A DNA stretch of 64,000 bases, taken from assembly GCA_017465405.1 (NCBI GenBank), contig JAFTWG010000008.1:13304-77303 (forward strand), in the 5' to 3' direction. This document shows, piece after piece, positions 1-64,000 of this stretch (the stretch's first letter is position 1; every line of letters starts with the position of its first letter). Origin of the DNA: Alphaproteobacteria bacterium. Lineage in GTDB: Bacteria; Pseudomonadota; Alphaproteobacteria; RF32; CAG-239. Below the pieces are notes generated by a model. That model saw only the letters and a list, made by a program, of their open reading frames with translations. It made no database searches and was not told where the DNA came from. The translations under genes were made by a program, and so were the position numbers.

Positions 1-672
1 AAAACATTCGGATATCATCAAAAAAGAAAACACCGTCTTCTGTCGATAAAAGAAAATGGGTTGTATGAGGTCAATAAAGTTTATAACGATTTGATAACTG
101 CAGCACTTTTTAAAAAGGAAATAATTGAAAACAATAAAATTCGCATTCCCTGTGTACGTTATAGAGGAGATATGTATTTCAAAATGTGCTATCTAATGTC
201 ATCGAATAACACATATCTGTTATCTGATGTTTTATATTTTTATCGTTTCCACGAAAATTCCTTGGTAAGTATATATTTGGAATCCAATAATAAAGCTCGT
301 TATACTTATGAGGTTGAGTATGTAAAGTTACTAAAAATATTGCTGAAATTCATGAAGAAAAGCAACAAAACGATAATATGGAAAGATAGAATAATTTTAC
401 ATATAACATCTTCACTTAAACGATGTACTGTCAGATATGGCAAAAAATATGTCAGAAAAATATTTAATAATATCACACGAGTGTTTTTAGCTTCTGTAAA
501 CAGAGAATTATTTGAAAAAAATAAGAATATTTACACCATTAAAAATGACATATTTGAATTAAAAATATTTAAATTATTTTTTGTTACTTTGTATAGTACA
601 AGTCAATATTTGAAAAGAAAAACATATTATTTATTTAACGTTATTCCCATATTCAGAAAGAAAATAAAATGA
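1..672 (+). CDS. Glycosyltransferase family 2 protein, C-terminal part (5' end probably outside the window)
   Basis: Frame 1 is open from base 1 through the TTG at 61 used by the ORF track, so the gene is probably cut by the window edge. The LYFYRFHENSL-type segment resembles the region after a GT2 catalytic domain. The stop overlaps the next GT2 start (ATGA at 669-672). Confidence 0.5.
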   Translation, partial: KTFGYHQKRKHRLLSIKENGLYEVNKVYNDLITAALFKKEIIENNKIRIPCVRYRGDMYFKMCYLMSSNNTYLLSDVLYFYRFHENSLVSIYLESNNKARYTYEVEYVKLLKILLKFMKKSNKTIIWKDRIILHITSSLKRCTVRYGKKYVRKIFNNITRVFLASVNRELFEKNKNIYTIKNDIFELKIFKLFFVTLYSTSQYLKRKTYYLFNVIPIFRKKIK

Positions 673-1679
673 GAACTATATCTGTGATAACACCTTGTTT
701 TAATGGCGAAAATTTTTTATTCAGATATCTTGATTCTTTAGTGGAACAAGACTACAAAGATGTTGAATTTATTTTTGTTAATGACGGATCAACAGATAAA
801 ACAGAAGACATATTTTTAACTTATAAACCCAAACTGGAAAAAAAAGGTTGGAAGGTTGTGTACATAAAACAACCTCACAAAAATCAAGCCGCAGCTCTTA
901 ATAAAGGTTTGAAAATATTTAGAGGCGAATATCTTATGTGGCCTGATAGCGATGACATATTATATCCGAACCATATTTCTAAAAAAGTAGAACTTATGGA
1001 AAATAATCTTGATTGCGGTATAGGATTTAATGTTGTTGATACTGTTGACGAAAGCGATACCAATAAAATTATCGGACAACTACGACGAATTCATGAAGAA
1101 AATGATACCTTATATGAAGACTGTTTATTTGGACATTCTAAAATGTTATGGGGAGGAATAGGAAATATTGTTCGAAGCTCTGCTTTTTTAGATGTCGTAC
1201 CTGACAGAGATATTTATGAAGGAGAATGTGGGCAAAATTTTCAAATGATATTTCCTATAGCTGGAAAGTATAAGGCTTGTTATACAGAAGAAAGCCTGGC
1301 TAAACGTGTTGTTAGAAAAGGTTCTCACAGTAATTTACAAGTTTGGAACTCTCCACAAAGAATATTTGATCATGAAGACACTTTTTTACACTCAATAATG
1401 AGAACACAAATCTCGGATAATCAAAAGACACGAGATATTGTAGCAATGATAAATTGTTTTGAAAATTATAAAAATAGAGAGAAACAACAGATTGAAATTA
1501 AAAAAAAGGTTGAAAAAGAGGTCAAGAGAATAAGGCAAAATATTGAAAAACAACAAACTAAAAACAAAAAAATAACATTTTTAGGTTTTACGTTGTTTAA
1601 AATTATACATAAACCTAAAACTACAAAAATAAAACTTTTCGGAATTATTCCTATTTTAAAAATAAAAGAGGCTAAATAA
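669..1679 (+). CDS. Glycosyltransferase family 2
   Basis: The N-terminus ISVITPCFNGENFLFRYLDSLVEQDYKDVEFIFVNDGSTD is a classic GT2 signature. A DSDD acidic motif follows. The gene is translationally coupled to both neighbours. Confidence 0.85.
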   Translation: MRTISVITPCFNGENFLFRYLDSLVEQDYKDVEFIFVNDGSTDKTEDIFLTYKPKLEKKGWKVVYIKQPHKNQAAALNKGLKIFRGEYLMWPDSDDILYPNHISKKVELMENNLDCGIGFNVVDTVDESDTNKIIGQLRRIHEENDTLYEDCLFGHSKMLWGGIGNIVRSSAFLDVVPDRDIYEGECGQNFQMIFPIAGKYKACYTEESLAKRVVRKGSHSNLQVWNSPQRIFDHEDTFLHSIMRTQISDNQKTRDIVAMINCFENYKNREKQQIEIKKKVEKEVKRIRQNIEKQQTKNKKITFLGFTLFKIIHKPKTTKIKLFGIIPILKIKEAK

Positions 1680-4036
1680 TGTTGATTATTGATGATATGA
1701 AACAATGTTGCGGATGTGCTGCATGCCTCAATGCGTGTCCTCAAAAAGCAATAAATATGAAGATTGATGAAGAAGGTTTTTTATATCCTGATATAGATAA
1801 TGATTTATGTATTCAATGCAAAAAATGTATTAATGTATGTCCTATCAACAATCCTAAATACATAAATTGTGATAATCCTAAATGTTATGCTGTTCGTGCT
1901 GATGATACAACACGATATGTTTCTTCATCGGGAGGTGCTTTTAGTATATTTGCAGAATATATTTTAAAAAATGACGGAGTGGTATGCGGTGCTGCATATA
2001 CTTCTGATTGGAGTGTAGAACATATCATTATCAATAATTATACTGATTTGGCAAAATTGCGAGGATCAAAATATGTTCAAAGCGAAATTAAAGATTGTTA
2101 CAGTAAAATAAAACAATATTTAGATTCTTCAAAATTAGTTTTATTTAGCGGAACTCCTTGTCAAAATGCCGGACTAAAATCATTCTTAAATAAAAATTAT
2201 AATAATTTATATTGTTTGGATTTAATTTGTCATGGAACTCCATCAGCAAAAGTGCTGCAAAAATCTTTGAAAGAATATACTAATGGCGATGCTGTTAACA
2301 GCCTAAACCTACGTGATAAATATAATGGCTGGGGAAATGGTTATTGGGTGGATATCAACGGAAAACACATAAAAGGTACAGATTTATCCTTTATAAAAGC
2401 TTTTGCTACAGATTTGTGCTTAAGAAAAAGTTGCGGTAATTGCGTATTTAATAAAATTCCTCGACAAGGCGATATAACTATTGGAGATTATTGGGGAATT
2501 GATAAAAGTAAGGATGATAAAAAAGGAACAAGCATCATCATTATTAATAATGAGCAAGGAAATGATTTATTTCAAAAAGTCGAAGATGACTTTATTTTAT
2601 GTGAACATATACAGTTAAATGATGCAACCGAACATAATTATAATATCATAAGATCAACACGACATAATTCGTACAGAGATAAATTTTTTCAAAATTTTGC
2701 TAAAATGTCAGTTGAAGATAATTATATGTTTTGTAAAAATAAAAAAATAGATGCCGCAATTTTGAACTTTTGGAGTTATAGTAATTATGGCGCCATGATT
2801 ACAGGCTTTGCTTTACAAAAAGCATTACAGACTATCGGTTTCACTAACAAGTTAATTTTGTATATGAATCAGGCAACACCAAGACACAAAATGGAATTTT
2901 TTAAGTCTTCACATTTTAAAAAATTTGCTGATAAATATCTTGATTATACACAAGAATATAAATATTCGGAACTACCGCAATTAAATAATATTACGGACAC
3001 GTTCATTGTTGGCTCTGATCAAGTATGGCGACCTATATTTTTAGGAAAGCATAAAGATGCCTTCTACCTAAGTTTTGCTGATAACAATGCAAAAAAAATT
3101 GCTTGTTCCGCCAGCATGGGGCTGGAATTTTATCAAGGAACCGAAAGTGATAAATCAGAAGCAGCTTTTTACATAGAAAAATTTGATGCAATATCTGTTC
3201 GTGAAAAATCAGGACAAAAAATATTGAAAGATTGGGGAATAGATTCAGTAGTTAATACAGATCCGGTATTTTGGATTGACCGAGAATATTATGATAAAAT
3301 TGCGGACAGTATTGACATTAAATGCCCACAGGATTTTATTGTTTCATACTTTTTAGGTCCTAAAGAACCTGATAATTATTTGATCCAAGAATATGAGAAA
3401 AGAATGGGGATTCCGGTTATTAAAATAGATATGAATAAAACATCAATGGAAGAGTGGTTATATTACACTAAAAATGCCAAATTAGTTTTAACTAATTCAT
3501 TTCATGGTGTTTGTATGTCTCTTATATTTAATAAGGAATTCATTTGCTCTGCAGAAAAAACGCAAGTATATTCACGTTTCGATACGTTATTTCATAAATT
3601 CAGTATAAAACACAGATTTATGGCTTCTTCAGAAATTATTCGCAATAGTTGTTATGAATTTGCGGCAATAGACTATGATAAGATAAATTCCGAAATTGTT
3701 TATGAACGTCAAAATGCTTTAAAATGGTTAAAAGAAGCCATGAATAGCGAACATAAGCCTATGTCTGAATATGAAAACCAATTACGATTAAAAACTTTGT
3801 ATGTTAATTCATTGGCAGATGAACTAAATAAACAGAAAAACTTGTTTAACAATCATATTTCATCACAAGAGTATATATTGAAAGAAATAATCAATTATAG
3901 CAAATACAAAGATAAGTATAGAAAATATAAATTAAAAAAAATATTCAGTTTTGGTAAAAGACGCAAAAAATATAAAATGAAAATGAAAGAACTGAAACAA
4001 AAGATAAAAAAGATACAATCATTGCTAAAATTGTAA
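1679..4036 (+). CDS. Fusion protein: 2x[4Fe-4S] ferredoxin + FrhB-like flavoprotein domain + polysaccharide pyruvyl transferase domain
   Basis: Two CxxCxxCxxxCP motifs are present (CCGCAACLNACP and CIQCKKCINVCP). The SSSGGAF and GTPCQNAGL segments are typical of F420 hydrogenase/dehydrogenase beta-like proteins. The C-terminal half has NFWSYSNYGAM and VGSDQVWRP segments typical of CsaB/WcaK-type pyruvyl transferases. Confidence 0.75.
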   Translation: MLIIDDMKQCCGCAACLNACPQKAINMKIDEEGFLYPDIDNDLCIQCKKCINVCPINNPKYINCDNPKCYAVRADDTTRYVSSSGGAFSIFAEYILKNDGVVCGAAYTSDWSVEHIIINNYTDLAKLRGSKYVQSEIKDCYSKIKQYLDSSKLVLFSGTPCQNAGLKSFLNKNYNNLYCLDLICHGTPSAKVLQKSLKEYTNGDAVNSLNLRDKYNGWGNGYWVDINGKHIKGTDLSFIKAFATDLCLRKSCGNCVFNKIPRQGDITIGDYWGIDKSKDDKKGTSIIIINNEQGNDLFQKVEDDFILCEHIQLNDATEHNYNIIRSTRHNSYRDKFFQNFAKMSVEDNYMFCKNKKIDAAILNFWSYSNYGAMITGFALQKALQTIGFTNKLILYMNQATPRHKMEFFKSSHFKKFADKYLDYTQEYKYSELPQLNNITDTFIVGSDQVWRPIFLGKHKDAFYLSFADNNAKKIACSASMGLEFYQGTESDKSEAAFYIEKFDAISVREKSGQKILKDWGIDSVVNTDPVFWIDREYYDKIADSIDIKCPQDFIVSYFLGPKEPDNYLIQEYEKRMGIPVIKIDMNKTSMEEWLYYTKNAKLVLTNSFHGVCMSLIFNKEFICSAEKTQVYSRFDTLFHKFSIKHRFMASSEIIRNSCYEFAAIDYDKINSEIVYERQNALKWLKEAMNSEHKPMSEYENQLRLKTLYVNSLADELNKQKNLFNNHISSQEYILKEIINYSKYKDKYRKYKLKKIFSFGKRRKKYKMKMKELKQKIKKIQSLLKL

Positions 4037-4051
4037 CTAATCTAAACAAAA

Positions 4052-4079
4052 ACAGGGGGATTATCCCCCCTGTTTTTTA
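4052..4079. terminator. Bidirectional rho-independent terminator between convergent genes
   Basis: The hairpin is ACAGGGGGA-TTA-TCCCCCCTGT, flanked by an A-run upstream and TTTTTT downstream. Confidence 0.75.
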
Positions 4080-4091
4080 TATGATAAAAAA

Positions 4092-4757
4092 TTAATCCAA
4101 AATTACCGGTTTGTTTTCAACAATTTCTTCAGAAGTATTGTTTTCTGTAACAGGTGTTTCGGCTGATGTGTCGTCGTTTACATCATCTGTCTTATTTTCT
4201 TCTTCAGTAGCAACCTCTTCAGTAACAAGCTCTTCAACTGCTACTTCTTCGCTTTCTTCTTCGGCAACCGGAGTTTCTGTTTTTGTCACGTCGGCAGGTG
4301 TAATTTCTTCTTTGAACCATTCGTGTTTAACCATATCGCCAATCTTAATACCATATTTTTTCACATCTCCGGCATTAACTTCTAAAACAGAATATGCAGG
4401 ATATGGAGGTACAATTAATTTTTCAGATTCCGGTTCTGCATTTTCATAAATCCAAAATATCATACCTTCATTGTCAATGAATAACATATCAAGAGATATT
4501 TTGGTATCTTTCATCCACATTGCAGAACGAGTATTAGGTGCCAAACTACCGAGAGCAAAAAGCATACCGGAGTTTTCATCCAACTTTTCTCTGTTCATAA
4601 GTCCGACTGACATTTCTTCTTTAGTCTGTGCTAATTCAACTTTATAAACTGCTTTTTCTCCATTTATATCTGTGATGGTCAATTCATAGCGCTTATCAAA
4701 TTTAGAACAAGCAACAACTGCTAACAACATCATCGCAACCTTAAATATTTTCGGCAT
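4092..4757 (-). CDS. DUF192-family lipoprotein with acidic C-terminal tail
   Basis: The N-terminus is lipobox-like (LLAVVACS). GLMNREKLDENSGMLF and MWMKDTKISLDMLFID segments resemble DUF192. The last ~70 aa are E/T/V-rich low complexity. Confidence 0.65.
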   Translation of the reverse strand: MPKIFKVAMMLLAVVACSKFDKRYELTITDINGEKAVYKVELAQTKEEMSVGLMNREKLDENSGMLFALGSLAPNTRSAMWMKDTKISLDMLFIDNEGMIFWIYENAEPESEKLIVPPYPAYSVLEVNAGDVKKYGIKIGDMVKHEWFKEEITPADVTKTETPVAEEESEEVAVEELVTEEVATEEENKTDDVNDDTSAETPVTENNTSEEIVENKPVILD

Positions 4758-4917
4758 ATTTTTTACTCCTTCTATTCGTAACTGAGAATATAGTATAACA
4801 ATGTTTACATTATTACAAATATTTTTTAAAAGTTTTTAATTTTATTATTTTTATTCTTGTCAATATTTTATAATTACGATATGAATTAATAAGTTCAAGA
4901 GAAAAGAGGAATTTAAT

Positions 4918-5637
4918 ATGTCAAACAGACTCAAATTTGTAGGTATGGTTACTTTATGTGCAGTATTGTCTGCTTGTGCAACAGCAGAAGTTGTGTCGGA
5001 AACAAAAACAGAAAAAGAAGCTCATTACCAACCTTTACACAAAATTTCTTCAAGCAAAACTATTGCTTCAGATACTAAAAACATAAATTATGATGAAAAA
5101 ACAACAACTACAGTAGCAAAAGTTCCGGTAATGCCTGAACTGAAAGATGAAACAATAGAAAAAGCGCCGGTAAAAAAAGTTGTAAAAATAGCAGAAGTCA
5201 AAAAAGAAACGAACGAAAAAGCAAAAGTAAAAAAAACAATTCCCATAATTCGTAAATCTGTGGCTAAAAAAACTCCAACTATAAATTATCAAATTGCGAA
5301 TATTTTATTTGCTAACGGAAGTTCTTCTGTAGATGCTTCATATAATGCAGAAATTAAGAAGATTGCAACCCTGGCAAAAAAACACGATGCAACAATACGA
5401 ATTTATGGTTATGCTTCAAGCAGAACGAAAGATACAGATATTGTTTCTCATAAATTAGCCAACTTCAAAGTATCATTGAAAAGAGCTGAAAGTGTTGCCG
5501 CAGCCTTGCGTAAAGCAGGAGTAAAACAAGAAAATATAACAATAGAAGCTCTTTCTGACAGTCGTCCATTATATAGCGAAGCTATGCCGGAAGGAGAACG
5601 TTTAAATCGTCGAGCCGAAGTATACATCAGCTATTAA
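4918..5637 (+). CDS. OmpA-family lipoprotein (peptidoglycan-binding C-terminal domain)
   Basis: A signal peptide with lipobox (VLSACA) leads a K-rich linker. The C-terminal OmpA-like domain includes FANGSSSV, SLKRAESVAAALRKAGV and NRRAEVYISY. Confidence 0.8.
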   Translation: MSNRLKFVGMVTLCAVLSACATAEVVSETKTEKEAHYQPLHKISSSKTIASDTKNINYDEKTTTTVAKVPVMPELKDETIEKAPVKKVVKIAEVKKETNEKAKVKKTIPIIRKSVAKKTPTINYQIANILFANGSSSVDASYNAEIKKIATLAKKHDATIRIYGYASSRTKDTDIVSHKLANFKVSLKRAESVAAALRKAGVKQENITIEALSDSRPLYSEAMPEGERLNRRAEVYISY

Positions 5638-5652
5638 CTTTTAAGGAATAAA

Positions 5653-7425
5653 TTGGTGGAGATTGATTTTTCGACAACGAAGTCTCTAAACGGTAATCTG
5701 TGGCGTTTTTCAAAAACAGATGAGCGTTTAGTGGAAATGATTGCTCAAAAGTACAATCTCCCTTTTTTTATTGCTAAAATCCTTGCTGACAGACAAATCC
5801 CCATTGATGAAATTCCTCATTTTCTCAATCCTAAAATACAAAATTTAATGCCCGATCCATACTGTATGAAAGATATGGAAAAGGCGACCGCTAAAATTGC
5901 CCAAGCCATAGTTGATAAACAAAAAATTGCTATCATCGGAGATTATGATGTAGATGGTGCTACATCATCATCTTTATTACGCCTGTTTTTAGAAAATGTA
6001 GGCAATAATCCGATGATACATATTCCGGACAGAGAAGAGGGATACGGACCAAGCAAAAAAGCAATAGATGATTTTTTATCACAAGGTGCCGAATTGCTGA
6101 TTACTACCGATTGCGGAACAACAGCTTTTGATGTATTTGATTATGCAAAAGAAAAAAACTTATCGGTAATTGTTTTAGACCACCACGAAGCGGAAGCAAA
6201 ACTTCCAGATGTATACGCTTTGGTCAATCCTAAAAGATTGGATGAAAGTGACGAAAATCCATATTTGAAATATATGGCGGCAGTCGGGGTTGTTTTTATG
6301 ACTGTGGTTGCGGTTAACAGAGCTTTACGAAATATGGGTTTTTATACAAAAGAAATCAAAGAACCTGATTTGAGAAACTTACTTGATATAGTAGCATTAG
6401 GAACTATTTGCGATGTAGTTCCTTTGTTAGGATTGAATAGGGCTTTTGTTCGTTCCGGATTAGATATATTTGCAAAAAAACAAAATGTTGGCATCAATGC
6501 ATTGATAGAAAAATCTTCTATTAAAGATGAAATTACATCATATCATTTGGGATATGTTCTCGGACCTCGTATAAATGCCGGCGGACGAGTAGGGGATTCT
6601 TCACTGGGCAACAAACTTCTCTGTTGTAAAGATAAAAAACAAGCACAACAGATAGCCGAAGAGTTAGATACATGCAATACTCAACGCAAAGAAATAGAAA
6701 ATTATGTTTTGTTACAAGCAATGGAAATTTTAGAAGGAACACCACAAGAATATCCGATGGCTTTTGTTTATGGTAATGATTGGCATCAGGGAGTTGTAGG
6801 TATAGTTGCAGGAAAGTTGAAAGAACGTTACAACTTACCTTCTTTCGTAATGTCGATAGAAAGTGACGAGGTAAAAGGTTCTGCCCGTTCAATATCCGGT
6901 CTTGATATCGGAGCTTTGATTATGTCTGCAAAAGAAAAGGGAATTTTAACCAAAGGTGGCGGACATATAATGGCAGCAGGATTTTCATTGAACGAAGATA
7001 AAATTGAAGATTTCAGAAAATTTGCCGGAGAGTATATTTCAAAAAATATCAAAGACGAATCATTAACTCCGATAATCGACATTGACGGCATAATGGATGT
7101 TTCTGCCGCAAACGTTGATAGTGCAAGACACATAGAAAGCCTTGAACCATTTGGATCAGGCAACAGCGAACCAAAAATTATGTTAACAAATGCTTTGTTA
7201 TCAAAAGCAGATATTGTCGGAGCCGGACATATTCGTTGTATATTCACCTCCATAAATGGCGGATATCTCAAGGCTATGGCTTTTAGGGCTGCTGATAATG
7301 AAATGGGAAAAGCTTTGTTGAACGGACATGGACAATGTTTTAATTTAGTTGGAGTATTACGGAACAATACTTGGCAAAATGTTACTACTCCGCAATTTAT
7401 AATTGACGATGCTATGAGGATATAA
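5653..7425 (+). CDS. recJ: Single-stranded-DNA-specific exonuclease RecJ
   Basis: DHH-family motifs are present (IAIIGDYDVDGATSS, ITTDCG, VIVLDHH), plus the DHHA1 motif GGGHIMAAG. The start is TTG at 5653 or GTG at 5656, after AAGGA. Confidence 0.92.
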   Translation: MVEIDFSTTKSLNGNLWRFSKTDERLVEMIAQKYNLPFFIAKILADRQIPIDEIPHFLNPKIQNLMPDPYCMKDMEKATAKIAQAIVDKQKIAIIGDYDVDGATSSSLLRLFLENVGNNPMIHIPDREEGYGPSKKAIDDFLSQGAELLITTDCGTTAFDVFDYAKEKNLSVIVLDHHEAEAKLPDVYALVNPKRLDESDENPYLKYMAAVGVVFMTVVAVNRALRNMGFYTKEIKEPDLRNLLDIVALGTICDVVPLLGLNRAFVRSGLDIFAKKQNVGINALIEKSSIKDEITSYHLGYVLGPRINAGGRVGDSSLGNKLLCCKDKKQAQQIAEELDTCNTQRKEIENYVLLQAMEILEGTPQEYPMAFVYGNDWHQGVVGIVAGKLKERYNLPSFVMSIESDEVKGSARSISGLDIGALIMSAKEKGILTKGGGHIMAAGFSLNEDKIEDFRKFAGEYISKNIKDESLTPIIDIDGIMDVSAANVDSARHIESLEPFGSGNSEPKIMLTNALLSKADIVGAGHIRCIFTSINGGYLKAMAFRAADNEMGKALLNGHGQCFNLVGVLRNNTWQNVTTPQFIIDDAMRI

Positions 7426-7426
7426 C

Positions 7427-8146
7427 ATGAATAAAGAACGTTCTGAAGAAGTTTATAAAAGAGCAGAAAGAATGAAACAAGCTGTTCAAAATGTGCAGGA
7501 AAAACATGGTTTTATGCAGTTGGGAGCAAAATTAAGAGCATATTTCTTTACCGGAATATTGGTAACAGCACCGATTGCCGTAACATTTTATGTTGCATAT
7601 AAAATTATTGAGTGGGTTGACGGAGGAGTAAATAATCTTTTACCTCCGCAAATAAAAGAATATTATGACAATTTACCATATACAATTCCGGGATTGGGTA
7701 TCATAATTTTAGCATTATTTATGACCCTAATCGGTATGTTTGCAGCTGGTTTTGTCGGTGATTTTTTTGTTCGACTTGGAGAATGGGTAGTTAGAAAAAT
7801 TCCATTAATATCAAGTATCTATTCACTATTAAAAAAAGTTTTTGAAACTTTTTTATCTAACAAAAGTTCTGCTTTCAAAAAAGTTGTATTGTTGGAATAT
7901 CCGCGCAAAGGTATCTGGATTTTGGGTTTGGTAAGCACAGATACCGAAGGAGAGGTGAAAGATATATTGAAAACAGATATGCTTAATGTCTTTATCCCCA
8001 CAACTCCTAACCCTACGTCAGGTTTTTTAATTTTTGTTCCGGTAAAAGATGTAATATTCTTGGATATGTCGGTTGAGGAAGCATTAAAATTTATTATTTC
8101 AGGCGGAATTGTATCTCCGGAGAAAATGAAAAAAATAAAAAAATAA
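7427..8146 (+). CDS. DUF502-family membrane protein
   Basis: Two N-terminal TM helices are followed by a TTPNPTSGFLIFVP segment typical of DUF502. Confidence 0.65.
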   Translation: MNKERSEEVYKRAERMKQAVQNVQEKHGFMQLGAKLRAYFFTGILVTAPIAVTFYVAYKIIEWVDGGVNNLLPPQIKEYYDNLPYTIPGLGIIILALFMTLIGMFAAGFVGDFFVRLGEWVVRKIPLISSIYSLLKKVFETFLSNKSSAFKKVVLLEYPRKGIWILGLVSTDTEGEVKDILKTDMLNVFIPTTPNPTSGFLIFVPVKDVIFLDMSVEEALKFIISGGIVSPEKMKKIKK

Positions 8147-8282
8147 TGCTTGCATTTTGTTATAAAATATAATACATTGCAACCACTTCTGGGAATGAGG
8201 ATACTTTTGTATCCCTTTTCTCTTTGAACAAAAGAGAAAATACCGGGACAATAATGTAAATAACAAATTTAAGGAAAATTAA

Positions 8283-8897
8283 ATGAAAAGTATTGTAAAT
8301 GCAAAGAAAAAGATTGCACGCAGTCTTCATGCAAACCTCTGGGGTGATCCGAAAAGCCCGTTATTAAAACGTGAATATGGTCCGGGTCAACATGGCGCAA
8401 GAAAGAAAAAATTGACCGACTATGGTACACAATTACAAGCAAAACAAAGATTGAAGAACTACTACGGTAACGTTTCTGAAAAGCAATTCTTCAAATATTA
8501 TGAAGAAGCTATTCGTCGTCGTGGTGACGCAGCTGAAAACTTGGTTGGTATTTTAGAATCTCGTTTGGACAACTTGGTATATAAATCAAAATTTGTTCCA
8601 ACAATTTTCGCTGCTCGTCAATTTGTAAACCATGGTCATATCTTGGTAAACGGCAAAAGAGTTAACATTCCTTCTTATATGGTTAAGGTTGGTGATGTTA
8701 TTTCCGTAAGAGAAAAATCTAAACAAATCAATATGGTTGTTTCTGCATTAGAATCAAGCATTCATGAAACACCTGCTTATTTGGAAGTTGATACCAAGAA
8801 AATGGAAGCTAAATATACATTTGTTCCTAAATTTGAAGACATTCCTTATGCTTCTATGATGGAACCAAACTTGGTTATCGAATTTTACTCAAGATAA
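8283..8897 (+). CDS. rpsD: 30S ribosomal protein S4
   Basis: [19 protein letters not shown] and [12 protein letters not shown] match S4. An S4 RNA-binding domain is present ([21 protein letters not shown]). AAGGA lies upstream of the ATG. Confidence 0.96.
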
Positions 8898-8921
8898 TAG
8901 TTTTATTGTCATTGAAACAAA

Positions 8922-8954
8922 AACCTCAAGATTGTGCAATCTTGAGGTTTTTTG
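8922..8954 (+). terminator. rho-independent terminator of rpsD
   Basis: A perfect 10-bp stem CCTCAAGATT / AATCTTGAGG with loop GTGC is followed by TTTTTT. Confidence 0.85.
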
Positions 8955-9015
8955 CTTTAAATATATAATATATTTGTTTATATTGAAAAAAACAATTTAT
9001 GATTAAGGTAAGACC

Positions 9016-11112
9016 ATGAACGATTTTGAACGCAAAGAACCCAGTTTTGACAAAGTTGTAATGGAGTCAACAAAGTCTCCGCAACCTAATGCTCAACCAC
9101 CTGCTCAAAGATATCGCCGTCGTAAAATTAAAAAACATCCGTTTTTATACTATTGGCTCAATTTGATATTCTTTAGTGTGACAGGAATATCTTTGCTCGC
9201 AACCAATTTTATTTTGTTTGCCTCTGCCGGCGCCGGAAATATATTCAGTGCATTTCCGATGATGCGTCCGGAGGTTCTGACTTCGTTGATTATAATTGCG
9301 GCTGTTACCTTTTTTATCTATTTCTGTTTTTCCGGTTTTGTTATGATGATGAGTCTTGTATCTGCCGGAATAATGTATATGTTCAGTTCGGCAATGTTTG
9401 CCCATTTTGCAAATTTCAGTTCAGCCGCTGAAACCACCGGTCACTCGGAAACCTATATATCATTAGCATTAGCTTTTATTACATTTGTTGTCTTGTTTTT
9501 CAGCAATAAAAAAATTCGCTTTTTTATCGCTTGTTCGGCCGCCTTTTTGTTTGGGGCAGTAATGATGCACCAAAATTATGATAAACCGGAATTTAAGATT
9601 GAAGAAAAAACGGCAATGAATGGCGATTCCGAAAAAGGACAAAAGGTAATTAATATTATGATGCCTAATCTTCCGGCTTACGGATACATTGCCAGCTTAG
9701 AAGATAAAGAAGCAGGAAAAGCTTATCGAGACCAATTAAAAGAAGTTATGTTGGGATTTTATGCTAAATATGGCTTTAAACTTTATCCCAATTCCTATGT
9801 ATCCGGTAGCAATCCTTATATTAATGCCGCAGACAGCTTGAATTATAAAGTTCCTGAAAATCTTTTGGACAATTTGCAAACACAAGTTATGAAGGATAGC
9901 TATTGGCAATTTAAAAACCGCAATGCTTTTGAAGCATATCTAAAAAACAGCAAGATGATAGACGATTATCAGGCCAAAGATTATAAGATAAGTGCTTATC
10001 AATCTCACGGGATAAATTTATGCCGCAAAAATAACAAAGATAATGTATATCGTTGCGTTACCAAAATTACCAGTCCAGCCACATTAGATACACCTATATA
10101 TTCAGTATTTGACAGAGCTTATGTGCTTATGGCTCAATGGATAGAAGAAAGCGGATGGTTAAAACATGGTCCTGAAACTTTATATAAAGGACTAAAATCT
10201 ATTTATGATCCGTCCGAAACCCCGATAGTCGGTATGTCATATAATGGTTTGTATATTGTAGATTCATTGCAACAGCTTGATATTGCTATGGAAAATATTG
10301 CAGAAGACAGGGGAAATAATGCCTATTTTATATATTTAGATATGCCATCCGAAATGTTTATATATGACGATATGTGTAAACTTAAGAGTATAGGTGAATG
10401 GCTACCTAAAAATAATAAAGAATGGGTAGGGCGTCGTAAAGTTGTTGAAAAACGTAATGCGTATTTCAGACAAACGATGTGTGCATATGGTAAACTGGGG
10501 CAGTTTATGCAAAACCTCCAAAAAGCAGGAGAACTTGATAATACAACCGTTATTATACAAGGATTAAGCGGTATGGATGATTTGTTAGGCGAAAAAGATG
10601 CAACATTAGTTCAGAATTTTATGAATGGAAAAATGGCTTCGGTAGCAATATATTCTTCTGAAAGCAAAAAATTCACCATTAACAGAATGATATGTTCAAT
10701 TCCGGATATATTAAATCAACAATTTAATGGTGAAAATTGTGAAGAATTTAAGGGGGTTAGCTCTTCTAAAACTACAAAACAAGCGATTAGGGATAAACTA
10801 AATTCTGTACCTTATAACAACAATGTGGCTCAAAAATCTTTCCAAAGATATAATGATTGGTCAAGAATGTGGAATCAAAACAACTTCCAAAGCTTGGCTA
10901 AACTTCCCACAAAGGCTACAGGACTATTACCGGAAGAGGTTGTTATTAATAAACAGCCGGAAATGCTACCTTTAGAAGAAAAAACAATTGAAGGTCAAAA
11001 GATTATGGAAGGGCAAGTAAATGTTGCTCCTGAAGCAAAGGTTGAATCTTTGTCAGAAATGAGTAAAGAACCGATACCTTTAGAGGAAACAAAAGAAGTT
11101 GTCGCACAATAA
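9016..11112 (+). CDS. Multi-pass membrane protein with a large extracytoplasmic domain (function unknown; architecture recalls PbgA/YejM- or EptA-type proteins)
   Basis: About 5 hydrophobic helices lie in the first ~190 aa, followed by ~500 aa of soluble domain. I could not recognise any catalytic motif. The 3' end overlaps the yejE-like start by 14 nt. Confidence 0.4.
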   Translation: MNDFERKEPSFDKVVMESTKSPQPNAQPPAQRYRRRKIKKHPFLYYWLNLIFFSVTGISLLATNFILFASAGAGNIFSAFPMMRPEVLTSLIIIAAVTFFIYFCFSGFVMMMSLVSAGIMYMFSSAMFAHFANFSSAAETTGHSETYISLALAFITFVVLFFSNKKIRFFIACSAAFLFGAVMMHQNYDKPEFKIEEKTAMNGDSEKGQKVINIMMPNLPAYGYIASLEDKEAGKAYRDQLKEVMLGFYAKYGFKLYPNSYVSGSNPYINAADSLNYKVPENLLDNLQTQVMKDSYWQFKNRNAFEAYLKNSKMIDDYQAKDYKISAYQSHGINLCRKNNKDNVYRCVTKITSPATLDTPIYSVFDRAYVLMAQWIEESGWLKHGPETLYKGLKSIYDPSETPIVGMSYNGLYIVDSLQQLDIAMENIAEDRGNNAYFIYLDMPSEMFIYDDMCKLKSIGEWLPKNNKEWVGRRKVVEKRNAYFRQTMCAYGKLGQFMQNLQKAGELDNTTVIIQGLSGMDDLLGEKDATLVQNFMNGKMASVAIYSSESKKFTINRMICSIPDILNQQFNGENCEEFKGVSSSKTTKQAIRDKLNSVPYNNNVAQKSFQRYNDWSRMWNQNNFQSLAKLPTKATGLLPEEVVINKQPEMLPLEEKTIEGQKIMEGQVNVAPEAKVESLSEMSKEPIPLEETKEVVAQ

Positions 11113-12112
11113 TACCATAAAACATTTTAAGCAAAACAAAAGAGCTTATTACTCAGCTCTTTTGTTTGCTGTTATTATGGTTATAAGCTTTTTTTCCGAA
11201 TTCATTGCAAACGATAATCCCTTGATTGTATCATATAAAAATAAACTTTATTTTCCGATATTTCAAACCTATACCGATGCGGATTTCGGTGGCGATTTTC
11301 CGACACCGGCAGACTATAAAGACGAATTTATAATCAATAATATAGAAAATAACGGTTGGATGATAATGCCGATTATTCCGTTTTCTTTCAATACGGTTGA
11401 TTTTTTAATGAAAACTCCGACACCGGCTCCTCCCAGTAAACAACATTGGTTGGGAACAGACGATGAGGGGCGTGATATATTGGCCAGAATACTTTACGGC
11501 ATCCGTTTGTCAGTATCATTTGCGTTTGTTTTAACTATTGTTTCTTCAATAATTGGTATTATTGCCGGTGCTGTTCAAGGATATTTCGGCGGAAAAACAG
11601 ATATTATAATGCAAAGATTTATTGAAATTTGGGAATCTTTACCGCAACTGTTCATACTTATCATTGTCGCCAGTATGTTTATTCCTACTTTTTGGAGCTT
11701 ATTAATTATTCTTCTGTTTTTCTCTTGGACATCTCTAACCGGTATGGTTCGAGCAGAATTTATGCGTACTCGTAATTTTGAATTTGTAAAAGCAGCCAAA
11801 GTATTGGGAGTAAGCAACTGGAGAATTATATATCGCCATATTTTGCCTAATGCAGTGGTTGCGACAATAACTTTTGTGCCTTTTCTTATCTCCGAAGCCA
11901 TTGTTGCTCTAACAGCGCTCGATTTTCTCGGTTTAGGCTTATCTCATGAATATCCGTCTCTCGGCGATTTAGTCAGACAAGGAAAAGATAATTTACAAGC
12001 TCCGTGGATAGGCATTTCTATATTTGTTGTTCTTTCTACTCTGTTGACTTTGTTGATTTTTATAGGTGAGGGGGTGCGAGATGCACTTGATACCAGAAAG
12101 GAACAACGATGA
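11099..12112 (+). CDS. yejE: ABC transporter permease, YejE-like (peptide/microcin C type)
   Basis: NPLIVSYKNKLYFPIF and HWLGTDDEGRDILARILYG segments are characteristic of YejE-type permeases. Six predicted TM helices are present. The start is TTG. Confidence 0.75.
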   Translation: MSHNNTIKHFKQNKRAYYSALLFAVIMVISFFSEFIANDNPLIVSYKNKLYFPIFQTYTDADFGGDFPTPADYKDEFIINNIENNGWMIMPIIPFSFNTVDFLMKTPTPAPPSKQHWLGTDDEGRDILARILYGIRLSVSFAFVLTIVSSIIGIIAGAVQGYFGGKTDIIMQRFIEIWESLPQLFILIIVASMFIPTFWSLLIILLFFSWTSLTGMVRAEFMRTRNFEFVKAAKVLGVSNWRIIYRHILPNAVVATITFVPFLISEAIVALTALDFLGLGLSHEYPSLGDLVRQGKDNLQAPWIGISIFVVLSTLLTLLIFIGEGVRDALDTRKEQR

Positions 12113-13653
12113 ATATATTAGAAGTAAAAAATCTTAATATTGCTGTTTCCGATGGACGAAAAGTAGTAGACGATGTTAGTTTTGAGCTAAAAAAAGGAGA
12201 AATACTTGGAATAGTAGGGGAGTCCGGTTCCGGAAAATCATTAACTTCGCTATCTGTTTTAGGACTTTTTCCACATCTTGACGGTGCTTCAATTAAAATA
12301 TCCGATAAAGAAATGGCTCACAATAGCGAAGAAGACTGGAGAGCAGTCAGAGGAAATAAAATAGGTTTTATTTTTCAAGAACCGATGTCTTCACTAAATC
12401 CGTTGCATACTATCGGAAAACAAATCACCGAAACCATTATATTACATCAAAATATTTCCCTACAAGAAGCAAAAACAAAAGCTCTGGAATTGTTGAAATT
12501 GGTCGGTGTAGAAAATCGGCTTAACGCATATCCTTTTGAACTGTCAGGAGGACAACGACAAAGAGTAATGATTGCAATGGCTGTCGCAAACAATCCCGAA
12601 ATTTTGATTGCAGATGAGCCTACAACGGCACTTGATGTAACCGTTCAAGAGCAAATAATCGCACTATTACTGGATTTGCGAAAAAAACTTGATATGTCTG
12701 TAATTTTCATTAGTCACGATTTATCAGTTATACGTAAAATAGCAGATAGAGTTTTGGTAATGAAAGACGGAAAAATCATAGAAAGAGGTATAACGGAAAA
12801 GATATTTAATCATCCTGAAAATGATTATACCAAAACTTTAATTAACTCCGTTAACATTTTGAAAAATATAAATAAAACAAGTGATGAGAATATATTGGAT
12901 GTTAAAAACATAAAAGTATCTTTTCCGATTAAAAAGAATTTTTTCGGTAAAGTAACCGAAATGCTAAATGCCGTAAATGATGTATCTTTTAGTCTTAATA
13001 AGGGGCAAACATTAGGTATAGTAGGGGAATCTGGTTCCGGAAAAAGTACATTGGGACTATCGTTGGTCGGACTTAATAAATATAGCGGAGATTTTATTTA
13101 TTGCAATAAAACGATAACTTCGTATAAGAGCAGGGAGCTTTGCAAAGAAATACAGATTGTTTTTCAAGATCCATATAATTCTTTAAATCCTCGTATGAAC
13201 GTAGAAGACATAATTAGCGAAGGATTGATGGTAAATTACCCTGATATGAGGAAAGAAGAACGAAAAAACAAAGTATTGTCAGTATTAAGAGAAGTCGGTT
13301 TATCTTCCAAAGATATGCAGAAATATCCTCATCAATTTTCCGGCGGACAGCGACAAAGGATAGCTATTGCCAGAGCACTTATTTTAGAGCCTAAATTATT
13401 GATTTTAGATGAACCTACATCTGCGCTTGATGTGACAATTCAGGCTCAAGTGCTAAAGTTATTGCAAGATATTCAAAATAAAAGAAATATAAGCTACATA
13501 TTTATATCTCACGATATGAAAGCGGTTAGAGCTATGTCTGACAAGGTTATTGTTATGAAAAACGGACAGATTGTCGAACAAGGAACGACCGAAGATATAT
13601 TTAACAATCCGCAACAAAACTACACAAAGCAGCTGATATCCGCCGCTTTGTAA
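12109..13653 (+). CDS. yejF: ABC transporter ATP-binding protein with two ATPase cassettes, YejF-like
   Basis: Walker A GESGSGKS occurs twice, the LSGGQRQR signature twice and Walker B (LIADEPT / LILDEPT) twice. The start overlaps the permease stop (ATGA). Confidence 0.85.
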   Translation: MNILEVKNLNIAVSDGRKVVDDVSFELKKGEILGIVGESGSGKSLTSLSVLGLFPHLDGASIKISDKEMAHNSEEDWRAVRGNKIGFIFQEPMSSLNPLHTIGKQITETIILHQNISLQEAKTKALELLKLVGVENRLNAYPFELSGGQRQRVMIAMAVANNPEILIADEPTTALDVTVQEQIIALLLDLRKKLDMSVIFISHDLSVIRKIADRVLVMKDGKIIERGITEKIFNHPENDYTKTLINSVNILKNINKTSDENILDVKNIKVSFPIKKNFFGKVTEMLNAVNDVSFSLNKGQTLGIVGESGSGKSTLGLSLVGLNKYSGDFIYCNKTITSYKSRELCKEIQIVFQDPYNSLNPRMNVEDIISEGLMVNYPDMRKEERKNKVLSVLREVGLSSKDMQKYPHQFSGGQRQRIAIARALILEPKLLILDEPTSALDVTIQAQVLKLLQDIQNKRNISYIFISHDMKAVRAMSDKVIVMKNGQIVEQGTTEDIFNNPQQNYTKQLISAAL

Positions 13654-13966
13654 GTGATATACGTGTCAGATTTGCAATTAAAATAATGGCATCTGAAACA
13701 GAATAGCCGCAGAAAAGATGTTTTATAACTTTTCTTACTATCATCGGATTTGGATTTCATTTTTCAATTCTGTAACGGTTTCTTCAATTTTGTCATCTTA
13801 TTATTAAATATTATCATTTTATATCAATCCGTTATAAAAATAAATTAAACTATACATAAGATAGATTATGCGATAAATATGTGTAATATTTTAGGGGAGT
13901 CTTCTCTATCATAAAGCACTGAAAATTATTTGATTTTATACAATCTGAATTTGTTGACTTTGTAAA

Positions 13967-14659
13967 CTAATTGTCACCATTTATTATATTTGCAATTTGT
14001 ACAATCTCTGACGGATTTATAATATGCGGCAAATCGTCAATTCTAAATGCTTTTACGTTTATATTGTGTTTTTTGAGCCAGTCTAATGAGAAATTTAAAG
14101 TTTTGTATTGAACAGTGACATCATCTTTTCCATGAAACATATAAACATTTGGATATGAATACAATTCTTTTTCTAAACAATCTTTTCCGGCAACAATTCC
14201 TGATAAAGCTATACAGCCCCCTACTTTTTGTTTTCTGCTCAAAGAAGTATATATTGCCATCATCGCCCCTTGAGAAAAACCGATAATGTAGGTATTTTCA
14301 TCATTTATGCCATATAATGCCTGTATCTCATCAATAAATGTATTCATTTCGGAAGCGTGCACCGAAAGCTGTTCTCCGGCTGCATTATATATTGCAACAA
14401 CTTCGTCTATCGGAGTATTAGGATTGCGTCTTTTGTGCTCTTTATCATGTTCCGAGACATTGTACCACTCTCTTACATTATTGTTTTTTCTTATTTTATT
14501 TGATTGTGGTGTAACTATAACCGCATTTTTTATCAATGCAGATAAAATGGTTGCTTCGGCCAGAACTCCATTCATCGAACTTCGATATCCATGAATAAAA
14601 ATGACCAGTTTATCAGGATTATGAACATTTCCATAACTCTTAAACTGATAAACCGGCAT
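13967..14659 (-). CDS. Alpha/beta hydrolase (phospholipase/carboxylesterase family)
   Basis: The nucleophile elbow GFSQGAMMA (GxSxG) is present, with later D and H residues (HGKDD, LPH) in the order expected for the triad. Confidence 0.7.
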   Translation of the reverse strand: MPVYQFKSYGNVHNPDKLVIFIHGYRSSMNGVLAEATILSALIKNAVIVTPQSNKIRKNNNVREWYNVSEHDKEHKRRNPNTPIDEVVAIYNAAGEQLSVHASEMNTFIDEIQALYGINDENTYIIGFSQGAMMAIYTSLSRKQKVGGCIALSGIVAGKDCLEKELYSYPNVYMFHGKDDVTVQYKTLNFSLDWLKKHNINVKAFRIDDLPHIINPSEIVQIANIINGDN

Positions 14660-14677
14660 TTTAATATATTCCTTTAT

Positions 14678-16897
14678 CTAGTTGAAAAACTTGTTGTTTT
14701 TTGGAAAACCGAAAGGCACAAGTTTTCCTATTTGTCCCCTGTGTCCTAACCATGTCAAAAGATTGGTTTCATTTCCGATACCACCGGATCGATTAAAGCT
14801 AAATCCATCAGCTTCATTGAAGAACTGAATATCGGATAATCCGCCATCCTTATATTTTTGCAAAATAACTCCGTGGCCACGAGCCATTGTCGGAATTTCT
14901 TCAGTCTTGAAAACTAACAATTTTCTGTTTTCTCCGACCACGGCAACCATATCACCATTAACTTTTACACAAAATGTTGCTTTTTCCTTGTCAGCTACAT
15001 TCATAATTTTGCGTCCGTTTTTGGTTTGGGCAATAATATGGTTTTCGTCGACAATAAAACCTCTTCCGATATTCGAAGCTAATAAATATGATGCTTTGGG
15101 CTCAAATACAAACATTGTAACCACGTTATCGTTATTAGCTATATCAACCATCAAACGCAACGGTTGACCAAAACCACGTCCGGTAGGAACATCATTTGCA
15201 GAAATATTGAAGAATTTTCCTGAACTGTCTAAAATTACTATTTTATCAGTTGTTTGAGCATGTATTGCAATCGCTAATTCGTCATCATCCTTAAATTTGA
15301 AGTCACCTTTTAAGTCCGAGTGTCCTTTTAATCCTCTAATCCAACCTTTTTGTGACAAGATAATTGTTATAGGTTCTTTTTCGATTAAGGCTTCAATAGG
15401 AACTTCTACCATTTCGGCAACTTCGGAAAATTCTGTTCTACGACGACCTAATGCAGTTTTTTTGCCAAATTTTTCTTTAGTATTTTTGACCTCTTCCGCA
15501 ATCGCAATCCATTGTTTTTCTTCACTTGCCAACAGACTTTCTAATCCGTTTTTCTCATTGGTTAAGTCGTCAAACTCTTCACGAATTTGACTTTCTTCCA
15601 ATCTGCGCAATGAACGAAGTTTCATATTCAAAATCGCTTCTGCCTGATTTTCGGTCAGAGAAAACTCTTTCATCATAACGGTTTTAGGTTCATCTTCGTT
15701 ACGAATAATTTCAATAATTCTATCTAAATTTAAGAAAGCGATTAAATATCCCGATAAAATTTCTAATCTGTAATTAATTTTATCTAAACGGAAATTTGTT
15801 CTTCTAATCAAAACATTATGGCGATGATTGAGATATTCGCGTAAAACTTCTTTAATGCTCATAACTCTTGGAACACCATCAGAATCAAGCACGTTCATAT
15901 TCATATTAAAACGGCTTTCTAAATCTGTTTGTTTGAATAAATGTTCCATCAATAAATTTGCATCAACAGTCCTGCTTTTCGGTTCTAAAACAATACGAAC
16001 ATCTTGTGCCGATTCATCTCTGATATCGTTTAATAGAGGAATTTTTTTATTTATCAGAAGTTCCGCAATTTTCTCAACTAATTTTGCTTTTTGAACCATA
16101 TACGGAATCTCTGTTACAACAATTTGATATTGTCCGTGTCCGAGATCTTCTTTTTCCCACTTGGCTCTGATTCTGAAAGTTCCCTTCCCTGTTGTATAAG
16201 AAGTTAAAATTGTTGAAAATTTATCAACAATAACCCCTCCGGTAGGAAAATCAGGACCTTTAATTCTTTTGACTAAAGGTTCAATTTCACATTGAGGATT
16301 TTCGATTAAATACAACAACGCATCACAAATTTCGCTCAAATTATGAGGAGGAATATTAGTTGCCATACCAACAGCAATACCTGACGTTCCGTTACATAGC
16401 AAATTTGGAACTGCCGCAGGCATAACTAACGGCTCACTTTCTTCTCCATCGTATGTATCCATAAAATCAACAGCATTATCGTTTAAGCCTTCCATCAATG
16501 CCATTGCAAAGTCGGTTAACCTTGCTTCGGTATAACGCATGGCCGCAGGGCCATCGCCATCAATATTACCAAAGTTTCCCTGCCCGTCAACCAACGGATA
16601 TCTTACTGAAAAATCTTGAGCTAAACGAGCCATAGCCCCATAAACGGCACTATCTCCATGGGGGTGATATTTACCGATAACATCACCGACAACACGAGCA
16701 CACTTCTTAAAACCGGCTTTAGGATCCAAGTGTAATTGACGCATAGCATACATTAAACGACGATGAACCGGCTTAAGTCCATCCCTAACATCGGGAAGCG
16801 AACGAGATACAATAGTCGACATAGCATAAGACAAATATCTTTTGCTCAATTCTTCGGCTAATTGCACATCTTTTATTTTTTGTTCAATTTCAGACAT
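14678..16897 (-). CDS. parC: DNA topoisomerase IV subunit A
   Basis: [14 protein letters not shown] and the active-site tyrosine context [10 protein letters not shown] are present. At 739 aa it is shorter than typical GyrA, consistent with ParC. Confidence 0.88.
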
Positions 16898-16905
16898 TTT
16901 TTCTC

Positions 16906-17622
16906 TTACAAATCTAGATTTTCCAACAAACTAGCACGGTTTATCGGAAATTTCAAGCTGTGGATTTGAAAAAAGTTTTTATTGAGGAAAAATGCAGTCA
17001 TCTTTAGCAAATCCGCCACTTTGCAAGTATCGGGATTATAATTTTTATCCACAATAAAGTGAGGATATAAAAACAGTCGCTCTTTATACGGCTCGCCCGA
17101 TTCTTTACATACGGCTTTTCCGCTCTTAGGTGACACATATTCTAAATCATCTGTTTTTCTGGTGTCGGCACATTCACTTAAATCAAGCCCTATTCCCAAA
17201 TATTCAAGCAAATAAAACTCAAAAAAAGCATAATGAACAAGCCAGTTTTTTTGGTTTATAAGTTGAAAAAAACTGTCTATGTAATAATAAAATCGTTCTA
17301 AATTTTCATTTTCTTGCAAACAAGCAACACATAAAGAACACATTGCTGACAAAACAGACAATTTTTGCGGATTATTCATAAAATTTACGGCAACCGGTTG
17401 TATCATTTCAGTTTTGAAGGACAGCATATTTTCTTCAATTCGAGCATAAGCATCAATACGAATAAGATTTCCAAGTTGATAAATGCCTAAATTTTTCTTA
17501 CTCATTCCGCCTTTTACAAAACCGGTTAAAAGGCCGTGATATTTAGAAACAACAGTAACTATTACGGAGTTTTCTCCGTATTTTCTTAAATTTACTATAT
17601 ATCCTTCATCTACAAACTGCAT
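16906..17622 (-). CDS. recO: DNA repair protein RecO
   Basis: The N-terminal OB-fold region ([34 protein letters not shown]) fits RecO. I prefer the ATG at 17622 over the TTG at 17658 chosen by the ORF track. Confidence 0.75.
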
Positions 17623-17665
17623 ATAAATATTGTTAATTGGAAAAGTTAATTTTAGCAAGTATTAT

Positions 17666-17707
17666 TTAAAAACAGGAACCCCCTCTCTCATTTAAGAGAA
17701 AGGGGGG
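17666..17707 (-). terminator. rho-independent terminator of the 130-aa GC-rich gene
   Basis: On the minus strand the stem is CCCCCTTTCTC / GAGAGAGGGGG (one mismatch) and is followed by TTCCTGTTTTT. Confidence 0.6.
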
Positions 17708-17732
17708 TAATCTTCTGCAGAAACCGGCGGGA

Positions 17733-18125
17733 TTACTTTTCCCAAGGCTTCTTCTCTGGAGCTTTGTAGTAGAAAGCTTTGTGCTTGCACATACTTGTCT
17801 CGCGGAACGTGAATTCCTTCTCGTTGGCACTCAAGGTGATAACTGTTCTCTCCGGATTGATTTTGCGGGAGATAAGAATCTGTTCACCGTCTGGGTACTC
17901 GAAGACCGAACCAGGGAATACACCCCAAGCTTCGTCGTTCTTAGCGAGCTCAATCTTGTTGCCGGTGCGAAGGTCGGTGTATGAACCATCCTCTTCCTTA
18001 ATAGCCGGTACAAACATCGCAAGATACGGGCTGTCAAAGTCTCCGTAATGGAGCTTGCTGCATCCGTAATGTGCTTTCTCACGTACGATAACTACTACAC
18101 TCTGATTTTTTGCAATTTCTTTCAT
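17733..18125 (-). CDS. Hypothetical 130-aa protein encoded by a G+C-rich, Shine-Dalgarno-less single-gene unit
   Basis: A long ORF sits in a segment with about 46% G+C by my hand count, against low-30s flanks. It has its own promoter and terminator. I recognise no family. Confidence 0.7.
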   Translation of the reverse strand: MKEIAKNQSVVVIVREKAHYGCSKLHYGDFDSPYLAMFVPAIKEEDGSYTDLRTGNKIELAKNDEAWGVFPGSVFEYPDGEQILISRKINPERTVITLSANEKEFTFRETSMCKHKAFYYKAPEKKPWEK

Positions 18126-18180
18126 AAAGCAAATTTTTTATTTGGTTAATATTTATAGAATAATCGATTATCTGATACAG

Positions 18181-18209
18181 AATATACCTCTTTTTGTTTA
18201 TTTTGTCAA
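18181..18209 (-). promoter_or_regulatory. Near-consensus sigma-70 promoter for the 130-aa gene
   Basis: The minus strand reads TTGACA - 17 nt - TATATT (plus-strand TGTCAA at 18204-18209, AATATA at 18181-18186), about 55 nt upstream of the ATG. Confidence 0.5.
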
Positions 18210-18220
18210 CATCTTTTTGT

Positions 18221-18256
18221 CAAAAAAAAGAGGATTTTTTTATAAACCCTCTTTTT
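18221..18256 (-). terminator. rho-independent terminator of kdsA
   Basis: On the minus strand the stem is AAAAGAGG / CCTCTTTT with a T-run continuing after the stem. Confidence 0.6.
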
Positions 18257-18281
18257 ATTATTATTTTTTAGAAAAATATGT

Positions 18282-19115
18282 TTATTTCATAGCTTTTCTA
18301 ATTCTGTCAAACTCCATCAAATTAGCAACTACACTCTTCATATCTTTCAAATACATACTATTCGGACCATCTGACAATGCTTTATCAGGATTGTCATGTG
18401 TTTCCATAAATACGGCAGCAACACCTACGGCAACAGCCGCTCTGGCCAAAACCGGAGCTAATTCACGATTACCGCCGGTAGAACCGCCTAAACCACCCGG
18501 TTGTTGAACAGAGTGTGTAGCATCAAAAATAACCGGACAACCTGTATCAGCAGCCATTTGCGGGAAAGAACGCATATCGGTAACAAGAGTGTTGTAACCA
18601 AAAGATGTTCCTCTTTCTGTTAAACATACGTTGTCATTTCCCGAATCTACTGCTTTCATGACCAAGTGTTTAACATCCCATGGAGCTAAAAATTGTCCTT
18701 TTTTGATATTAACAACTTTACCTGTTTTGGCAGCTGCAACAACCAAATCTGTTTGACGACACAAGAAAGCCGGAATTTGCAAAACATCTACATATTCGGC
18801 AGCAATTTCACATTGTGCACATTCGTGAACATCTGTTAAAATCGGACAATCATATAACTTTTTAATTTCTTCGAAAGTTCTCATACCTTCTTCGATTCCT
18901 ACACCACGTGCAGATTTGATAGAAGTACGATTCGCTTTATCAAAAGAAGCTTTGAAAATATAGTTAATACCCAAATCTTTAGTGATTTCTACTAAAGTAC
19001 CGGCAATATCAATGGCATGTTGACGGCTTTCGATTTGACATGGACCTGAAATGAGAGCTATCGGTAATTCGTTACCGATTTCAAAATCTTTAATTTTAAT
19101 TTTCTTCTGTTCCAT
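18282..19115 (-). CDS. kdsA: 2-dehydro-3-deoxyphosphooctonate aldolase (KDO-8-phosphate synthase)
   Basis: LISGPCQIES, FKASFDKANR and FDATHSVQQPGG segments match KdsA. I prefer the ATG at 19115 (preceded by AAAGGA) over the TTG at 19130. Confidence 0.92.
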   Translation of the reverse strand: MEQKKIKIKDFEIGNELPIALISGPCQIESRQHAIDIAGTLVEITKDLGINYIFKASFDKANRTSIKSARGVGIEEGMRTFEEIKKLYDCPILTDVHECAQCEIAAEYVDVLQIPAFLCRQTDLVVAAAKTGKVVNIKKGQFLAPWDVKHLVMKAVDSGNDNVCLTERGTSFGYNTLVTDMRSFPQMAADTGCPVIFDATHSVQQPGGLGGSTGGNRELAPVLARAAVAVGVAAVFMETHDNPDKALSDGPNSMYLKDMKSVVANLMEFDRIRKAMK

Positions 19116-19133
19116 AGTTTTTCCTTTCAAAAA

Positions 19134-19685
19134 TTAAAAAGTATATTTTAACCACATAAATAATACGTTTCCATCATTTTTAACACCCGGTACATAAGCC
19201 GCTTGTAATGATGCGTTTTTATAAGTTATACCAGAAACCGGCAACGGAAGAGGAACCGGAATATAACTGTATTCATGGCGTTGAGTTACACCGATTGTAT
19301 AACCTGCTCCCAATTTCCAATCTCCGCTGTCGGAAATATCCCAGTTATATTGATAAGCATATCCTATCATTGTTTCTAAATAGAAGTTAGAATCTTTGAA
19401 TGCCATAGCATATAAACCATGCCATTCATTTCCTTTCCAAATTCCCTTACCTAAACCGAATCCCCAAGCTTCTTCATTATACTTATCCAAATGCTTATCA
19501 TCATAGGTCCAACGATTATGCCACGCATAAAACGGAACATAAGCATCCCAACGACCACAATGCCAAGTATCTGAAATATTAATCTTTAAATCTTCATACC
19601 ATTCGCTAAAACTCCAAGCTTTTGCATCTGTTGTGAATACAGAAATTAAAATAGCTAATGGTAATATATATTTTGTAAGTCTCAT
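19134..19685 (-). CDS. pagP: Lipid A palmitoyltransferase PagP homolog (outer-membrane beta-barrel)
   Basis: A signal peptide is present. The WHGLYAMAFKDS 12-mer is identical to E. coli PagP as I recall it. The catalytic His context (AWHNRW), the Asp-Ser of AFKDS, YIPVPLPLP and the C-terminal GNVLFMWLKYTF all parallel E. coli PagP. Confidence 0.85.
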   Translation of the reverse strand: MRLTKYILPLAILISVFTTDAKAWSFSEWYEDLKINISDTWHCGRWDAYVPFYAWHNRWTYDDKHLDKYNEEAWGFGLGKGIWKGNEWHGLYAMAFKDSNFYLETMIGYAYQYNWDISDSGDWKLGAGYTIGVTQRHEYSYIPVPLPLPVSGITYKNASLQAAYVPGVKNDGNVLFMWLKYTF

Positions 19686-19693
19686 TTTTTCCT

Positions 19694-21340
19694 CTATATT
19701 AATCTACTATTATCAATTGCCGCCTTAACAAACGCAACAAATAGCGGGTGCGGTTCAAACGGTTTGGATTTTAATTCCGGATGGAACTGAACACCAATAA
19801 ACCACGGATGATCGGAAATTTCAACTATTTCCGGCAACTTACCATCAGGAGATTTTCCGACAATATTCATTCCGGCTTTTTTTAATACAGGTTCATACTT
19901 GATATTAACTTCATAGCGGTGGCGATGTCTTTCGCTTATTTCCTTACCGCCGTATATTTGAAAACACTTTGATTTTTCATCTAAAACAGTAGGGTAAGCA
20001 CCTAAACGCATAGTTCCGCCTAAATCTCCGTCTTTATGACGAATCTGTTTTGCTCCATCTTTATCCCATTCGGTCATCAAACCGACAACTGCTTCACAAT
20101 CATCAGATAATTCACTGCTGTTGGCATTTTTAATTCCGGCAACATTGCGCATAGTTTCAATTACGGCCATTTGCATACCGAAGCATATACCTAAATAGGG
20201 AATATTATGTTCACGAGCATATTTTGCTGCCAAAATTTTTCCTTCTGTTCCCCTATTTCCGAAACCTCCGGGGACTAAAATTGCACTGACATCATTCAAA
20301 TGATTTTCGGCTCCGTCTCTTTCTAAATCTTCGGCATCTAACCATTTGATTTTAACCTTAAATTGGTTGGCAATGCCGCCGTGAGTTAAAGCTTCGGCAA
20401 TAGACTTATATGCTTCTTGAAGTTGATACTTTCCAACAATCGCAATCTTAACTTCACCTTCAGGATTTTGTACAATATCAGCTATTTTTTCCCACTTGCT
20501 TAAATCTGCTTTTTTTGTTGTATCAAGATGAAAATATTTACAAACTTCAATATCTAATCCCTCTGCCGAGTAAGCCAATGGAACGTGATAAATAGACTTT
20601 GCATCCAATGCTGCAATAACACATTCTTCTCTTACATTACAGAATAATGCTATTTTACGCTTTTCGTTTTGCGGAATTTCAATTTGAGAACGACAAAGCA
20701 AAATATCCGGTTGAATACCATATTCTTGTAATTGCTTAACCGAGTGTTGAGTCGGTTTGGTTTTTAATTCTCCTGCAGTAGGAATATATGGTAACAATGT
20801 GAGATGAACAAACATTGTTCTGTCTCGTCCCAATTCATAGGCTAATTGACGAATTGCCTCCAAATATGGTTGTCCCTCAATATCACCTACTGTTCCGCCG
20901 ATTTCACACAAAATAAAATCTTCATCGGTAACGTTACCTATAATCACATTTTTAATTTCATTTGTAACATGAGGAATTACCTGTATTGTTGCACCTAAAT
21001 AATCTCCTCTGCGTTCCTTATCCAAAACACGTTGGTATATTTTACCGCTGGTGACACTGTCATATTTTGTTGCCGGAATACCGGAAAAACGTTCATAGTG
21101 TCCTAAATCTAAATCAGCTTCCGTTCCATCGTCAGTAACATATACTTCTCCATGTTGACAAGGATTCATTGTTCCGGGGTCAACATTTAAGTAGGGATCA
21201 AGTTTTCTCAATCTTACTTTATATCCTCTTGCTTGCAGTAAAGCAGCTAAAGAAGCAGAAGCCAACCCCTTTCCAAGTGACGATACGACACCGCCGGTTA
21301 TAAATATAAATTTTGTATTACTATTTGAAATTACAGACAT
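19694..21340 (-). CDS. pyrG: CTP synthase
   Basis: [13 protein letters not shown] at the N-terminus and the glutamine amidotransferase motif GICFGMQ are present, at the expected length. Confidence 0.96.
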
Positions 21341-21429
21341 TTTAAAATATACCTACTCTTCTTTTAAAGTGACAAGGACACCTTAGCATTTTCTAAGGTG
21401 CCCTGTTATTTTCGTTAAAACGATCATAT

Positions 21430-21750
21430 TTACTTCTCTGCAACCGGAGCTGAAGGAACAGCCGGAACAGATTGTTCAGCCGGAGCTTGTTCTAAAATAG
21501 ATTTAACTTCACTGTTTGTATTAGCTTTATAATATAAAGACAAAGACATACTTGTAATAAAAAACAATGTAGCTAAAATAGCAGTTGCTTTAGTTAAAAA
21601 ATTACCGGTACCACGAGCTGTTAAAAAGCTGGAAGCACCATTACCACCGCCTAATCCGTCAAGTGCACCGCCCGAAGAACGTTGCAACAAAATGAAAGCT
21701 ACCAAAAAAATGGCAATAAGCAAATGTGATACTAATAAAACTGTACTCAT
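21430..21750 (-). CDS. secG: Preprotein translocase subunit SecG
   Basis: Two TM helices flank a G-rich loop (LLQRSSGGALDGLGGGNGASSF), which is typical of SecG. Confidence 0.85.
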   Translation of the reverse strand: MSTVLLVSHLLIAIFLVAFILLQRSSGGALDGLGGGNGASSFLTARGTGNFLTKATAILATLFFITSMSLSLYYKANTNSEVKSILEQAPAEQSVPAVPSAPVAEK

Positions 21751-21765
21751 TTTTATTTCCTTTTA

Positions 21766-22524
21766 TTAACAAACAGACTTCGCAATAGCCAAGAAATCGT
21801 CGGCTTTAAGGCTAGCACCACCAATTAAAGCACCATCAACATCAGGCAAAGACAAAAATTCTTTAGCATTGCTCGGTTTTACCGAACCACCATACAAGAT
21901 ACGCATTCTATTTGCAACACCTTTTCCGAGTTTTTTAGCCAAAACTTTTCTTACTGCTGCATGAACTTCTTCAACATCTTCAGCGGTCGGAGTTTTACCG
22001 GTACCGATTGCCCAAACAGGTTCATAAGCAATAACGGTGTTTGAAGCATCGGCATTATCAGGTACGGAACCCATAATTTGTTTTGAACAAACATCAATGG
22101 TTTTTCCTTCATCTCTTTGTTGTTCTGTTTCGCCGATACAAATAATGGTCTTCAAACCGTTTTCGTATGCAGCAACAGCCTTCTTTGCAACCAATTCATT
22201 GCTTTCCTTATGATCGGCACGACGTTCGGAGTGACCGAGAATCACATAACCGCATCCTAAATCTTTCAACATTGCAGGACTGATATCTCCGGTATGCGCA
22301 CCTTTAACTGCAAAATGTGCATCTTGCGCCCCGAGAGCAACTTTTGTACCGCGCAAAGCTTTTTTAACCGAATAGAGTAAAGTAAACGGAGGGCAAACAA
22401 CAAATTCACACGCAGGTTTGCCCAAAGCTTTAACTTGTGAAGCTACTGATTTTGCGAGATTTACACCATCTTCCAACTGTCCGTTCATCTTCCAGTTGCC
22501 GGCAATCATAATTTTTCTGGCCAT
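21766..22524 (-). CDS. tpiA: Triosephosphate isomerase
   Basis: AGNWKMNG, GHSERR and AYEPVWAIGTG are present. I prefer the ATG at 22524, preceded by AGAGGA. Confidence 0.94.
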   Translation of the reverse strand: MARKIMIAGNWKMNGQLEDGVNLAKSVASQVKALGKPACEFVVCPPFTLLYSVKKALRGTKVALGAQDAHFAVKGAHTGDISPAMLKDLGCGYVILGHSERRADHKESNELVAKKAVAAYENGLKTIICIGETEQQRDEGKTIDVCSKQIMGSVPDNADASNTVIAYEPVWAIGTGKTPTAEDVEEVHAAVRKVLAKKLGKGVANRMRILYGGSVKPSNAKEFLSLPDVDGALIGGASLKADDFLAIAKSVC

Positions 22525-22683
22525 AATTTTATCCTCTAAAGTTAACATATTGCCTTTCTTTTAACATACTAAAAAATTTTTTTCCAGTTAAAAAAACTTT
22601 TCAACACTAATATTTTGTAATTGCATAAAATCATAAATCTATTATATTGAGTCGCAGTTATAATTAAAAGGATGGTAATAAAT

Positions 22684-24519
22684 ATGATTACTAAATTGAG
22701 AAAAGCTCAAGATTCTTGGGCAGCCAAAGCAGTTTTGGCATTAACGGCATTGAGTTTTATGTCATTATTTGGTGTTTCCGGATATTTAAATAGTGCAGCA
22801 GAGAATCCTGCTGTTATCAAGGTTAATGATAACGGGTTAAGTCTTGCCGAATTTAATCAACAGGTAGATGAACAAATAAGAATCGCTCGTCGCCTTTTTG
22901 GAGATAATATTGAAGTAACCGACGAAATCAGAAATTCTATTGCGTCAGAACTGGTTCAAAAAAACTTGAGCGAAATGATTGTAAAAGAAATTGCCGGAGC
23001 AAGGAAAATATATGTAAGTGACGATTTAGTTCGTAACATTATTTTTTCACAACCACAATTTCGTGATGAAAACGGAAAATTCAATCGTGCTGCTTTTCAA
23101 AACTTTTTGAGCACCACAAATTGGAGCGAACAAAAATATATAAATATGATTCGCAATGATATTGTAAAAAGCTTTTTGATAACCAATCCTGTTAACAATA
23201 TCAAAGTTTCCAAAACAATGGCAGATTTGGTAGCTAAAGCCGAAAGTCAACGTAAAATTTTCAAATATATTGAAATTGATTCTGCTGAAATGAAAATTGA
23301 CAGAGAAATCAGCAATGAGGAAGTCGAACAATATTATGAAGATTTCAGTTCGGAATTTATCAATCCTGAAACCAGAGATATCAGTGTTATCGATTTGACT
23401 TTTGAAGATATTGCCAAACAAGTAGAAGTTTCAGAAGAAGAAGTTACCGAGTTTTATAATGCTAATATTGAAAATTTTGAAACTCCGGAAACTCGCGAAG
23501 TTTTGCAAATTCTATCAGCCGATAAAGAAACTGCACAAAAAGCTGCCGATTTGGTAAAATCAGGGGCTGATTTCTATGAAACTGCAGAAACCGTTGCAGA
23601 ACAAAACAAAGAAGATACAGAGTTCGGTTTTGTTTCTAAAGATATGCTTATTGAAGATATTGCCGAAGGTGTATTTAGTGCCCATAAAGGAGATATTGTC
23701 GGTCCGATAGAATCCGAACTCGGTTGGCATGTCATTAAAGTAAAAGATATTAAAGCCGGTTCTAAAACTGATGAAAATGTTGCTCGCAAGCAAATTGTTG
23801 AGGCTATTAAAACCGAAAAAGCTTATGAAACAGCTTATGACGTTACAAAAGAAATAGAAGACAAATTGGGTGCAGGAGCATCGTTAGAAGATGTTGCCAA
23901 AGATTTATCTTTAAGCATCAAGACAATTAAAGGCGTTAAAGATACCGATTCTGCTTCTTATGTAGAAACAGCTTTCTCTTATAATAAAGATGAAATTAGC
24001 CAAGCTGTCGAAAATGACAACGGATTTGCTTTTGTACGAGTTGACAATATTGTAGAGGCACATCAACAAGATATCGCTACCGCAACTCCAAAGATTAAGA
24101 TTTTCTGGGAAGAAAGTGAAAAATCTGCAATAGCACAAGAAGTTATTCAAGACGTTATGAACGACATTGAAAACGGTGATAAAATTGATGATGTTGCAAA
24201 TCGTTACAAACTTAAGTTGACAACGACAGAAGCTCTTACTCGCAGTCAATCCTTTGCTGATTTATCGCAGTCTCAAATGATAGAATTGTTTAATGACAAA
24301 CTAAATGTTGCCAAACAATTTACTTTTGGAAATAAAACAGTTATTGCTATGGCTGTGAAAGATGCTAAAGCCAAAGAAATGAGTGATGAAGATATGGATA
24401 TTATCAATCGTCGTATTAGTATTGATATTAACCAAGAAGCTTCAACACAACTCATCAACAGCTATGGAAATAATTATGATGTTAGAGTAAAATATCGTCA
24501 ATTAGGATTAGCTGATTAA
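22684..24519 (+). CDS. ppiD: Periplasmic chaperone / peptidyl-prolyl isomerase, PpiD-like
   Basis: An N-terminal membrane anchor (SWAAKAVLALTALSFMSLFG) and a SurA-N-like region are present. The parvulin domain contains GPIESELGWHVIKV. I prefer the ATG at 22684. Confidence 0.7.
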   Translation: MITKLRKAQDSWAAKAVLALTALSFMSLFGVSGYLNSAAENPAVIKVNDNGLSLAEFNQQVDEQIRIARRLFGDNIEVTDEIRNSIASELVQKNLSEMIVKEIAGARKIYVSDDLVRNIIFSQPQFRDENGKFNRAAFQNFLSTTNWSEQKYINMIRNDIVKSFLITNPVNNIKVSKTMADLVAKAESQRKIFKYIEIDSAEMKIDREISNEEVEQYYEDFSSEFINPETRDISVIDLTFEDIAKQVEVSEEEVTEFYNANIENFETPETREVLQILSADKETAQKAADLVKSGADFYETAETVAEQNKEDTEFGFVSKDMLIEDIAEGVFSAHKGDIVGPIESELGWHVIKVKDIKAGSKTDENVARKQIVEAIKTEKAYETAYDVTKEIEDKLGAGASLEDVAKDLSLSIKTIKGVKDTDSASYVETAFSYNKDEISQAVENDNGFAFVRVDNIVEAHQQDIATATPKIKIFWEESEKSAIAQEVIQDVMNDIENGDKIDDVANRYKLKLTTTEALTRSQSFADLSQSQMIELFNDKLNVAKQFTFGNKTVIAMAVKDAKAKEMSDEDMDIINRRISIDINQEASTQLINSYGNNYDVRVKYRQLGLAD

Positions 24520-24534
24520 TTTGACTTGTTCAAC

Positions 24535-24568
24535 AAAAAATCCCGAGAAAATTTCTCGGGATTTTTTA
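24535..24568. terminator. Bidirectional rho-independent terminator
   Basis: The stem is TCCCGAGAA / TTCTCGGGA with loop AAT, an A-run before and TTTTTT after. Confidence 0.8.
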
Positions 24569-24751
24569 ATAAAACAAAAATGTATAAACAAACAAAATTA
24601 ATCCTAGCACATAACCGCAATCTATTAATAAATTAGATGACTGTATATTGAAATTTTTATTACGTATAACAATTAATCCGATTAGTAGCAAACTATACGA
24701 TAAAATCATCCATATTAATAATGATATCGTATAGTTTTCCATAATAAACAA
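24566..24751 (-). CDS. Hypothetical small membrane protein (possibly the 3' part of a frameshifted gene)
   Basis: The 61-aa ORF has two hydrophobic helices. It overlaps the upstream 102-aa ORF by 37 nt in another frame. Confidence 0.3.
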   Translation of the reverse strand: MFIMENYTISLLIWMILSYSLLLIGLIVIRNKNFNIQSSNLLIDCGYVLGLILFVYTFLFY

Positions 24752-25023
24752 AGTCCTAATATATTAACTGATAAAATCGGATAACCTAAAACTAATAAAA
24801 TGTTTTTTGCTTCAAAATCAGAGAGTTTATTAATTGATAGTAATGAACAATATGATATAACCAAAGAAATAATTGTACTTAAAGACGGTAAACAGCTAAA
24901 TAAAGAGGAAAATCCTCTTGGTCCACGTGTCCACACCAATAATCCAAATGTAGGGGGAACTATAATCCATGATGCTATTCCCAATATTTTGTAATACAAG
25001 CTATCTCTAACTTTCATTTTCAT
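24715..25023 (-). CDS. Hypothetical membrane protein
   Basis: The 102-aa ORF has ~3 hydrophobic helices. I recognise no family. Confidence 0.35.
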   Translation of the reverse strand: MKMKVRDSLYYKILGIASWIIVPPTFGLLVWTRGPRGFSSLFSCLPSLSTIISLVISYCSLLSINKLSDFEAKNILLVLGYPILSVNILGLCLLWKTIRYHY

Positions 25024-25133
25024 ACCTAATACTGAATTATATTTATTTTTCCTGATACGTTTACTACCATAAAGAAAATATATTCCTTATATGGATCCAT
25101 CTTATAACTTAAGAGTATAAATAACTCATTAAC

Positions 25134-25172
25134 ACAAAAAAACTCCCAAGAAATTACTTGGGAGTTTTTTTA
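25134..25172. terminator. Bidirectional rho-independent terminator
   Basis: The stem is ACTCCCAAG / CTTGGGAGT with loop AAATTA, an A-run before and TTTTTTT after. Confidence 0.8.
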
Positions 25173-25182
25173 TCATTTTTCG

Positions 25183-25692
25183 TTATTCTGTTTTAGATTC
25201 CAAAGGCAAAGCAATTTCTGCACTTACTTCTTCTACTGTTCTTTCGACTTTATCTTTGGTTTCAGCTATATTATCCTTAACTTCTTCTTGAACTTCGGAT
25301 ATTATTTCTTTTACATCTTCTACGACTTGATCTTGAGTTTCAGCAACATTTTCTTCGGCTTCTGTAACAATACTTTCAACTCCCTCAACAACATCTTCCT
25401 GCATTTCAGCTATATTTTCTTTAACGCTATCAGTTGTTTCTTGTATTTCTTCCTCTGTTTCATAAATATTTTCACCTAATACTTCTTTAGCTTTTTCAAT
25501 AGCTCTAATTTCCATTCTTTTAATATAGTCAGCATCTAAAGGTGTCATCTCCATATCGGTTTCATTTTCTGTTATATTTTCAGCATTTACAGGATCAACT
25601 TTAGCAAATGTTTTCCCTCCACTTTCTTCTGCTATTGCATTGTAAGAAATCAAACATCCGGCAGCAATCAATAATGCAAATAATTTCTTCAT
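25183..25692 (-). CDS. Secreted acidic repeat protein (hypothetical)
   Basis: A signal peptide (LIAAGCLISYNAIA) is followed by glutamate/valine-rich periodic segments (ENIAEMQEDVVEGVE, ENVAETQDQVVEDVKE, DNIAETKDKVERTVEE). Confidence 0.6.
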   Translation of the reverse strand: MKKLFALLIAAGCLISYNAIAEESGGKTFAKVDPVNAENITENETDMEMTPLDADYIKRMEIRAIEKAKEVLGENIYETEEEIQETTDSVKENIAEMQEDVVEGVESIVTEAEENVAETQDQVVEDVKEIISEVQEEVKDNIAETKDKVERTVEEVSAEIALPLESKTE

Positions 25693-25715
25693 ATCAAATT
25701 CTCCTAATTAAAAAA

Positions 25716-25789
25716 TGGAGCGAGTAACGGGAATCGAACCCGCATTTAAAGCTTGGGAAGCTCTCATTCTACCATTGAATTATACTCGC
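25716..25789 (-). tRNA. tRNA-Gly (anticodon CCC)
   Basis: The hand-folded cloverleaf has acceptor GCGAGTA/TACTCGC, anticodon loop TTCCCAA, T-loop TTCGATT and an encoded CCA. Confidence 0.9.
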
Positions 25790-25920
25790 TTTACTGGAGA
25801 ACAGTTTACTATCAAAAAGATGATAAAATCAATAAAAAAATTAGTTTCGTCCCATAACAAAGTTTGAAATCTGTCAAAAAAAGAGCTTGCTTTTTATATC
25901 GTATCGTTTAACTTAAAAAA

Positions 25921-26137
25921 CAAGGCAGGTTGGTGTCTGCCCCGAGGACTGAAAACCTCATCGTTGGTTGCCAATACCATTGGCGTAAAAACTCCTTCTG
26001 GTCTGTTGACTGGAAGGAGGCTAATAAGTTTATATACGGGATAAATGTATGTTTATGCCCGTTTTGAATCAATATGCCCGCTATTCCAACGAGTAGTTTT
26101 CAGCTTCCAGTCGCCTTTGCACCAAGGCGATTTTTTA
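25921..26137 (+). ncRNA. Candidate structured RNA (leader or small RNA) ending in a terminator 14 nt before the R-M gene start
   Basis: Several hairpins are visible: GGCAG/CTGCC at 25924-25941, GCCAAT/ATTGGC at 25970-25984, and ACGGGATAAA/TTTATGCCCGT at 26036-26062. A long-range pair GACTGGAAG (26008-26016) / CTTCCAGTC (26104-12) is also present. An AAGGAGG lacks a usable start codon. I recognise no family. Confidence 0.35.
26111..26137 (+). terminator. rho-independent terminator immediately upstream of the methyltransferase gene
   Basis: The stem is TCGCCTT / AAGGCGA with loop TGCACC, followed by TTTTTT. Confidence 0.7.
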
Positions 26138-26150
26138 TTGGGAAGAAAAC

Positions 26151-27968
26151 ATGGGTAATGAAAATCTAAGAAACGCAAATTTTATGACCGAAGATGAAGT
26201 TAGAGATTTAGCTAAAAGAATATTAAATTTTACCGATGATAAAGATGTTAAAGTTGGTGTGGGGCAATTAACTTCATTTAATCAACTTGGATTTAAGGGA
26301 GTTGCAGATAAACCCGATGGTTGGTATCTCCCCAAAAACATTAACGATGTTGCAATCATTCTTGAAACAAAAAATCGTAATGAAGACATATCAAAACAAA
26401 AACATATAGATGAACTTCACAAAAATATCAAGATTGCCCTAACAAAATACAAAAAGGTTATTGGAATTTTATATAATGGTGAAGATATTATTGTTTATAA
26501 AAATTTTGAGGAAATTAAAACAGTTAGTACTCTGCAAAATAAAGAGTATTATTTAAGTTTATTTAAAGAAAACAAGATTGATAAGCAAAAAATATATAAT
26601 TTAACCAAAAAGATAAATGATAGTTTACATTTTGATTTTGGTATTAAAAATCTGTATCACAGAATGATTTTTACTGCTTGTGCTTTGGTTGCTGAAAGAT
26701 ATGGAGCAAATTTAAGTAAAATTAAAGGTATGGATTATCCAACATTTCATACAACCATACACTCTACATTATCAAAATCACTTATAGATTCCAAAAAACA
26801 AAACCATAAATTAGATATATTGCTTGAAGTTTATAGTGAAATTAAAATGAACTCTACTGAAAATCAAAAAGCAATAGATAATTTTATAGATAATATTGTT
26901 GAAATATCTGATTCAATAAATTCTGATTTTTGGAATGGGGAAGATGTTATGGCAATCTTCTTCAATGAATTTAATAGATATAAAGGTAAATCTGAAAGTG
27001 GACAGGTTTTTACCCCTGACCATATAACATCATTTATGTATAAACTTATCAAAGTAAATAAAGATGATATAATTTTAGATGCTGCTTGTGGTAGTGGTGC
27101 TTTTTTAGTTAAAGCAATGTGTAATATGATAAAAGAAGCAGGAGGTATCTCAACAAACAAAGCATCTAAAATTAAACAAAATCAATTATATGGTATAGAA
27201 TTTGATAGGCAGATTTATGCCCTTGCTTGCGCTAATATGCTTATCCACAAAGACGGAAAAACTAATATTGAACATTTGGATACAAGAACAGAAACCGCTT
27301 GTAATTGGATAAAGAATAAAGCAATAACAAAAGTATTGATGAATCCCCCTTTTGAAAATAAGTATGGATGCATAGATATTGTAAGTAATGTATTAGACAA
27401 TGTTTCTGTTGGAACAATTTGTGCTTTTATTTTACCTGATAAAAAATTAGAAAAGGTTGGTAAAAAAGGTTCTAATTTATTAAAACATCACACCTTAAAA
27501 AAGATAATAAAATTATCTGAAAAAACATTTTTAGAAGGAATAACAACATCAGTATTTGTGTTTGAAGCAGGTAAACCGCAAAACAATGAAGAAATATTTG
27601 CTTGTTATATTGAAGAAGACGGACTTGAAACTGTTAAAAATCAAGGAAGACAAGATATAAAAGATAAATGGAATGATATAGAAAACTATTGGATAGATGT
27701 TATAAAAAAACAAAGTGGCAATGAAACAATACAATGGATAAAACCATCAGAGCATTTAAGTTATCAAATGCCAAAGCCGGAATTTGAAATTTTTGAAGAA
27801 GATTTTATTAAAACAGTTATGGATTATTATATGTTTGAAGAAAACATAGATGTAAAATCTTTCAGTGAGAACTTAACTGATAAAGTTTTATATTCCAGCA
27901 ATGTAATTGAAGCAAATGATACAATATCCATTCAATTACCTAAAAACAAAAGGGGTAATGATGAATAA
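26151..27968 (+). CDS. N6-adenine DNA methyltransferase with N-terminal PD-(D/E)xK-like motif: putative BcgI-like (type IIB) restriction-modification A subunit
   Basis: Gamma-class order is seen: motif I ILDAACGSGAFLV, then motif IV VLMNPPF. The N-terminal segment KPDGWYLPKNINDVAIILETKN carries D...ExK spacing typical of PD-(D/E)xK nucleases. The 605 aa length is close to that of BcgI A. Confidence 0.6.
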   Translation: MGNENLRNANFMTEDEVRDLAKRILNFTDDKDVKVGVGQLTSFNQLGFKGVADKPDGWYLPKNINDVAIILETKNRNEDISKQKHIDELHKNIKIALTKYKKVIGILYNGEDIIVYKNFEEIKTVSTLQNKEYYLSLFKENKIDKQKIYNLTKKINDSLHFDFGIKNLYHRMIFTACALVAERYGANLSKIKGMDYPTFHTTIHSTLSKSLIDSKKQNHKLDILLEVYSEIKMNSTENQKAIDNFIDNIVEISDSINSDFWNGEDVMAIFFNEFNRYKGKSESGQVFTPDHITSFMYKLIKVNKDDIILDAACGSGAFLVKAMCNMIKEAGGISTNKASKIKQNQLYGIEFDRQIYALACANMLIHKDGKTNIEHLDTRTETACNWIKNKAITKVLMNPPFENKYGCIDIVSNVLDNVSVGTICAFILPDKKLEKVGKKGSNLLKHHTLKKIIKLSEKTFLEGITTSVFVFEAGKPQNNEEIFACYIEEDGLETVKNQGRQDIKDKWNDIENYWIDVIKKQSGNETIQWIKPSEHLSYQMPKPEFEIFEEDFIKTVMDYYMFEENIDVKSFSENLTDKVLYSSNVIEANDTISIQLPKNKRGNDE

Positions 27969-29025
27969 AGTGGATTGTAAAGATTTGAAATTATTTAAAA
28001 TTTCTGATATATTTGAAACAGAATATATAGGTAAACAGTTACAAGTACCAACAGGAGCATATGTATCTAAAAAAAATTTAACAGAAGGTAGTGTCCCAAG
28101 AATCACAGTAAGTGGAATGGATAATGGGGTTAGTGGATATTATGATTCTTGTGATAAAAATTATAGAGTTTTTGAAAATTTTATAAGTGTTTCTTTTTTG
28201 GGCACAATATTTTACCAAAAATCAAAAGCATCTTTGGATATGAAAGTACATTGTTTAAAACCTAAAAAAGTTATTTTAAATGATGAAATTGCTTTCTTTT
28301 TAGCAACAATTATAAAGAAAACAATAACAGACAGTAAATATTCAGACCAAATATCAAGTACTGTTTTGCCTGATATTGATATTTTATTACCTTCAATAAA
28401 GAATGAAGATACTTCATATGAACCTGATTGGGAATATATGGAAAAATATATTGATAATATTAAAAATACTGTTGAGCAAAAATTTCATAAAATAAAGCAA
28501 ATAAAAGAAGATAAAAATATAATCAACACTAAAGAATGGAAAGAATTTAAAATTGGAGAATTATTTCCTAAAATAGTAAAACCAGATGTCTTACATTCAA
28601 GAGAAATTATACAAGATGAGAATGGCATTCCTTATGTTGTAAGAAGTAAATTTAATAACGGAATAAAATGTTATGCTCAATACCAACCAAAAATGAGACC
28701 AAGTCCAAGTGGAACTATTAGTTTTGGAGCAGAAAATGCTACATTCTTCTACCAATCTCAAAAGTTTATATCAGGAAGAGACATTTATTATATTGATACA
28801 ACAAAATATTCTAAAAAAATATGTTTTTTTCTAATTTCTTGTCTAAAAACTTTATCTGACAAATATTCTTATAATTATGGAATGTTCCCAAATTTATTAA
28901 AAGAAGATATTATTAAACTTCCAATTGATAAAAATGGTAATCCAGATTGGGAATATATGGAAAACTATATTATGCAAATAGAAAAGAAAGCTAAAAACAT
29001 ATTAAAAATTTTATCAGTATTTTAA
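27958..29025 (+). CDS. Restriction-modification specificity (S) subunit, two target-recognition domains
   Basis: An internal duplication of the conserved spacer is present (EPDWEYMEKYIDNIK and NPDWEYMENYIMQIEKK), separating two variable domains. ATG codons at 27958/27961 follow AAGGGG and overlap the methylase stop. Confidence 0.75.
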   Translation: MMNKVDCKDLKLFKISDIFETEYIGKQLQVPTGAYVSKKNLTEGSVPRITVSGMDNGVSGYYDSCDKNYRVFENFISVSFLGTIFYQKSKASLDMKVHCLKPKKVILNDEIAFFLATIIKKTITDSKYSDQISSTVLPDIDILLPSIKNEDTSYEPDWEYMEKYIDNIKNTVEQKFHKIKQIKEDKNIINTKEWKEFKIGELFPKIVKPDVLHSREIIQDENGIPYVVRSKFNNGIKCYAQYQPKMRPSPSGTISFGAENATFFYQSQKFISGRDIYYIDTTKYSKKICFFLISCLKTLSDKYSYNYGMFPNLLKEDIIKLPIDKNGNPDWEYMENYIMQIEKKAKNILKILSVF

Positions 29026-29077
29026 TTTTATATTTCTATAAAAACAAATATTTCCGATGTTTTCCTCATAAACAAAA

Positions 29078-29107
29078 AACTTCTCTGTTTTGCAGAGAAG
29101 CTTTTTA
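29078..29107 (+). terminator. rho-independent terminator of the R-M pair
   Basis: The stem is CTTCTCTG / CAGAGAAG, followed by CTTTTT. Confidence 0.7.
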
Positions 29108-29109
29108 TA

Positions 29110-29187
29110 TGGGGCGGATGATCGGATTCGAACCGACGACACCCGGTACCACAAACCGGTGCTCTAACCAACTGAGCTACATCCGCC
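29110..29187 (-). tRNA. tRNA-His (anticodon GTG) with encoded G-1
   Basis: The acceptor is GCGGATG/CATCCGC, with an extra 5' G opposite discriminator C. The anticodon loop is TTGTGGT, the T-loop TTCGAAT, and CCA is encoded. Confidence 0.92.
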
Positions 29188-29238
29188 ATCGGCTGTATGA
29201 GTTTTTACAAAATATATTTCCTGCTGTCAAGTAAAATA

Positions 29239-31068
29239 TTAACGATGAAACAATTTATCTATATCTTTTAACTTTAACTCTACATAAGTTGGTCTACCGT
29301 GATTACATTGCCCGGAATTTGGAGTATTTTCCATTTCTCGCAATAATCGATTCATTTCTGCCAAATTCAAGCTTCGCCCTGCTCTTACCGAACCATGACA
29401 AGCCATGGTTGCACAAATGTGGTTTATTTTTTCTTCTAATGCAAAATCTTTGCCCCATTCTTGAATTTGTTCAGCCAAATTATGAATTAAAGTCTTGACA
29501 TCACAATCTCCGATAATTGCCGGAATTTCTCTTACAATTATCGCTGTTGAGCCAAACTCTTCAACAATCAAACCTAATCCGGCCATTTGTTCGGCATTTT
29601 CAAGTAACGCATTTTTTTCGGATAAACTTAAATCTACAACTTCAGGAATTAGAAGCATCTGCGTTTGAGTTTTATCTTTCGTCGCTAATGCTGATTTAAA
29701 TTTTTCCATAACAATACGCTCATGTGCGGCATGTTGGTCAACAATAACTATACTGTCTTCAGTTTGAGAAATTATATAGGTATTGTGGAACTGAGCTTTT
29801 GCCTGCCCTAATACACCGACATCATTTTCTGATATATCTGCAACTTCTTCAGTTTTAACCGAAAATATATTATTCATTTCCGGAATAATGTTACTGTCAA
29901 TTTTTCTTCTTATCGGTGCTGTCGGTCGATATAATGAATGAGATTGTGGCAAAGAACAATCAACTCTCACATTTTCTCTCAAAAACATAGTATTTTCCTT
30001 TGGAAAATCTGCGTTTTTAATATCTTTTTCTATTATCTTATCCCAATCGGTTAATTGAGCGGTTTCCATACTGCCTTTTGAAATAGCATTACGAACGGCA
30101 CTGATTAACAATCCTCTTACAGCATTATTATCATAAAAACGAACTTCTGCTTTTGTCGGATGAACATTAACATCAACCAAGTCGGGACTAATATCAAAGA
30201 ATAAGGCACAAACCGGATATCTGCCTATTTCTAAAACTCCCTGATATGCTGCTTTTAATGCCCCTAATAAAGTCTTATCTCTGACCGGACGATTATTTAC
30301 AAACAAATATTGCGACAATGAATTGGCTTTACTATATGTCGGCAAACTGACAAAACCACTGATTGTTAACTCGTCTTTTTGTGCATCAATTAACAGTGAA
30401 TTTTCACCAAACTCACGCCCCATAACATCGCTGATTCGTTTAAGTCTGGCATCGAACAACTCCCCTTGACACGAATTCAAAGCAATACGCTTTTTCTTAT
30501 CATCATATAAATAAAAAGAAATAGTGGGATTAGCCAAAGCAATTCTGTTTATAATATCAACACATTGAGCTGTTTCACTGGCTCCGGTTTTCAAAAACTT
30601 CAAACGAGCCGGAGTTGCATAAAACAAATCTCTTACTTCTACCGTAGTTCCCTTGTTTGCCGCCACCGGTACCGGGGATTTAACTTCTCCGCCTAATACT
30701 TCAATTTTCCACGCATTTTCAGAATCTGCAGTTCTTGATGTGATAGATAATTTAGCTACTGAAGCTATCGAAGGCAAAGCTTCGCCTCTAAAACCCAGAA
30801 AGTTGATATGAAATAAATCATCATCGGGCAATTTTGATGTTGCGTGTCTTTCTATTGCTAACATCAAATCATTTTCGTTCATTCCTTTTCCGTTATCGGA
30901 TATAGAAATAAGACTTTTACCGCCATCGACCAGAGTAACTTCAACAGAAGTCGCTCCGGCATCAATGGCGTTTTCTACCAATTCCTTTACAACCGATGCC
31001 GGACGTTCGATAACTTCACCGGCGGCAATTTGATTTACCAGATTATTCGGTAGAATTCTTATTCCCAT
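29239..31068 (-). CDS. mutL: DNA mismatch repair protein MutL
   Basis: The GHKL ATPase N-terminus is present (QIAAGEVIERPASVVKELVENAIDAG, DNGKGM), plus a C-terminal dimerisation domain. Confidence 0.95.
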   Translation of the reverse strand: MGIRILPNNLVNQIAAGEVIERPASVVKELVENAIDAGATSVEVTLVDGGKSLISISDNGKGMNENDLMLAIERHATSKLPDDDLFHINFLGFRGEALPSIASVAKLSITSRTADSENAWKIEVLGGEVKSPVPVAANKGTTVEVRDLFYATPARLKFLKTGASETAQCVDIINRIALANPTISFYLYDDKKKRIALNSCQGELFDARLKRISDVMGREFGENSLLIDAQKDELTISGFVSLPTYSKANSLSQYLFVNNRPVRDKTLLGALKAAYQGVLEIGRYPVCALFFDISPDLVDVNVHPTKAEVRFYDNNAVRGLLISAVRNAISKGSMETAQLTDWDKIIEKDIKNADFPKENTMFLRENVRVDCSLPQSHSLYRPTAPIRRKIDSNIIPEMNNIFSVKTEEVADISENDVGVLGQAKAQFHNTYIISQTEDSIVIVDQHAAHERIVMEKFKSALATKDKTQTQMLLIPEVVDLSLSEKNALLENAEQMAGLGLIVEEFGSTAIIVREIPAIIGDCDVKTLIHNLAEQIQEWGKDFALEEKINHICATMACHGSVRAGRSLNLAEMNRLLREMENTPNSGQCNHGRPTYVELKLKDIDKLFHR

Positions 31069-31076
31069 AATATCTC

Positions 31077-32717
31077 CTATTTACGGATTTTCTTTATCAA
31101 ACTAATCAAATTAGAAGTTGAACTATCATGCTTGTTATAAGCATTTCCTTGCAATTCGGGAAGAATACTCAAAGCCATTTGTTTTCCGAGTTCTACACCC
31201 ATTTGATCAAAAGAATCAATATTCCAGATAATACCCTGAACAAACACTTTATGTTCATACATGGCAACCAGCATACCTAAAGTATACGGGTCAACTTTTT
31301 TAACAACAATAGTATTTGTAGGTCTGTTTCCCGGAAAACTCTTATAACGTTTCAAAGCTTTTACTTCATCGGCATTCTTACCTGATTTAGCAAGTTCTTC
31401 TGCTGCCTCTTCAACCGTTTTACCTCTCATCATAGCTTCGCCTTGAGCTAAAGCGTTTGCAACTAAAATTTCGTGATGTTCACCAATTTCATTATGCGAA
31501 ATAGCCGGAACAATAAAATCTAAAGGAACAATGTTGGTTCCTTGGTGCAACAGTTGGAAAAACGAATGCTGAACATCTGTTCCCGCACCACCGAAAATAA
31601 TCGGACCGGTAGAATATTTGATAAATTTATTATCAATATCAACCGATTTACCATTACTTTCCATATCTAATTGTTGCAAATATTTCGGCAAGAAACGTAA
31701 ATCCTGATCATAAGGAATAACGCCATATTCTTTGAAACCAAAGAAATTATTATACCATATACCGAGCAAAGCCATGATAACCGGAATATTTTTTTCAAAT
31801 TCAGTATTTCTGAAGTGTAAATCCATGGCATTTGCACCCTCGAGCATTTTTTCGAAGTTTTCCATGCCAACCATCAACGCAATTGAAATTCCGACAGCTG
31901 ACCACATAGAATATCTGCCACCGACAAAGTTCCAAAAACCGAACATATTATCAGTGTTGATACCAAATTTAGAAACTTCAGTCGCATTTGTGGAAACCGC
32001 AATAAAATGTTTGGCAACTGCATGTTCTCCTAACGCATCAATCAACCATTTGCGACAGGTGCGAGCATTGGTTAATGTTTCGATAGTGGTAAAAGTTTTT
32101 GAAACAACAACAAACAATGTTGTTTCGGGGTCAACAGAGCTCAAAACATCTTCACAAGCAGAACCGTCAATATTGGAAATAAAGTAGCAATTCATGTCTT
32201 TTGCCCAATATTCTTTTAATGCGGTGGTTGCCATATAAGGTCCTAAATCAGAACCACCGATACCGATATTTACGATATTTGTAAGCTTTTTGCCGGTAGC
32301 TCCCTTAAATTCACCAAAACGAACCGCATCAGTAAACTTTTTAACTTTTGCCAATACTTCATTAATCTCGGGCATAACGTCTTTGTTATCAACATATATC
32401 GGCGTATTTTGGCGATTACGCAAAGCTACATGTAAAACTGCTCTATTTTCTGTTATATTGATTTTTTCACCGGAAAACATTGCTTCAATTTTTTCTTTTA
32501 AATTAACTTCTTTAGCCAAATCCAAAAGATAGCGCATAGATTTTTCATCTATTCTGTTTTTAGAATAGTCAAAATACAAATTTTCCAAATTAAGAGTATA
32601 TTTGCTGGCTCTGTCTTTATCTTTGGCAAACAAATCCTTCATTTCATCGTTTTTGTGCCAACGATAATAAGAAGTAAGTTTTTTCCAAGCAGAAGTTTTG
32701 TTAACCGGTTTATTCAT
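31077..32717 (-). CDS. pgi: Glucose-6-phosphate isomerase
   Basis: GIGGSDLGP and the LDMESNGK context are present over a full-length PGI-like sequence. Confidence 0.93.
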   Translation of the reverse strand: MNKPVNKTSAWKKLTSYYRWHKNDEMKDLFAKDKDRASKYTLNLENLYFDYSKNRIDEKSMRYLLDLAKEVNLKEKIEAMFSGEKINITENRAVLHVALRNRQNTPIYVDNKDVMPEINEVLAKVKKFTDAVRFGEFKGATGKKLTNIVNIGIGGSDLGPYMATTALKEYWAKDMNCYFISNIDGSACEDVLSSVDPETTLFVVVSKTFTTIETLTNARTCRKWLIDALGEHAVAKHFIAVSTNATEVSKFGINTDNMFGFWNFVGGRYSMWSAVGISIALMVGMENFEKMLEGANAMDLHFRNTEFEKNIPVIMALLGIWYNNFFGFKEYGVIPYDQDLRFLPKYLQQLDMESNGKSVDIDNKFIKYSTGPIIFGGAGTDVQHSFFQLLHQGTNIVPLDFIVPAISHNEIGEHHEILVANALAQGEAMMRGKTVEEAAEELAKSGKNADEVKALKRYKSFPGNRPTNTIVVKKVDPYTLGMLVAMYEHKVFVQGIIWNIDSFDQMGVELGKQMALSILPELQGNAYNKHDSSTSNLISLIKKIRK

Positions 32718-32731
32718 ATTCAGTTCCTTTC

Positions 32732-34126
32732 TTATTTTGTTTTGCCCAAATTAATCATAATTAATTTTTCAGGCGAAAAATATTTTTTAGCAACAAGATT
32801 AACTCGTTCTAAAGTAACATTTTCAATGTATTGATTGCGTTTTTGTAAAAAATCAATTCCTAAATTTTCGTTTTGCATTTGTGCCAAAATTGCAGAAAAT
32901 ACCGTTATATCGGCAAAACGCAAATTATATGAGCTTTGTAAATAATTTTTAGCTAAACGAAGCTCTTTTTCGCTAATTCCTTCCGTTCCCATTTTTTGCC
33001 ATTCGGCAATAAAAATATCTTTCATTTTTGATAAATTTTCGGGAGTTGTTGAAAATCCCCCTTGAATTAACGGACAAGCATTTAACAAAGACAATCCGGT
33101 ATATGCACCATAAGTAAGTCCTTCTTCTTCTCTGGCAGATTTATTTATACGAGAATTTAACCCTGCTCCGCCAAATATGTAGTTTGCAATATACAACGGA
33201 TAAAAGTCTTTATTTTGCCTTGCAACACTCGGAGCCGTAACCGAAGTGATTACTTGCGGCAAATGCTCTTCATAAATATCCTTATTGGAATTTGAATAGT
33301 CAATTTCAGGATTTTGTATTTCTTTAATATCGTTTCCGGCAGGTAATTTAGCAAAAATATCATCTATAATTTTAGTAGCTTCATTTTCGCTGACATCACC
33401 GACAATACCTATGTGAAGCGAATTTCTGGTTAAATTATTTTTTACATAATCTAATAAATCACTTTTTTTCAAAGAACTGACATCTTTTTTAGTACCAATG
33501 GTCAAATATGAATACGGATGTTTTCCAAACAATAATTTTCGCTGAACTTCGTCCAATCTGGCCGCCGGTTTTTCTTGCAAATAATCTATCGTTTGTAATA
33601 TTTCTTTTTTCAACCTTTCTATATCAGAATTGTCAAATCGAGGAGCAGACATCACATCTTGCAAAAGTTTTACGGCTTCCGGTAAATTCTCTTTTGTTGT
33701 TAACATTTCTCCGGAAAAATCATCTTTTTCGGCTTGAAAACTTATAGAAACCGCAAGATTTGCCAGTTTTTCCTTGAACTCTTTGCTATCTAATTTTCCC
33801 GAACCTTCAACCAACATTCCGGCGACCAGATTTGCAATTCCTTTTTTCCCTTGTTTGTCGTATGCCGAACCTCGGTTAGCAAAGATAAAATTCATACTAA
33901 CAATCGGATTAGTATTATCAGAAACCAAATAGGCTTTTATTTTACTTTCCGGAGCAATAATTTCCCTAACTTCGGCACTAAATTCGCTCTTTAATTCTGT
34001 CTGCTCAACAATTTCTTGCGGATTAAATTTTGTATAATAAACAAAAAATGCAGCAACAACCGCAACTATAGACAACCATAGCCATTTTTTGTTTCGTTTT
34101 CTAACTGAATAAGGCTTACGGCTCAT
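32732..34126 (-). CDS. M16-family peptidase subunit lacking the HxxEH motif (probably non-catalytic partner)
   Basis: It has an N-terminal TM anchor and M16-like length and fold segments, but I saw no HxxEH. It overlaps the upstream M16 gene by 4 nt. Confidence 0.7.
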   Translation of the reverse strand: MSRKPYSVRKRNKKWLWLSIVAVVAAFFVYYTKFNPQEIVEQTELKSEFSAEVREIIAPESKIKAYLVSDNTNPIVSMNFIFANRGSAYDKQGKKGIANLVAGMLVEGSGKLDSKEFKEKLANLAVSISFQAEKDDFSGEMLTTKENLPEAVKLLQDVMSAPRFDNSDIERLKKEILQTIDYLQEKPAARLDEVQRKLLFGKHPYSYLTIGTKKDVSSLKKSDLLDYVKNNLTRNSLHIGIVGDVSENEATKIIDDIFAKLPAGNDIKEIQNPEIDYSNSNKDIYEEHLPQVITSVTAPSVARQNKDFYPLYIANYIFGGAGLNSRINKSAREEEGLTYGAYTGLSLLNACPLIQGGFSTTPENLSKMKDIFIAEWQKMGTEGISEKELRLAKNYLQSSYNLRFADITVFSAILAQMQNENLGIDFLQKRNQYIENVTLERVNLVAKKYFSPEKLIMINLGKTK

Positions 34127-35457
34127 TTTTTATCTCCTTTTTTAACCAAAGGTTCCGCAATAGCTTCAACATAAGATGATTGCAACAAATCGGCAGCGGC
34201 CTTTTTTACTTCTGACAATTTTACGTTTTTTATGTTTTCGGCAAAATTATCCACTTCTTCCGCACTCATTCCCGAACCTATCATATTGGCCACAACACCT
34301 ACTGCGTCTGCAGGATTATCTTTGGCATAAACAAGTCCTGCCAATATTTTGTTTTTAGTGTTTTTTAGTTTGTCTTCATCAAATTTTTTGATAGCGACAG
34401 AAACAGCTTCCGCAAAATCTTCTTTCACATTATCAACTTTGTTTTCTGCCGTAGGAATAAAAGAAAAAGTAAAACTTCCGCTTCCGTAAGAAGTGGCATC
34501 GTATGAAGTAGAAACGGCAGTAGCAACATTATCTTCAACAACCAATTTATTATGCAAATATGATGTTTCGTCTTCGCCTAAATATTTTGACAATATCATA
34601 TAAGCATAAATAACTTTTTTATCACTTAAATAGTTGGGTGCTTTATATTTACGAAGCCAACGAGATATTTCTATTTTGGGAAGTTGCATACGAATATTGA
34701 TGATATTTTTAGTATCCAAAATCTCCGGCTGACGATCGTTAACAATGTTTTTTGCCGGAATTTGACCATAATATTTTTCGGCCAATTCATAAGCTTTTTC
34801 CGGTTTTATATCTCCGGCAATAATCAAAATTGCATTATCCGGAGAATAAAAACGATTGTAAATGTCATACACATCTTTTTTAGTCAGACTCAAGATTTCT
34901 TCTTCTGTTCCCGTAATCGGACGGCTATAAGGATGGTCTTGCCAAAAAGCTCGTTGAACTGCTTCATTAAACTTATATAACGGATTGTTTTCAACCACTT
35001 GTTTACGTTCTTGATAAACAATTTTTTGTTCTTTTTCAAAAGCTTCGTCGCTTATCTTTAAGTTTTGCATACGGTCAGATTCAAGAAACATTGCAAGTTC
35101 TAAACGACTTATATCAACAAACTGATGATATGCTGTAAAATTTTGTGAGGTATAGGCATTGCTGGAAGCTCCGTTTTCTTCCATAATCTTGTTAAAGTCG
35201 TCGCCTTTTATTTTTTTTGTTCCACGAAACATTAAATGTTCCAAAAGATGTGCAGAACCGCCCTTTCCCGCTCTTTCATCAGAAGCACCGACCTTATATA
35301 GAACCATGTGCTTTGCTATCGGAACCTTATGATTTGGTACAACAATTAACTTCAATCCGTTATTTAGTATGTATTCTTTCAGACCGAACAATTCCGCCTT
35401 TGCCGAGAAAGACATAAGCAAACAAAAACCAAAAAATAAAACTCCGATTTTTTTCAA
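34123..35457 (-). CDS. M16-family zinc peptidase (catalytic, HxxEH)
   Basis: GSAHLLEHLMFRGT carries the inverted zinc motif. I place the start at TTG 35457, 7 nt after AGGAG, which gives signal peptide KKIGVLFFGFCLLMSFSAKA. The longer track ORF would overlap the upstream gene. Confidence 0.82.
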   Translation of the reverse strand: MKKIGVLFFGFCLLMSFSAKAELFGLKEYILNNGLKLIVVPNHKVPIAKHMVLYKVGASDERAGKGGSAHLLEHLMFRGTKKIKGDDFNKIMEENGASSNAYTSQNFTAYHQFVDISRLELAMFLESDRMQNLKISDEAFEKEQKIVYQERKQVVENNPLYKFNEAVQRAFWQDHPYSRPITGTEEEILSLTKKDVYDIYNRFYSPDNAILIIAGDIKPEKAYELAEKYYGQIPAKNIVNDRQPEILDTKNIINIRMQLPKIEISRWLRKYKAPNYLSDKKVIYAYMILSKYLGEDETSYLHNKLVVEDNVATAVSTSYDATSYGSGSFTFSFIPTAENKVDNVKEDFAEAVSVAIKKFDEDKLKNTKNKILAGLVYAKDNPADAVGVVANMIGSGMSAEEVDNFAENIKNVKLSEVKKAAADLLQSSYVEAIAEPLVKKGDKK

Positions 35458-35461
35458 AATA

Positions 35462-35656
35462 TTACTCCTGTTCTGTTTTGCTTTGAGCCATAGGAACAAC
35501 CGGACGCAAATTAAAGTTAGGAGGCAAAACCAATTCTTCTTTCGCTGTTGCCTGACTTGCATCGGGAGTTTTCTTTTCTAATCCCAAGTCTTTTTTACTC
35601 ATTCCGCAAGCGGTTGCAAGCATTGCAAAAGCAATTATAAACAAAATTTTTTTCAT
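35462..35656 (-). CDS. Small lipoprotein (hypothetical)
   Basis: Signal peptide with lipobox (MLATAC). At 64 aa it is translationally coupled to lspA (ATGA overlap). Confidence 0.6.
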   Translation of the reverse strand: MKKILFIIAFAMLATACGMSKKDLGLEKKTPDASQATAKEELVLPPNFNLRPVVPMAQSKTEQE

Positions 35657-36129
35657 TTTTTATCAACTCCTTTTTTATTAAAAAACAGACCGTCAATCAA
35701 AATTATTATCGCACCGACACAAATTGCACTGTCTGCTAAATTAAATGCCGGCCAATGATGTCCGAACAAATGAAAATCCAAAAAATCAAAAACGGCACCA
35801 ATTCTTATTCTGTCAATAACATTGCCTAGTGCTCCGCCGATAATCAATCCCAGAGCAATTTGTAACATACGAGATTGTTCTTTTTTAAGCCACCATAAAA
35901 GCCCGACAACAACCGATATGGCGATTGTCGATAAAACAATGACACCGATTGCACCGCTGTCACTGAACATTGAAAAACTTACACCGGTATTCCAAGCGTT
36001 AACAATATTAAAAAACGGGGTGATTTCAATATTTCTGTATGTTTCGAGAACATGCTCCAGAATCCAGTATTTTGACAACTGGTCTAAAACTATTACTGCA
36101 AATGCAATACTAAGGCCTATAAGCATCAT
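35653..36129 (-). CDS. lspA: Lipoprotein signal peptidase (signal peptidase II)
   Basis: NTGVSFS, GGALGNVIDR and FDFLDF segments are present, with four TM helices. Confidence 0.9.
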   Translation of the reverse strand: MMLIGLSIAFAVIVLDQLSKYWILEHVLETYRNIEITPFFNIVNAWNTGVSFSMFSDSGAIGVIVLSTIAISVVVGLLWWLKKEQSRMLQIALGLIIGGALGNVIDRIRIGAVFDFLDFHLFGHHWPAFNLADSAICVGAIIILIDGLFFNKKGVDKK

Positions 36130-36213
36130 ATACTCCTTGCTTTTTTCAACGCCATTATATGATTTTTTGTTTTTGATAAAAGCTTAAAATACAACATATA
36201 CAAAGAAAATTTA

Positions 36214-36765
36214 TTATTTTTCGCAAATTTTGTAACTTAACTTGATATTATTATCTAAATCTTTCCACAAAAATTCGCCATTTTCAAAAATTATATATCC
36301 GTGCCAAGAATCATTTTTAGGTAAAGATAACGAACCGGGGTTTATATATGTATATGTCTCATGCTCTACACAAGCCGGAATATGAGTATGTCCGTTTATC
36401 AAAATATCTCCCTTGTAGAGCGGAGGAAGGTTGTTTTCGTTATAAATATGTCCATGTGAGGCAAATATAGAAACGCCGTTTTCCGCCAAAATGGTATAAT
36501 CTGCCATAATCGGAAATTCTAACACCATCTGATCAACTTCAGCATCACAATTTCCACGCACGCAAACAATCTGTTCTTTCATTGAATTCAGCATATCAAC
36601 AACATCTTTAGGACTATATTCATAAGTTAAGTCATTACGAGGTCCATGATATAAAATATCGCCTAATAACAATAATCTGTCAGCATTTTCTCTTTTATAA
36701 GCTTCTAACAGTTTGCGGCAATAATAGGCTGAGCCGTGAATATCCGAAGCAATAATCCATTTCAT
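36214..36765 (-). CDS. yfcE: YfcE-type metallophosphoesterase (phosphodiesterase)
   Basis: The calcineurin-like motif series is present: SDIHGS, LLGDILYHGPRN, GNCD, SHGH and NGHTH. Confidence 0.8.
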   Translation of the reverse strand: MKWIIASDIHGSAYYCRKLLEAYKRENADRLLLLGDILYHGPRNDLTYEYSPKDVVDMLNSMKEQIVCVRGNCDAEVDQMVLEFPIMADYTILAENGVSIFASHGHIYNENNLPPLYKGDILINGHTHIPACVEHETYTYINPGSLSLPKNDSWHGYIIFENGEFLWKDLDNNIKLSYKICEK

Positions 36766-36777
36766 TTGAAAAAAATC

Positions 36778-38205
36778 CTAAAACAAAAGAAGTTTAGCCA
36801 ATCCTAAAAATATAAAATATCCGCCGGTATCGGTACAAGCAAACAAAAGTACCCCCGAAGAAATAGCCGGATCAACTTTGCATTTGTTCAAAGTTAAAGG
36901 AATTAAGATTCCGGCCAAACTTGCTACCACTAAATTGCAAAGCATTGCTAAGGCTATTATATAACTTAACATAACTTGTTCAGGTCGCCAAAAATATACC
37001 GCTAAACCGATAAGAAAAGCAAATAATGTTCCGTTGCAAAGTCCAACCATAAATTCTTTGCCAATCATTCGCAAAGTATTGCTTGAGGTTAACTCTTTAG
37101 TTGCTAAAGAACGCACTACAACCGCTAAAGTTTGTTGTCCCGTCGTTCCTCCCATAGAAGCTACTATCGGCATTAGTACCGCCAAAACAGATAGTTGAGC
37201 AATCATATCCTGAAAACCGCCAACAACCGAAGCTGCAATCATAGTTACAAACAAATTAGTAACTAACCACACCGAACGAGATTTGAAAATGTCAAAAACC
37301 GAACGATAAACATCATTTGATTCGGCACCGGCAATCGCCATCATATCTTCACTGGCTTCTTCGTGAACAATTTCAACCACATCATCAATATTAATAACAC
37401 CGATAAGTCGTCCTTTTGTATCAACTACCATAGCTGACATCCAACCATATTCTCTAAACATGTGAGCGACTTCTTCTTGGTCGGTATGAACGTCGACCGG
37501 AACGATTTCACCGTTCATAACCACATTTAATTTCAAATCTGGCTTTGCTCTAAGCAATTTGTCCAATGTAATTTCACCGGTAGGACGCAAAGTTTTTTCA
37601 TCAACCAAAAACACAGTATAGAACTCATCGGGCAATTCATCACTTGTAAGCAAAAACTGTCTGGCTTCTTTTACGGTCCAACTGTCCGGCATACTCACAA
37701 ATTCGCGAGACATAATACGACCGGCCGAGTCTTCGGGATAGTTCAATGAAGATTGAACCTGATATTTCAATTCCGGATTTAAGTGTTGAATAATTTGGTC
37801 TTGTTCTTCATCATCCATATTTTCAAGAACTTCAACCGCATCGTCCGAATCCAACTCGTTAACGATTTTGACAATCTGATTTTCGTCGAGACTGTCTAAC
37901 ACTTGTTCTTGAACAACTTCGTTTAATTCCGGAATTACCGCAGGGTCAATTTTATCACCGATAATACTGACCAATTTGCGACGATGACTGATATCCAAAA
38001 TTTCAATCAAACGAGCTAAATCATATTCATCAAGACCGGCAACAATCTTTTTTACGTGAATATCATCATCTTCGTTCAATCCGATAACAATCGAATTAAC
38101 AAATTTTGGTCCTAAACCTAAATATGTTTGCTGATTTATGTGTTTTTTAGAGTTGCCGAATTTCTTTTTAGCTAAAGGTGTACGTTTCTTGGATTTCTTT
38201 TTCAT
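36778..38205 (-). CDS. mgtE: Magnesium transporter MgtE
   Basis: An MgtE N-domain and a CBS pair are followed by a C-terminal 5-TM channel domain with MGGTTGQQ. Confidence 0.9.
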   Translation of the reverse strand: MKKKSKKRTPLAKKKFGNSKKHINQQTYLGLGPKFVNSIVIGLNEDDDIHVKKIVAGLDEYDLARLIEILDISHRRKLVSIIGDKIDPAVIPELNEVVQEQVLDSLDENQIVKIVNELDSDDAVEVLENMDDEEQDQIIQHLNPELKYQVQSSLNYPEDSAGRIMSREFVSMPDSWTVKEARQFLLTSDELPDEFYTVFLVDEKTLRPTGEITLDKLLRAKPDLKLNVVMNGEIVPVDVHTDQEEVAHMFREYGWMSAMVVDTKGRLIGVINIDDVVEIVHEEASEDMMAIAGAESNDVYRSVFDIFKSRSVWLVTNLFVTMIAASVVGGFQDMIAQLSVLAVLMPIVASMGGTTGQQTLAVVVRSLATKELTSSNTLRMIGKEFMVGLCNGTLFAFLIGLAVYFWRPEQVMLSYIIALAMLCNLVVASLAGILIPLTLNKCKVDPAISSGVLLFACTDTGGYFIFLGLAKLLLF

Positions 38206-38271
38206 TTAACCCCCTCCGCTAAAAAAAGATATTACATTGCTATATGGCAAACCTCATAGAATTTTAGAACT

Positions 38272-38357
38272 TGGTGCGGCTGAGAAGACTTGAACTTCCA
38301 AGAGCTTAGCTCATAACGACCTCAACGTTACGCGTTTACCAATTTCGCCACAGCCGC
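38272..38357 (-). tRNA. tRNA-Leu (anticodon GAG)
   Basis: The acceptor is GCGGCTG/CAGCCGC and the anticodon loop TTGAGGT. A long variable arm is present and CCA is encoded. Confidence 0.9.
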
Positions 38358-38419
38358 ACAATTATCATTTAGACAGACTTGATTTACCCCAGTTTAAAAA
38401 AATAATCAAGCTTTTTTTA

Positions 38420-38641
38420 TCATTTAAATATCATTTTTATAATTTTATTATAAGAATTAGTCATTTGTTGAACATCATCAAGCTTTTTTTCTGCATCTTC
38501 CACCACAGATAAAAGTTCATCAAGACTTGCTTCTTCTTCAATAAAGGGCTTTTTATCCTCTTTGCTCACATCAATATCACCACATATTTTTCGCAATGTG
38601 TTTTGATATGAACTAAAGTCGTTTAACAGTTTGTTTTTCAT
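38420..38641 (-). CDS. Hypothetical 73-aa acidic protein
   Basis: This ORF lies downstream of mrr on the same strand. I recognise no motifs. Confidence 0.4.
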   Translation of the reverse strand: MKNKLLNDFSSYQNTLRKICGDIDVSKEDKKPFIEEEASLDELLSVVEDAEKKLDDVQQMTNSYNKIIKMIFK

Positions 38642-38705
38642 ATTCCCCCATAATCATCAAAATAACTTTTATCAGATTCCTTTCATTGTGGCAAAAAATA
38701 TTAAT

Positions 38706-39620
38706 CTACATTTCTTCAAAGAAATCTTCATCAATTTTTTGAATATTAATAACTTCTTTAGTTTTGCAACCAACTCCGTATTTAATCATTAGTTGAGTTA
38801 ACTGAGTTCCATCAATGAGAACAATATTTTTAGATGCTTTTTTTACGGTGTTTTTTGCATCAGTTGTAAAGCTAGAAGTTGTAACAAATACCCCCTTAAC
38901 TGCTCTGCACATATCTAAAGCACCAATGAAATTTCTTAAATCCCCCGCAGTAACAGAATGATTATCAGCATAACGCTTGGCTTGTATATATATTTTATCA
39001 ACTCCGAGAACATCTTGGTTAATCACACCATCAATACCATCATCACCAGTTTTACCTGTATGTTCCCAACCTTCATCTGTATTATTACTATACCCCATGG
39101 CCACAAGAAGCTTAATAATAAGATTTTCAAAGAAAGTTGGATTGGCCTTCAAAATTCTTGTAATTAATTCATTAGCCAATGAAGAATTTAGATTTTCTAA
39201 AGATTGATGAATTGCTTCTTCAGGAGATAGCTCATCCAAATCGGAATTTTCAACAATATTATCTGTGTTTTCTTTTGTTCTTTTGCTTCTTTTCTTAAAA
39301 GCATTAAAACTTGGATACTTTTCTAAAGTTTTATTGTTTATATCTTTGGGATTTTTAGACAATAAAGACAATCCTTCTTTGGTGGCTGTAAATAATCCTC
39401 TACCAACTATTTCTAATAGGCCTGCTTGAACTAAGTATGATTTAGCCCAAGATATTCTACCATATAATAATGAACCACCAGATGATGTTTTAATTTTTCT
39501 ATCATCTTCAGATATATTAGCTTCATTTGCTATGTTCTCAATAATGTCAGAAATACTCACAGTTCCTTTTCCTGCAGCCTTTAGTACTGGTAACATAAAA
39601 TATTGGTAATTAGGTATCAT
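38706..39620 (-). CDS. mrr: Mrr-family (type IV, modification-dependent) restriction endonuclease
   Basis: An N-terminal Mrr_N-like winged helix (YFMLPVLKAAG) is followed by the C-terminal catalytic core GDDGIDGV...IYIQAKRY (D...QxK). The ATG at 39620 lies 7 nt after GAGGAG, and that SD overlaps the rsmB stop codon. Confidence 0.85.
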   Translation of the reverse strand: MIPNYQYFMLPVLKAAGKGTVSISDIIENIANEANISEDDRKIKTSSGGSLLYGRISWAKSYLVQAGLLEIVGRGLFTATKEGLSLLSKNPKDINNKTLEKYPSFNAFKKRSKRTKENTDNIVENSDLDELSPEEAIHQSLENLNSSLANELITRILKANPTFFENLIIKLLVAMGYSNNTDEGWEHTGKTGDDGIDGVINQDVLGVDKIYIQAKRYADNHSVTAGDLRNFIGALDMCRAVKGVFVTTSSFTTDAKNTVKKASKNIVLIDGTQLTQLMIKYGVGCKTKEVINIQKIDEDFFEEM

Positions 39621-39631
39621 ATTTAAACTCC

Positions 39632-40843
39632 TCACTTTCTCTCCAAAACTGCGATAAAAAAGCCGTCGGTTCCGGTAGTTAGCGGATTAAATTTAAGGCA
39701 ATTCTTATCAACAAAAGGGTATGGGCTTTCTATTTTTTTATCCCAGATTGTTTGCATATCTATAAGAGAAAACTCTTTGTTTGTGCTCAAAAACTTTGTT
39801 ATTTGTTCGCTGTTTTCTTCTTCTAAAATTGAACAAGTAATATAAACAATTCTTCCGCCTTGTTTTACTTTTTTTGAAGCCAAATCCAACAAAGACGATT
39901 GTATTTCAACAATTTCAAGCAATTTTTTTTCGCTTAGTCTAAACTTTGCATCGGGACTTCTTCTCCAAGTACCGCTACCGGAACAAGGTGCATCAATAAT
40001 AAAACGGTCATAATCCTGCCCTACTTCTGCAGTTTTAACTGTTTTAATGTTGTTTGCTTGCAATCTTTTCATTCTCGGCAAAATCGCTTCTAATCTTCGC
40101 TCATCAACATCGTGAGCTTCTATTTGTCCTTTGTTTTGCATTAAATATGATAAAGTCAAACTCTTACCGCCGGCACCGCAACAATAATCTATGACCTTAT
40201 GCTCCGGTCGTACATCAGCTAAAATTGCGGCAATTTGCGAAGCTTCGTCTTGCGGTTCAATCAACCCGTCTTGAAAAGTAATGCAATTATTGAGATTGAT
40301 ACGTTCTTCTGCTCTAACTCCAATCGGAGAAAAAGGCGTAGAAACAACATCAAATCCTTCATCTTTCATTTTTTTGATTATGGTTTCACGACTTCCGGCA
40401 TTAATTCTAAAATCGGCTGTTGCTTGGCGGTTTAAGCTTTTTGGTAATTCAAAATCTTTTATCTTTTCAAAAAGCCACAGCGGACACTCCGCTTCAACAT
40501 CTTGCGGATATAGTATTTCCGGCAAATTATTAAGCCAATTTATTTCATCATCATCCAAAATCAGCATTCCGTATTGTCCGCCACCAAAAACAACATCAAG
40601 ATTCTTATTTTTTGCCCAAACAATCATTATTTTACGAATATCCGTATCTTGAGCCTCAAATTCAAGACGGCGTCGGTGTCTGATTATATCCCATACATTT
40701 TCGGATATAAAACGTCTGTCTTTTGAACCGATATATCTTCTTTCTCTAAAATATGAGTTCAATATGTTATCAGCCGGTTGTTTATCACTAAAAACCTCTT
40801 TTATAACCTCAAATATGGCCTGATAACGAGCGGATTCTTGCAT
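39632..40843 (-). CDS. rsmB: 16S rRNA (cytosine-C5) methyltransferase, RsmB/Sun family
   Basis: SAM motif VIDYCCGAGGKS, catalytic DAPCSGSGTWRR and ITCS are present, with a NusB-like N-terminal region. Confidence 0.8.
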   Translation of the reverse strand: MQESARYQAIFEVIKEVFSDKQPADNILNSYFRERRYIGSKDRRFISENVWDIIRHRRRLEFEAQDTDIRKIMIVWAKNKNLDVVFGGGQYGMLILDDDEINWLNNLPEILYPQDVEAECPLWLFEKIKDFELPKSLNRQATADFRINAGSRETIIKKMKDEGFDVVSTPFSPIGVRAEERINLNNCITFQDGLIEPQDEASQIAAILADVRPEHKVIDYCCGAGGKSLTLSYLMQNKGQIEAHDVDERRLEAILPRMKRLQANNIKTVKTAEVGQDYDRFIIDAPCSGSGTWRRSPDAKFRLSEKKLLEIVEIQSSLLDLASKKVKQGGRIVYITCSILEEENSEQITKFLSTNKEFSLIDMQTIWDKKIESPYPFVDKNCLKFNPLTTGTDGFFIAVLERK

Positions 40844-41532
40844 TATTCCCCCTTAAATCCAATCGCAACCAAATATTCTTCCGGAGAAGTTTTTCTACTG
40901 GCATCAGGCTTAAAATGTGCAACTTTAGCAAAATTTTTCTTTATTTGAGCCAAAAATTCGGCTTCGGCTCCACCCTTAAATACTTTTGCAATAAAAATTC
41001 CTCCTTCAGCCAAAACATCTTTAGCAAAATCGTATGCCAGTTCAACCAATGCTATAGTGCGTAAATGGTCTGTTTGTTGATGTCCGGTCGTGTTTGCAGC
41101 CATATCACTCATTACAATATCCGCTTTGCCGTTTAATAAAGCTTTTAGTTTGTCTGCGGCATCATCGGTTGTAAAGTCTTGCTGAATTAATGTAGCTCCG
41201 ACTATCGGTTCTGTCGGCAAAATATCAAGTCCGACAACCTGCCCTGTTCCCTTATTTCTTTGAACGGCGATTTGTGTCCAACCACCGGGGGCGCATCCTA
41301 AATCGACAATAGTTTTTCCTTTGCCTAAAAACTTAAATTTTTCATCTAATTGTATGAGCTTAAAAGCCGCACGAGAACGATAACCAACTCTTTGAGCCTC
41401 CGCAACATACGGGTCATTTAATTGTCTTATCAACCATTTATTGGAAGATTTTTTACGATATTTTCCGGTTTTGAGCTTTACGGTCAAACCACGACGGGCC
41501 ATAATCGAATTTGTACTTTTAGTTTGTGCCAT
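40843..41532 (-). CDS. rlmE: 23S rRNA 2'-O-ribose methyltransferase RlmE (FtsJ)
   Basis: WLIRQLNDPYV, SRAAFKLIQLDEKF, VVDLGCAPGGW and VMSDMA are present. The ATG at 41532 lies 7 nt after GGAG. Confidence 0.88.
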   Translation of the reverse strand: MAQTKSTNSIMARRGLTVKLKTGKYRKKSSNKWLIRQLNDPYVAEAQRVGYRSRAAFKLIQLDEKFKFLGKGKTIVDLGCAPGGWTQIAVQRNKGTGQVVGLDILPTEPIVGATLIQQDFTTDDAADKLKALLNGKADIVMSDMAANTTGHQQTDHLRTIALVELAYDFAKDVLAEGGIFIAKVFKGGAEAEFLAQIKKNFAKVAHFKPDASRKTSPEEYLVAIGFKGE

Positions 41533-42460
41533 TTTGCAACTCCATAACAATACCGTCAACTGCGCTCTTTAGTGATGCGGTCATTTCTTTAGCACCCAAA
41601 TCTTTGTATATTTGTGAAAAAATAACACCGGCCGCATTAAATATATCTGCCCGAGACGGACCGACACAAGAATGATGTAATCTTTCATCAAACGGCATTT
41701 TTCTAACTTTTTCAATAGCCTTATCAAATTCTGCAGTTTTGATTTTGAGTCCGTCAGCACGGTTACGATCATATTTTTCCCAACCATTTGCCAAATGAGC
41801 CAAACGAAGCGGTGTACTTGAGGTTGCCACAAAACAAACATCATCAATAATCTCATTTAATTTTGTTTCTTGTGCAAATTTTTTACTGTAGCTTGAAATT
41901 TCATTTGCTAAATTTTGAGCTTTTGTTTCATCAAAATCATTAAGTTCGAATTTTTCGGCAGAATTTCTGGCACCCCACGGAATCGATATCGTATGTAAAA
42001 TTTTAGGATTTTCTTCTCTCGTGGCTAAGGTAATTTCGGTTGAACCTCCACCTAAATCATAGACCACAACATATTTTGCTTTTTCCTCTTTTGCATTGAG
42101 CATCGCACCTTTCAAATTGAGCATTGCTTCTTCGTAACCGTCGATAACTTCTAACTTAATATTAGCTTGACGAGCTATCATATTCACAAAATCTGCACCG
42201 TTTTCAGCCATACGGCAAGCCGCCGTTGCAATAGCACGATATTTTGCAACATTGTGCTTATCCATTTGCATTTTGAAAGTACAAAAACACTCAATTCCAC
42301 GTTTTATTGCTTCGTCGGTAAAACGATTTTGGGCTGACATTCCTTCCCCCATACGTGTAGAAATGGCATTTTTATAAAGAGTCTTACCTTGGTTATCAAC
42401 AATCAGTAAACGGCAAGAATTTGTTCCTAAATCAATTGCTGCTACGTTTTGTGTAGTCAT
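41519..42460 (-). CDS. Ppx/GppA-family phosphatase (short form, paralog 2)
   Basis: AAIDLGTNSCRLL and YDLGGGSTE (ASKHA fold) are present. The ATG at 42460 follows AGAGGA. Confidence 0.8.
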   Translation of the reverse strand: MTTQNVAAIDLGTNSCRLLIVDNQGKTLYKNAISTRMGEGMSAQNRFTDEAIKRGIECFCTFKMQMDKHNVAKYRAIATAACRMAENGADFVNMIARQANIKLEVIDGYEEAMLNLKGAMLNAKEEKAKYVVVYDLGGGSTEITLATREENPKILHTISIPWGARNSAEKFELNDFDETKAQNLANEISSYSKKFAQETKLNEIIDDVCFVATSSTPLRLAHLANGWEKYDRNRADGLKIKTAEFDKAIEKVRKMPFDERLHHSCVGPSRADIFNAAGVIFSQIYKDLGAKEMTASLKSAVDGIVMELQNGTN

Positions 42461-43526
42461 GCTTATTATTCCTCTTGTTACGACGATTATAAAAATTACG
42501 GTGACGAGGCTTATGCGAAACATTATGCATCATATCAAGCAAAATTCCCTCTCTTATTCCTCTATCGGCAACCGTTATTTCCGATACCGGCCAAAACGAG
42601 CAAATTCCCTCAATAATTGCACATCCGGCCATTGTCAAATCAGCTTTTAACGGACCGATACAAGGGTGTTTTTTTCGTCCTTCAGTCCCCATTCTCCTGA
42701 TTTTAGTGATAGAACGTGCCAAATCTTCTTTAGTAATTGAAATTCCATCTACCGCAGAACGATTATATCTAGATAAATTAAGCTGAATAGCCCCTAAAAC
42801 CGTAACAGTTCCGGAGGTTCCGATAACTTGAATTTCTTGATTCTGAATGGCCTCAAATATATGATGTTTTTCTTCAAAGGTTTCCAAAATTTTGTGAGTG
42901 CGCTCAATAATAGTGTTATATGCCAAATTGGTCATATCTTTATTCGGAAATGCCTCCGACACCGTAACCACACCATAGGGCAATGATACATAACCTTCAA
43001 TAAATGTTTTCCCGCTGTTTGTTACTCTGGCTAAAGATATTTCGGTTGAACCGCCGCCGATATCAAAAACCAGCACTCGTTTAAGGTTTCTGTTTAACAA
43101 TGGAACACAGCCGACAACGGCTAAACGAGCTTCTTCTTGAGAAGATATAATCTCGATATTAAGTCCGGTTTGTTTTTTTACTTCTGCTAAAAACTCTTTA
43201 CAGTTATCAGCTCTGCGACAAGCCGCCGTCGCTACAAAACGAGAGCGATATATCGGCGCATATTCATTAATAACTTCAGAGCAAATTTTTAGTGCTCGAA
43301 TTGTTCGTCTGGTTGCATCTTTGCTTAAACGATTGTCATTTATGATTCCTTCGCCCAAACGAGTTATACGAGAAAAAGTTTCAATTACACGAAAAGACGT
43401 AGGTGTCGGTGTGGCAATTACCAACCGACACGAATTTGTCCCTAAATCTATTGCTGCATATGTTCGAGTTATTTCTTCATTTTTTCGCAGCTTGTCATAC
43501 TTTTGCATTATTCTTTTATCGTTCAT
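42432..43526 (-). CDS. Ppx/GppA-family phosphatase (short form, paralog 1, basic C-terminal tail)
   Basis: AAIDLGTNSCRLV and FDIGGGSTE are present. The C-terminal K/R/N-rich tail overlaps the start of the next paralog by 29 nt. Confidence 0.8.
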   Translation of the reverse strand: MNDKRIMQKYDKLRKNEEITRTYAAIDLGTNSCRLVIATPTPTSFRVIETFSRITRLGEGIINDNRLSKDATRRTIRALKICSEVINEYAPIYRSRFVATAACRRADNCKEFLAEVKKQTGLNIEIISSQEEARLAVVGCVPLLNRNLKRVLVFDIGGGSTEISLARVTNSGKTFIEGYVSLPYGVVTVSEAFPNKDMTNLAYNTIIERTHKILETFEEKHHIFEAIQNQEIQVIGTSGTVTVLGAIQLNLSRYNRSAVDGISITKEDLARSITKIRRMGTEGRKKHPCIGPLKADLTMAGCAIIEGICSFWPVSEITVADRGIREGILLDMMHNVSHKPRHRNFYNRRNKRNNKHDYTKRSSN

Positions 43527-43597
43527 TTTGCACAAAAATCTATTTTTTGCCTATTGTGAACGATTTTAACAATTAGAGCAAGCATTTTTTATATAAT

Positions 43598-44716
<1,119 letters not shown>

Positions 44717-44800
44717 TTATTCACTATGGAACGGAGTATGCCATATAAGAAGTTACAAAAAGATTAATAAAAATAAAAAAATTTCGGCTATTTTTTGTTT

Positions 44801-44834
44801 AAAATAAAAATAAGCGTCCTTTTTATGGGACGCT
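44801..44834 (-). terminator. rho-independent terminator of the 89-aa GC-rich gene
   Basis: On the minus strand the stem is AGCGTCC / GGACGCT, followed by TATTTTTATTTT. Confidence 0.65.
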
Positions 44835-44863
44835 TTAGAATTAAAAACCTTGGAAGACGAGGA

Positions 44864-45133
44864 TTATGAGGCCATAGCGAGTGCAAGCTTTGCTCTGCGG
44901 GCTCTGTCGCGCTCAAGAGTTCTTCTCTTCTCAGATGAACGGGACTTGCTGACCACCTTCACGCTTCCATCTGCAGCAAATGAGCAAGTTACCTTACCGA
45001 CCTTGTTACCTGTCAACTTGTTACGGAGCTCGTCGGATACACCATGTGCAGTTACATACTTAGTAATCGTCTCTACTGCTGCTGTTGTAAACAGGTGCCA
45101 CTCATTTGCGAGGTTTTTTGCTTTCTGTATCAT
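44864..45133 (-). CDS. Hypothetical 89-aa protein with strongly basic C-terminus, in a G+C-rich SD-less single-gene unit
   Basis: The ORF has about 48% G+C by my hand count (129 of 270). The C-terminal segment is SKSRSSEKRRTLERDRARRAKLA. It has its own terminator. I recognise no family. Confidence 0.65.
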   Translation of the reverse strand: MIQKAKNLANEWHLFTTAAVETITKYVTAHGVSDELRNKLTGNKVGKVTCSFAADGSVKVVSKSRSSEKRRTLERDRARRAKLALAMAS

Positions 45134-45244
45134 ATCTTTTAAGATTTAATGGTTTATAAAAATATCTAATGTAATCTCTTAACATTATTGGTTATCTCAC
45201 ATTTTTAGACAAAAGTCAATGGTTTTTTGTAAATTTTTTGGCGA

Positions 45245-45874
45245 TTACTTGATATTTTTCATAACTTCTTGAATTGGCTTATAACTTTTTCGGTGTTCCG
45301 GTGTAATTCCATATTGTTTTAAGCCTTCTATATGGGCTTTTGTACCATATCCGGCATTTTTTTCAAAGCCATAATGAGGATATTTTTGCGCCAATTCTTT
45401 CATGATTCGGTCACGATAAACCTTAGCCACGATTGAAGCGGCAGAAATAGACAAAGATTTAGCATCTCCTTTTATTACATATTGAGCCGGACAAACAAAA
45501 TTATTCGGAACACGATTTCCATCAATAATAGCAATATCCGGTTTCTGTGGTAAGTTTTCAGTGGCTCTCTTCATTGCTAAAAAAGTTGCCTGTAAAATAT
45601 TGAGATTGTCAATTTCTTCACAACTTGCTTGTCCAATCCCTATATATAGCTTTCCTTTTTGCTGTTCAGAAAAAAGTTCTTCAAAAAGCAATTCTCTTTT
45701 CTTTTCTGAAAGTTTTTTAGAATCATCTAAACCATTTAGCAATATTGGAGATAGATTTTTATCCATGACAATAACCGCACCGGCAACAACAGGACCGGCC
45801 CATGGTCCTCTTCCTGCCTCATCAATACCAGCAACTAAACCGTTAAATGAATTTTCAATTTCAAAATCAGGCAT
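45245..45874 (-). CDS. rnhB: Ribonuclease HII
   Basis: AGIDEAGRGPWAGPVV and DDSKKL are present, along with the DAKS context. Confidence 0.93.
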   Translation of the reverse strand: MPDFEIENSFNGLVAGIDEAGRGPWAGPVVAGAVIVMDKNLSPILLNGLDDSKKLSEKKRELLFEELFSEQQKGKLYIGIGQASCEEIDNLNILQATFLAMKRATENLPQKPDIAIIDGNRVPNNFVCPAQYVIKGDAKSLSISAASIVAKVYRDRIMKELAQKYPHYGFEKNAGYGTKAHIEGLKQYGITPEHRKSYKPIQEVMKNIK

Positions 45875-45934
45875 TTGTTTTTCTTTCTTTAATACTTTGT
45901 TTTGTTTCTTAACTTAACATATATATTTAGTCAA

Positions 45935-45966
45935 TAAAAAAGCCCCTCGAAAGAGAGGCTTTTTTG
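45935..45966. terminator. Bidirectional rho-independent terminator
   Basis: The stem is AGCCCCTC / GAGAGGCT (one mismatch) with loop GAAA, an A-run before and a T-run after. Confidence 0.6.
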
Positions 45967-45977
45967 AAACATACTAT

Positions 45978-46199
45978 TTATTTTGTCATATCTTGATTAT
46001 TATAGTTGTTTTTTATTACCTCTGAAAAACGAGAAGAAGCATTGCTTACGTTTGTAGCGCCGCTTTCTGCCGAAGATGTAGCTGATGACAACATATTGAC
46101 AGTTTTATAATAAACTGCTTTTGGAGGAAGACCATAACCGAACCATGCAACAGCTAAAATAATTCCTACTATTCCTAACAAGCTTATAACCAATTTCAT
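45978..46199 (-). CDS. Hypothetical membrane-anchored 73-aa protein
   Basis: A single N-terminal TM helix (LVISLLGIVGIILAVAWFGYG) is followed by an S/N-rich tail. Confidence 0.45.
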   Translation of the reverse strand: MKLVISLLGIVGIILAVAWFGYGLPPKAVYYKTVNMLSSATSSAESGATNVSNASSRFSEVIKNNYNNQDMTK

Positions 46200-46210
46200 A
46201 AATTTTCTCC

Positions 46211-47701
46211 TTAAGAAGTTAAATTTGCTTTATATTTAGTTCGCAATGCAGAATCATATATATTGGCTGCTTTCCTAATCAACCTATCCCCCATTCCGAA
46301 CTTCATTCCCAACATATCTTTTGCACTTAATTTTCTATCAATATAATATTGTGCTTTATCAATAATATTTTCTTGAACATCTTTATTTACAGGAATATCA
46401 ATTTTTATATATTTATCAAGTTTTACCATTTTATGACGCTGTGTAAACGGATTATATACCCAAAAACTATATAACATTGAGCGCATTTGCAGATATTCTT
46501 TTCTTTTCTCGTCTATCCCTTTAGCAACTGAACAGTGACTTTGAAGAGACGGCAAACGATGAACAAAACGTTTGAGATGTTCGTGTAAATGATTTTCAGT
46601 CCAATGTTTTAATTTTGCATTAGTAACAAAATCTAAATTTAGCAAAAGTTTATTTCTTTCATTTTCACTTCTTGAATCTAAAATTGCAAAACAGGGTTCT
46701 TTTTCAAGAAGTTTTTCCCAATCATGGTCTACCCAATATTGATTGATTCTATCGATAGTTACGGCTAAATATGAAGAACGCTCATCTTCCACCTGAATAA
46801 AATACATATCAGGAGCCAACAAAGCCTTTGAATTGTTTTTAAGGCATCTGTTTTCAATCAACAATTTATTTCTTAAATGATGAAATTCGTGAATAAATAT
46901 TCCTCTATAATCGGTTCTGCTTTTTCGAAGTTCTCTATATTTTCGGCACAAAGCTCCAACAACAAGCTGTTGTTTTTTATCTTTAAACAGTTTTTTTAGC
47001 ACATCTTCAAAAATCTCATCTTCAGGTTTATCAATCTTAAACCAAGAATTTTTACGTGCTAATTTTTCCCGTTTAAACTCATACTCAAATTTTTTAATAT
47101 TTGCCCAGTCATCATTGTGAAATATATAGCAATTTTCACCGATAATTAATTCCTTACCATTAAACGCACTTTTAACTGCGTCTTTACTTCCGGGAATTAC
47201 ATCAACCTTATATGTAATGTCATTCCACTTAATAAAATGTTGAATAACAGAACGCACAATCGAAATACCTGTGCGTTTCAACAGTTGAGGGACATCTTCA
47301 TCTTTTATTTCAAGAGCATCGGTCAGCAGTCCTGACAATTCTCGGGGAGCAGGATGTAAAAAGCCGTTTTTAAAATTATTGGGGTCAATTTCGGTAATAT
47401 TTCTATCACTGTCAAGTTGCTCTCGATTGGTTTCTGTTTCAATAAAAAACATCAACTCTTGAGTTGCCTTATAGTCAACAACTTCATCTAAAATACCAAA
47501 TTTTTTAAGAACATTTATATCTAAAGAATTTTTTTCGGCATATTGTTCTATCGTGAAACGAGATATCTTTTTCATCGTTTCATAAGCATTGCATCGTCCA
47601 TAATCGGCAAAAGTCAGCTGAGCAAGCAAAAGTTTTATGTCTTCACTGACATATCCTTTTACCACAAAGAAACTGCCATTTTTACCTGCAACAATATCCA
47701 T
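46211..47701 (-). CDS. Hypothetical 496-aa protein with HExxH (HEFHH) motif: putative zinc metallopeptidase-like protein
   Basis: IFIHEFHHL is encoded at 46877-46891 (minus strand). I prefer the ATG at 47701, directly after GGGGGTGG. It has no signal peptide and I recognise no family. Confidence 0.5.
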   Translation of the reverse strand: MDIVAGKNGSFFVVKGYVSEDIKLLLAQLTFADYGRCNAYETMKKISRFTIEQYAEKNSLDINVLKKFGILDEVVDYKATQELMFFIETETNREQLDSDRNITEIDPNNFKNGFLHPAPRELSGLLTDALEIKDEDVPQLLKRTGISIVRSVIQHFIKWNDITYKVDVIPGSKDAVKSAFNGKELIIGENCYIFHNDDWANIKKFEYEFKREKLARKNSWFKIDKPEDEIFEDVLKKLFKDKKQQLVVGALCRKYRELRKSRTDYRGIFIHEFHHLRNKLLIENRCLKNNSKALLAPDMYFIQVEDERSSYLAVTIDRINQYWVDHDWEKLLEKEPCFAILDSRSENERNKLLLNLDFVTNAKLKHWTENHLHEHLKRFVHRLPSLQSHCSVAKGIDEKRKEYLQMRSMLYSFWVYNPFTQRHKMVKLDKYIKIDIPVNKDVQENIIDKAQYYIDRKLSAKDMLGMKFGMGDRLIRKAANIYDSALRTKYKANLTS

Positions 47702-47872
47702 ATCCACCCCCAATTTATTTAATTCTATATAATAAATATAAAAAATGCAATATTTTTCGGTATTTAAATATTTTTTATTACAAAATCGAAACAATACCTC
47801 ATAAAAACAGACAAAAAACATTGTTTTTTTATATTTTTTTGTGTTATTATAATACCGAATAAACTAATAATT

Positions 47873-48676
47873 ATGGCTAAATTAAAAGATTTTCATTATG
47901 CGCAAATCGTACATGATACGTTATGTGCAAAGACAGATTGTATGGAAAAAGACGGAAAAATCTGCATGTGCCGATATATTGTCTGTATTGATGACGATGT
48001 AACATCGGCTATCTACGCATCTAAAATTTCCACACTTCACAAAAAAACTTACGGCTATACTCCCGTAATTTTATGTGTTGGCGGAAAAGGACTGATGAGC
48101 AGATGGACACATAACATGAGCGAAGGTGCTTATCTTGCTTATTGTTGCCACAAGATGGGAATTCCTCAAAACGGAACAAAGGTTCTCGACAAGGGAAAAA
48201 ACACCGGAGACAACATTAAAGCAATCTCTAAGCAAGTCGGAGATTCGAAAGGCACCGTTCTTTTTGTGGTTACAAAAAGATTGTCACTCCGCTTAAACCT
48301 CTCAATGCAAAAGCAAGCACCGGACATTAATGCTCGTTATTTTGTTATTGATGAGAATGTGTTTGAAGCATGCAAATGGTATAACGGAAAAAGATTGGGC
48401 GGTGGAGAAATGATGCTTCACGAACTTGCATCTATTCTCAATCGATGCGATGCTTATTCCGGCACGTTTCAAGTTCCCGTACCTTTTGAAGTTTCTTCTG
48501 AAGTCAGAGAAGCTGCCGATTATTTGGCAAATAATTACAGGCTCAAGCTTCCGAAGAAAAACTTCCGCTCCGTACTGCAATTTATCCGCTTGCTTATCGC
48601 TATTAAGCGAAACAAAGTAAGAATGCATGAAGAGCTTATCCAAACAATCAAATTTGAGAAGTATCGTCCTTTATAA
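47873..48676 (+). CDS. DUF218 (YdcF/ElyC-like) domain protein
   Basis: ILCVGGKG ... GKNTGDNI ... LFVVTKRLSLR resembles the G-x-NT-x-(E/D)N core pattern of DUF218 proteins. The assignment is by eye only. Confidence 0.5.
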   Translation: MAKLKDFHYAQIVHDTLCAKTDCMEKDGKICMCRYIVCIDDDVTSAIYASKISTLHKKTYGYTPVILCVGGKGLMSRWTHNMSEGAYLAYCCHKMGIPQNGTKVLDKGKNTGDNIKAISKQVGDSKGTVLFVVTKRLSLRLNLSMQKQAPDINARYFVIDENVFEACKWYNGKRLGGGEMMLHELASILNRCDAYSGTFQVPVPFEVSSEVREAADYLANNYRLKLPKKNFRSVLQFIRLLIAIKRNKVRMHEELIQTIKFEKYRPL

Positions 48677-48692
48677 AAGGATGCTCTGAAAA

Positions 48693-48728
48693 AACAAAAG
48701 GCATTGAAAACTCAATGCCTTTTGTTTT
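48693..48728. terminator. Bidirectional rho-independent terminator between convergent genes
   Basis: The stem is GGCATTGA / TCAATGCC with loop AAAC, flanked by an A-rich run and TTTTGTTTT. Confidence 0.75.
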
Positions 48729-50268
48729 ATTTGAACTCTGTCATATCCATTAAACTGTAATCCCTGTCGGCATTTGCCAATTTTTGGATTTTCTCTTTAC
48801 TTTCATTGGGTATTTGCCCTAAACGAAGTTTCATTTCAGGGGATTCATTAAGTCTGGGAGCCCCGTGAGTAACAAACGGGCTGACAATTTCTCCCAAAGT
48901 CAAACTCATAGGTACAAAGCTTTCTCTATTTGAAATAACAACTTTTTGCCCTTCTTCTATTTGTATACAAACTTCCTTCTCAACAATTTTTCTTATCATT
49001 TCTGAAGAAAGTGCTTTAACGAAAACTTTCGCATATTTATCATCAGGATTTGCTCCTACCATATAAACGGCCATTTCCTCATTGTAAACAGCCGTAGCTT
49101 TAGTTTTTACGGCAGGCAATAATAATGACAGTTCGTTAACAGCAGAAACCATTTTTGCAGTTTTTTCCGCCTGACGACATAACTCATATATATAACGAGA
49201 TTTTGCATCATAGTCATTACTCATTTTCTTCTGCAACATATTCGTCATAATATCGGCAACAGCATAAATCTGTTCTTCTGCAGAAAATGATTTATTGCAT
49301 AAAATACGATTTAATTTTCGGTCAAAAATTGCAGCAACGGGAATATCGTTTTCGACTAATCCCACAGTCTCGGAAAAATGAATATTCATCAATCGACACT
49401 CATGTAAAATAAAACGCCATGTTTTGCTGGTGGTTTCAAAACGTTCAAAATATTGTTCTTTTTCTTGTGAAAAAGGAATGTCTTCATAATCTTCGGGCAA
49501 AAACAATCTTTTATCATAGTAAGATTTTAGTCGCTCAACTTTTCTATCTAAAGATTGACGTTCATTTGCTATAATTCCGGACAGTTCATTTTGTTTGTTT
49601 GCTACTCTATCGATTTTTTGTACTAACTCATTTTTTTCTTGGTATAAATCATTAAGACCATAAAAATTTTCAATACTTTTGACAACGTCTTCTTTTGAAC
49701 CTTCAATATCAAAACGAGGAGAAAAAGCATCAAAACTTTTATATGTATTTTCAAATTGTTGCTTAAATTTATTCAATTTGTGCATAAATAACAATTTTTC
49801 TGCTTTAGCCTTCAAATTATCATATTTTGGACCTTCTCCCGGAAAATGGTTATTTTCATTTTTTTGCATAATAAAATTATTGAGAAAAGTTCTTCCTTCA
49901 TCCAAAAATTTTTCCGGTAAAAGAGCCAATAACTGCGATTTAAATGTTGCAATTTTATTCAATAAATCAAATTCATTTTTTTGTTTTTCTTCTTTATCTG
50001 CGATAACGCTTTCCAAATTTTGCAACTGTTCATTAAGCGGAGATATTTCATCTACGAGTAGCTGATACTCTTTTTTAAAATCGGCGATTTTTGTGGTTTC
50101 CGGCTGAGTTTTTTTAAATTCTGTTTCTACATTTTCCCAATCAGGATTGCTCAAAAGCTCTCTATAACCGCAAACATAATCCAAATCTCTGAAATCAATA
50201 CCATTAGCGGGGGCATTTCCTACTCGAGGAGGAATACCGCCATTATTCAAAAAATCAAAACCAATCAT
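48727..50268 (-). CDS. Hypothetical 513-aa protein with central coiled-coil-like region
   Basis: The ATG at 50268 lies 6 nt after AAGGAG. The middle of the protein is long and K/E/Q/L-rich. I recognise no family. Confidence 0.55.
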   Translation of the reverse strand: MIGFDFLNNGGIPPRVGNAPANGIDFRDLDYVCGYRELLSNPDWENVETEFKKTQPETTKIADFKKEYQLLVDEISPLNEQLQNLESVIADKEEKQKNEFDLLNKIATFKSQLLALLPEKFLDEGRTFLNNFIMQKNENNHFPGEGPKYDNLKAKAEKLLFMHKLNKFKQQFENTYKSFDAFSPRFDIEGSKEDVVKSIENFYGLNDLYQEKNELVQKIDRVANKQNELSGIIANERQSLDRKVERLKSYYDKRLFLPEDYEDIPFSQEKEQYFERFETTSKTWRFILHECRLMNIHFSETVGLVENDIPVAAIFDRKLNRILCNKSFSAEEQIYAVADIMTNMLQKKMSNDYDAKSRYIYELCRQAEKTAKMVSAVNELSLLLPAVKTKATAVYNEEMAVYMVGANPDDKYAKVFVKALSSEMIRKIVEKEVCIQIEEGQKVVISNRESFVPMSLTLGEIVSPFVTHGAPRLNESPEMKLRLGQIPNESKEKIQKLANADRDYSLMDMTEFK

Positions 50269-50359
50269 TGTCAACTCCTTTACCATAAGGACAGTATAAT
50301 TTTTGGTATAAAATACACAAATAAGCTTAATAAATTGTTATTTAACAAGTTTTAATCAC

Positions 50360-50390
50360 AAAAAAACAGGGGCAGAATCTCTGCTCCCTG
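50360..50390 (-). terminator. rho-independent terminator of the YhcH-like gene
   Basis: On the minus strand the stem is CAGGGAGCAGA / TCTGCCCCTG (one bulge), followed by TTTTTTTG. Confidence 0.75.
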
Positions 50391-50412
50391 TATTGATACC
50401 AACATCAAGTTC

Positions 50413-50847
50413 CTACTCAATAGGCAACTTGATTACAATTTTTTTCACCCTGTGCTTACCGTCGAGATGTGTACAAGGCTTGTGCGCATCTTGAGGGTAC
50501 AAAACACAAAACTCACCATCGTGCAGTTCTATTTTTCTCGACTGTACCGGACCGTCCATAAACTCAATGTCATGAACGTAAGGAACTGTCGTTTCAAACT
50601 CCGGCGAATTGACATCAGCAACCTCAATGGTTTCCTGTCCTTCGACGATAATCTGAACATCGATAAACTTGCGATGTGCTTCAAACTGCTTGTCTTTAGA
50701 CTCGACAGTCTCATAATTTTCAGCGTTTGCATAAGCTCCGCCTTCAAATTCGTACCTGCCGGCCTTAAAATCGATGAGCAATGCGAGGACCTGGTCCACC
50801 ATTGCATCAGTCACACCGTGGCATGACTTGAGTTCCGAAATATTCAT
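50413..50847 (-). CDS. YhcH/YjgK/YiaL-family (DUF386) protein, in a G+C-rich SD-less single-gene unit
   Basis: The 144-aa cupin-like protein has FEAHRKFIDVQIIVEG and LYPQDAHKP segments typical of the family. Its composition is visibly G+C-richer than the flanks. Confidence 0.7.
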   Translation of the reverse strand: MNISELKSCHGVTDAMVDQVLALLIDFKAGRYEFEGGAYANAENYETVESKDKQFEAHRKFIDVQIIVEGQETIEVADVNSPEFETTVPYVHDIEFMDGPVQSRKIELHDGEFCVLYPQDAHKPCTHLDGKHRVKKIVIKLPIE

Positions 50848-51015
50848 AAAATAAAAATTGTATTAATATATAAGTTAGTTACCCACCTTGTAACCCGTTT
50901 TGGCAATTTTGTCAATAGGATAAGTGACATTTATAGCTTGAAAATTATCTTATATGATTCTAGCATAAGTTACGATTGGCAAAAAAGTGCTATAACCAAC
51001 CGTAAGGATTATTAA

Positions 51016-52113
51016 ATGACTCAAATAATTGACTCTACCGAATTAGACTTTTGCGATGTTTTATTCAAACCCAAAAGAACAACTCTCAACTCTCGCAGTG
51101 AAGCTAATGTAATCAGAGAATATAAATTCAAATATTATCCGCATACTCTCAACTCTTGTGGTATAATTGCCGCCAATATGGCAACTACCGGAACTTTTGA
51201 AATCAATAATGTTTTACAAAAATATCAGGCAATAACCTGCTTACACAAACACTACGATTTTAACAACGAAGAAAATCGAAAATATCTTATTCAAAACTAT
51301 CAGCAAAATCAGAACGCTTATACCTTTGTTTCTACCGGTCTGAAGGATGACAAAGAAAAATTGTTTGCTATTTTATCAGATAAAGAATTTCCGATTGATA
51401 AGCTTTGCATTGATATTGCAAATGGTTACATTCCGAAATTGATAGAATTTGTCAGAGAAGTTCGCACTAACTTCCCTCACCTCTTGATTATGGTCGGTAA
51501 TGTCGTTACCGGTGATATGACACAAGACCTCATTTTGAACGGTGCAGACATTGTTAAAGTCGGTATTGGTCCGGGCTCCGTTTGTACTACACGCAAACTT
51601 ACCGGCGTAGGAAGACCGCAATTATCGGCTATTTTAGAATGTTCCGATGCTGCTCACGGTGTTGGTGGTTTAGTATGTGCCGACGGCGGTTGCACTTGTG
51701 CCGGAGATGTTGCTAAAGCGTTTGGTGCCGGAGCCGATTTTGTTATGTTGGGTGGAATGTTTGCCGGAACTGACGAAGCTGCCGGAGAATTAATTGAAAA
51801 AACAGTTCAAACCAACTTGTTGTGCGATGGAGTTTTAGTTACTAAAAAAGAAAAATATAAACAATTCTACGGTATGTCCTCACAACTTGCACAAGAAAAA
51901 CACTTTGGCGGAATGGCATGCTATCGAGCATCAGAAGGAAAAGTTGTTGAAGTTCCCTATAAAGGCTCAGCAGAAAGTGTTATTCAAGAGATTTTGGGAG
52001 GCATTCGATCTACTATGTCTTATATCGGTGCACGCAGACTGAAAGATATTGCAAAATGCACAACTTTTTATCGGGTAAATCGTCAACTAAACGAGGTATT
52101 CGGTAAAAGTTAG
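51016..52113 (+). CDS. guaC: GMP reductase
   Basis: [32 protein letters not shown] and [14 protein letters not shown] parallel E. coli GuaC. Confidence 0.88.
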
Positions 52114-52129
52114 ACTCTAATCTTATCTC

Positions 52130-52178
52130 AAAGCTCTGAAAATGCTTCTCTGTAATGAGACCATTTCAGAGCTTTTTT
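52130..52178 (+). terminator. rho-independent terminator of guaC
   Basis: The outer stem is AAAGCTCTGAAA / TTTCAGAGCTTT, enclosing a small inner hairpin and followed by TTTT. Confidence 0.65.
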
Positions 52179-52227
52179 ATTGCAATCTGCAACTATATGT
52201 AATAAGCTCCATGTTAAGGAGATGTAA

Positions 52228-52698
52228 ATGAGTGATATAAAATTCGGCATAGGAGATATTGTTTATCATCAAACCTTTGAACTTGGCAAAATTATAACTG
52301 TTGATGATAAGATAAACATTTATTTTCATACATCTGATAAATATGTTAAAATAATGAAGAAAAATGCCGAACAATATATTGAACTGCTATATCCGGCAAA
52401 TACCCCGAATAAAGATTTCATTTTTAACAAGTTGGAACACTACTTTCGTCGACAAAGTGTTCTGCAATGTATATATGATACTGAAATAAAACAAGATTTA
52501 GAAAGTATTAAAGAGATATATAAAGGTAACGGACTAGAAAAAATAATTTCTTTTTATAACCAAAAAACTCAAGAACATAATAAAAAAATTAATGACCGAC
52601 TTGAACAACTGGCAAAAACAATAAAAATCCAAAAAGAGCACAGTAGCTCAACCGGAGGATGGCAATATAGTAAAACTTGGTGGCCATATAAGAAATAG
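52228..52698 (+). CDS. Hypothetical protein with N-terminal SH3/Tudor-like segment
   Basis: FGIGDIVYHQTFELGKIITV resembles small beta-barrel (Tudor/SH3-like) modules. The rest is helical and K/E-rich. Confidence 0.45.
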   Translation: MSDIKFGIGDIVYHQTFELGKIITVDDKINIYFHTSDKYVKIMKKNAEQYIELLYPANTPNKDFIFNKLEHYFRRQSVLQCIYDTEIKQDLESIKEIYKGNGLEKIISFYNQKTQEHNKKINDRLEQLAKTIKIQKEHSSSTGGWQYSKTWWPYKK

Positions 52699-52762
52699 CA
52701 AAAGAACAAAAGAAGAACAAATATTATTGACAATTTGATTTTTTGTGCAATATAATGCAGAT

Positions 52763-53293
52763 ATGAAAAATATTTTGATTGTCATAATAATCGCCTTATT
52801 CATTACTCTACCCTGCAATGCAAAGGTCGATGTTAAATTTACGCCTTCTGACGAGTGCGAAACATCTATTATCAATTATATCAATAAAGCTAAAAATAAT
52901 ATCGATATTGCCGTATATTCAATTAATAACGACAAGATTGTATCTGCCCTCAAAAAAGCTCATAACCGAGGAGTTAATTTAAGAATATTAACCGACAAAT
53001 TACAAGCAGCAGCAAAATCGTCTAAAGTTATCGAATTGTATAAATACGGAATCAATATACGAGTTAACAGCAAGCACAAAATAGAACATAACAAGTTTGC
53101 AATTTATGATAAAAAAATAGCATCAAGCGGTTCATATAATTGGACAAATCCGGCCAGTAACAAAAACAGCGAAAACTGCCTGTTCATAATCAGAAACAAT
53201 CGAGCTGTAAACGCATATATCAAACGTTTTGAATATCTGTGGAGAATTAATACCAAACAAAAATCCGACCAATGGTTCAAAAAGAAAACATAG
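52763..53293 (+). CDS. Secreted phospholipase D-family nuclease (Nuc-like, single HKD motif)
   Basis: Signal peptide MKNILIVIIIALFITLPCNA. The HKD signature is HNKFAIYDKKIASSGSYNWT. The size is typical of Nuc-type endonucleases. Confidence 0.82.
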   Translation: MKNILIVIIIALFITLPCNAKVDVKFTPSDECETSIINYINKAKNNIDIAVYSINNDKIVSALKKAHNRGVNLRILTDKLQAAAKSSKVIELYKYGINIRVNSKHKIEHNKFAIYDKKIASSGSYNWTNPASNKNSENCLFIIRNNRAVNAYIKRFEYLWRINTKQKSDQWFKKKT

Positions 53294-53321
53294 TTTTGTA
53301 TGTATTTTTAATATATGAAAG

Positions 53322-54524
53322 CTATAAAGAATTACCTTTGTTGCGCAAAGCAGTACCCATTACTATAGATTGTTCAATTTGAGAAACAGTAATTGTTTCA
53401 ACATCATTTTTAACTTCAGATAATTGCAATTTACCTTTTGTTTCCGAAATTTTGTTCCCCATATCACAAGTTTTCTTTCCGTCTTTATTTCTTATAAAAT
53501 CGACAGTTTTTCCATCTTCTCGATAATATACCTCCGTTCCGTCCTTCGCAAATGTACGACGTATGGTTCCGTCTTTACGATAATATGTACTGTTTCCGTC
53601 TTTATCTCGGGTACTTTTTAATGTTTTACCGTCTTCTTGATAATGATGCCAACTTCCATCAGGAAAACGAACACTATCCAGAGTTTTACCATCCTCACGA
53701 TAGTGATACCATGTACCATCAGCAGAATGAGTACTATCTATCGTTTTACCGTCCTCTCGATAATAAGTGCTATTGCCATCTTTATCCCTAGTACTTTTTA
53801 GTGTTTTTCCGTCTTCTCGGTAACTCCTAAAACTTCCATCTTTGTCAAATTCAAAATCTACTGTTTTACCATCTTCTCGATAGTGTGTTGAATTGCCGTC
53901 TTTATCTCGAAATGTCCTTAAGGTTTTTCCGTCTTCTCGATAACTCCTAAAAGTTCCATCGGTCGATAACATACTGGCAATACTATTATCTTTTTCTCTA
54001 TATCCAACACTATTTCCGTGCTCATCATTTTTATAATAGATTTTTTCCAAAGATGTGAAATTTCCTTCATTGTCAAATAGACATGATACAGTTTTACCAT
54101 CTTCTTGAAAATAAGTACTATTACCATTTTTATCTCTGGTGCTCTTTAGGGTTTTACCATCTTCCCGATAGTGATACCAACTGCCATCGGCAAAATGGAT
54201 ACTATCTATCGTTTTACCGTTTTCTCTGTAATATGTAACATTTCCTTCTTCATCTCTGGAACTTTTAGGTGTTACACCATCCTCTCTATAACTCTGAAAA
54301 CAACTGTTTGGAACAAATTCTATAGTTTCAAAACCTTTTTCATCTTTTGAGAATTTTGATTTATCAGGCATAAAATTACCTTTTACTCTATTCAAAAAAG
54401 ACTTGATTTGACTTTCTAAATCAATATCATTTTTAAATTCTTCCAATTCGGTAATTTCACTATGGCTTATATTATCCCCTTTGGATAATAGCGATTTAAT
54501 ACGTGCTTGTAATTTCTTTAGCAT
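53322..54524 (-). CDS. Tandem-repeat protein (about 15 units of ~20 aa, YREDGKT...DG...; MORN-variant/YwqK-like or YD-like)
   Basis: The unit YREDGKTLKSTRDKDGNSTY recurs with variation along most of the protein. It has no signal peptide. Confidence 0.65.
   Translation of the reverse strand: MLKKLQARIKSLLSKGDNISHSEITELEEFKNDIDLESQIKSFLNRVKGNFMPDKSKFSKDEKGFETIEFVPNSCFQSYREDGVTPKSSRDEEGNVTYYRENGKTIDSIHFADGSWYHYREDGKTLKSTRDKNGNSTYFQEDGKTVSCLFDNEGNFTSLEKIYYKNDEHGNSVGYREKDNSIASMLSTDGTFRSYREDGKTLRTFRDKDGNSTHYREDGKTVDFEFDKDGSFRSYREDGKTLKSTRDKDGNSTYYREDGKTIDSTHSADGTWYHYREDGKTLDSVRFPDGSWHHYQEDGKTLKSTRDKDGNSTYYRKDGTIRRTFAKDGTEVYYREDGKTVDFIRNKDGKKTCDMGNKISETKGKLQLSEVKNDVETITVSQIEQSIVMGTALRNKGNSL
53460..54302 (-). 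repeat. Imperfect ~60-nt tandem coding repeats inside the 400-aa gene
   Basis: TACCGTCTTCTCG / TACCATCTTCTCG-type cores (reverse complement of REDGKT codons) recur on the plus strand. Confidence 0.7.
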
Positions 54525-54870
54525 TTTAACACACTCTCAAATTTCATAAAATATAGCAAATTGTAACATATTTACATATGATTAGCAACTGAATAAAATT
54601 CTTTGACAATCAAGAAATCAGGGATTTTTTTTTGCAGAGTATAAAAAGAGTATACATAAACAGAAAAATCCCTAATTTATGTATTAGTTACTCGTTACAC
54701 ACGTTTACCAAGCGTAGTTTAGACCGACACCTAATGAAGTTGCATCATAGTTATTATATCTAAATCCTCTCCTCACGCAAAACGTGTCAAATCTATAAGG
54801 TTTGATTATAAAATGACTTTCCCGAGTTTACTCGGGTATAAGTATTAAATATAATCTAAATTATCAAAAC

Positions 54871-56322
54871 TTACTCTGCTTTTTGCAGTTCAAACATAAC
54901 GTTTTTGAAAGAATTTAGAGCTGTTTCCAAATTATCAACGATTTCATCGGCCAAGATTTCTGGTTCCGGCAGATTTTCAAGGCTTTCCAAGCTTTCATCC
55001 TTTAGCCAAGTAATATCAAGGCTTACCTTATCGCGCTTGATTATCTCGTCATAGCTAAACTTCTTAAAGCGTTCGCTCTCTGTCCTCGCCATAATATTAT
55101 CTGCGTTATAGCACTTAATAAAGTCTGCTAAATGGCTGTCATTTAATGAGTTTGTGACCAAGCTTAGATTCATATTGGTGCGCAAATCATAGAACCACAC
55201 ATCATTTGTGCGGTGTCCTTTATCAAGTGGCGGATATTTATCAAAGAAAATAACGTTAGCTTTAACACCCTGCGCATAAAAAATACCGGTAGGCAGGCGC
55301 AAAACCGTATGCAGATTAAACTCATTTAACAAACGACGGCGAATTTTCTCACCGGCACCGCCCTCAAACAACACATTATCCGGCACAACCACTGCCGCAC
55401 GACCATGCGTATTTAAAATTGTCATAATATGTTGCACAAAATTGAGCTGTTTGTTTGAAGTTGTGGCAATAAAGTCATCACGGTTGTATTCTTCTTTTTC
55501 CGTTGTAACCGAGCCGTCTTCGCCCATAATCTTAAGCCCGCCTTTTTTGCCAAACGGCGGGTTTGTCAGCACCATGTCATAACGCTTATCACCGGCGTTC
55601 ATCAATGAATCGCCTTCTGTCACCGGAGAATTTTTGCCGCCGATACCATGCAGATACATATTCATAGCGCATAAGCTCACAACCAACGGTGTAATATCGG
55701 TCCCGAAAAGCTTTTTCTCTTTTAACGCTTTGATTTTTTCTCTATCCTGTGTTTGCTTCTTCATATATTCATAGGCAATCAATAAAAAGCCACCGGTTCC
55801 GCATGCAGGGTCAACAACTGTTGTATCCGGTGTCGGGTGCATAACCTCAACCATAGCCCGAATAAGCGGACGCGGTGTAAAATATTGACCGGCACCGGCT
55901 TTTGATTCCTGCGCATTTTTCTGCAACAGACCTTCATATATTTCGCCTTTAACATCAATATCCAACCCCATCCATGTTTCACCGTTAATCAGCGAAATTA
56001 AGCGCGATAAATTCGCCGGATTAGAAATTTTGTTACCGGCTTTTTTATAAATGGTGCCGATAATCCCTGTTTGTTTAGAAAGTTTATCCAATATATTTTG
56101 ATATTTATCAGAAAGTTCCGTTCCAGAAAGTTTAAGCAAATTAGACCAACGGCAATCAGCAGGCAATAAAGATTCCTCTTTGAGCAAATCTGTGCGTTCC
56201 TCGTCCATTTTTAAGAACAAAAGATAGGTAAGTTGTGACACATAATCGGTATAACCGATACCGGATTGCGCTAACACGCTGGCATAATTCCAAACTTTTG
56301 TAACGAGATTATTTTCAGTCAT
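54871..56322 (-). CDS. hsdM: Type I restriction-modification system methyltransferase subunit
   Basis: An HsdM N-terminal domain is present (LVTKVWNYASVL ... YLLFLKM). Motif I is VVDPACGTGGFLL and motif IV is VLTNPPFG. Confidence 0.93.
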   Translation of the reverse strand: MTENNLVTKVWNYASVLAQSGIGYTDYVSQLTYLLFLKMDEERTDLLKEESLLPADCRWSNLLKLSGTELSDKYQNILDKLSKQTGIIGTIYKKAGNKISNPANLSRLISLINGETWMGLDIDVKGEIYEGLLQKNAQESKAGAGQYFTPRPLIRAMVEVMHPTPDTTVVDPACGTGGFLLIAYEYMKKQTQDREKIKALKEKKLFGTDITPLVVSLCAMNMYLHGIGGKNSPVTEGDSLMNAGDKRYDMVLTNPPFGKKGGLKIMGEDGSVTTEKEEYNRDDFIATTSNKQLNFVQHIMTILNTHGRAAVVVPDNVLFEGGAGEKIRRRLLNEFNLHTVLRLPTGIFYAQGVKANVIFFDKYPPLDKGHRTNDVWFYDLRTNMNLSLVTNSLNDSHLADFIKCYNADNIMARTESERFKKFSYDEIIKRDKVSLDITWLKDESLESLENLPEPEILADEIVDNLETALNSFKNVMFELQKAE

Positions 56323-56967
56323 TTATTCCGCCACTTTTATAATTTCCTCAAAAACAACATGAGCATTAGTATATGTTCCATCCATGTTATCTTCATTAAA
56401 ACCTAATAATTTTGCATTTTGAATAGCTTTAGGTAAATCATTTCCCAGAATATCAAATATATTTTTTGCATTTTTAAATTTACCTAAATCCGTAAAATTT
56501 TGATTATAATACCTATTAATTTCTTTCATTACTTCCTTGCAACACTTTTCTGAATTTGTAAATTGCGGTGCTACTGATCTCGTATGTAGTAACAACCAAT
56601 ATTCATAGCATGGACTATTATATATAGTTCCCATATCTGTTCGTTTTGCATTTTCTGATATAATATTTTTAATGTCTTTTAACTTGTTTTGGTCTTTATC
56701 AAAACATGCAATTACCATATATCCGTTTGGGTAACTGTCTTTTATTCTTTCAAGTTCTTTTCTTTTGTTTTTAGCACTTAACTGCACGGACTTAGCATCA
56801 TTTCCTCTATTCGATTTTTCTTTTTGTATAACAATTTTTTTTCCATCATACAGTTTCTTTAGTCCATTTAAATAGCATTGCATAGATTCCGCATCTTCAC
56901 ATACAAAATAGTACAATTTATACGGTAGTTCTCTCTGTTGAATCTTTGGATTTATTTTTCTAGCCAT
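56323..56967 (-). CDS. RloB-like protein (AbiLii-like partner of the upstream ATPase)
   Basis: The N-terminal YYFVCEDAESMQCYLNGL parallels the (I/V)xCEGxxTExxYF start of RloB-family proteins. The stop abuts the hsdM ATG and the start abuts the ATPase stop. Confidence 0.6.
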   Translation of the reverse strand: MARKINPKIQQRELPYKLYYFVCEDAESMQCYLNGLKKLYDGKKIVIQKEKSNRGNDAKSVQLSAKNKRKELERIKDSYPNGYMVIACFDKDQNKLKDIKNIISENAKRTDMGTIYNSPCYEYWLLLHTRSVAPQFTNSEKCCKEVMKEINRYYNQNFTDLGKFKNAKNIFDILGNDLPKAIQNAKLLGFNEDNMDGTYTNAHVVFEEIIKVAE

Positions 56968-58266
56968 TTATAGTAACTCCACACTAGGTACTGCCCCATA
57001 TACACCATCCATATAGGCTTCATAGAAGGAAATATTCTTTCTATTCAAGTTTTTAAAATCACTTAATGAATAAAGATCAGAATAAAACCCATTATTTAAT
57101 TCTTTACTCGTAAACCATATTTGATCACGAGACAGATGTTCTCCATCCATCAGATAATGAGCATGAGAAGTAAATATGAGTTGTGCGTTATTCTTATTAA
57201 TATCCGGATTATTAAACAGCGAAACTAAATATTTGACCAAGTAGGGGTGTAGTGCATTATCCAATTCATCAATAAAAATAACTCCTCCGGTATTCATTGT
57301 ATCAAGTAACGGACCTGACATCGATAAAAATGTTTTAGTACCAGCAGATTCCATATTTTTGAAGTCAAACTCCTTTGATGTACCTTCTTCTGTTTTATGA
57401 TAACTCTTAATATCAAGAACTCTTGATTTTTTATTTGATACCACCGATTTTAATATTAGTTCTGCAAGTTTATCTGGTTCTTGCTCCAAAGCATCTTTAA
57501 CATCTTTCATAAGTTCTTCAACAGGAACTTCTTTTACGGATATATCATTAATTCCTAAATCTGCTTGCTTTAACAAATTAATGATACCATTTCCTTCCCC
57601 TTCCGCAATTTTTTGAATTGAAAAATTATGAGATAAGGAATGGGAATCTGCAATTCTTATATTATTTATCAATTCATTATAAGCTTCTTGCACTTCTTTT
57701 ATTTGACAATTATAATTATTTATTAACAAAGGTAAAAACAGTCTATTATTTAAAGTTTCATCACACCATCTTTGTAAAATTCCCTTAGACTTCTCAAAAA
57801 CAGGCTTTCCGTCAACAAATATTCTATTGTACACTCTATTTCTTAGAGCAGAGCCGTTTTGATAAATTGGAGAATAAAACAAACTTTCTTTTTGTATAAT
57901 ATTATTAAAAACTTCTACCCCGTATTCGTACAAAATATCATTTACAATAAATTGTATTTCAAAACTCATCGGTTTATTCAAATTATTATCCGTAAGAGCA
58001 TATCTTTCGTCAGGCCAAGTATTTTCCACATTCATTTTAGTACTTTTTTTTATCATGTACTTTATAAATTTCAGAGCATACAGTACATTAGACTTACCCG
58101 ATGCATTGGATCCGAAGATACCTGCAGTACGATAAAGTCGAGGAATTTTTTTTAATTTTGTTTCTATTAAATTATACATTTTTCCATTTTGTGACAACGG
58201 TTCCATAGAAAAAGTTACTTCTTCTTTAAAACTTCTAAAATTACCAAACTTAAACTCAACTAACAT
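56968..58266 (-). CDS. AAA/ABC-like ATPase (AAA_15/AAA_21 type; RloA/AbiLi-like)
   Basis: The N-terminal FGNFRSFKEE, Walker A GSNASGKSN and Walker B VIFIDELDNALHP are typical of the SMC/ABC-like defence ATPases. Confidence 0.75.
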   Translation of the reverse strand: MLVEFKFGNFRSFKEEVTFSMEPLSQNGKMYNLIETKLKKIPRLYRTAGIFGSNASGKSNVLYALKFIKYMIKKSTKMNVENTWPDERYALTDNNLNKPMSFEIQFIVNDILYEYGVEVFNNIIQKESLFYSPIYQNGSALRNRVYNRIFVDGKPVFEKSKGILQRWCDETLNNRLFLPLLINNYNCQIKEVQEAYNELINNIRIADSHSLSHNFSIQKIAEGEGNGIINLLKQADLGINDISVKEVPVEELMKDVKDALEQEPDKLAELILKSVVSNKKSRVLDIKSYHKTEEGTSKEFDFKNMESAGTKTFLSMSGPLLDTMNTGGVIFIDELDNALHPYLVKYLVSLFNNPDINKNNAQLIFTSHAHYLMDGEHLSRDQIWFTSKELNNGFYSDLYSLSDFKNLNRKNISFYEAYMDGVYGAVPSVELL

Positions 58267-58332
58267 AATACACCTTTCTTTGCGTTTTTTTTACAGAGAA
58301 TAGCTTAATATATATACTTTATTATATTAAAG

Positions 58333-59598
58333 TCAATATTTATATATTTTCTTTCCTTTGGTTTTGGAGAGAGTTTGTTTTTCTTTTTTGATGCGCTCTA
58401 AGAGGACGGAAGCCAGTTCGTCGTTGGGGTCTTGAGCAACGAGTTTGCCCTCAAAAGCTTTTTTTAAGATAGATTGCTTAAGTTTATCAGCTTTTTCTAA
58501 ACCCTCATTAACTACTTTTTCCAACTCATCTGCCACTGCAAAACGCTTTTCAATCTCTTCAACAATGCGTTGTTGCTCAGAAATATCAGATGGAAATGAA
58601 ATCGATATTCTTTTTAACGTATCAAGTATTATTCTTCGAATTGCTACTCCTGTTTTCTTATTAATAGCCTCTGCCAAAAATTTGGGAGATTTTAATACAT
58701 AAAATAAAAACTCACTTTTTAATTCTTTTTTTGGTCTCAAAATGGCCAATGAAGATAATATTACAAATTCCTTTTCATAATCTACAAGCACAACCTTACC
58801 TACAGTTCCATCTTTTGAAAATAAGACATCCCCTTTATATGGCTTACAGCCGGATTTTAACAACAATTCATATTGTTTTTTATCAATCCGCTTCGCCGCA
58901 TCAAAATCAATGATATCTTTTCTTACATCTTTAACTGTAATATAAGGATAACATCCATTACTAACTTGTTTGGGAGAAAAATGGCTGCCGTCTGTAATTT
59001 TCTCACATACATCCTTTAATTGAACTTCTTTCCAATCGGTGGTTTTGTAGAGTTTGCCTTCAAAGGCGGATTTGAGGACGGATTGGCGATATTGTTTAAT
59101 CTGTGCCTGTGCTGATTTTAAGCGCTCTACACCCTCATCAATATCTTGAAACAACGCCTCAATCTTCTCCACAATCCTTTCCTGCTCCGCCAGAGGGGGA
59201 AGATTTAAGGTTTGTTTGGCATATTCAGATATCCAATACCGTTTATGTGTATCGCTTTCATAATGTATTGTTTGCATGAGATAATAAAGAAAGTTTATAT
59301 TTATATCTTTTTTTGCATGCAAAATCTTCATTGCTGATGATTTAACCTTAAAAGGAAAATCAACAAGTTTCGAAGCCGTTGTAAAATCATCAAATATAAT
59401 TACTGTTTCTTTTGAAGCATCAAATATTCCATCTTTTTCATCAGTATACCCGAGAATAAAACTTTTTCCTGCTGTTAATACCGCTATTCCTTGCTCTTGA
59501 TAATCGGTATTGCTAACAATATAACGAGTTGGCTGTTCATAATCTAAAACATCCTCAAATTTACACTCACACCAATTTAACGGAAGTTCATTCGGCAT
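58333..59598 (-). CDS. hsdS: Type I restriction-modification system specificity subunit
   Basis: Two variable TRDs are each followed by a conserved helical repeat (AEQERIVEKIEALF...SVLKSAFEGKL and EQQRIVEEIEKRF...SILKKAFEGKL). Confidence 0.92.
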   Translation of the reverse strand: MPNELPLNWCECKFEDVLDYEQPTRYIVSNTDYQEQGIAVLTAGKSFILGYTDEKDGIFDASKETVIIFDDFTTASKLVDFPFKVKSSAMKILHAKKDININFLYYLMQTIHYESDTHKRYWISEYAKQTLNLPPLAEQERIVEKIEALFQDIDEGVERLKSAQAQIKQYRQSVLKSAFEGKLYKTTDWKEVQLKDVCEKITDGSHFSPKQVSNGCYPYITVKDVRKDIIDFDAAKRIDKKQYELLLKSGCKPYKGDVLFSKDGTVGKVVLVDYEKEFVILSSLAILRPKKELKSEFLFYVLKSPKFLAEAINKKTGVAIRRIILDTLKRISISFPSDISEQQRIVEEIEKRFAVADELEKVVNEGLEKADKLKQSILKKAFEGKLVAQDPNDELASVLLERIKKEKQTLSKTKGKKIYKY

Positions 59599-59602
59599 TT
59601 AT

Positions 59603-60487
59603 TTATCTTTCTTGACGGCTTTTTGCTTCATAATTTTCGTCTTCACCCGTTAAGTTAATAGTGAAGAGCCTTCTATCAATTAATTTTAAGAAATTCATAG
59701 TGTTATCTGCATCAAAAGATATTTGATCATTTGATATATTAATTGAAATGTTTTGTTTTCGACATGCTGAAATTACTTCATCAAGTGACAAATTATTTAA
59801 TCTACCGGATGATTTAATTGAAGCGACTAAACGTGCGGCCATTATATGATTTTGAATATATTCTTTAGCTTCATCTGAAAATATGAATACAGGTGTGTTT
59901 TGCTCTATTATTCGAATATTTGTTGCAGATGCTAGCCTTACAGTTTCACCCAAGTCAGCAATACTTTCAAAAACGAGGTACTTATTTATATACGCAATAT
60001 TATTAAAAACAAGAATATCAAAAGACTTATCTAATTTGAATAAACTTCCAGAAAAGGTTTTTAAAGCATCGCTAATAAACTGGATATACCAAGCGTGTTG
60101 GGCTGTTACGGCTTTAAAATATGTGGCCTTTTTGATAGCTAGAAGAGTCTCGTTGTTATTGTCAGTTAGTCTGCAAAAATAATATATTATATCTTCAGGA
60201 TTGTTAACAATCTGTTGATTGTCAACACTTATATCGTTGTTGTTATAAATTTCCAATATATTACGGCAATAATCACTATTTAAGCTTATTTGTAGCTTAT
60301 CTTCAGAGTTATATTTTTCAGAAGGTGAATAATCATTAATATTATCACCTAATTCGTATTCTGTATTTTCAACCATATTTACTAATATTTCCTGGACTTC
60401 CCTTGTCATTGCAATTTTATAAAATAATCCATTGTCTTTTTGTATAAAAAATTCTACAATACGAAGATCTGTAATATCAAAAGCCAT
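59603..60487 (-). CDS. Hypothetical 294-aa soluble protein; KwaB-like (DUF4868-like) by size and gene context, not verified
   Basis: The ATG directly abuts the stop of the upstream 4-TM gene (TAAATG). The size and partner match the Kiwa KwaB architecture. I cannot verify any sequence motif from memory. Confidence 0.4.
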   Translation of the reverse strand: MAFDITDLRIVEFFIQKDNGLFYKIAMTREVQEILVNMVENTEYELGDNINDYSPSEKYNSEDKLQISLNSDYCRNILEIYNNNDISVDNQQIVNNPEDIIYYFCRLTDNNNETLLAIKKATYFKAVTAQHAWYIQFISDALKTFSGSLFKLDKSFDILVFNNIAYINKYLVFESIADLGETVRLASATNIRIIEQNTPVFIFSDEAKEYIQNHIMAARLVASIKSSGRLNNLSLDEVISACRKQNISINISNDQISFDADNTMNFLKLIDRRLFTINLTGEDENYEAKSRQER

Positions 60488-61033
60488 TTAATCTAACTCC
60501 TTTTCCCAAAATAGTGAATTTGTTAAGCGTACAGCGATGATGTCATTAGATTGGATTTCTTGAATTTCCTTTTTACTAATAATAACATAACTGTGGGTGT
60601 TTTGGGGTGTTACTTTGTATAGTTTATACCCAAAGATATAAAAGAAAATATTTAAGTAATATAAATTAAAAATGTAAAATACAATTATAACAAAAACTAT
60701 CGTAGCTACAAAAAAAGGAAGTTGAGACGTTGAAGTTAAATCGTTTTGGCATAAAGGCAACGCTATTGATAAAATATATGTTGAATATTCTTCTACACAT
60801 GGTGTGATATTTGTGTTAGTACTTAATCTTATTTTTTCATCTTTAGCAATATAACACCTCAAAATCAAAGGCAAAAATGAAACAACGACTATACCCCACA
60901 TAATATAGGTATAAATTGTATTATAAGTTCCTGTCTCAAAATCAGATCCTTTTATCGCTAACAAAGCAAAAACAGGACTCACACTTGATATTAGCAATAG
61001 GAATCTTAGAATTTTTAACCCTTTTTCTGCCAT
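60488..61033 (-). CDS. Four-TM small membrane protein; KwaA-like by architecture
   Basis: The 181-aa protein has four hydrophobic helices (ILRFLLLISSVSPVFALLAI, IMWGIVVVSFLPLIL, YILSIALPL, FFVATIVFVIIVFYIF...) and starts 16 nt after the hsdR stop. Confidence 0.4.
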   Translation of the reverse strand: MAEKGLKILRFLLLISSVSPVFALLAIKGSDFETGTYNTIYTYIMWGIVVVSFLPLILRCYIAKDEKIRLSTNTNITPCVEEYSTYILSIALPLCQNDLTSTSQLPFFVATIVFVIIVFYIFNLYYLNIFFYIFGYKLYKVTPQNTHSYVIISKKEIQEIQSNDIIAVRLTNSLFWEKELD

Positions 61034-61049
61034 CTATTTAGTCTCCTCC

Positions 61050-63770
61050 TTATGCCACCAATGCCAAGCTCATATCCGCCAACAGCGGTTCTAAATCTTT
61101 GCCGAAGATTTTGCGGGCGCGGATAATACCACCTTTATCATCCATTGTATCTTGAATATCTTTCGGCTCTATGCGCACATTGGCAATAATGTAATCTTTT
61201 ATCATCTCAAGCCACTCGTTTTGCTCTGCTGTAAACACAATACCCTTTTTGAGCTGACGACCTTTCCAAAGGTTAAAACGCTGATTGGCAACTTTATCAA
61301 ACTCTTCCAGCTTATCATCTTGTCCAATAGCAAAACGCACCAGTTGCACCAAGTTGGTCAGCAACCGCACCGGATTTTTAACATGTTGGACTTTATCTTT
61401 TTCCAATAGCTCAAACGCACGCCAAATCTCTATCGGTGCCAAAGGCGGACGTGCTTCACGCATTTTTTCTGCCAGTTCACGGATATTGGCATAAGTCAGA
61501 TTTCTCTTGCCATATTGCACATTATAAATGATAGAAAGTGCATCAATTTCATCTTTATTGGCTTCTATAAATTCCTTAAACGAAGTTATGATGTTTTTAG
61601 CCTTTTCGCCGTTGATATCCGCAGAAATAACTTCATCTTGCGCCAGTTCATCAATATAAATGCCGGTTTTGGCACTCATATCAAGCAAAGTTTGCCGCAA
61701 ACTTGATTTATTAAACGGTTTAACCGCATCATCTTTGATTTTTTCTATTTCCTGCTCGGTTTTGCCCTCAAGTTTGTCCGGCTCTATGGCATCAAGAATA
61801 TTGCCGGCAATTTCATGCAACGGCTTTCCTCCGGTTAGAGCTTTTATCTTGTCTTTTTCTTCATCATTTAAGTTGCGCTCTATATTGACAATGCGTCCGG
61901 CAAGCGTGCTTAATGTGTCATCATCAGTTTTGCCTTGTGCCACTTGCTCTAAAAGCTTCTTTAACGAAACCGAACGTTTGCGCTCCAATGGTTGTGAAGC
62001 GGTCTTTTTACTCTCGGTTACACCGACAGCATCAATCAAATAAAAGAAACTTTTACCTTCAGCATTCGGAGTTACCTGCTTTAAGTCCGTATCATTAATG
62101 GAACGAACGCCACGACCTTTCATCTGCTCATAATAAAGCGATGAGCGAACATCTCGCAAAAACATTACCACTTCCAAAGGTTTAATATCCGTGCCGGTGG
62201 CAATCATATCCACCGTTACGGCAATACGCGGTAAAGGCGAAACACGAAACTGTTTAATCAGTTCTTCCGGCTTTTCACCGGTAACGTTATAGGTAATCTT
62301 TTTGCAAAAATCGTTGCCTTGCCCGAAAACTTCTCTCGTGATGCGAACAATTTCTTCGGCATGATTGTCATCTTTGGCAAAAATAAGCGTTTTCGGTGTC
62401 CACGCAAAATTCGGCTCACGTTCCGGAAACAGCTCGGTATAAAGCGAATTTTTATAACACTCCATAATGGTGCGAATTTGATTTGGCACGAGAACAGAAC
62501 GGTCTAAGTCATTCTTTTTATACTCTAAGTCTTCGTCCAGTTGCTCATAAGTTATCTTACGGCTTTTCTTATTACGCAGTGGCACAGGAAAAGATTTGTC
62601 TATTTTACCACCGTCTTCGCTGATTTTGGTTTTAATGCGTAAAACCTGATAATCTACATTAACACCATCAGCAACCGAGCGTTCATAAGGATATTCGGCA
62701 ACAATGTTGCGATTAAAATAACCAAAGGTTTGCTTAGATGGCGTAGCTGTCAAACCGATAATGAAAGCGTCAAAATATTCCAAAACTTGCCGCCAATCGC
62801 CGTAAATACTGCGGTGACATTCATCAGTTATGATAAAATCGAAATAGTCCGGCGGAAGCGCAGAATTATAATTAACTTCTTTAGGCGCACCCATTGAACC
62901 GAGCTCGTAAGCGGAAGCATCTTCGTCTGCCTCATCATAATCTTCTTCACCGCAGAGCATTGAATAAAGCCGTTGAATGGTGGTAATCACAACTTTGGCA
63001 TCAGAATCAACCTTATTATGTTGCAAGTGCTGAGCAATATAAACTTGAGGAAATAGGCGATTTACATCAGGTAGGCGAAAGTTTTCAAACTCTTTTTTGG
63101 TTTGTTTGCCGAGATTATTGCGGTCTACCAAGAACAAAATACGCTTTGCTCCGGCATATTTAAGCAAGCGATATGAAAAATTACAAGCCGTAAAAGTTTT
63201 TCCGGCACCGGTTGCCATTTGAATAAGCGCTTTTTGATTGCCTTCCGCTAATGATTTTTCTAAGCCTTCAATGGCTTCAAATTGACAATCACGCAAAGAG
63301 CCTTTTTCTAATGTAGGCATATTTTGCAAGCGATTGCGCAAGGTGCTTTCAACTTCTAACATATTCAGCAATGATTGGGGCGAATGAAAAGCAAAAATGC
63401 GCCGAGAACGGCAGATTTTATCCCGCCCGTCACAAAAGAAAGTCTCATTACCAGTGCTTTCATAAATAAAAGGTAACGGCATTTGCCAGTTTTTAACGTA
63501 TTCCGGTAAATGGCAAGCATATCCATGCGATTGATTTTCAACACCGCTTAAAGCAACACCGGCTTTCTTTGCTTCTATAACACCGCAGGCTTTGCCATCT
63601 ACAAACAAAAGATAGTCAGCCTCTGTGTTATCGTCCATCAAAAACTCGCGAACAGCCACGCCTAAACCAGCTGTGCGGTCAAAATCCTCACGGTTCTGTA
63701 TTATCCAACCGGCATTTATCAGTTGTTCATCTATTTTTTCTCTTGCTTTTTCTTCAGGGGTTGAAGTCAT
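61050..63770 (-). CDS. hsdR: Type I restriction-modification system endonuclease/helicase subunit
   Basis: The N-terminal nuclease region is present (EADYLLFVDGKACGVIEAKK). Helicase motif I is MATGAGKTFT and motif II is ITDECHRS. The long C-terminal helical domain resembles EcoEI-type HsdR. Confidence 0.93.
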   Translation of the reverse strand: MTSTPEEKAREKIDEQLINAGWIIQNREDFDRTAGLGVAVREFLMDDNTEADYLLFVDGKACGVIEAKKAGVALSGVENQSHGYACHLPEYVKNWQMPLPFIYESTGNETFFCDGRDKICRSRRIFAFHSPQSLLNMLEVESTLRNRLQNMPTLEKGSLRDCQFEAIEGLEKSLAEGNQKALIQMATGAGKTFTACNFSYRLLKYAGAKRILFLVDRNNLGKQTKKEFENFRLPDVNRLFPQVYIAQHLQHNKVDSDAKVVITTIQRLYSMLCGEEDYDEADEDASAYELGSMGAPKEVNYNSALPPDYFDFIITDECHRSIYGDWRQVLEYFDAFIIGLTATPSKQTFGYFNRNIVAEYPYERSVADGVNVDYQVLRIKTKISEDGGKIDKSFPVPLRNKKSRKITYEQLDEDLEYKKNDLDRSVLVPNQIRTIMECYKNSLYTELFPEREPNFAWTPKTLIFAKDDNHAEEIVRITREVFGQGNDFCKKITYNVTGEKPEELIKQFRVSPLPRIAVTVDMIATGTDIKPLEVVMFLRDVRSSLYYEQMKGRGVRSINDTDLKQVTPNAEGKSFFYLIDAVGVTESKKTASQPLERKRSVSLKKLLEQVAQGKTDDDTLSTLAGRIVNIERNLNDEEKDKIKALTGGKPLHEIAGNILDAIEPDKLEGKTEQEIEKIKDDAVKPFNKSSLRQTLLDMSAKTGIYIDELAQDEVISADINGEKAKNIITSFKEFIEANKDEIDALSIIYNVQYGKRNLTYANIRELAEKMREARPPLAPIEIWRAFELLEKDKVQHVKNPVRLLTNLVQLVRFAIGQDDKLEEFDKVANQRFNLWKGRQLKKGIVFTAEQNEWLEMIKDYIIANVRIEPKDIQDTMDDKGGIIRARKIFGKDLEPLLADMSLALVA

Positions 63771-64000
63771 TTGAAAGTTCCAAAAGTTATATTATGGCAA
63801 CGATTTTATACTAAATTCCTCGGAAATCAAGTTGTATTTTATTACTCACAATTCCCTAAAATTATTTTTATAGCTTTTATAAATTTCTTTGTATTTTATG
63901 AAGTTCTTTAAAAATATAAACTGCTAATTTGAATACTTTACAAAACTTGAAAGTATCATAATAACTTATTAGAGATTATAGTGTTTGTGCTTACTATTTG

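Follow-up and report, generated by a model that had tools for sequence, protein, structure and literature searches.

The operon and its two embedded gene pairs

The window, that is, the whole stretch of 64,000 nucleotides analyzed here, comes from an uncultured gut or rumen alphaproteobacterium. On its minus strand lie seven ORFs, which were named with Pfam and PADLOC and follow each other in the order hsdR, kwaA, kwaB, hsdS, abiLi, abiLii, and hsdM (Table 1). From hsdR to hsdM the gaps are 16, 0, 4, 66, 0, and 0 nt; hsdS is 1451 nt away from hsdR, and hsdM 2010 nt from hsdS. An earlier sequence-only reading had proposed the same ORFs, coordinates, order, and junctions, with distances of about 1.45 kb and 2.0 kb, and all of this was confirmed, as was its claim that two two-gene cassettes are inserted into one type I hsd operon, on the same strand and tightly packed. 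KwaB was read from 9 metagenome contigs, and at three of these sites, which stem from different samples, the order and lengths of all seven genes are identical. Thus, misassembly does not explain the arrangement.

Table 1. Positions of genes and predicted regulatory features of the operon in the window
Feature	Description	Position	Strand	Basis
P_hsdR	candidate operon promoter	63803..63830	-	TTGATT, 16 nt, TAAAAT; ~33 nt upstream of hsdR ATG
hsdR	type I restriction subunit, 906 aa	61050..63770	-	Pfam, PADLOC, PDB relative
kwaA	Kiwa membrane component, 181 aa	60488..61033	-	PADLOC KwaA 7e-21, full length
kwaB	DUF4868 DNA-binding Kiwa effector (predicted), 294 aa	59603..60487	-	PADLOC, Pfam
hsdS	specificity subunit, 421 aa	58333..59598	-	Pfam, PADLOC
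P_abiL	AbiL promoter and leader (predicted)	58267..58345	-	promoter scan 10/12 and conservation in register
abiLi	RloA-like ABC-type ATPase, 432 aa	56968..58266	-	PADLOC, Pfam
abiLii	RloB, probable TOPRIM-type nuclease, 214 aa	56323..56967	-	Pfam, PADLOC
hsdM	N6-adenine DNA methyltransferase subunit, 483 aa, last gene	54871..56322	-	Pfam, PADLOC
Hairpin	terminator-like, CCCGAG-UAAA-CUCGGG, 34 nt after hsdM stop	54821..54836	-	sequence and folding

Judged by domain content, hsdR, which combines an SF2 helicase with a nuclease, hsdM, and hsdS are a complete three-subunit type I restriction-modification (R-M) set. HsdR matched Pfam ResIII (9e-40) and EcoEI_R_C (3e-31), as well as HSDR_N and Helicase_C, and PADLOC REase_I (4e-51); its PDB relative is the type I R subunit 3h1t, and the motifs MATGAGKT and DECH and an ExK nuclease motif were read in the protein. 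HsdS (PADLOC Specificity_I, 2e-64) contains Pfam Methylase_S in two stretches, corresponding to two target-recognition domains. These vary among relatives, whereas the 5' ~50 nt, the center, and the 3' part of hsdS are kept; the first recognition domain shares 96% nucleotide identity with that of related locus L001. HsdM, with DPACGTGGF and NPPF motifs, matched Pfam N6_Mtase (7e-76) and HsdM_N and PADLOC MTase_I (2e-185). GC content is 0.41 in both hsdR and hsdM versus 0.28-0.30 in the cassettes, which therefore appear to be of different origin.

The pair following hsdR is Kiwa according to its profile matches, with kwaA and kwaB adjacent and in the required order. kwaA homologs in related loci match Pfam PF28043 (KwaA), and their partner genes match Pfam KwaB. 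In the window, kwaA has a GC content of 0.29 and a GGAGG ribosome-binding site inside the 16-nt gap 3' of hsdR, and its TAA abuts the ATG of kwaB (PADLOC KwaB, 1e-51; Pfam PF16162, 3e-13). Kiwa was reported to sense membrane perturbation at phage entry, with KwaB binding the incoming DNA, and to protect against phage or conjugation (PMC11785009). The nucleotide homology shared with stand-alone copies reaches from 3 nt upstream of the kwaA ATG to a few nucleotides past the kwaB stop; by these borders, Kiwa is embedded as bare ORFs without a promoter of its own. Stand-alone Kiwa relatives (77% and 61% identity) adjoin recombinases or integrases, and hsdR-kwaA-kwaB forms one unbroken nucleotide match of 75-80% with loci L057 and L063.

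By its domains, the pair following hsdS is AbiL/RloAB, an AAA_21 ABC ATPase followed by an RloB-family protein. AbiLi matched PADLOC AbiLi (4e-88) and AriA (2e-30) and Pfam AAA_21 (2e-29), and its Walker A residues G52, S56, G57, and K58 and Walker B residues D333 and E334 are invariant in 43 homologs. AbiLii, whose TAA directly abuts the hsdM ATG, matched Pfam RloB (4e-23), PADLOC AbiLii (1e-14), and, weakly, JetA. The AlphaFold model of AbiLii (pLDDT 91) has a four-stranded alpha/beta core with an invariant E24 after strand 1 and an invariant D90-x-D92 at the end of strand 3, and AbiLii is thus modeled as a probable TOPRIM-type nuclease, an assignment to be read in light of the lack of a significant Foldseek match in the PDB. 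Identification of the pair as PARIS was rejected, considering that AbiLii matched only RloB in Pfam and not DUF4435, and that the AbiLi match is at 4e-88 versus 2e-30 for AriA. Likewise, a PrrC/RloC guardian was rejected, as no window protein combines an ABC ATPase N-domain with a C-terminal anticodon-nuclease domain, and the best 25 PADLOC hits for AbiLi do not include PrrC.

The same AbiLi-RloB pair is present in loci L003, L064, L065, L067, and L145. The window cassette differs from the L003 copy at 8 of 1944 nt, with ~93% identity in the rest of the same BLAST segment, which we count as sequence evidence of a recent transfer. Stand-alone AbiL relatives exist at 59% and 53% identity. An NPP[F/Y] methylase motif occurs within ~7 kb in 12 of 79 diverse AbiLi-like loci (~4.5 expected by chance). 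ABC-ATPase and nuclease pairs lie directly upstream of hsdM in the window, L003, L064, L017 (HEC-01A/B), and Streptomyces L145 (gene order AbiLi-RloB-hsdM-hsdS), a recurrence that may reflect more than chance proximity.

Candidate promoters and transcription

A promoter scan returned 42 sites versus 40 expected, no more than chance would give in DNA so rich in AT, and hence both promoters proposed here rest on conservation in register and not on the scan. Upstream of hsdR, the P_hsdR hexamers keep their register in L003, L004, L005, L006, L009, and L063, while the flanking sequence diverges; L001 and L064 have a TTGCAT/TATCAT variant at this position. The -35 element of P_abiL, TTGACT (58336-58331), contains the hsdS TGA stop and is followed, at a spacing of 18 nt, by the -10 element TATATT (58312-58307) and a leader with a TCTCTG box and the ribosome-binding site AAAGAAAGG. 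These elements stand in register upstream of abiLi in hsd-embedded and hsd-free copies over a range of 39-100% protein identity. The sequence model of P_abiL has a single match in the window and also matches directly upstream of abiLi in L003, L009, L066, L068, L069, L070, and L074. No stable hairpin was found in the 66-nt spacer (z -0.39). By sequence comparison, this gap is AbiL's own conserved, putative sigma-70-type promoter and leader, traveling with the cassette. Since it also precedes stand-alone AbiL, abiLi-abiLii-hsdM is very probably driven by a second, internal promoter.

No terminator-like hairpin was detected in any junction of the operon. The hairpin after hsdM forms in the minimum-energy fold as well as in the centroid fold (z-score of the region, -2.2), but without a canonical U-run it is only a weak terminator candidate. 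The sequence-only reading had placed all systems on one transcript and regarded promoters and terminators isolating each cassette as contrary evidence. Co-transcription is indeed likely, with no internal terminator seen, but not as a single transcript, considering the conserved putative promoter upstream of abiLi. Both promoters, transcription across the junctions, and the activity of the three systems are inferred here from sequence.

Cargo slots in related hsd loci

When related loci are compared, nucleotide homology is interrupted at the stop codon of hsdR, at the start and the stop of hsdS, and 2-5 nt upstream of the hsdM ATG. On the basis of these breakpoints, this R-S-M hsd family has two cargo slots, exactly at the two intercistronic junctions: slot 1 from hsdR stop to hsdS start, and slot 2 from hsdS stop to hsdM start. 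Slot size across 21 distinct R-S-M loci ranges from -4 nt to 2.7 kb. Ilumatobacter loci L019 and L020 have ATGA overlaps (4 nt) at both junctions, and 4-nt overlaps at both junctions are the basal form of the family. Among relatives found via hsdM only, slot 1 is filled in 12 of 16 and both slots in 10 of 16, which makes two filled junctions the usual condition in this family. The locus sample as a whole is small, and part of it was chosen by cargo similarity. Cargo in other loci is as tightly packed as that of the window or overlaps its neighbors. Therewith, the view that the operon is unusually tight was not sustained.

Further cargo includes AbiJ_NTD4/PDC-S32, an OLD-like ATPase, DUF4145/PD-T7-4, RloC (PDC-S06), DUF6119, HEC-01A/B, and several unknowns; one relative has an IS200-like fragment in slot 2. 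Loci L001, L002, L003, L009, and L064 have hsd backbones 97-99% identical to that of the window and different slot-1 cargo. As in the window, slot 2 holds AbiL in L003 and L064, and the hsdS preceding the L003 copy is only 41% identical overall. L063 and L057 share Kiwa, and their slot 2 is different or empty. In L025, everything between hsdR and hsdM was lost by deletion. This comparison of orthologous loci, proposed in the sequence-only reading, shows each cassette present in some relatives and absent or replaced in others, and as judged from these sequences, cargos of many kinds combine freely across the two slots. Integron-like or site-specific cassettes were considered and rejected: no direct or inverted repeats were found at the cassette borders and no recombinase adjoins the operon, and the breakpoints are ends of conserved hsd genes.

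Campylobacter hsd loci that contain restriction-linked orfs (rlo genes; Miller et al. 2005, cited in PMC2610378 and PMC2928727) are apt for comparison, as the sequence-only reading had suggested, and the family includes Campylobacter concisus loci. As described in these citing papers, their gene order is that of the window (hsdR, cargo, hsdS, hsdM), and Campylobacter jejuni M1 has rloA-rloB between hsdR and hsdS; RloB is the Pfam family of the window's AbiLii. HsdR of C. concisus shares 61% identity with its counterpart in the window and HsdM shares 65%, and slot 1 of C. concisus L011 holds a true RloC (AAA_13, PDC-S06, 1e-225). In contrast to the rlo loci as there described, the window has the RloAB-type pair in the second slot and Kiwa in the first.

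Precedents and competing explanations

Embedding in type I R-M loci is already known from rlo genes, PrrC, TgvAB, DarTG2, and the survey of Payne, Hughes, Fineran, and Jackson (2024, bioRxiv 10.1101/2024.01.29.577857), who described defense genes nested in type I R-M, BREX, DISARM, and Hma systems, found that embedded genes share the orientation of the host system in 96.7%, and proposed co-regulation, linked transfer, and backup defense. The window cassettes lie, as in their definition of embedding, between genes of one defense system and on the same strand, and PDC-S32, PDC-S06, and HEC-01, seen as cargo in related loci, are families from that work. However, its main text does not mention Kiwa or AbiL, and junction-precise slots in one hsd family and a distinction between promoterless and promoter-carrying cargo are not described there. 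Like AbiL, PrrC in EcoprrI (hsdM-hsdS-prrC-hsdR) is an ABC-ATPase-containing abortive-infection gene embedded in type I R-M. Yet PrrC is a single anticodon-nuclease protein, found almost only embedded and physically silenced by the R-M enzyme, whereas AbiL is a two-gene module that mostly occurs alone and for which no such interaction was described. TgvAB (type IV restriction) in Vibrio cholerae VPI-2 and DarTG2 (toxin-antitoxin) in the EPEC RptR-hsd island are embedded two-gene systems, experimentally shown to act independently of HsdR, and their embedding site was suggested to be a recombination hotspot. These loci harbor one embedded system each and differ from the window in hsd order, and a dedicated repressor like that of the EPEC island was not seen in the window. 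PARIS (AriA/AriB), which senses anti-restriction proteins and cleaves tRNA, resembles AbiL in combining an ABC ATPase with a nuclease, of TOPRIM type in PARIS and putatively so in AbiL, but the partner in PARIS is the DUF4435 protein AriB instead of an RloB-family protein.

Probably, the chromosomal R-S-M operon serves as a two-slot scaffold for promoterless Kiwa and promoter-bearing AbiL, with three systems side by side, each following the mechanism known for it. kwaA-kwaB would occupy slot 1, and the pair of ABC ATPase and putative RloB nuclease would have brought its own promoter and leader into slot 2. Strains may exchange cargo by homologous recombination via conserved hsd flanks; for slot 1 these would be the 3' end of hsdR and the 5' end of hsdS, and for slot 2 the conserved 3' region of hsdS and the 5' end of hsdM. 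P_hsdR would drive hsdR-kwaA-kwaB-hsdS and then, because no terminator intervenes, read on; P_abiL would provide a second start for abiLi-abiLii-hsdM, and translation may be coupled at the 0-4 nt junctions. The type I enzyme would cut unmethylated DNA, Kiwa would act at phage entry by membrane sensing and KwaB on incoming DNA, and AbiL would act late as an abortive-infection nuclease module, together a layered defense that is passed on and transferred as a unit, with no obligate coupling at the biochemical level.

The sequence-only reading took the seven genes, in its strict form, as one obligate transcript in which the methylase depends on both cassettes, a stabilizing interlock. The common strand, junctions of 0-16 nt at five of the six boundaries, gaps without terminator-like hairpins, Kiwa without upstream sequence of its own, and a conserved candidate promoter upstream of hsdR agree with this. 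Type I restriction, however, requires HsdM and HsdS as well as HsdR (PMC11411939), so polar loss would give an r-m- cell and not self-restriction, and hence no addiction. Together with the conserved putative internal promoter, the tolerated deletion in L025, and cargo freely replaced among near-identical backbones, this makes the interlock weak and the strict form improbable. As both cassettes occur alone and cargo is shuffled, functional coupling is at most facultative, although we leave room for it in the case of AbiL. AbiL might be a guardian that is silent while restriction works and aborts infection when a DNA mimic or anti-restriction protein disables R-M, modeled on PrrC tied to EcoprrI and PARIS tied to anti-restriction proteins. 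The AriA match of AbiLi, the grouping of AbiL, RloAB, and PARIS as ABC ATPase and TOPRIM systems in the literature, the triggering of PARIS by the type I inhibitor Ocr, the precedent of PrrC, and the ABC-ATPase and nuclease pairs upstream of hsdM in independent loci all speak for such coupling. We nevertheless consider it unlikely, since most relatives of AbiLi lack a methylase motif within ~7 kb, close relatives stand alone, the cassette has its own putative promoter, and the literature describes no AbiL trigger; moreover, a near-identical AbiL behind a very different hsdS implies that any sensing cannot depend on DNA specificity.

Pure hitch-hiking would make the cassettes selfish passengers that profit from being transferred along with a selected R-M system and bring no host benefit here or are decaying. 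Payne et al. did propose a selfish benefit of embedding, and the deviating GC content and the IS200-like fragment in a relative fit this idea, but all four cargo ORFs are intact with conserved catalytic and nucleotide-binding residues, the identical operon occurs in several samples, Kiwa has long co-diverged with hsdR in L057 and L063, as seen in their continuous match, and ribosome-binding sites and stop-start coupling are kept. We thus regard it as very improbable.

DNA-mimic proteins of phages can block DNA binders, with Ocr and ArdA acting on type I R-M and Gam on KwaB. It is tempting, if quite a long shot, to speculate that R-M, Kiwa, and AbiL form a coherent module against such inhibitors, in which AbiL, resembling PARIS as an ABC ATPase with a nuclease, would sense mimics or R-M loss and abort infection. 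If so, the AbiL promoter, located upstream of hsdM, would link the expression of guardian and methylase, and the two slots would be filled according to function and not arbitrarily. In the favored reading as a two-slot scaffold, the locus is not a new kind of system but a clean new example of a known habit, the nesting of defense genes in restriction operons.

A type I restriction operon with two embedded defense systems

The seven minus-strand open reading frames described in the sequence-only reading are present as stated, and its junction sizes of 16, 0, 4, 66, 0, and 0 nt match our values. Pfam domains, in agreement with PADLOC, identify HsdR (ResIII, EcoEI_R_C, and HSDR_N), HsdS (two Methylase_S stretches), and HsdM (N6_Mtase and HsdM_N). 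Pfam and PADLOC also put names to the two cassettes that had been left unnamed. The 181-aa membrane protein is KwaA (PADLOC, 7e-21) and the 294-aa protein is KwaB (1e-51), which together constitute Kiwa; the ATPase is AbiLi (4e-88) and the RloB-like protein is AbiLii (1e-14), the AbiL/RloAB pair. The gene order is thus hsdR, kwaA, kwaB, hsdS, abiLi, abiLii, hsdM. Base composition along the operon is a mosaic, with a GC content of 0.41 in hsdR and hsdM, 0.34 in hsdS, and 0.28-0.30 in both cassettes (whole window, 0.34).

The closest genomes are those of uncultured Alphaproteobacteria of gut and rumen. KwaB was found on nine metagenome contigs, and the three metagenome places shown, from different samples, have identical seven-gene order and gene lengths, with ordinary chromosomal genes on either side. 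Contigs L070 and L071 have identical operons, but the DNA before hsdR encodes proteins of 396 and 656 aa with no assigned function on one contig and OmpH on the other, indicating that the left flank is variable. Just downstream of the operon in the window lies a gene for a protein with YREDGKT-type repeats, and the nearby PLD-family nuclease-like protein has weak DrmC-like PADLOC hits that probably reflect the PLD domain only. Rfam matched only three tRNA genes in the window, none adjoining the hsd operon, and nothing in the operon itself.

A PDB sequence search returned nothing for KwaB, AbiLi, or AbiLii. In the predicted AbiLii model (pLDDT of 91), an invariant E24 comes after strand 1 and an invariant D90-x-D92 closes strand 3, an arrangement compatible with TOPRIM; a Foldseek comparison of the model with the PDB gave no significant fold match, and the TOPRIM assignment is accordingly tentative. 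AbiL has been grouped with PARIS and RloAB among systems combining an ABC ATPase with a TOPRIM/OLD nuclease (PMC13064643). KwaA was described as sensing the membrane perturbation that occurs when a phage or plasmid enters; KwaB then binds the entering DNA, causing replication and late transcription to stall (PMC11785009). The internal junctions of these two unrelated cassettes share a 19-nt motif, GGAGTTAnnTAAATGGCT, comprising a Shine-Dalgarno site, stop, start, and Ala codon, which may reflect convergent translational coupling.

Coordinates of the operon, its signals, neighboring genes, and related loci
Feature	Location	Strand	Description
hsd operon	window 63770-54871	minus	hsdR to hsdM
Candidate P_hsdR	window 63830-63803	minus	TTGATT, 16 nt, TAAAAT
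Candidate P_abiL	window, 66-nt gap	minus	TTGACT, 18 nt, TATATT, TCTCTG box, AAAGAAAGG ribosome-binding site
TCTnTG box	window 58290-58300	minus	between -10 and abiLi ribosome-binding site
Junction motif, kwaA/kwaB	window 60482-60500		19 nt
Junction motif, abiLi/abiLii	window 56962-56980		19 nt
AbiL cassette	window 56323-58332; L003:7991-10000		
400-aa protein	window 53322-54524	minus	DUF2963
182-aa protein	window 52745-53293	plus	apparent signal peptide
tRNA genes	window 25719-25789, 29113-29186, 38275-38357	minus	
Left flanks compared	L070:1-6717; L071:1-1392		
hsdR-hsdM fusion (ruminal_MAG_71)	L025:9970-10050		window equivalents of join, ~61293-61302 and ~55325-55334
HEC-01A/B	L017:7531-10004		ABC ATPase + DUF4276
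AbiLi-RloB-HsdM-HsdS (Streptomyces sp. NBC_01340)	L145:7001-13083		HsdM of 920 aa
207-235-aa and conserved 60-aa proteins	among L004:9328-10008, L005:9345-10004, L006:9297-10004, L007:9381-10004, L063:5658-6320, L002:8670-8852, L009:9818-10000		no Pfam or PADLOC match
257-, 264-, and 502-aa proteins	among L006:7288-8061, L009:7018-8526, L013:8012-8806		no Pfam or PADLOC match

Two slots with exchangeable cargo

In relatives retrieved through hsdM, the order hsdR, hsdS, hsdM is kept, with HsdR identities to the window of 72-99% in gut Alphaproteobacteria, 61% in Campylobacter concisus, 52% in a Bacteroidetes MAG, and 45% in Ilumatobacter. The spacing among the three genes differs greatly between loci, from 4-nt overlaps at both junctions in the Ilumatobacter loci L019 and L020 to gaps of up to 2.7 kb between hsdR and hsdS and 2.2 kb between hsdS and hsdM elsewhere. 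We refer to these intervals as slot 1 and slot 2, respectively. Among 16 distinct loci retrieved via hsdM alone, slot 1 was filled in 12, slot 2 in 10, and both in 10; with four loci found through their cargo and the window added, the counts were 17/21, 13/21, and 13/21. Double occupancy is therefore usual for this hsd family and no oddity of this genome.

In slot 1, relatives carry an AbiJ_NTD4 protein (PDC-S32), a 610-aa OLD-like ATPase, a PD-T7-4-like DUF4145 protein with a 502-aa partner, a DUF2806-like protein, DUF6119, several proteins without a family, and, in C. concisus, RloC (PDC-S06). Slot 2 of relatives is taken up by membrane proteins of 207-235 aa, by proteins of 60 and 154 aa, or by an IS200-like fragment. 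The 207-235-aa occupants have an N-terminal membrane helix. In L017, an actinobacterial Ilumatobacteraceae MAG locus with the same hsd family, HEC-01A/B forms an ATPase-nuclease pair before hsdM, the same position as that of AbiL.

Five loci (L001, L002, L003, L009, and L064) have hsdR and hsdM backbones 97-99% identical to those of the window and yet differ in cargo, implying that cargo combinations are shuffled. L003 shares AbiL with the window and has a different slot 1, L064 combines DUF6119 with AbiL, and L063 and L057 pair Kiwa with other cargo in slot 2 or with none. When loci are compared, nucleotide homology has sharp breakpoints at the hsdR stop, at the start and stop of hsdS, and 2-5 nt ahead of the hsdM ATG, and hsdS is conserved only in its first ~50 nt, central part, and 3' part. 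The two slots are junction-precise and their cargos freely combined, which is specific to the present finding. A search for repeats at the cassette borders found none, and an integron-like mechanism was rejected on this ground. The simplest mechanism of exchange would be homologous recombination within the conserved hsd sequence on either side of the cargo, after which selection would retain only products with every reading frame intact.

Cassette mobility and transcription signals

Contexts of cassette relatives were obtained via protein homologues and their contigs and by an alignment-based scan; a single-protein pattern scan of GTDB genomes yielded no relatives for KwaB and only the contig of L003 for AbiLi. 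Of the five KwaB relatives whose genomic context was examined, three are slot-1 cargo in homologous hsd loci (P0002, 79% identity; P0007, 74%; P0010, 60%), one is a stand-alone Kiwa adjoining serine recombinases and DNA methylases (P0004, 77%), and one is a stand-alone Kiwa within an integrase-bearing island (P0009, 61%). KwaB of the window's clade had no match in the phage collection. In L057 and L063, one 75-80% nucleotide match spans hsdR, kwaA, and kwaB and continues into the start of hsdS; the embedding of Kiwa is old in those lineages. Homology to stand-alone Kiwa copies extends just 3 nt upstream of the kwaA ATG, and nothing but a GGAGG site is present in the 16-nt gap before kwaA. Kiwa recurs as promoterless slot-1 cargo, and no report of Kiwa embedded in a type I restriction-modification (R-M) locus was found in the literature searched.

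AbiLi relatives occupy slot 2 in L003 (99.5%) and L064 (68%); two others stand alone, one at the edge of a prophage (59%) and one flanked by chromosomal genes (53%). Kiwa and AbiL are both autonomous modules. The AbiL cassettes of the window and L003 differ at 8 of 1,944 coding nucleotides and their spacers look identical; the BLAST segment containing the cassette is 96.3% identical overall, leaving, by our own arithmetic, ~93% for the remainder, mainly hsdM. The cassette is thus younger than its flanks and, judged from these sequences, appears to have been transferred recently, after divergence of the backbones. More broadly, a diverse set of 79 AbiLi-like loci, drawn from GTDB species, was scanned, for counts only, with a degenerate DNA motif for methylase NPP[F/Y], calibrated on the control loci L001-L048, where it detected nearly all known hsdM genes. 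The motif occurred near AbiLi-like genes in only 12 of the 79 loci (~4.5 expected by chance), one of which, the Streptomyces locus L145, was confirmed as AbiLi-RloB-hsdM-hsdS. There, AbiLi-RloB lies immediately upstream of hsdM; these hsd genes belong to a different family with M-S order, and the AbiL/hsdM adjacency is independent.

Promoter-like sites in the scan totaled no more than expected by chance, so only conserved sites were counted, and those within kwaB and elsewhere, which are not conserved, were set aside. Two conserved candidates remained. P_hsdR, upstream of hsdR, is in register across relatives with diverged surroundings. The elements of P_abiL, in the 66-nt gap, are in register before abiLi in nine loci (39-100% protein identity), some without an hsd gene nearby. 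A sequence model of this element matched once in the window and further directly upstream of abiLi in other loci, including L009 and L074, and did not match upstream of AbiLi homologues of ≤35% identity, marking the element as subfamily-specific. Homology to a stand-alone AbiL copy starts 5 nt before the -35 box, and the hsdS TGA stop sits within TTGACT, so that the final hsdS codons derive from the cassette edge. The AbiL promoter and leader move with the cassette and lie upstream of hsdM. Within the leader, the TCTnTG box is invariant and in register in L064, L065, L067, and L074-L078, with conservation reaching to copies at 39% protein identity, and it may act as an operator or a leader element. 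Because the 66-nt spacer has no stable fold, its interpretation as a terminator or riboswitch was rejected. P_hsdR would drive the entire operon, and P_abiL would supply a second start for abiLi-abiLii-hsdM.

Co-inheritance and the meaning of embedding

The location of hsdM behind both cassettes had been taken as a tight interlock, in which a polar event in a cassette would affect host protection. Type I restriction requires the HsdR2-HsdM2-HsdS complex and methylation requires HsdM and HsdS (PMC11411939); polar loss of either would therefore also end restriction, leaving an r-m- cell with its own DNA spared. L025 supports this view: a short GAGTTT(G/A)AT microhomology links hsdR residues 1-826 to hsdM residues 329-483. 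This ~6-kb deletion removed both slots and hsdS, and what is left of the operon is a dead relic, showing that the entire interior can be lost. Expression from a single transcript is partly supported: no terminator-like hairpin occurs at any operon junction, and co-expression is probable, but the conserved candidate promoter in the 66-nt gap speaks against one exclusive transcript. A weak terminator-like hairpin lies 3' of hsdM. Across related hsd loci both cassettes vary in presence, and relatives of both also stand alone. Together with the internal promoter and free cargo exchange, this argues against the suggested functional coupling in an obligate form, and the arrangement is best read as co-inheritance with probable co-expression. 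Gam, a DNA mimic, inhibits KwaB (PMC11785009), and the type I inhibitor Ocr triggers PARIS (PMC11464382). That the choice of cargo is functional, pairing two DNA-binding defenses vulnerable to DNA mimics with a PARIS-like guardian, strikes us as quite improbable.

Genes inside type I loci have long been known, and the features specific to this operon are increments. Examples include the Campylobacter rlo genes (C. jejuni M1 has rloA-rloB between hsdR and hsdS), PrrC within the EcoprrI locus, TgvAB within a Vibrio cholerae type I locus, and DarTG2 in a seven-ORF EPEC island, whose authors already suggested a recombination hotspot. Payne et al. (2024) generalized such cases as "genetic embedding," with same-strand orientation in 96.7%, and proposed co-regulation, linked transfer, and backup defense.

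The known workings of R-M, Kiwa, and AbiL are unchanged by our finding. The contrast between promoterless Kiwa and AbiL with its own promoter before the methylase gene offers a testable point on the regulation of embedded systems. Since known defense genes fill the same places in sister loci, the slot occupants without known function, namely, the 207-235-aa membrane proteins and the proteins of 60, 257, 264, 353, and 502 aa, are candidate new defense genes through "guilt by embedding." The operon offers a compact, natural case of layered defense, with three anti-phage systems passed on as one unit, and one hsd family of gut and rumen Alphaproteobacteria and Campylobacter emerges as a cargo platform with two slots, whose contents are exchanged precisely at the gene junctions.

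Follow-up and report, generated by a model that had tools for sequence, protein, structure and literature searches.

Within the 64,000-nucleotide window analysed here (the whole stretch of DNA presented, from an uncultured gut alphaproteobacterium), seven genes on the minus strand form an 8.9-kb type I restriction-modification (R-M) operon in the order hsdR-kwaA-kwaB-hsdS-abiLi-abiLii-hsdM. The first gene, hsdR (61050..63770), encodes a 906-aa restriction subunit (Pfam ResIII at 8.6e-40, EcoEI_R_C at 2.6e-31, SWI2_SNF2 and HSDR_N; PADLOC REase_I at 3.7e-51), and the last, hsdM (54871..56322), a 483-aa methyltransferase (Pfam N6_Mtase at 6.6e-76 and HsdM_N; PADLOC MTase_I at 1.6e-185). The 421-aa specificity subunit is encoded by hsdS (58333..59598), where Pfam Methylase_S matches in two stretches (8.5e-29; PADLOC Specificity_I at 1.5e-64). 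By Pfam and PADLOC, HsdR, HsdS and HsdM are all present at full length. Between hsdS and hsdM sits a gene for a 432-aa AbiLi-like AAA_21 ATPase (56968..58266; PADLOC AbiLi at 4.3e-88; Pfam AAA_21 at 2.3e-29, 103.9 bits, above the cut-off), followed by one for a 214-aa RloB-like AbiLii protein (56323..56967; Pfam RloB at 3.6e-23, 83.2 bits, above the cut-off; PADLOC AbiLii at 1e-14), i.e., the succession of ATPase and RloB-family protein by which AbiL is recognised.

The two genes under study occupy the slot between hsdR and hsdS. The upstream one, kwaA (60488..61033, minus strand), encodes a 181-aa membrane protein with four transmembrane helices, a short intracellular loop of two strands and a four-strand C-terminal region; kwaB (59603..60487, minus strand) encodes a 294-aa soluble, acidic protein (pI 4.7) whose N-terminal alpha/beta domain is followed by DUF4868 at the C-terminus. 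The preliminary description had placed a stop-abutting-start pair of a membrane and a soluble protein between hsdR and hsdS, and this is what we find: the kwaA stop TAA (60490-60488) directly abuts the kwaB ATG (60487-60485), and the flanking genes are those identified above.

Along the operon, the intergenic gaps measure 16, 0, 4, 66, 0 and 0 nt. The kwaA ATG lies 16 nt past the hsdR stop (ORF listing and sequence), the hsdS ATG 4 nt past the kwaB stop, and abiLii abuts abiLi on one side and hsdM on the other. Two ribosome-binding sites could be read directly from the sequence: the kwaA Shine-Dalgarno AGGAGGAG (61043..61050, minus strand), 9 nt before the ATG and including the final base of the hsdR stop codon, and the kwaB site GGAG (60497..60500, minus strand), within the 3′ end of kwaA and again 9 nt before the ATG. 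This spacing suggests co-transcription and translational coupling of kwaAB with the hsd genes. A scan of positions 54000-64000 yielded no terminator-like sites between the operon genes, and promoter-like sites in the same interval were not above chance; since the counts equal the shuffled expectation, an internal promoter or terminator can be neither claimed nor excluded. The public sequencing runs that hold the sequence, searched for RNA-seq, were DNA metagenomes only.

The identity of the 294-aa protein was settled by profile comparison. Pfam PF16162 (KwaB/DUF4868) matches with 50.5 bits (E 3.2e-13) against a gathering score of 26.3, aligning residues 101-275 with model positions 5-181 of 186, so that the DUF4868 check proposed in the preliminary description came out positive. 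The PADLOC KwaB model PDLC00228 (9.7e-52) covers nearly the complete protein, aligning residues 2-292 with model positions 4-297 of 300, and five additional PADLOC KwaB models match as well. Among 100 KwaB relatives, 97 match PF16162 and no other family. A profile built from these 100 sequences reached the solved KwaB (9mrx/9o0i) in the PDB at E 6e-5; a 12-sequence subfamily profile missed it, phmmer of the single protein against PDB sequences returned nothing relevant, and no NCBIfam model matched KwaB.

The AF2 model of KwaB (pLDDT 93.3, pTM 0.85) predicts a two-domain fold, an N-terminal alpha/beta domain followed by DUF4868, that agrees with solved KwaB. In a Foldseek search of the PDB with this model, all six matches at E <= 0.001 are KwaB chains (E 1e-12 to 4e-11; TM 0.58-0.62 over 306-315 aligned columns), and the next match has an E of 0.48. 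The hydropathy profile contains no hydrophobic segment (maximum KD19 1.06), in keeping with the soluble protein described earlier. In a profile alignment to 9mrx_K, the family-conserved K151, D153 and R219, which lie in the FKLD..FD and AARL motifs, pair with R167, D169 and R233, three of the six residues through which E. coli KwaB contacts DNA; no conserved residue pairs with the other three (N134, R142 and K187), the alignment being uncertain at 12-13% identity.

The 181-aa protein is, by sequence comparison, a KwaA homologue and not an equivalog of E. coli-type KwaA. Ten PADLOC KwaA models match it, with PDLC00218 at 7.1e-21 spanning residues 3-179 of 181, and Pfam PF28043 (KwaA) is precomputed on the identical protein in public assemblies (loci L010-L012). 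NCBIfam NF041622 scores 35.2 bits (E 1e-08), below its curated equivalog cut-off of 100 bits, which is set for E. coli-type KwaA. The four hydrophobic helices noted previously are recovered as three strong hydrophobic segments and one weaker one in the hydropathy profile, and as helices 3-28, 35-63, 83-95 and 102-133 in the AF2 secondary structure. The AF2 model, built from 14 sequences and of low confidence (pLDDT only 60), places these four helices and 2+4 strands in the same order as in E. coli KwaA, whose solved fold combines a TM bundle with a cytoplasmic barrel of six strands contributed by ICL1 and the C-terminus. The top six chains in the fold search against the PDB are all KwaA, with weak scores (E 9e-3 to 0.2, TM 0.32-0.39) that, given the low-confidence model, are suggestive; phmmer against PDB sequences found E. 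coli KwaA at E 1.5 only.

With PADLOC models for both proteins, PF28043 and the KwaB fold matches in hand, the Kiwa reading, formerly drawn from architecture and defence context, is supported: the pair is a divergent representative of Kiwa, the known anti-phage system made up of the membrane sensor KwaA and the DNA-binding KwaB, and not a new kind of system. The fallback offered in the preliminary description, an uncharacterised membrane-sensor/effector pair, is contradicted by the same family matches and therefore does not apply.

The two genes travel together. A profile scan with a 19-sequence alignment gathered distant metagenome loci, and in 46 of 49 a kwaA homologue lies directly upstream of a kwaB homologue on the same strand, mostly with junctions of 4-nt or 1-nt overlap; the same kwaA-first, same-strand adjacency holds at every locus inspected from nine sampled subfamily clusters. 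In two of the loci (L020 and L021), where the gene caller gave just one ORF of 69 aa and another in antisense orientation, a kwaA pseudogene was considered and rejected, as tblastn recovers an uninterrupted full-length KwaA in one frame. Homologues of both proteins are found at 41-92% identity, and with dN/dS of 0.06-0.19, kwaA and kwaB are under purifying selection. The existence of homologues, the low dN/dS and the 46/49 pairing indicate that the pair is more than chance ORFs. Searching the genome contigs with a single protein gave no match and with the subfamily alignment one locus; no KwaB relatives were found in a phage collection. Two distant KwaB relatives (about 24% identity) occur on Rhizobium plasmids, one of them annotated as a KwaB-like domain protein.

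The operon itself has a mosaic appearance. The embedded genes have a GC content of 28-30%, against 41% for hsdR and hsdM; abiL is missing from all related operons compared, and different relatives carry different genes, some of them unrelated, in the same operon slots. With hsdR and hsdM conserved, these two genes could act as homologous anchors through which strains exchange the variable middle (kwaAB, hsdS, abiL). Pairs of kwaAB are found outside hsd operons too, beside serine recombinases or in an integrase island.

We consider it highly probable that the pair is a complete, intact Kiwa system of a divergent subfamily, carried as a passenger in the seven-gene type I R-M operon on the chromosome of its host. 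What is established here is the family membership of both proteins, the fold of KwaB, the topology of KwaA and the conserved pairing; the mechanism, for a pair so far from the characterised E. coli Kiwa, is read across from that system. There, KwaB dimers dock on the cytoplasmic beta-barrels of KwaA tetramers in the inner membrane (Zhang, Todeschini et al. 2025, PMC11785009), and the DUF4868 domain of KwaB binds incoming DNA without cutting it, by which replication and late transcription stall and the infected cell survives (PMC11785009). By analogy, KwaA here would form inner-membrane tetramers whose cytoplasmic beta-barrels hold KwaB dimers, KwaB would capture incoming DNA via DUF4868 without cleavage, and DNA-bound KwaB would stall replication and late transcription, so that the infected cell would survive. 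The operon would supply the promoter for kwaAB. Most likely, Kiwa acts here as an added layer, independently of the restriction enzyme, an independence that we assume. As KwaB has 12-13% identity to its E. coli counterpart and direct searches miss the latter, the trigger, the non-cleaving DNA binding and the non-abortive outcome may not transfer.

Alternatively, Kiwa could be coupled in function to the type I R-M enzyme instead of being an independent passenger. KwaB might, for example, retain or stall DNA where it enters the cell, giving the slow translocating HsdR complex time to cut; or shared transcription might set a required stoichiometry, with selection keeping the genes together. Such integration would fit the very tight gene junctions and the recurrence of the hsdR-kwaA-kwaB-hsdS block, which is present in six of the nine sampled subfamily clusters (a seventh has an hsdR C-terminal remnant upstream) and is collinear in a single alignment in four of five related loci (L019, L013, L009 and L020), while in L006 an extra gene after hsdR splits it into two collinear alignments. 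The relatives sharing the block have KwaB identities of 54-79% and saturated dS, and its conservation over such synonymous divergence could reflect a functional link. Moreover, E. coli Kiwa shares a phage inhibitor, Gam, with RecBCD, another DNA-targeting defence. Against this, vertical inheritance of the block accounts for the synteny equally well; pairs as closely related as 77% and 61% KwaB identity lie outside any hsd operon, and in the wider family any hsd-like gene is nearby in just seven of the 28 loci with enough context. Further, the same operon hosts AbiL, relatives' operons host other unrelated genes, and the embedding of unrelated defence systems is widespread among type I R-M operons and calls for no functional link (Payne et al., 10.1101/2024.01.29.577857). 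On balance, we judge integration with the restriction enzyme unlikely.

A stronger form of the same idea, to which we give slightly less credit still, is a composite hsdR-kwaA-kwaB-hsdS-hsdM machine, in which the membrane sensor and the DNA clamp would capture entering DNA and pass it to, or hold it for, the restriction complex. Such a machine would account for the persistence of the block among relatives at these KwaB identities.

That the pair is an inactive relic, or that its membrane and soluble proteins now serve a role outside phage defence, is very improbable. The pair diverges greatly from the Kiwa systems that have been tested, and its function here is predicted from sequence, yet both ORFs are intact with good ribosome-binding sites, the dN/dS values are those given above, and the family motifs of KwaA and KwaB are conserved among relatives. 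One independent metagenome assembly contains an identical copy of the entire 8.9-kb operon, and two further assemblies carry identical kwaA and kwaB. In the relatives examined, the neighbours of kwaAB are always defence genes or mobile elements. Least probable of all, to the point of being barely credible, is a resemblance to Kiwa in architecture only, the pair belonging to a different, unnamed membrane-plus-soluble family: the failure of phmmer against the PDB (KwaB missed, KwaA at E 1.5) and the NCBIfam models that are not passed speak for it, but the Pfam, PADLOC, profile-to-PDB and fold searches agree on Kiwa and on nothing else.

The practical gain, with Kiwa as an embedded passenger, is that two "hypothetical" genes of an uncultured gut bacterium are annotated, and that one 8.9-kb operon is seen to stack three defences, type I R-M, Kiwa and AbiL, which adds a clear, subfamily-wide example to the documented nesting of defence genes in type I R-M operons. 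Very divergent KwaA and KwaB (12-19% identical to those solved from E. coli) could also be used to test how much of the Kiwa mechanism is universal. By itself, the locus raises no new question; the small chance of coupling to R-M alone would lift it above routine. The composite machine, if true, would be the first mechanistic coupling of a membrane-level entry sensor with a restriction enzyme.

Kiwa was reportedly discovered by Doron et al. in 2018. The system of E. coli O55:H7 RM12579 / ECOR (PDB 9mrg, 9mrr, 9mrx, 9mtn, 9nyu and 9o0i; PMC11785009) is likewise a two-gene operon with kwaA first. As in that system, KwaA has about 180-195 aa, four transmembrane helices and a beta-rich cytoplasmic part, and the soluble KwaB, about 300 aa long, has two domains, DUF4868 being the C-terminal one; its fold matches along the whole chain (TM about 0.6, E 1e-12). 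The differences are considerable: in structure-based alignments, the identity is 12-13% for KwaB and 16-19% for KwaA, the pair here matches other PADLOC sub-models, and KwaB has 294 aa versus 315 aa in E. coli. Furthermore, the pair sits within a type I R-M operon, has no promoter recognisable as its own and comes from a low-GC gut alphaproteobacterium.

For the embedding, there are precedents. "Guilt by embedding" refers to the occurrence of defence genes inside the operons of other systems, namely type I R-M, BREX, DISARM and Hma (Payne et al. 2024, 10.1101/2024.01.29.577857), and rloA/rloB occur within Campylobacter jejuni hsd loci (PMC2928727). In these cases, as here, foreign defence genes stand among hsdR, hsdS and hsdM on the same strand, and, as with C. 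jejuni rloB, one of the embedded proteins here is of the RloB family. Unlike the cases of Payne et al., two known systems (Kiwa and AbiL) fill two slots of one operon, and the Kiwa slot is kept subfamily-wide instead of being a one-off. Kiwa is unnamed among the embedded systems in the main text and the supplements examined of Payne et al., and a literature search for Kiwa embedded with type I restriction returned no relevant paper.

Another relevant comparison is Kiwa 90730 of Streptococcus thermophilus, which is likewise divergent, comes from outside the Enterobacteria and shares its defence island with R-M systems; unlike the pair described here, it resides in a CRISPR-associated island and not in an hsd operon. 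The cloned system protects against phages (Kelleher et al. 2024, PMC11514479), a finding in favour of distant Kiwa variants being functional.

The 181-aa and 294-aa open reading frames at window positions 59603-61033 (minus strand), kwaA and kwaB, show most of the testable defining features of Kiwa, the anti-phage system composed of a membrane sensor (KwaA) and a DNA-binding protein (KwaB). They belong to a row of seven closely packed minus-strand genes (54871-63770) that includes those of a type I restriction-modification (R-M) system. The order is hsdR (63770..61050; 906 aa), kwaA (61033..60488; a AGGAGGAG box 9 nt upstream of the start), kwaB (60487..59603; GGAG 9 nt upstream of the ATG), hsdS (59598..58333; 421 aa), a gene for an AbiLi-like ATPase (58266..56968; 432 aa), one for an AbiLii/RloB-like protein (56967..56323; 214 aa) and hsdM (56322..54871; 483 aa). 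The hsdR stop and the kwaA start are 16 nt apart, the kwaA TAA directly abuts the kwaB ATG, 4 nt separate the kwaB stop from the hsdS ATG, and the gaps from hsdS on (hsdS/abiLi, abiLi/abiLii and abiLii/hsdM) measure 66, 0 and 0 nt. The preliminary description, which had a four-helix protein of 181 aa with its stop abutting the start of a soluble protein of 294 aa, both wedged between hsdR and hsdS, was correct in every detail. A consensus scan detected no terminator-like sites between the genes and, over the operon region, promoter-like sites not above the shuffled expectation. Because of the tight gaps, the lack of intergenic terminator-like sites and the chance level of promoter-like sites, the seven-gene layout looks like one operon. 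The sequencing runs that contain the window sequence are DNA metagenomes only.

The 294-aa protein has no hydrophobic segments in the hydropathy analysis and a pI of 4.7. It scores 50.5 bits against Pfam PF16162 (KwaB, formerly DUF4868; gathering score 26.3), which bears out the earlier guess that the pair is Kiwa-like. The PADLOC comparison proposed along with that guess gave matches to KwaB model PDLC00228 (9.7e-52, across residues 2-292) and five other KwaB models and, for the 181-aa protein, to 10 KwaA models (best 7.1e-21, across residues 3-179). Among 1.84 billion cluster representatives searched exhaustively with HMMER, 429 relatives were found, nearly all of about 300 aa; PF16162, and no other Pfam family, was found in 97 of 100 aligned family members. 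When PDB sequences were searched, neither the single 294-aa sequence nor a narrow subfamily profile reached the solved E. coli KwaB; the 100-sequence profile reached it at E 6e-5 and had no other significant match. The AlphaFold2 model made on the 100-sequence alignment (pLDDT 93.3, pTM 0.85) matched only six PDB chains at E <= 0.001 in Foldseek, all of them KwaB (9nyu, 9mtn, 9mrx; E 1e-12 to 4e-11, 306-315 columns, TM ~0.6, 12-13% identity), the next match being at E 0.48. The 294-aa protein is KwaB. When it is aligned through the profile to E. coli KwaB, with some uncertainty at 12-13% identity, three of the six DNA-contact residues (R167, D169 and R233) fall on K151, D153 and R219, located in the most conserved motifs of the family, FKLD..FD and AARL; the remaining three have no conserved counterparts.

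Hydropathy of the 181-aa protein reveals four hydrophobic segments, three strong and the fourth weaker, and its AlphaFold2 secondary structure has four helices (residues 3-28, 35-63, 83-95 and 102-133). The NCBIfam KwaA equivalog matches at 1e-08 and 35 bits, far under its 100-bit cut-off, and the identical protein carries the PF28043 KwaA annotation in three public assemblies. The structural model is poor (pLDDT 60) and shows four helices, a pair of strands in the loop that follows helix 2 and another four strands at the C-terminus; even so poor a model agrees in helix and strand order with the description of E. coli KwaA, where ICL1 and the C-terminus build a six-stranded barrel (PMC11785009). 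Its top six PDB fold matches are all KwaA chains, albeit weak (E 9e-3 to 0.2; next E 3.2), and this modelled support for KwaA is suggestive only. The 181-aa protein is KwaA.

A metagenome contig scan yielded 71 loci, two of which encode close KwaB relatives (77-78% identity; the rest, 24-37%). Upstream sequence was long enough to judge pairing in 49 loci, and in 46 of them a KwaA homologue occurs directly upstream of KwaB on the same strand, usually with a 4- or 1-nt overlap. The other three all represent a single repeated locus type, whose KwaB-like ORF is shorter at ~246 aa (L050, 8001-8741; L051, 7316-8056; L093, 3015-3755); its match begins at query residue 46, no KwaA homologue was detected upstream, and it may be a split or a solo form of KwaB. 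In comparisons with four relatives, kwaA and kwaB alike have a dN/dS of 0.06-0.19, with dS saturated in every comparison except one. Together, the frequency of an upstream KwaA and this dN/dS range argue that kwaA-kwaB is an old, selected two-gene unit. Compared with related locus L019 (2945-4375), the window KwaA protein is 92% identical (dS 0.27) and the adjacent kwaB 79% (dS ~2), which suggests that recombination has had a breakpoint between kwaA and kwaB, in agreement with the partial incongruence of KwaA and KwaB trees reported by Zhang et al. (PMC11785009). In two other related loci, L020 (3521-4045) and L021 (3798-4322), public gene calls lack kwaA and have an antisense ORF instead (plus a 69-aa fragment in L020); a pseudogene was rejected, as tblastn recovers KwaA over its full length, uninterrupted, in a single frame, making the missing call an annotation artefact.

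Gene contexts were compared for nine clusters from the close subfamily, with KwaB identities of 52-100%. The order hsdR-kwaA-kwaB-hsdS-...-hsdM occurs in six. One (L022, 144-5479) has a different, small defence island made up of a reverse transcriptase gene, a 108-aa HsdR C-terminus fragment (T1RH-like_C), kwaA, kwaB and a GmrSD-type gene, in which the fragment may be left over from an hsdR-kwaAB order. The other two have kwaAB outside hsd operons, one beside serine recombinases and orphan methyltransferases and one in an integrase island. Among the 28 loci of the wider family for which the context was long enough, only 7 have an hsd-like gene nearby, so embedding characterises this subfamily rather than Kiwa as a whole. 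By blastn, hsdR, kwaA, kwaB and the start of hsdS form a single collinear homologous block in four of five related loci (L019, L013, L009 and L020), while in L006, with an extra gene after hsdR, the block is divided into two collinear alignments. Identity across related hsd-Kiwa loci is 71-80% for HsdR and HsdM, 50-77% for KwaA, 54-74% for KwaB and 42-45% for HsdS. A block conserved over so long a time is what speaks for the main rival explanation, a Kiwa functionally coupled with the type I restriction enzyme, but we regard this as improbable, given that close kwaAB relatives exist free-standing and that type I operons generally host unrelated defences (Payne et al. 2024, bioRxiv 10.1101/2024.01.29.577857). 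Very probably, the pair functions as a Kiwa system that shares transcription with the hsd genes but acts independently of them.

Other genes occupy slots in these operons. Between hsdR and kwaA, L006-L008 (6701-7423) and L001 (8692-9414) carry a 240-aa gene with a weak PADLOC PD-T7-4 match only (1.2e-4) and no Pfam match; between hsdS and hsdM, relatives carry a 220-aa (L019, 5658-6320) or a 153-aa gene (L020, 6322-6783), neither with Pfam or PADLOC matches. By position, all three are candidates for unknown defence genes. In the window, a second defence pair lies between hsdS and hsdM (56323-58266, minus strand), consisting of the AbiLi-like AAA_21 ATPase (PADLOC 4.3e-88) and the AbiLii/RloB-like protein. 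Since blastn against five related loci found no counterpart of the abiL region in related hsd-Kiwa operons, the AbiL pair looks like a recent insertion in the window lineage. GC content is 41% in hsdR and hsdM, 28-30% in kwaA, kwaB, abiLi and abiLii (GC3 20-24%) and 34% in hsdS, for a window mean of 34%. The same contrast is present in related loci, and this compositional mosaic is consistent with two conserved anchor genes flanking a variable middle part that has a different history.

The window comes from an uncultured gut bacterium; its sequence is present in sheep, bovine and other gut metagenomes, and the closest relatives bear the labels uncultured Alphaproteobacteria or 'Azospirillum sp.' MAG. 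One independent assembly (L010) carries an identical copy of the entire 8.9-kb operon, flanked there by housekeeping genes (ATP synthase, biotin carboxylase and an IMPDH-family gene) with no integrase nearby. Between L010 and L011, kwaA and kwaB are identical and the gene layout is unchanged from hsdR on, identity over the whole operon having been verified for L010 alone. Directly upstream of hsdR they differ, with 396-aa and 656-aa unannotated genes in one and an OmpH gene in the other; the upstream flank thus varies between strains. Just downstream of hsdM, the window encodes a 400-aa protein of YREDGKT-type repeats (53322-54524, minus strand; DUF2963, 53 bits) and a 182-aa PLD-family protein with a hydrophobic N-terminus (52745-53293, plus strand; PLDc_2, 98 bits), which also matches PADLOC DrmC models (1.5e-12).

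In E. coli Kiwa, KwaA tetramers in the membrane carry KwaB dimers on their cytoplasmic barrels in a fence-like supercomplex, which collects at phage attachment sites and responds to membrane distortion; KwaB binds DNA via DUF4868 without cleavage, replication and late transcription stall, and the infected cell stays alive. KwaB has a phage inhibitor, Gam (all PMC11785009). By analogy, KwaA tetramers and KwaB dimers of the window would form such a membrane supercomplex, gather at the phage attachment site and respond to membrane distortion, whereupon KwaB would bind DNA uncut through DUF4868 and stall replication and late transcription, with survival of the cell.

That type I R-M operons host other defence genes is a documented general pattern (Payne et al. 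2024), and rloA/rloB are embedded in Campylobacter type I loci (PMC2928727). One embedded protein of the window operon is itself RloB-like. In a literature search that included Payne et al., no paper was found to mention Kiwa by name inside a type I operon; this is a reporting gap, not a new principle. Kiwa is already known and its structures have been solved; the window KwaB is only 12-13% identical to the solved chains. The pair is a new, very divergent Kiwa, of value as an annotation and as a divergent case in which to test how Kiwa works.
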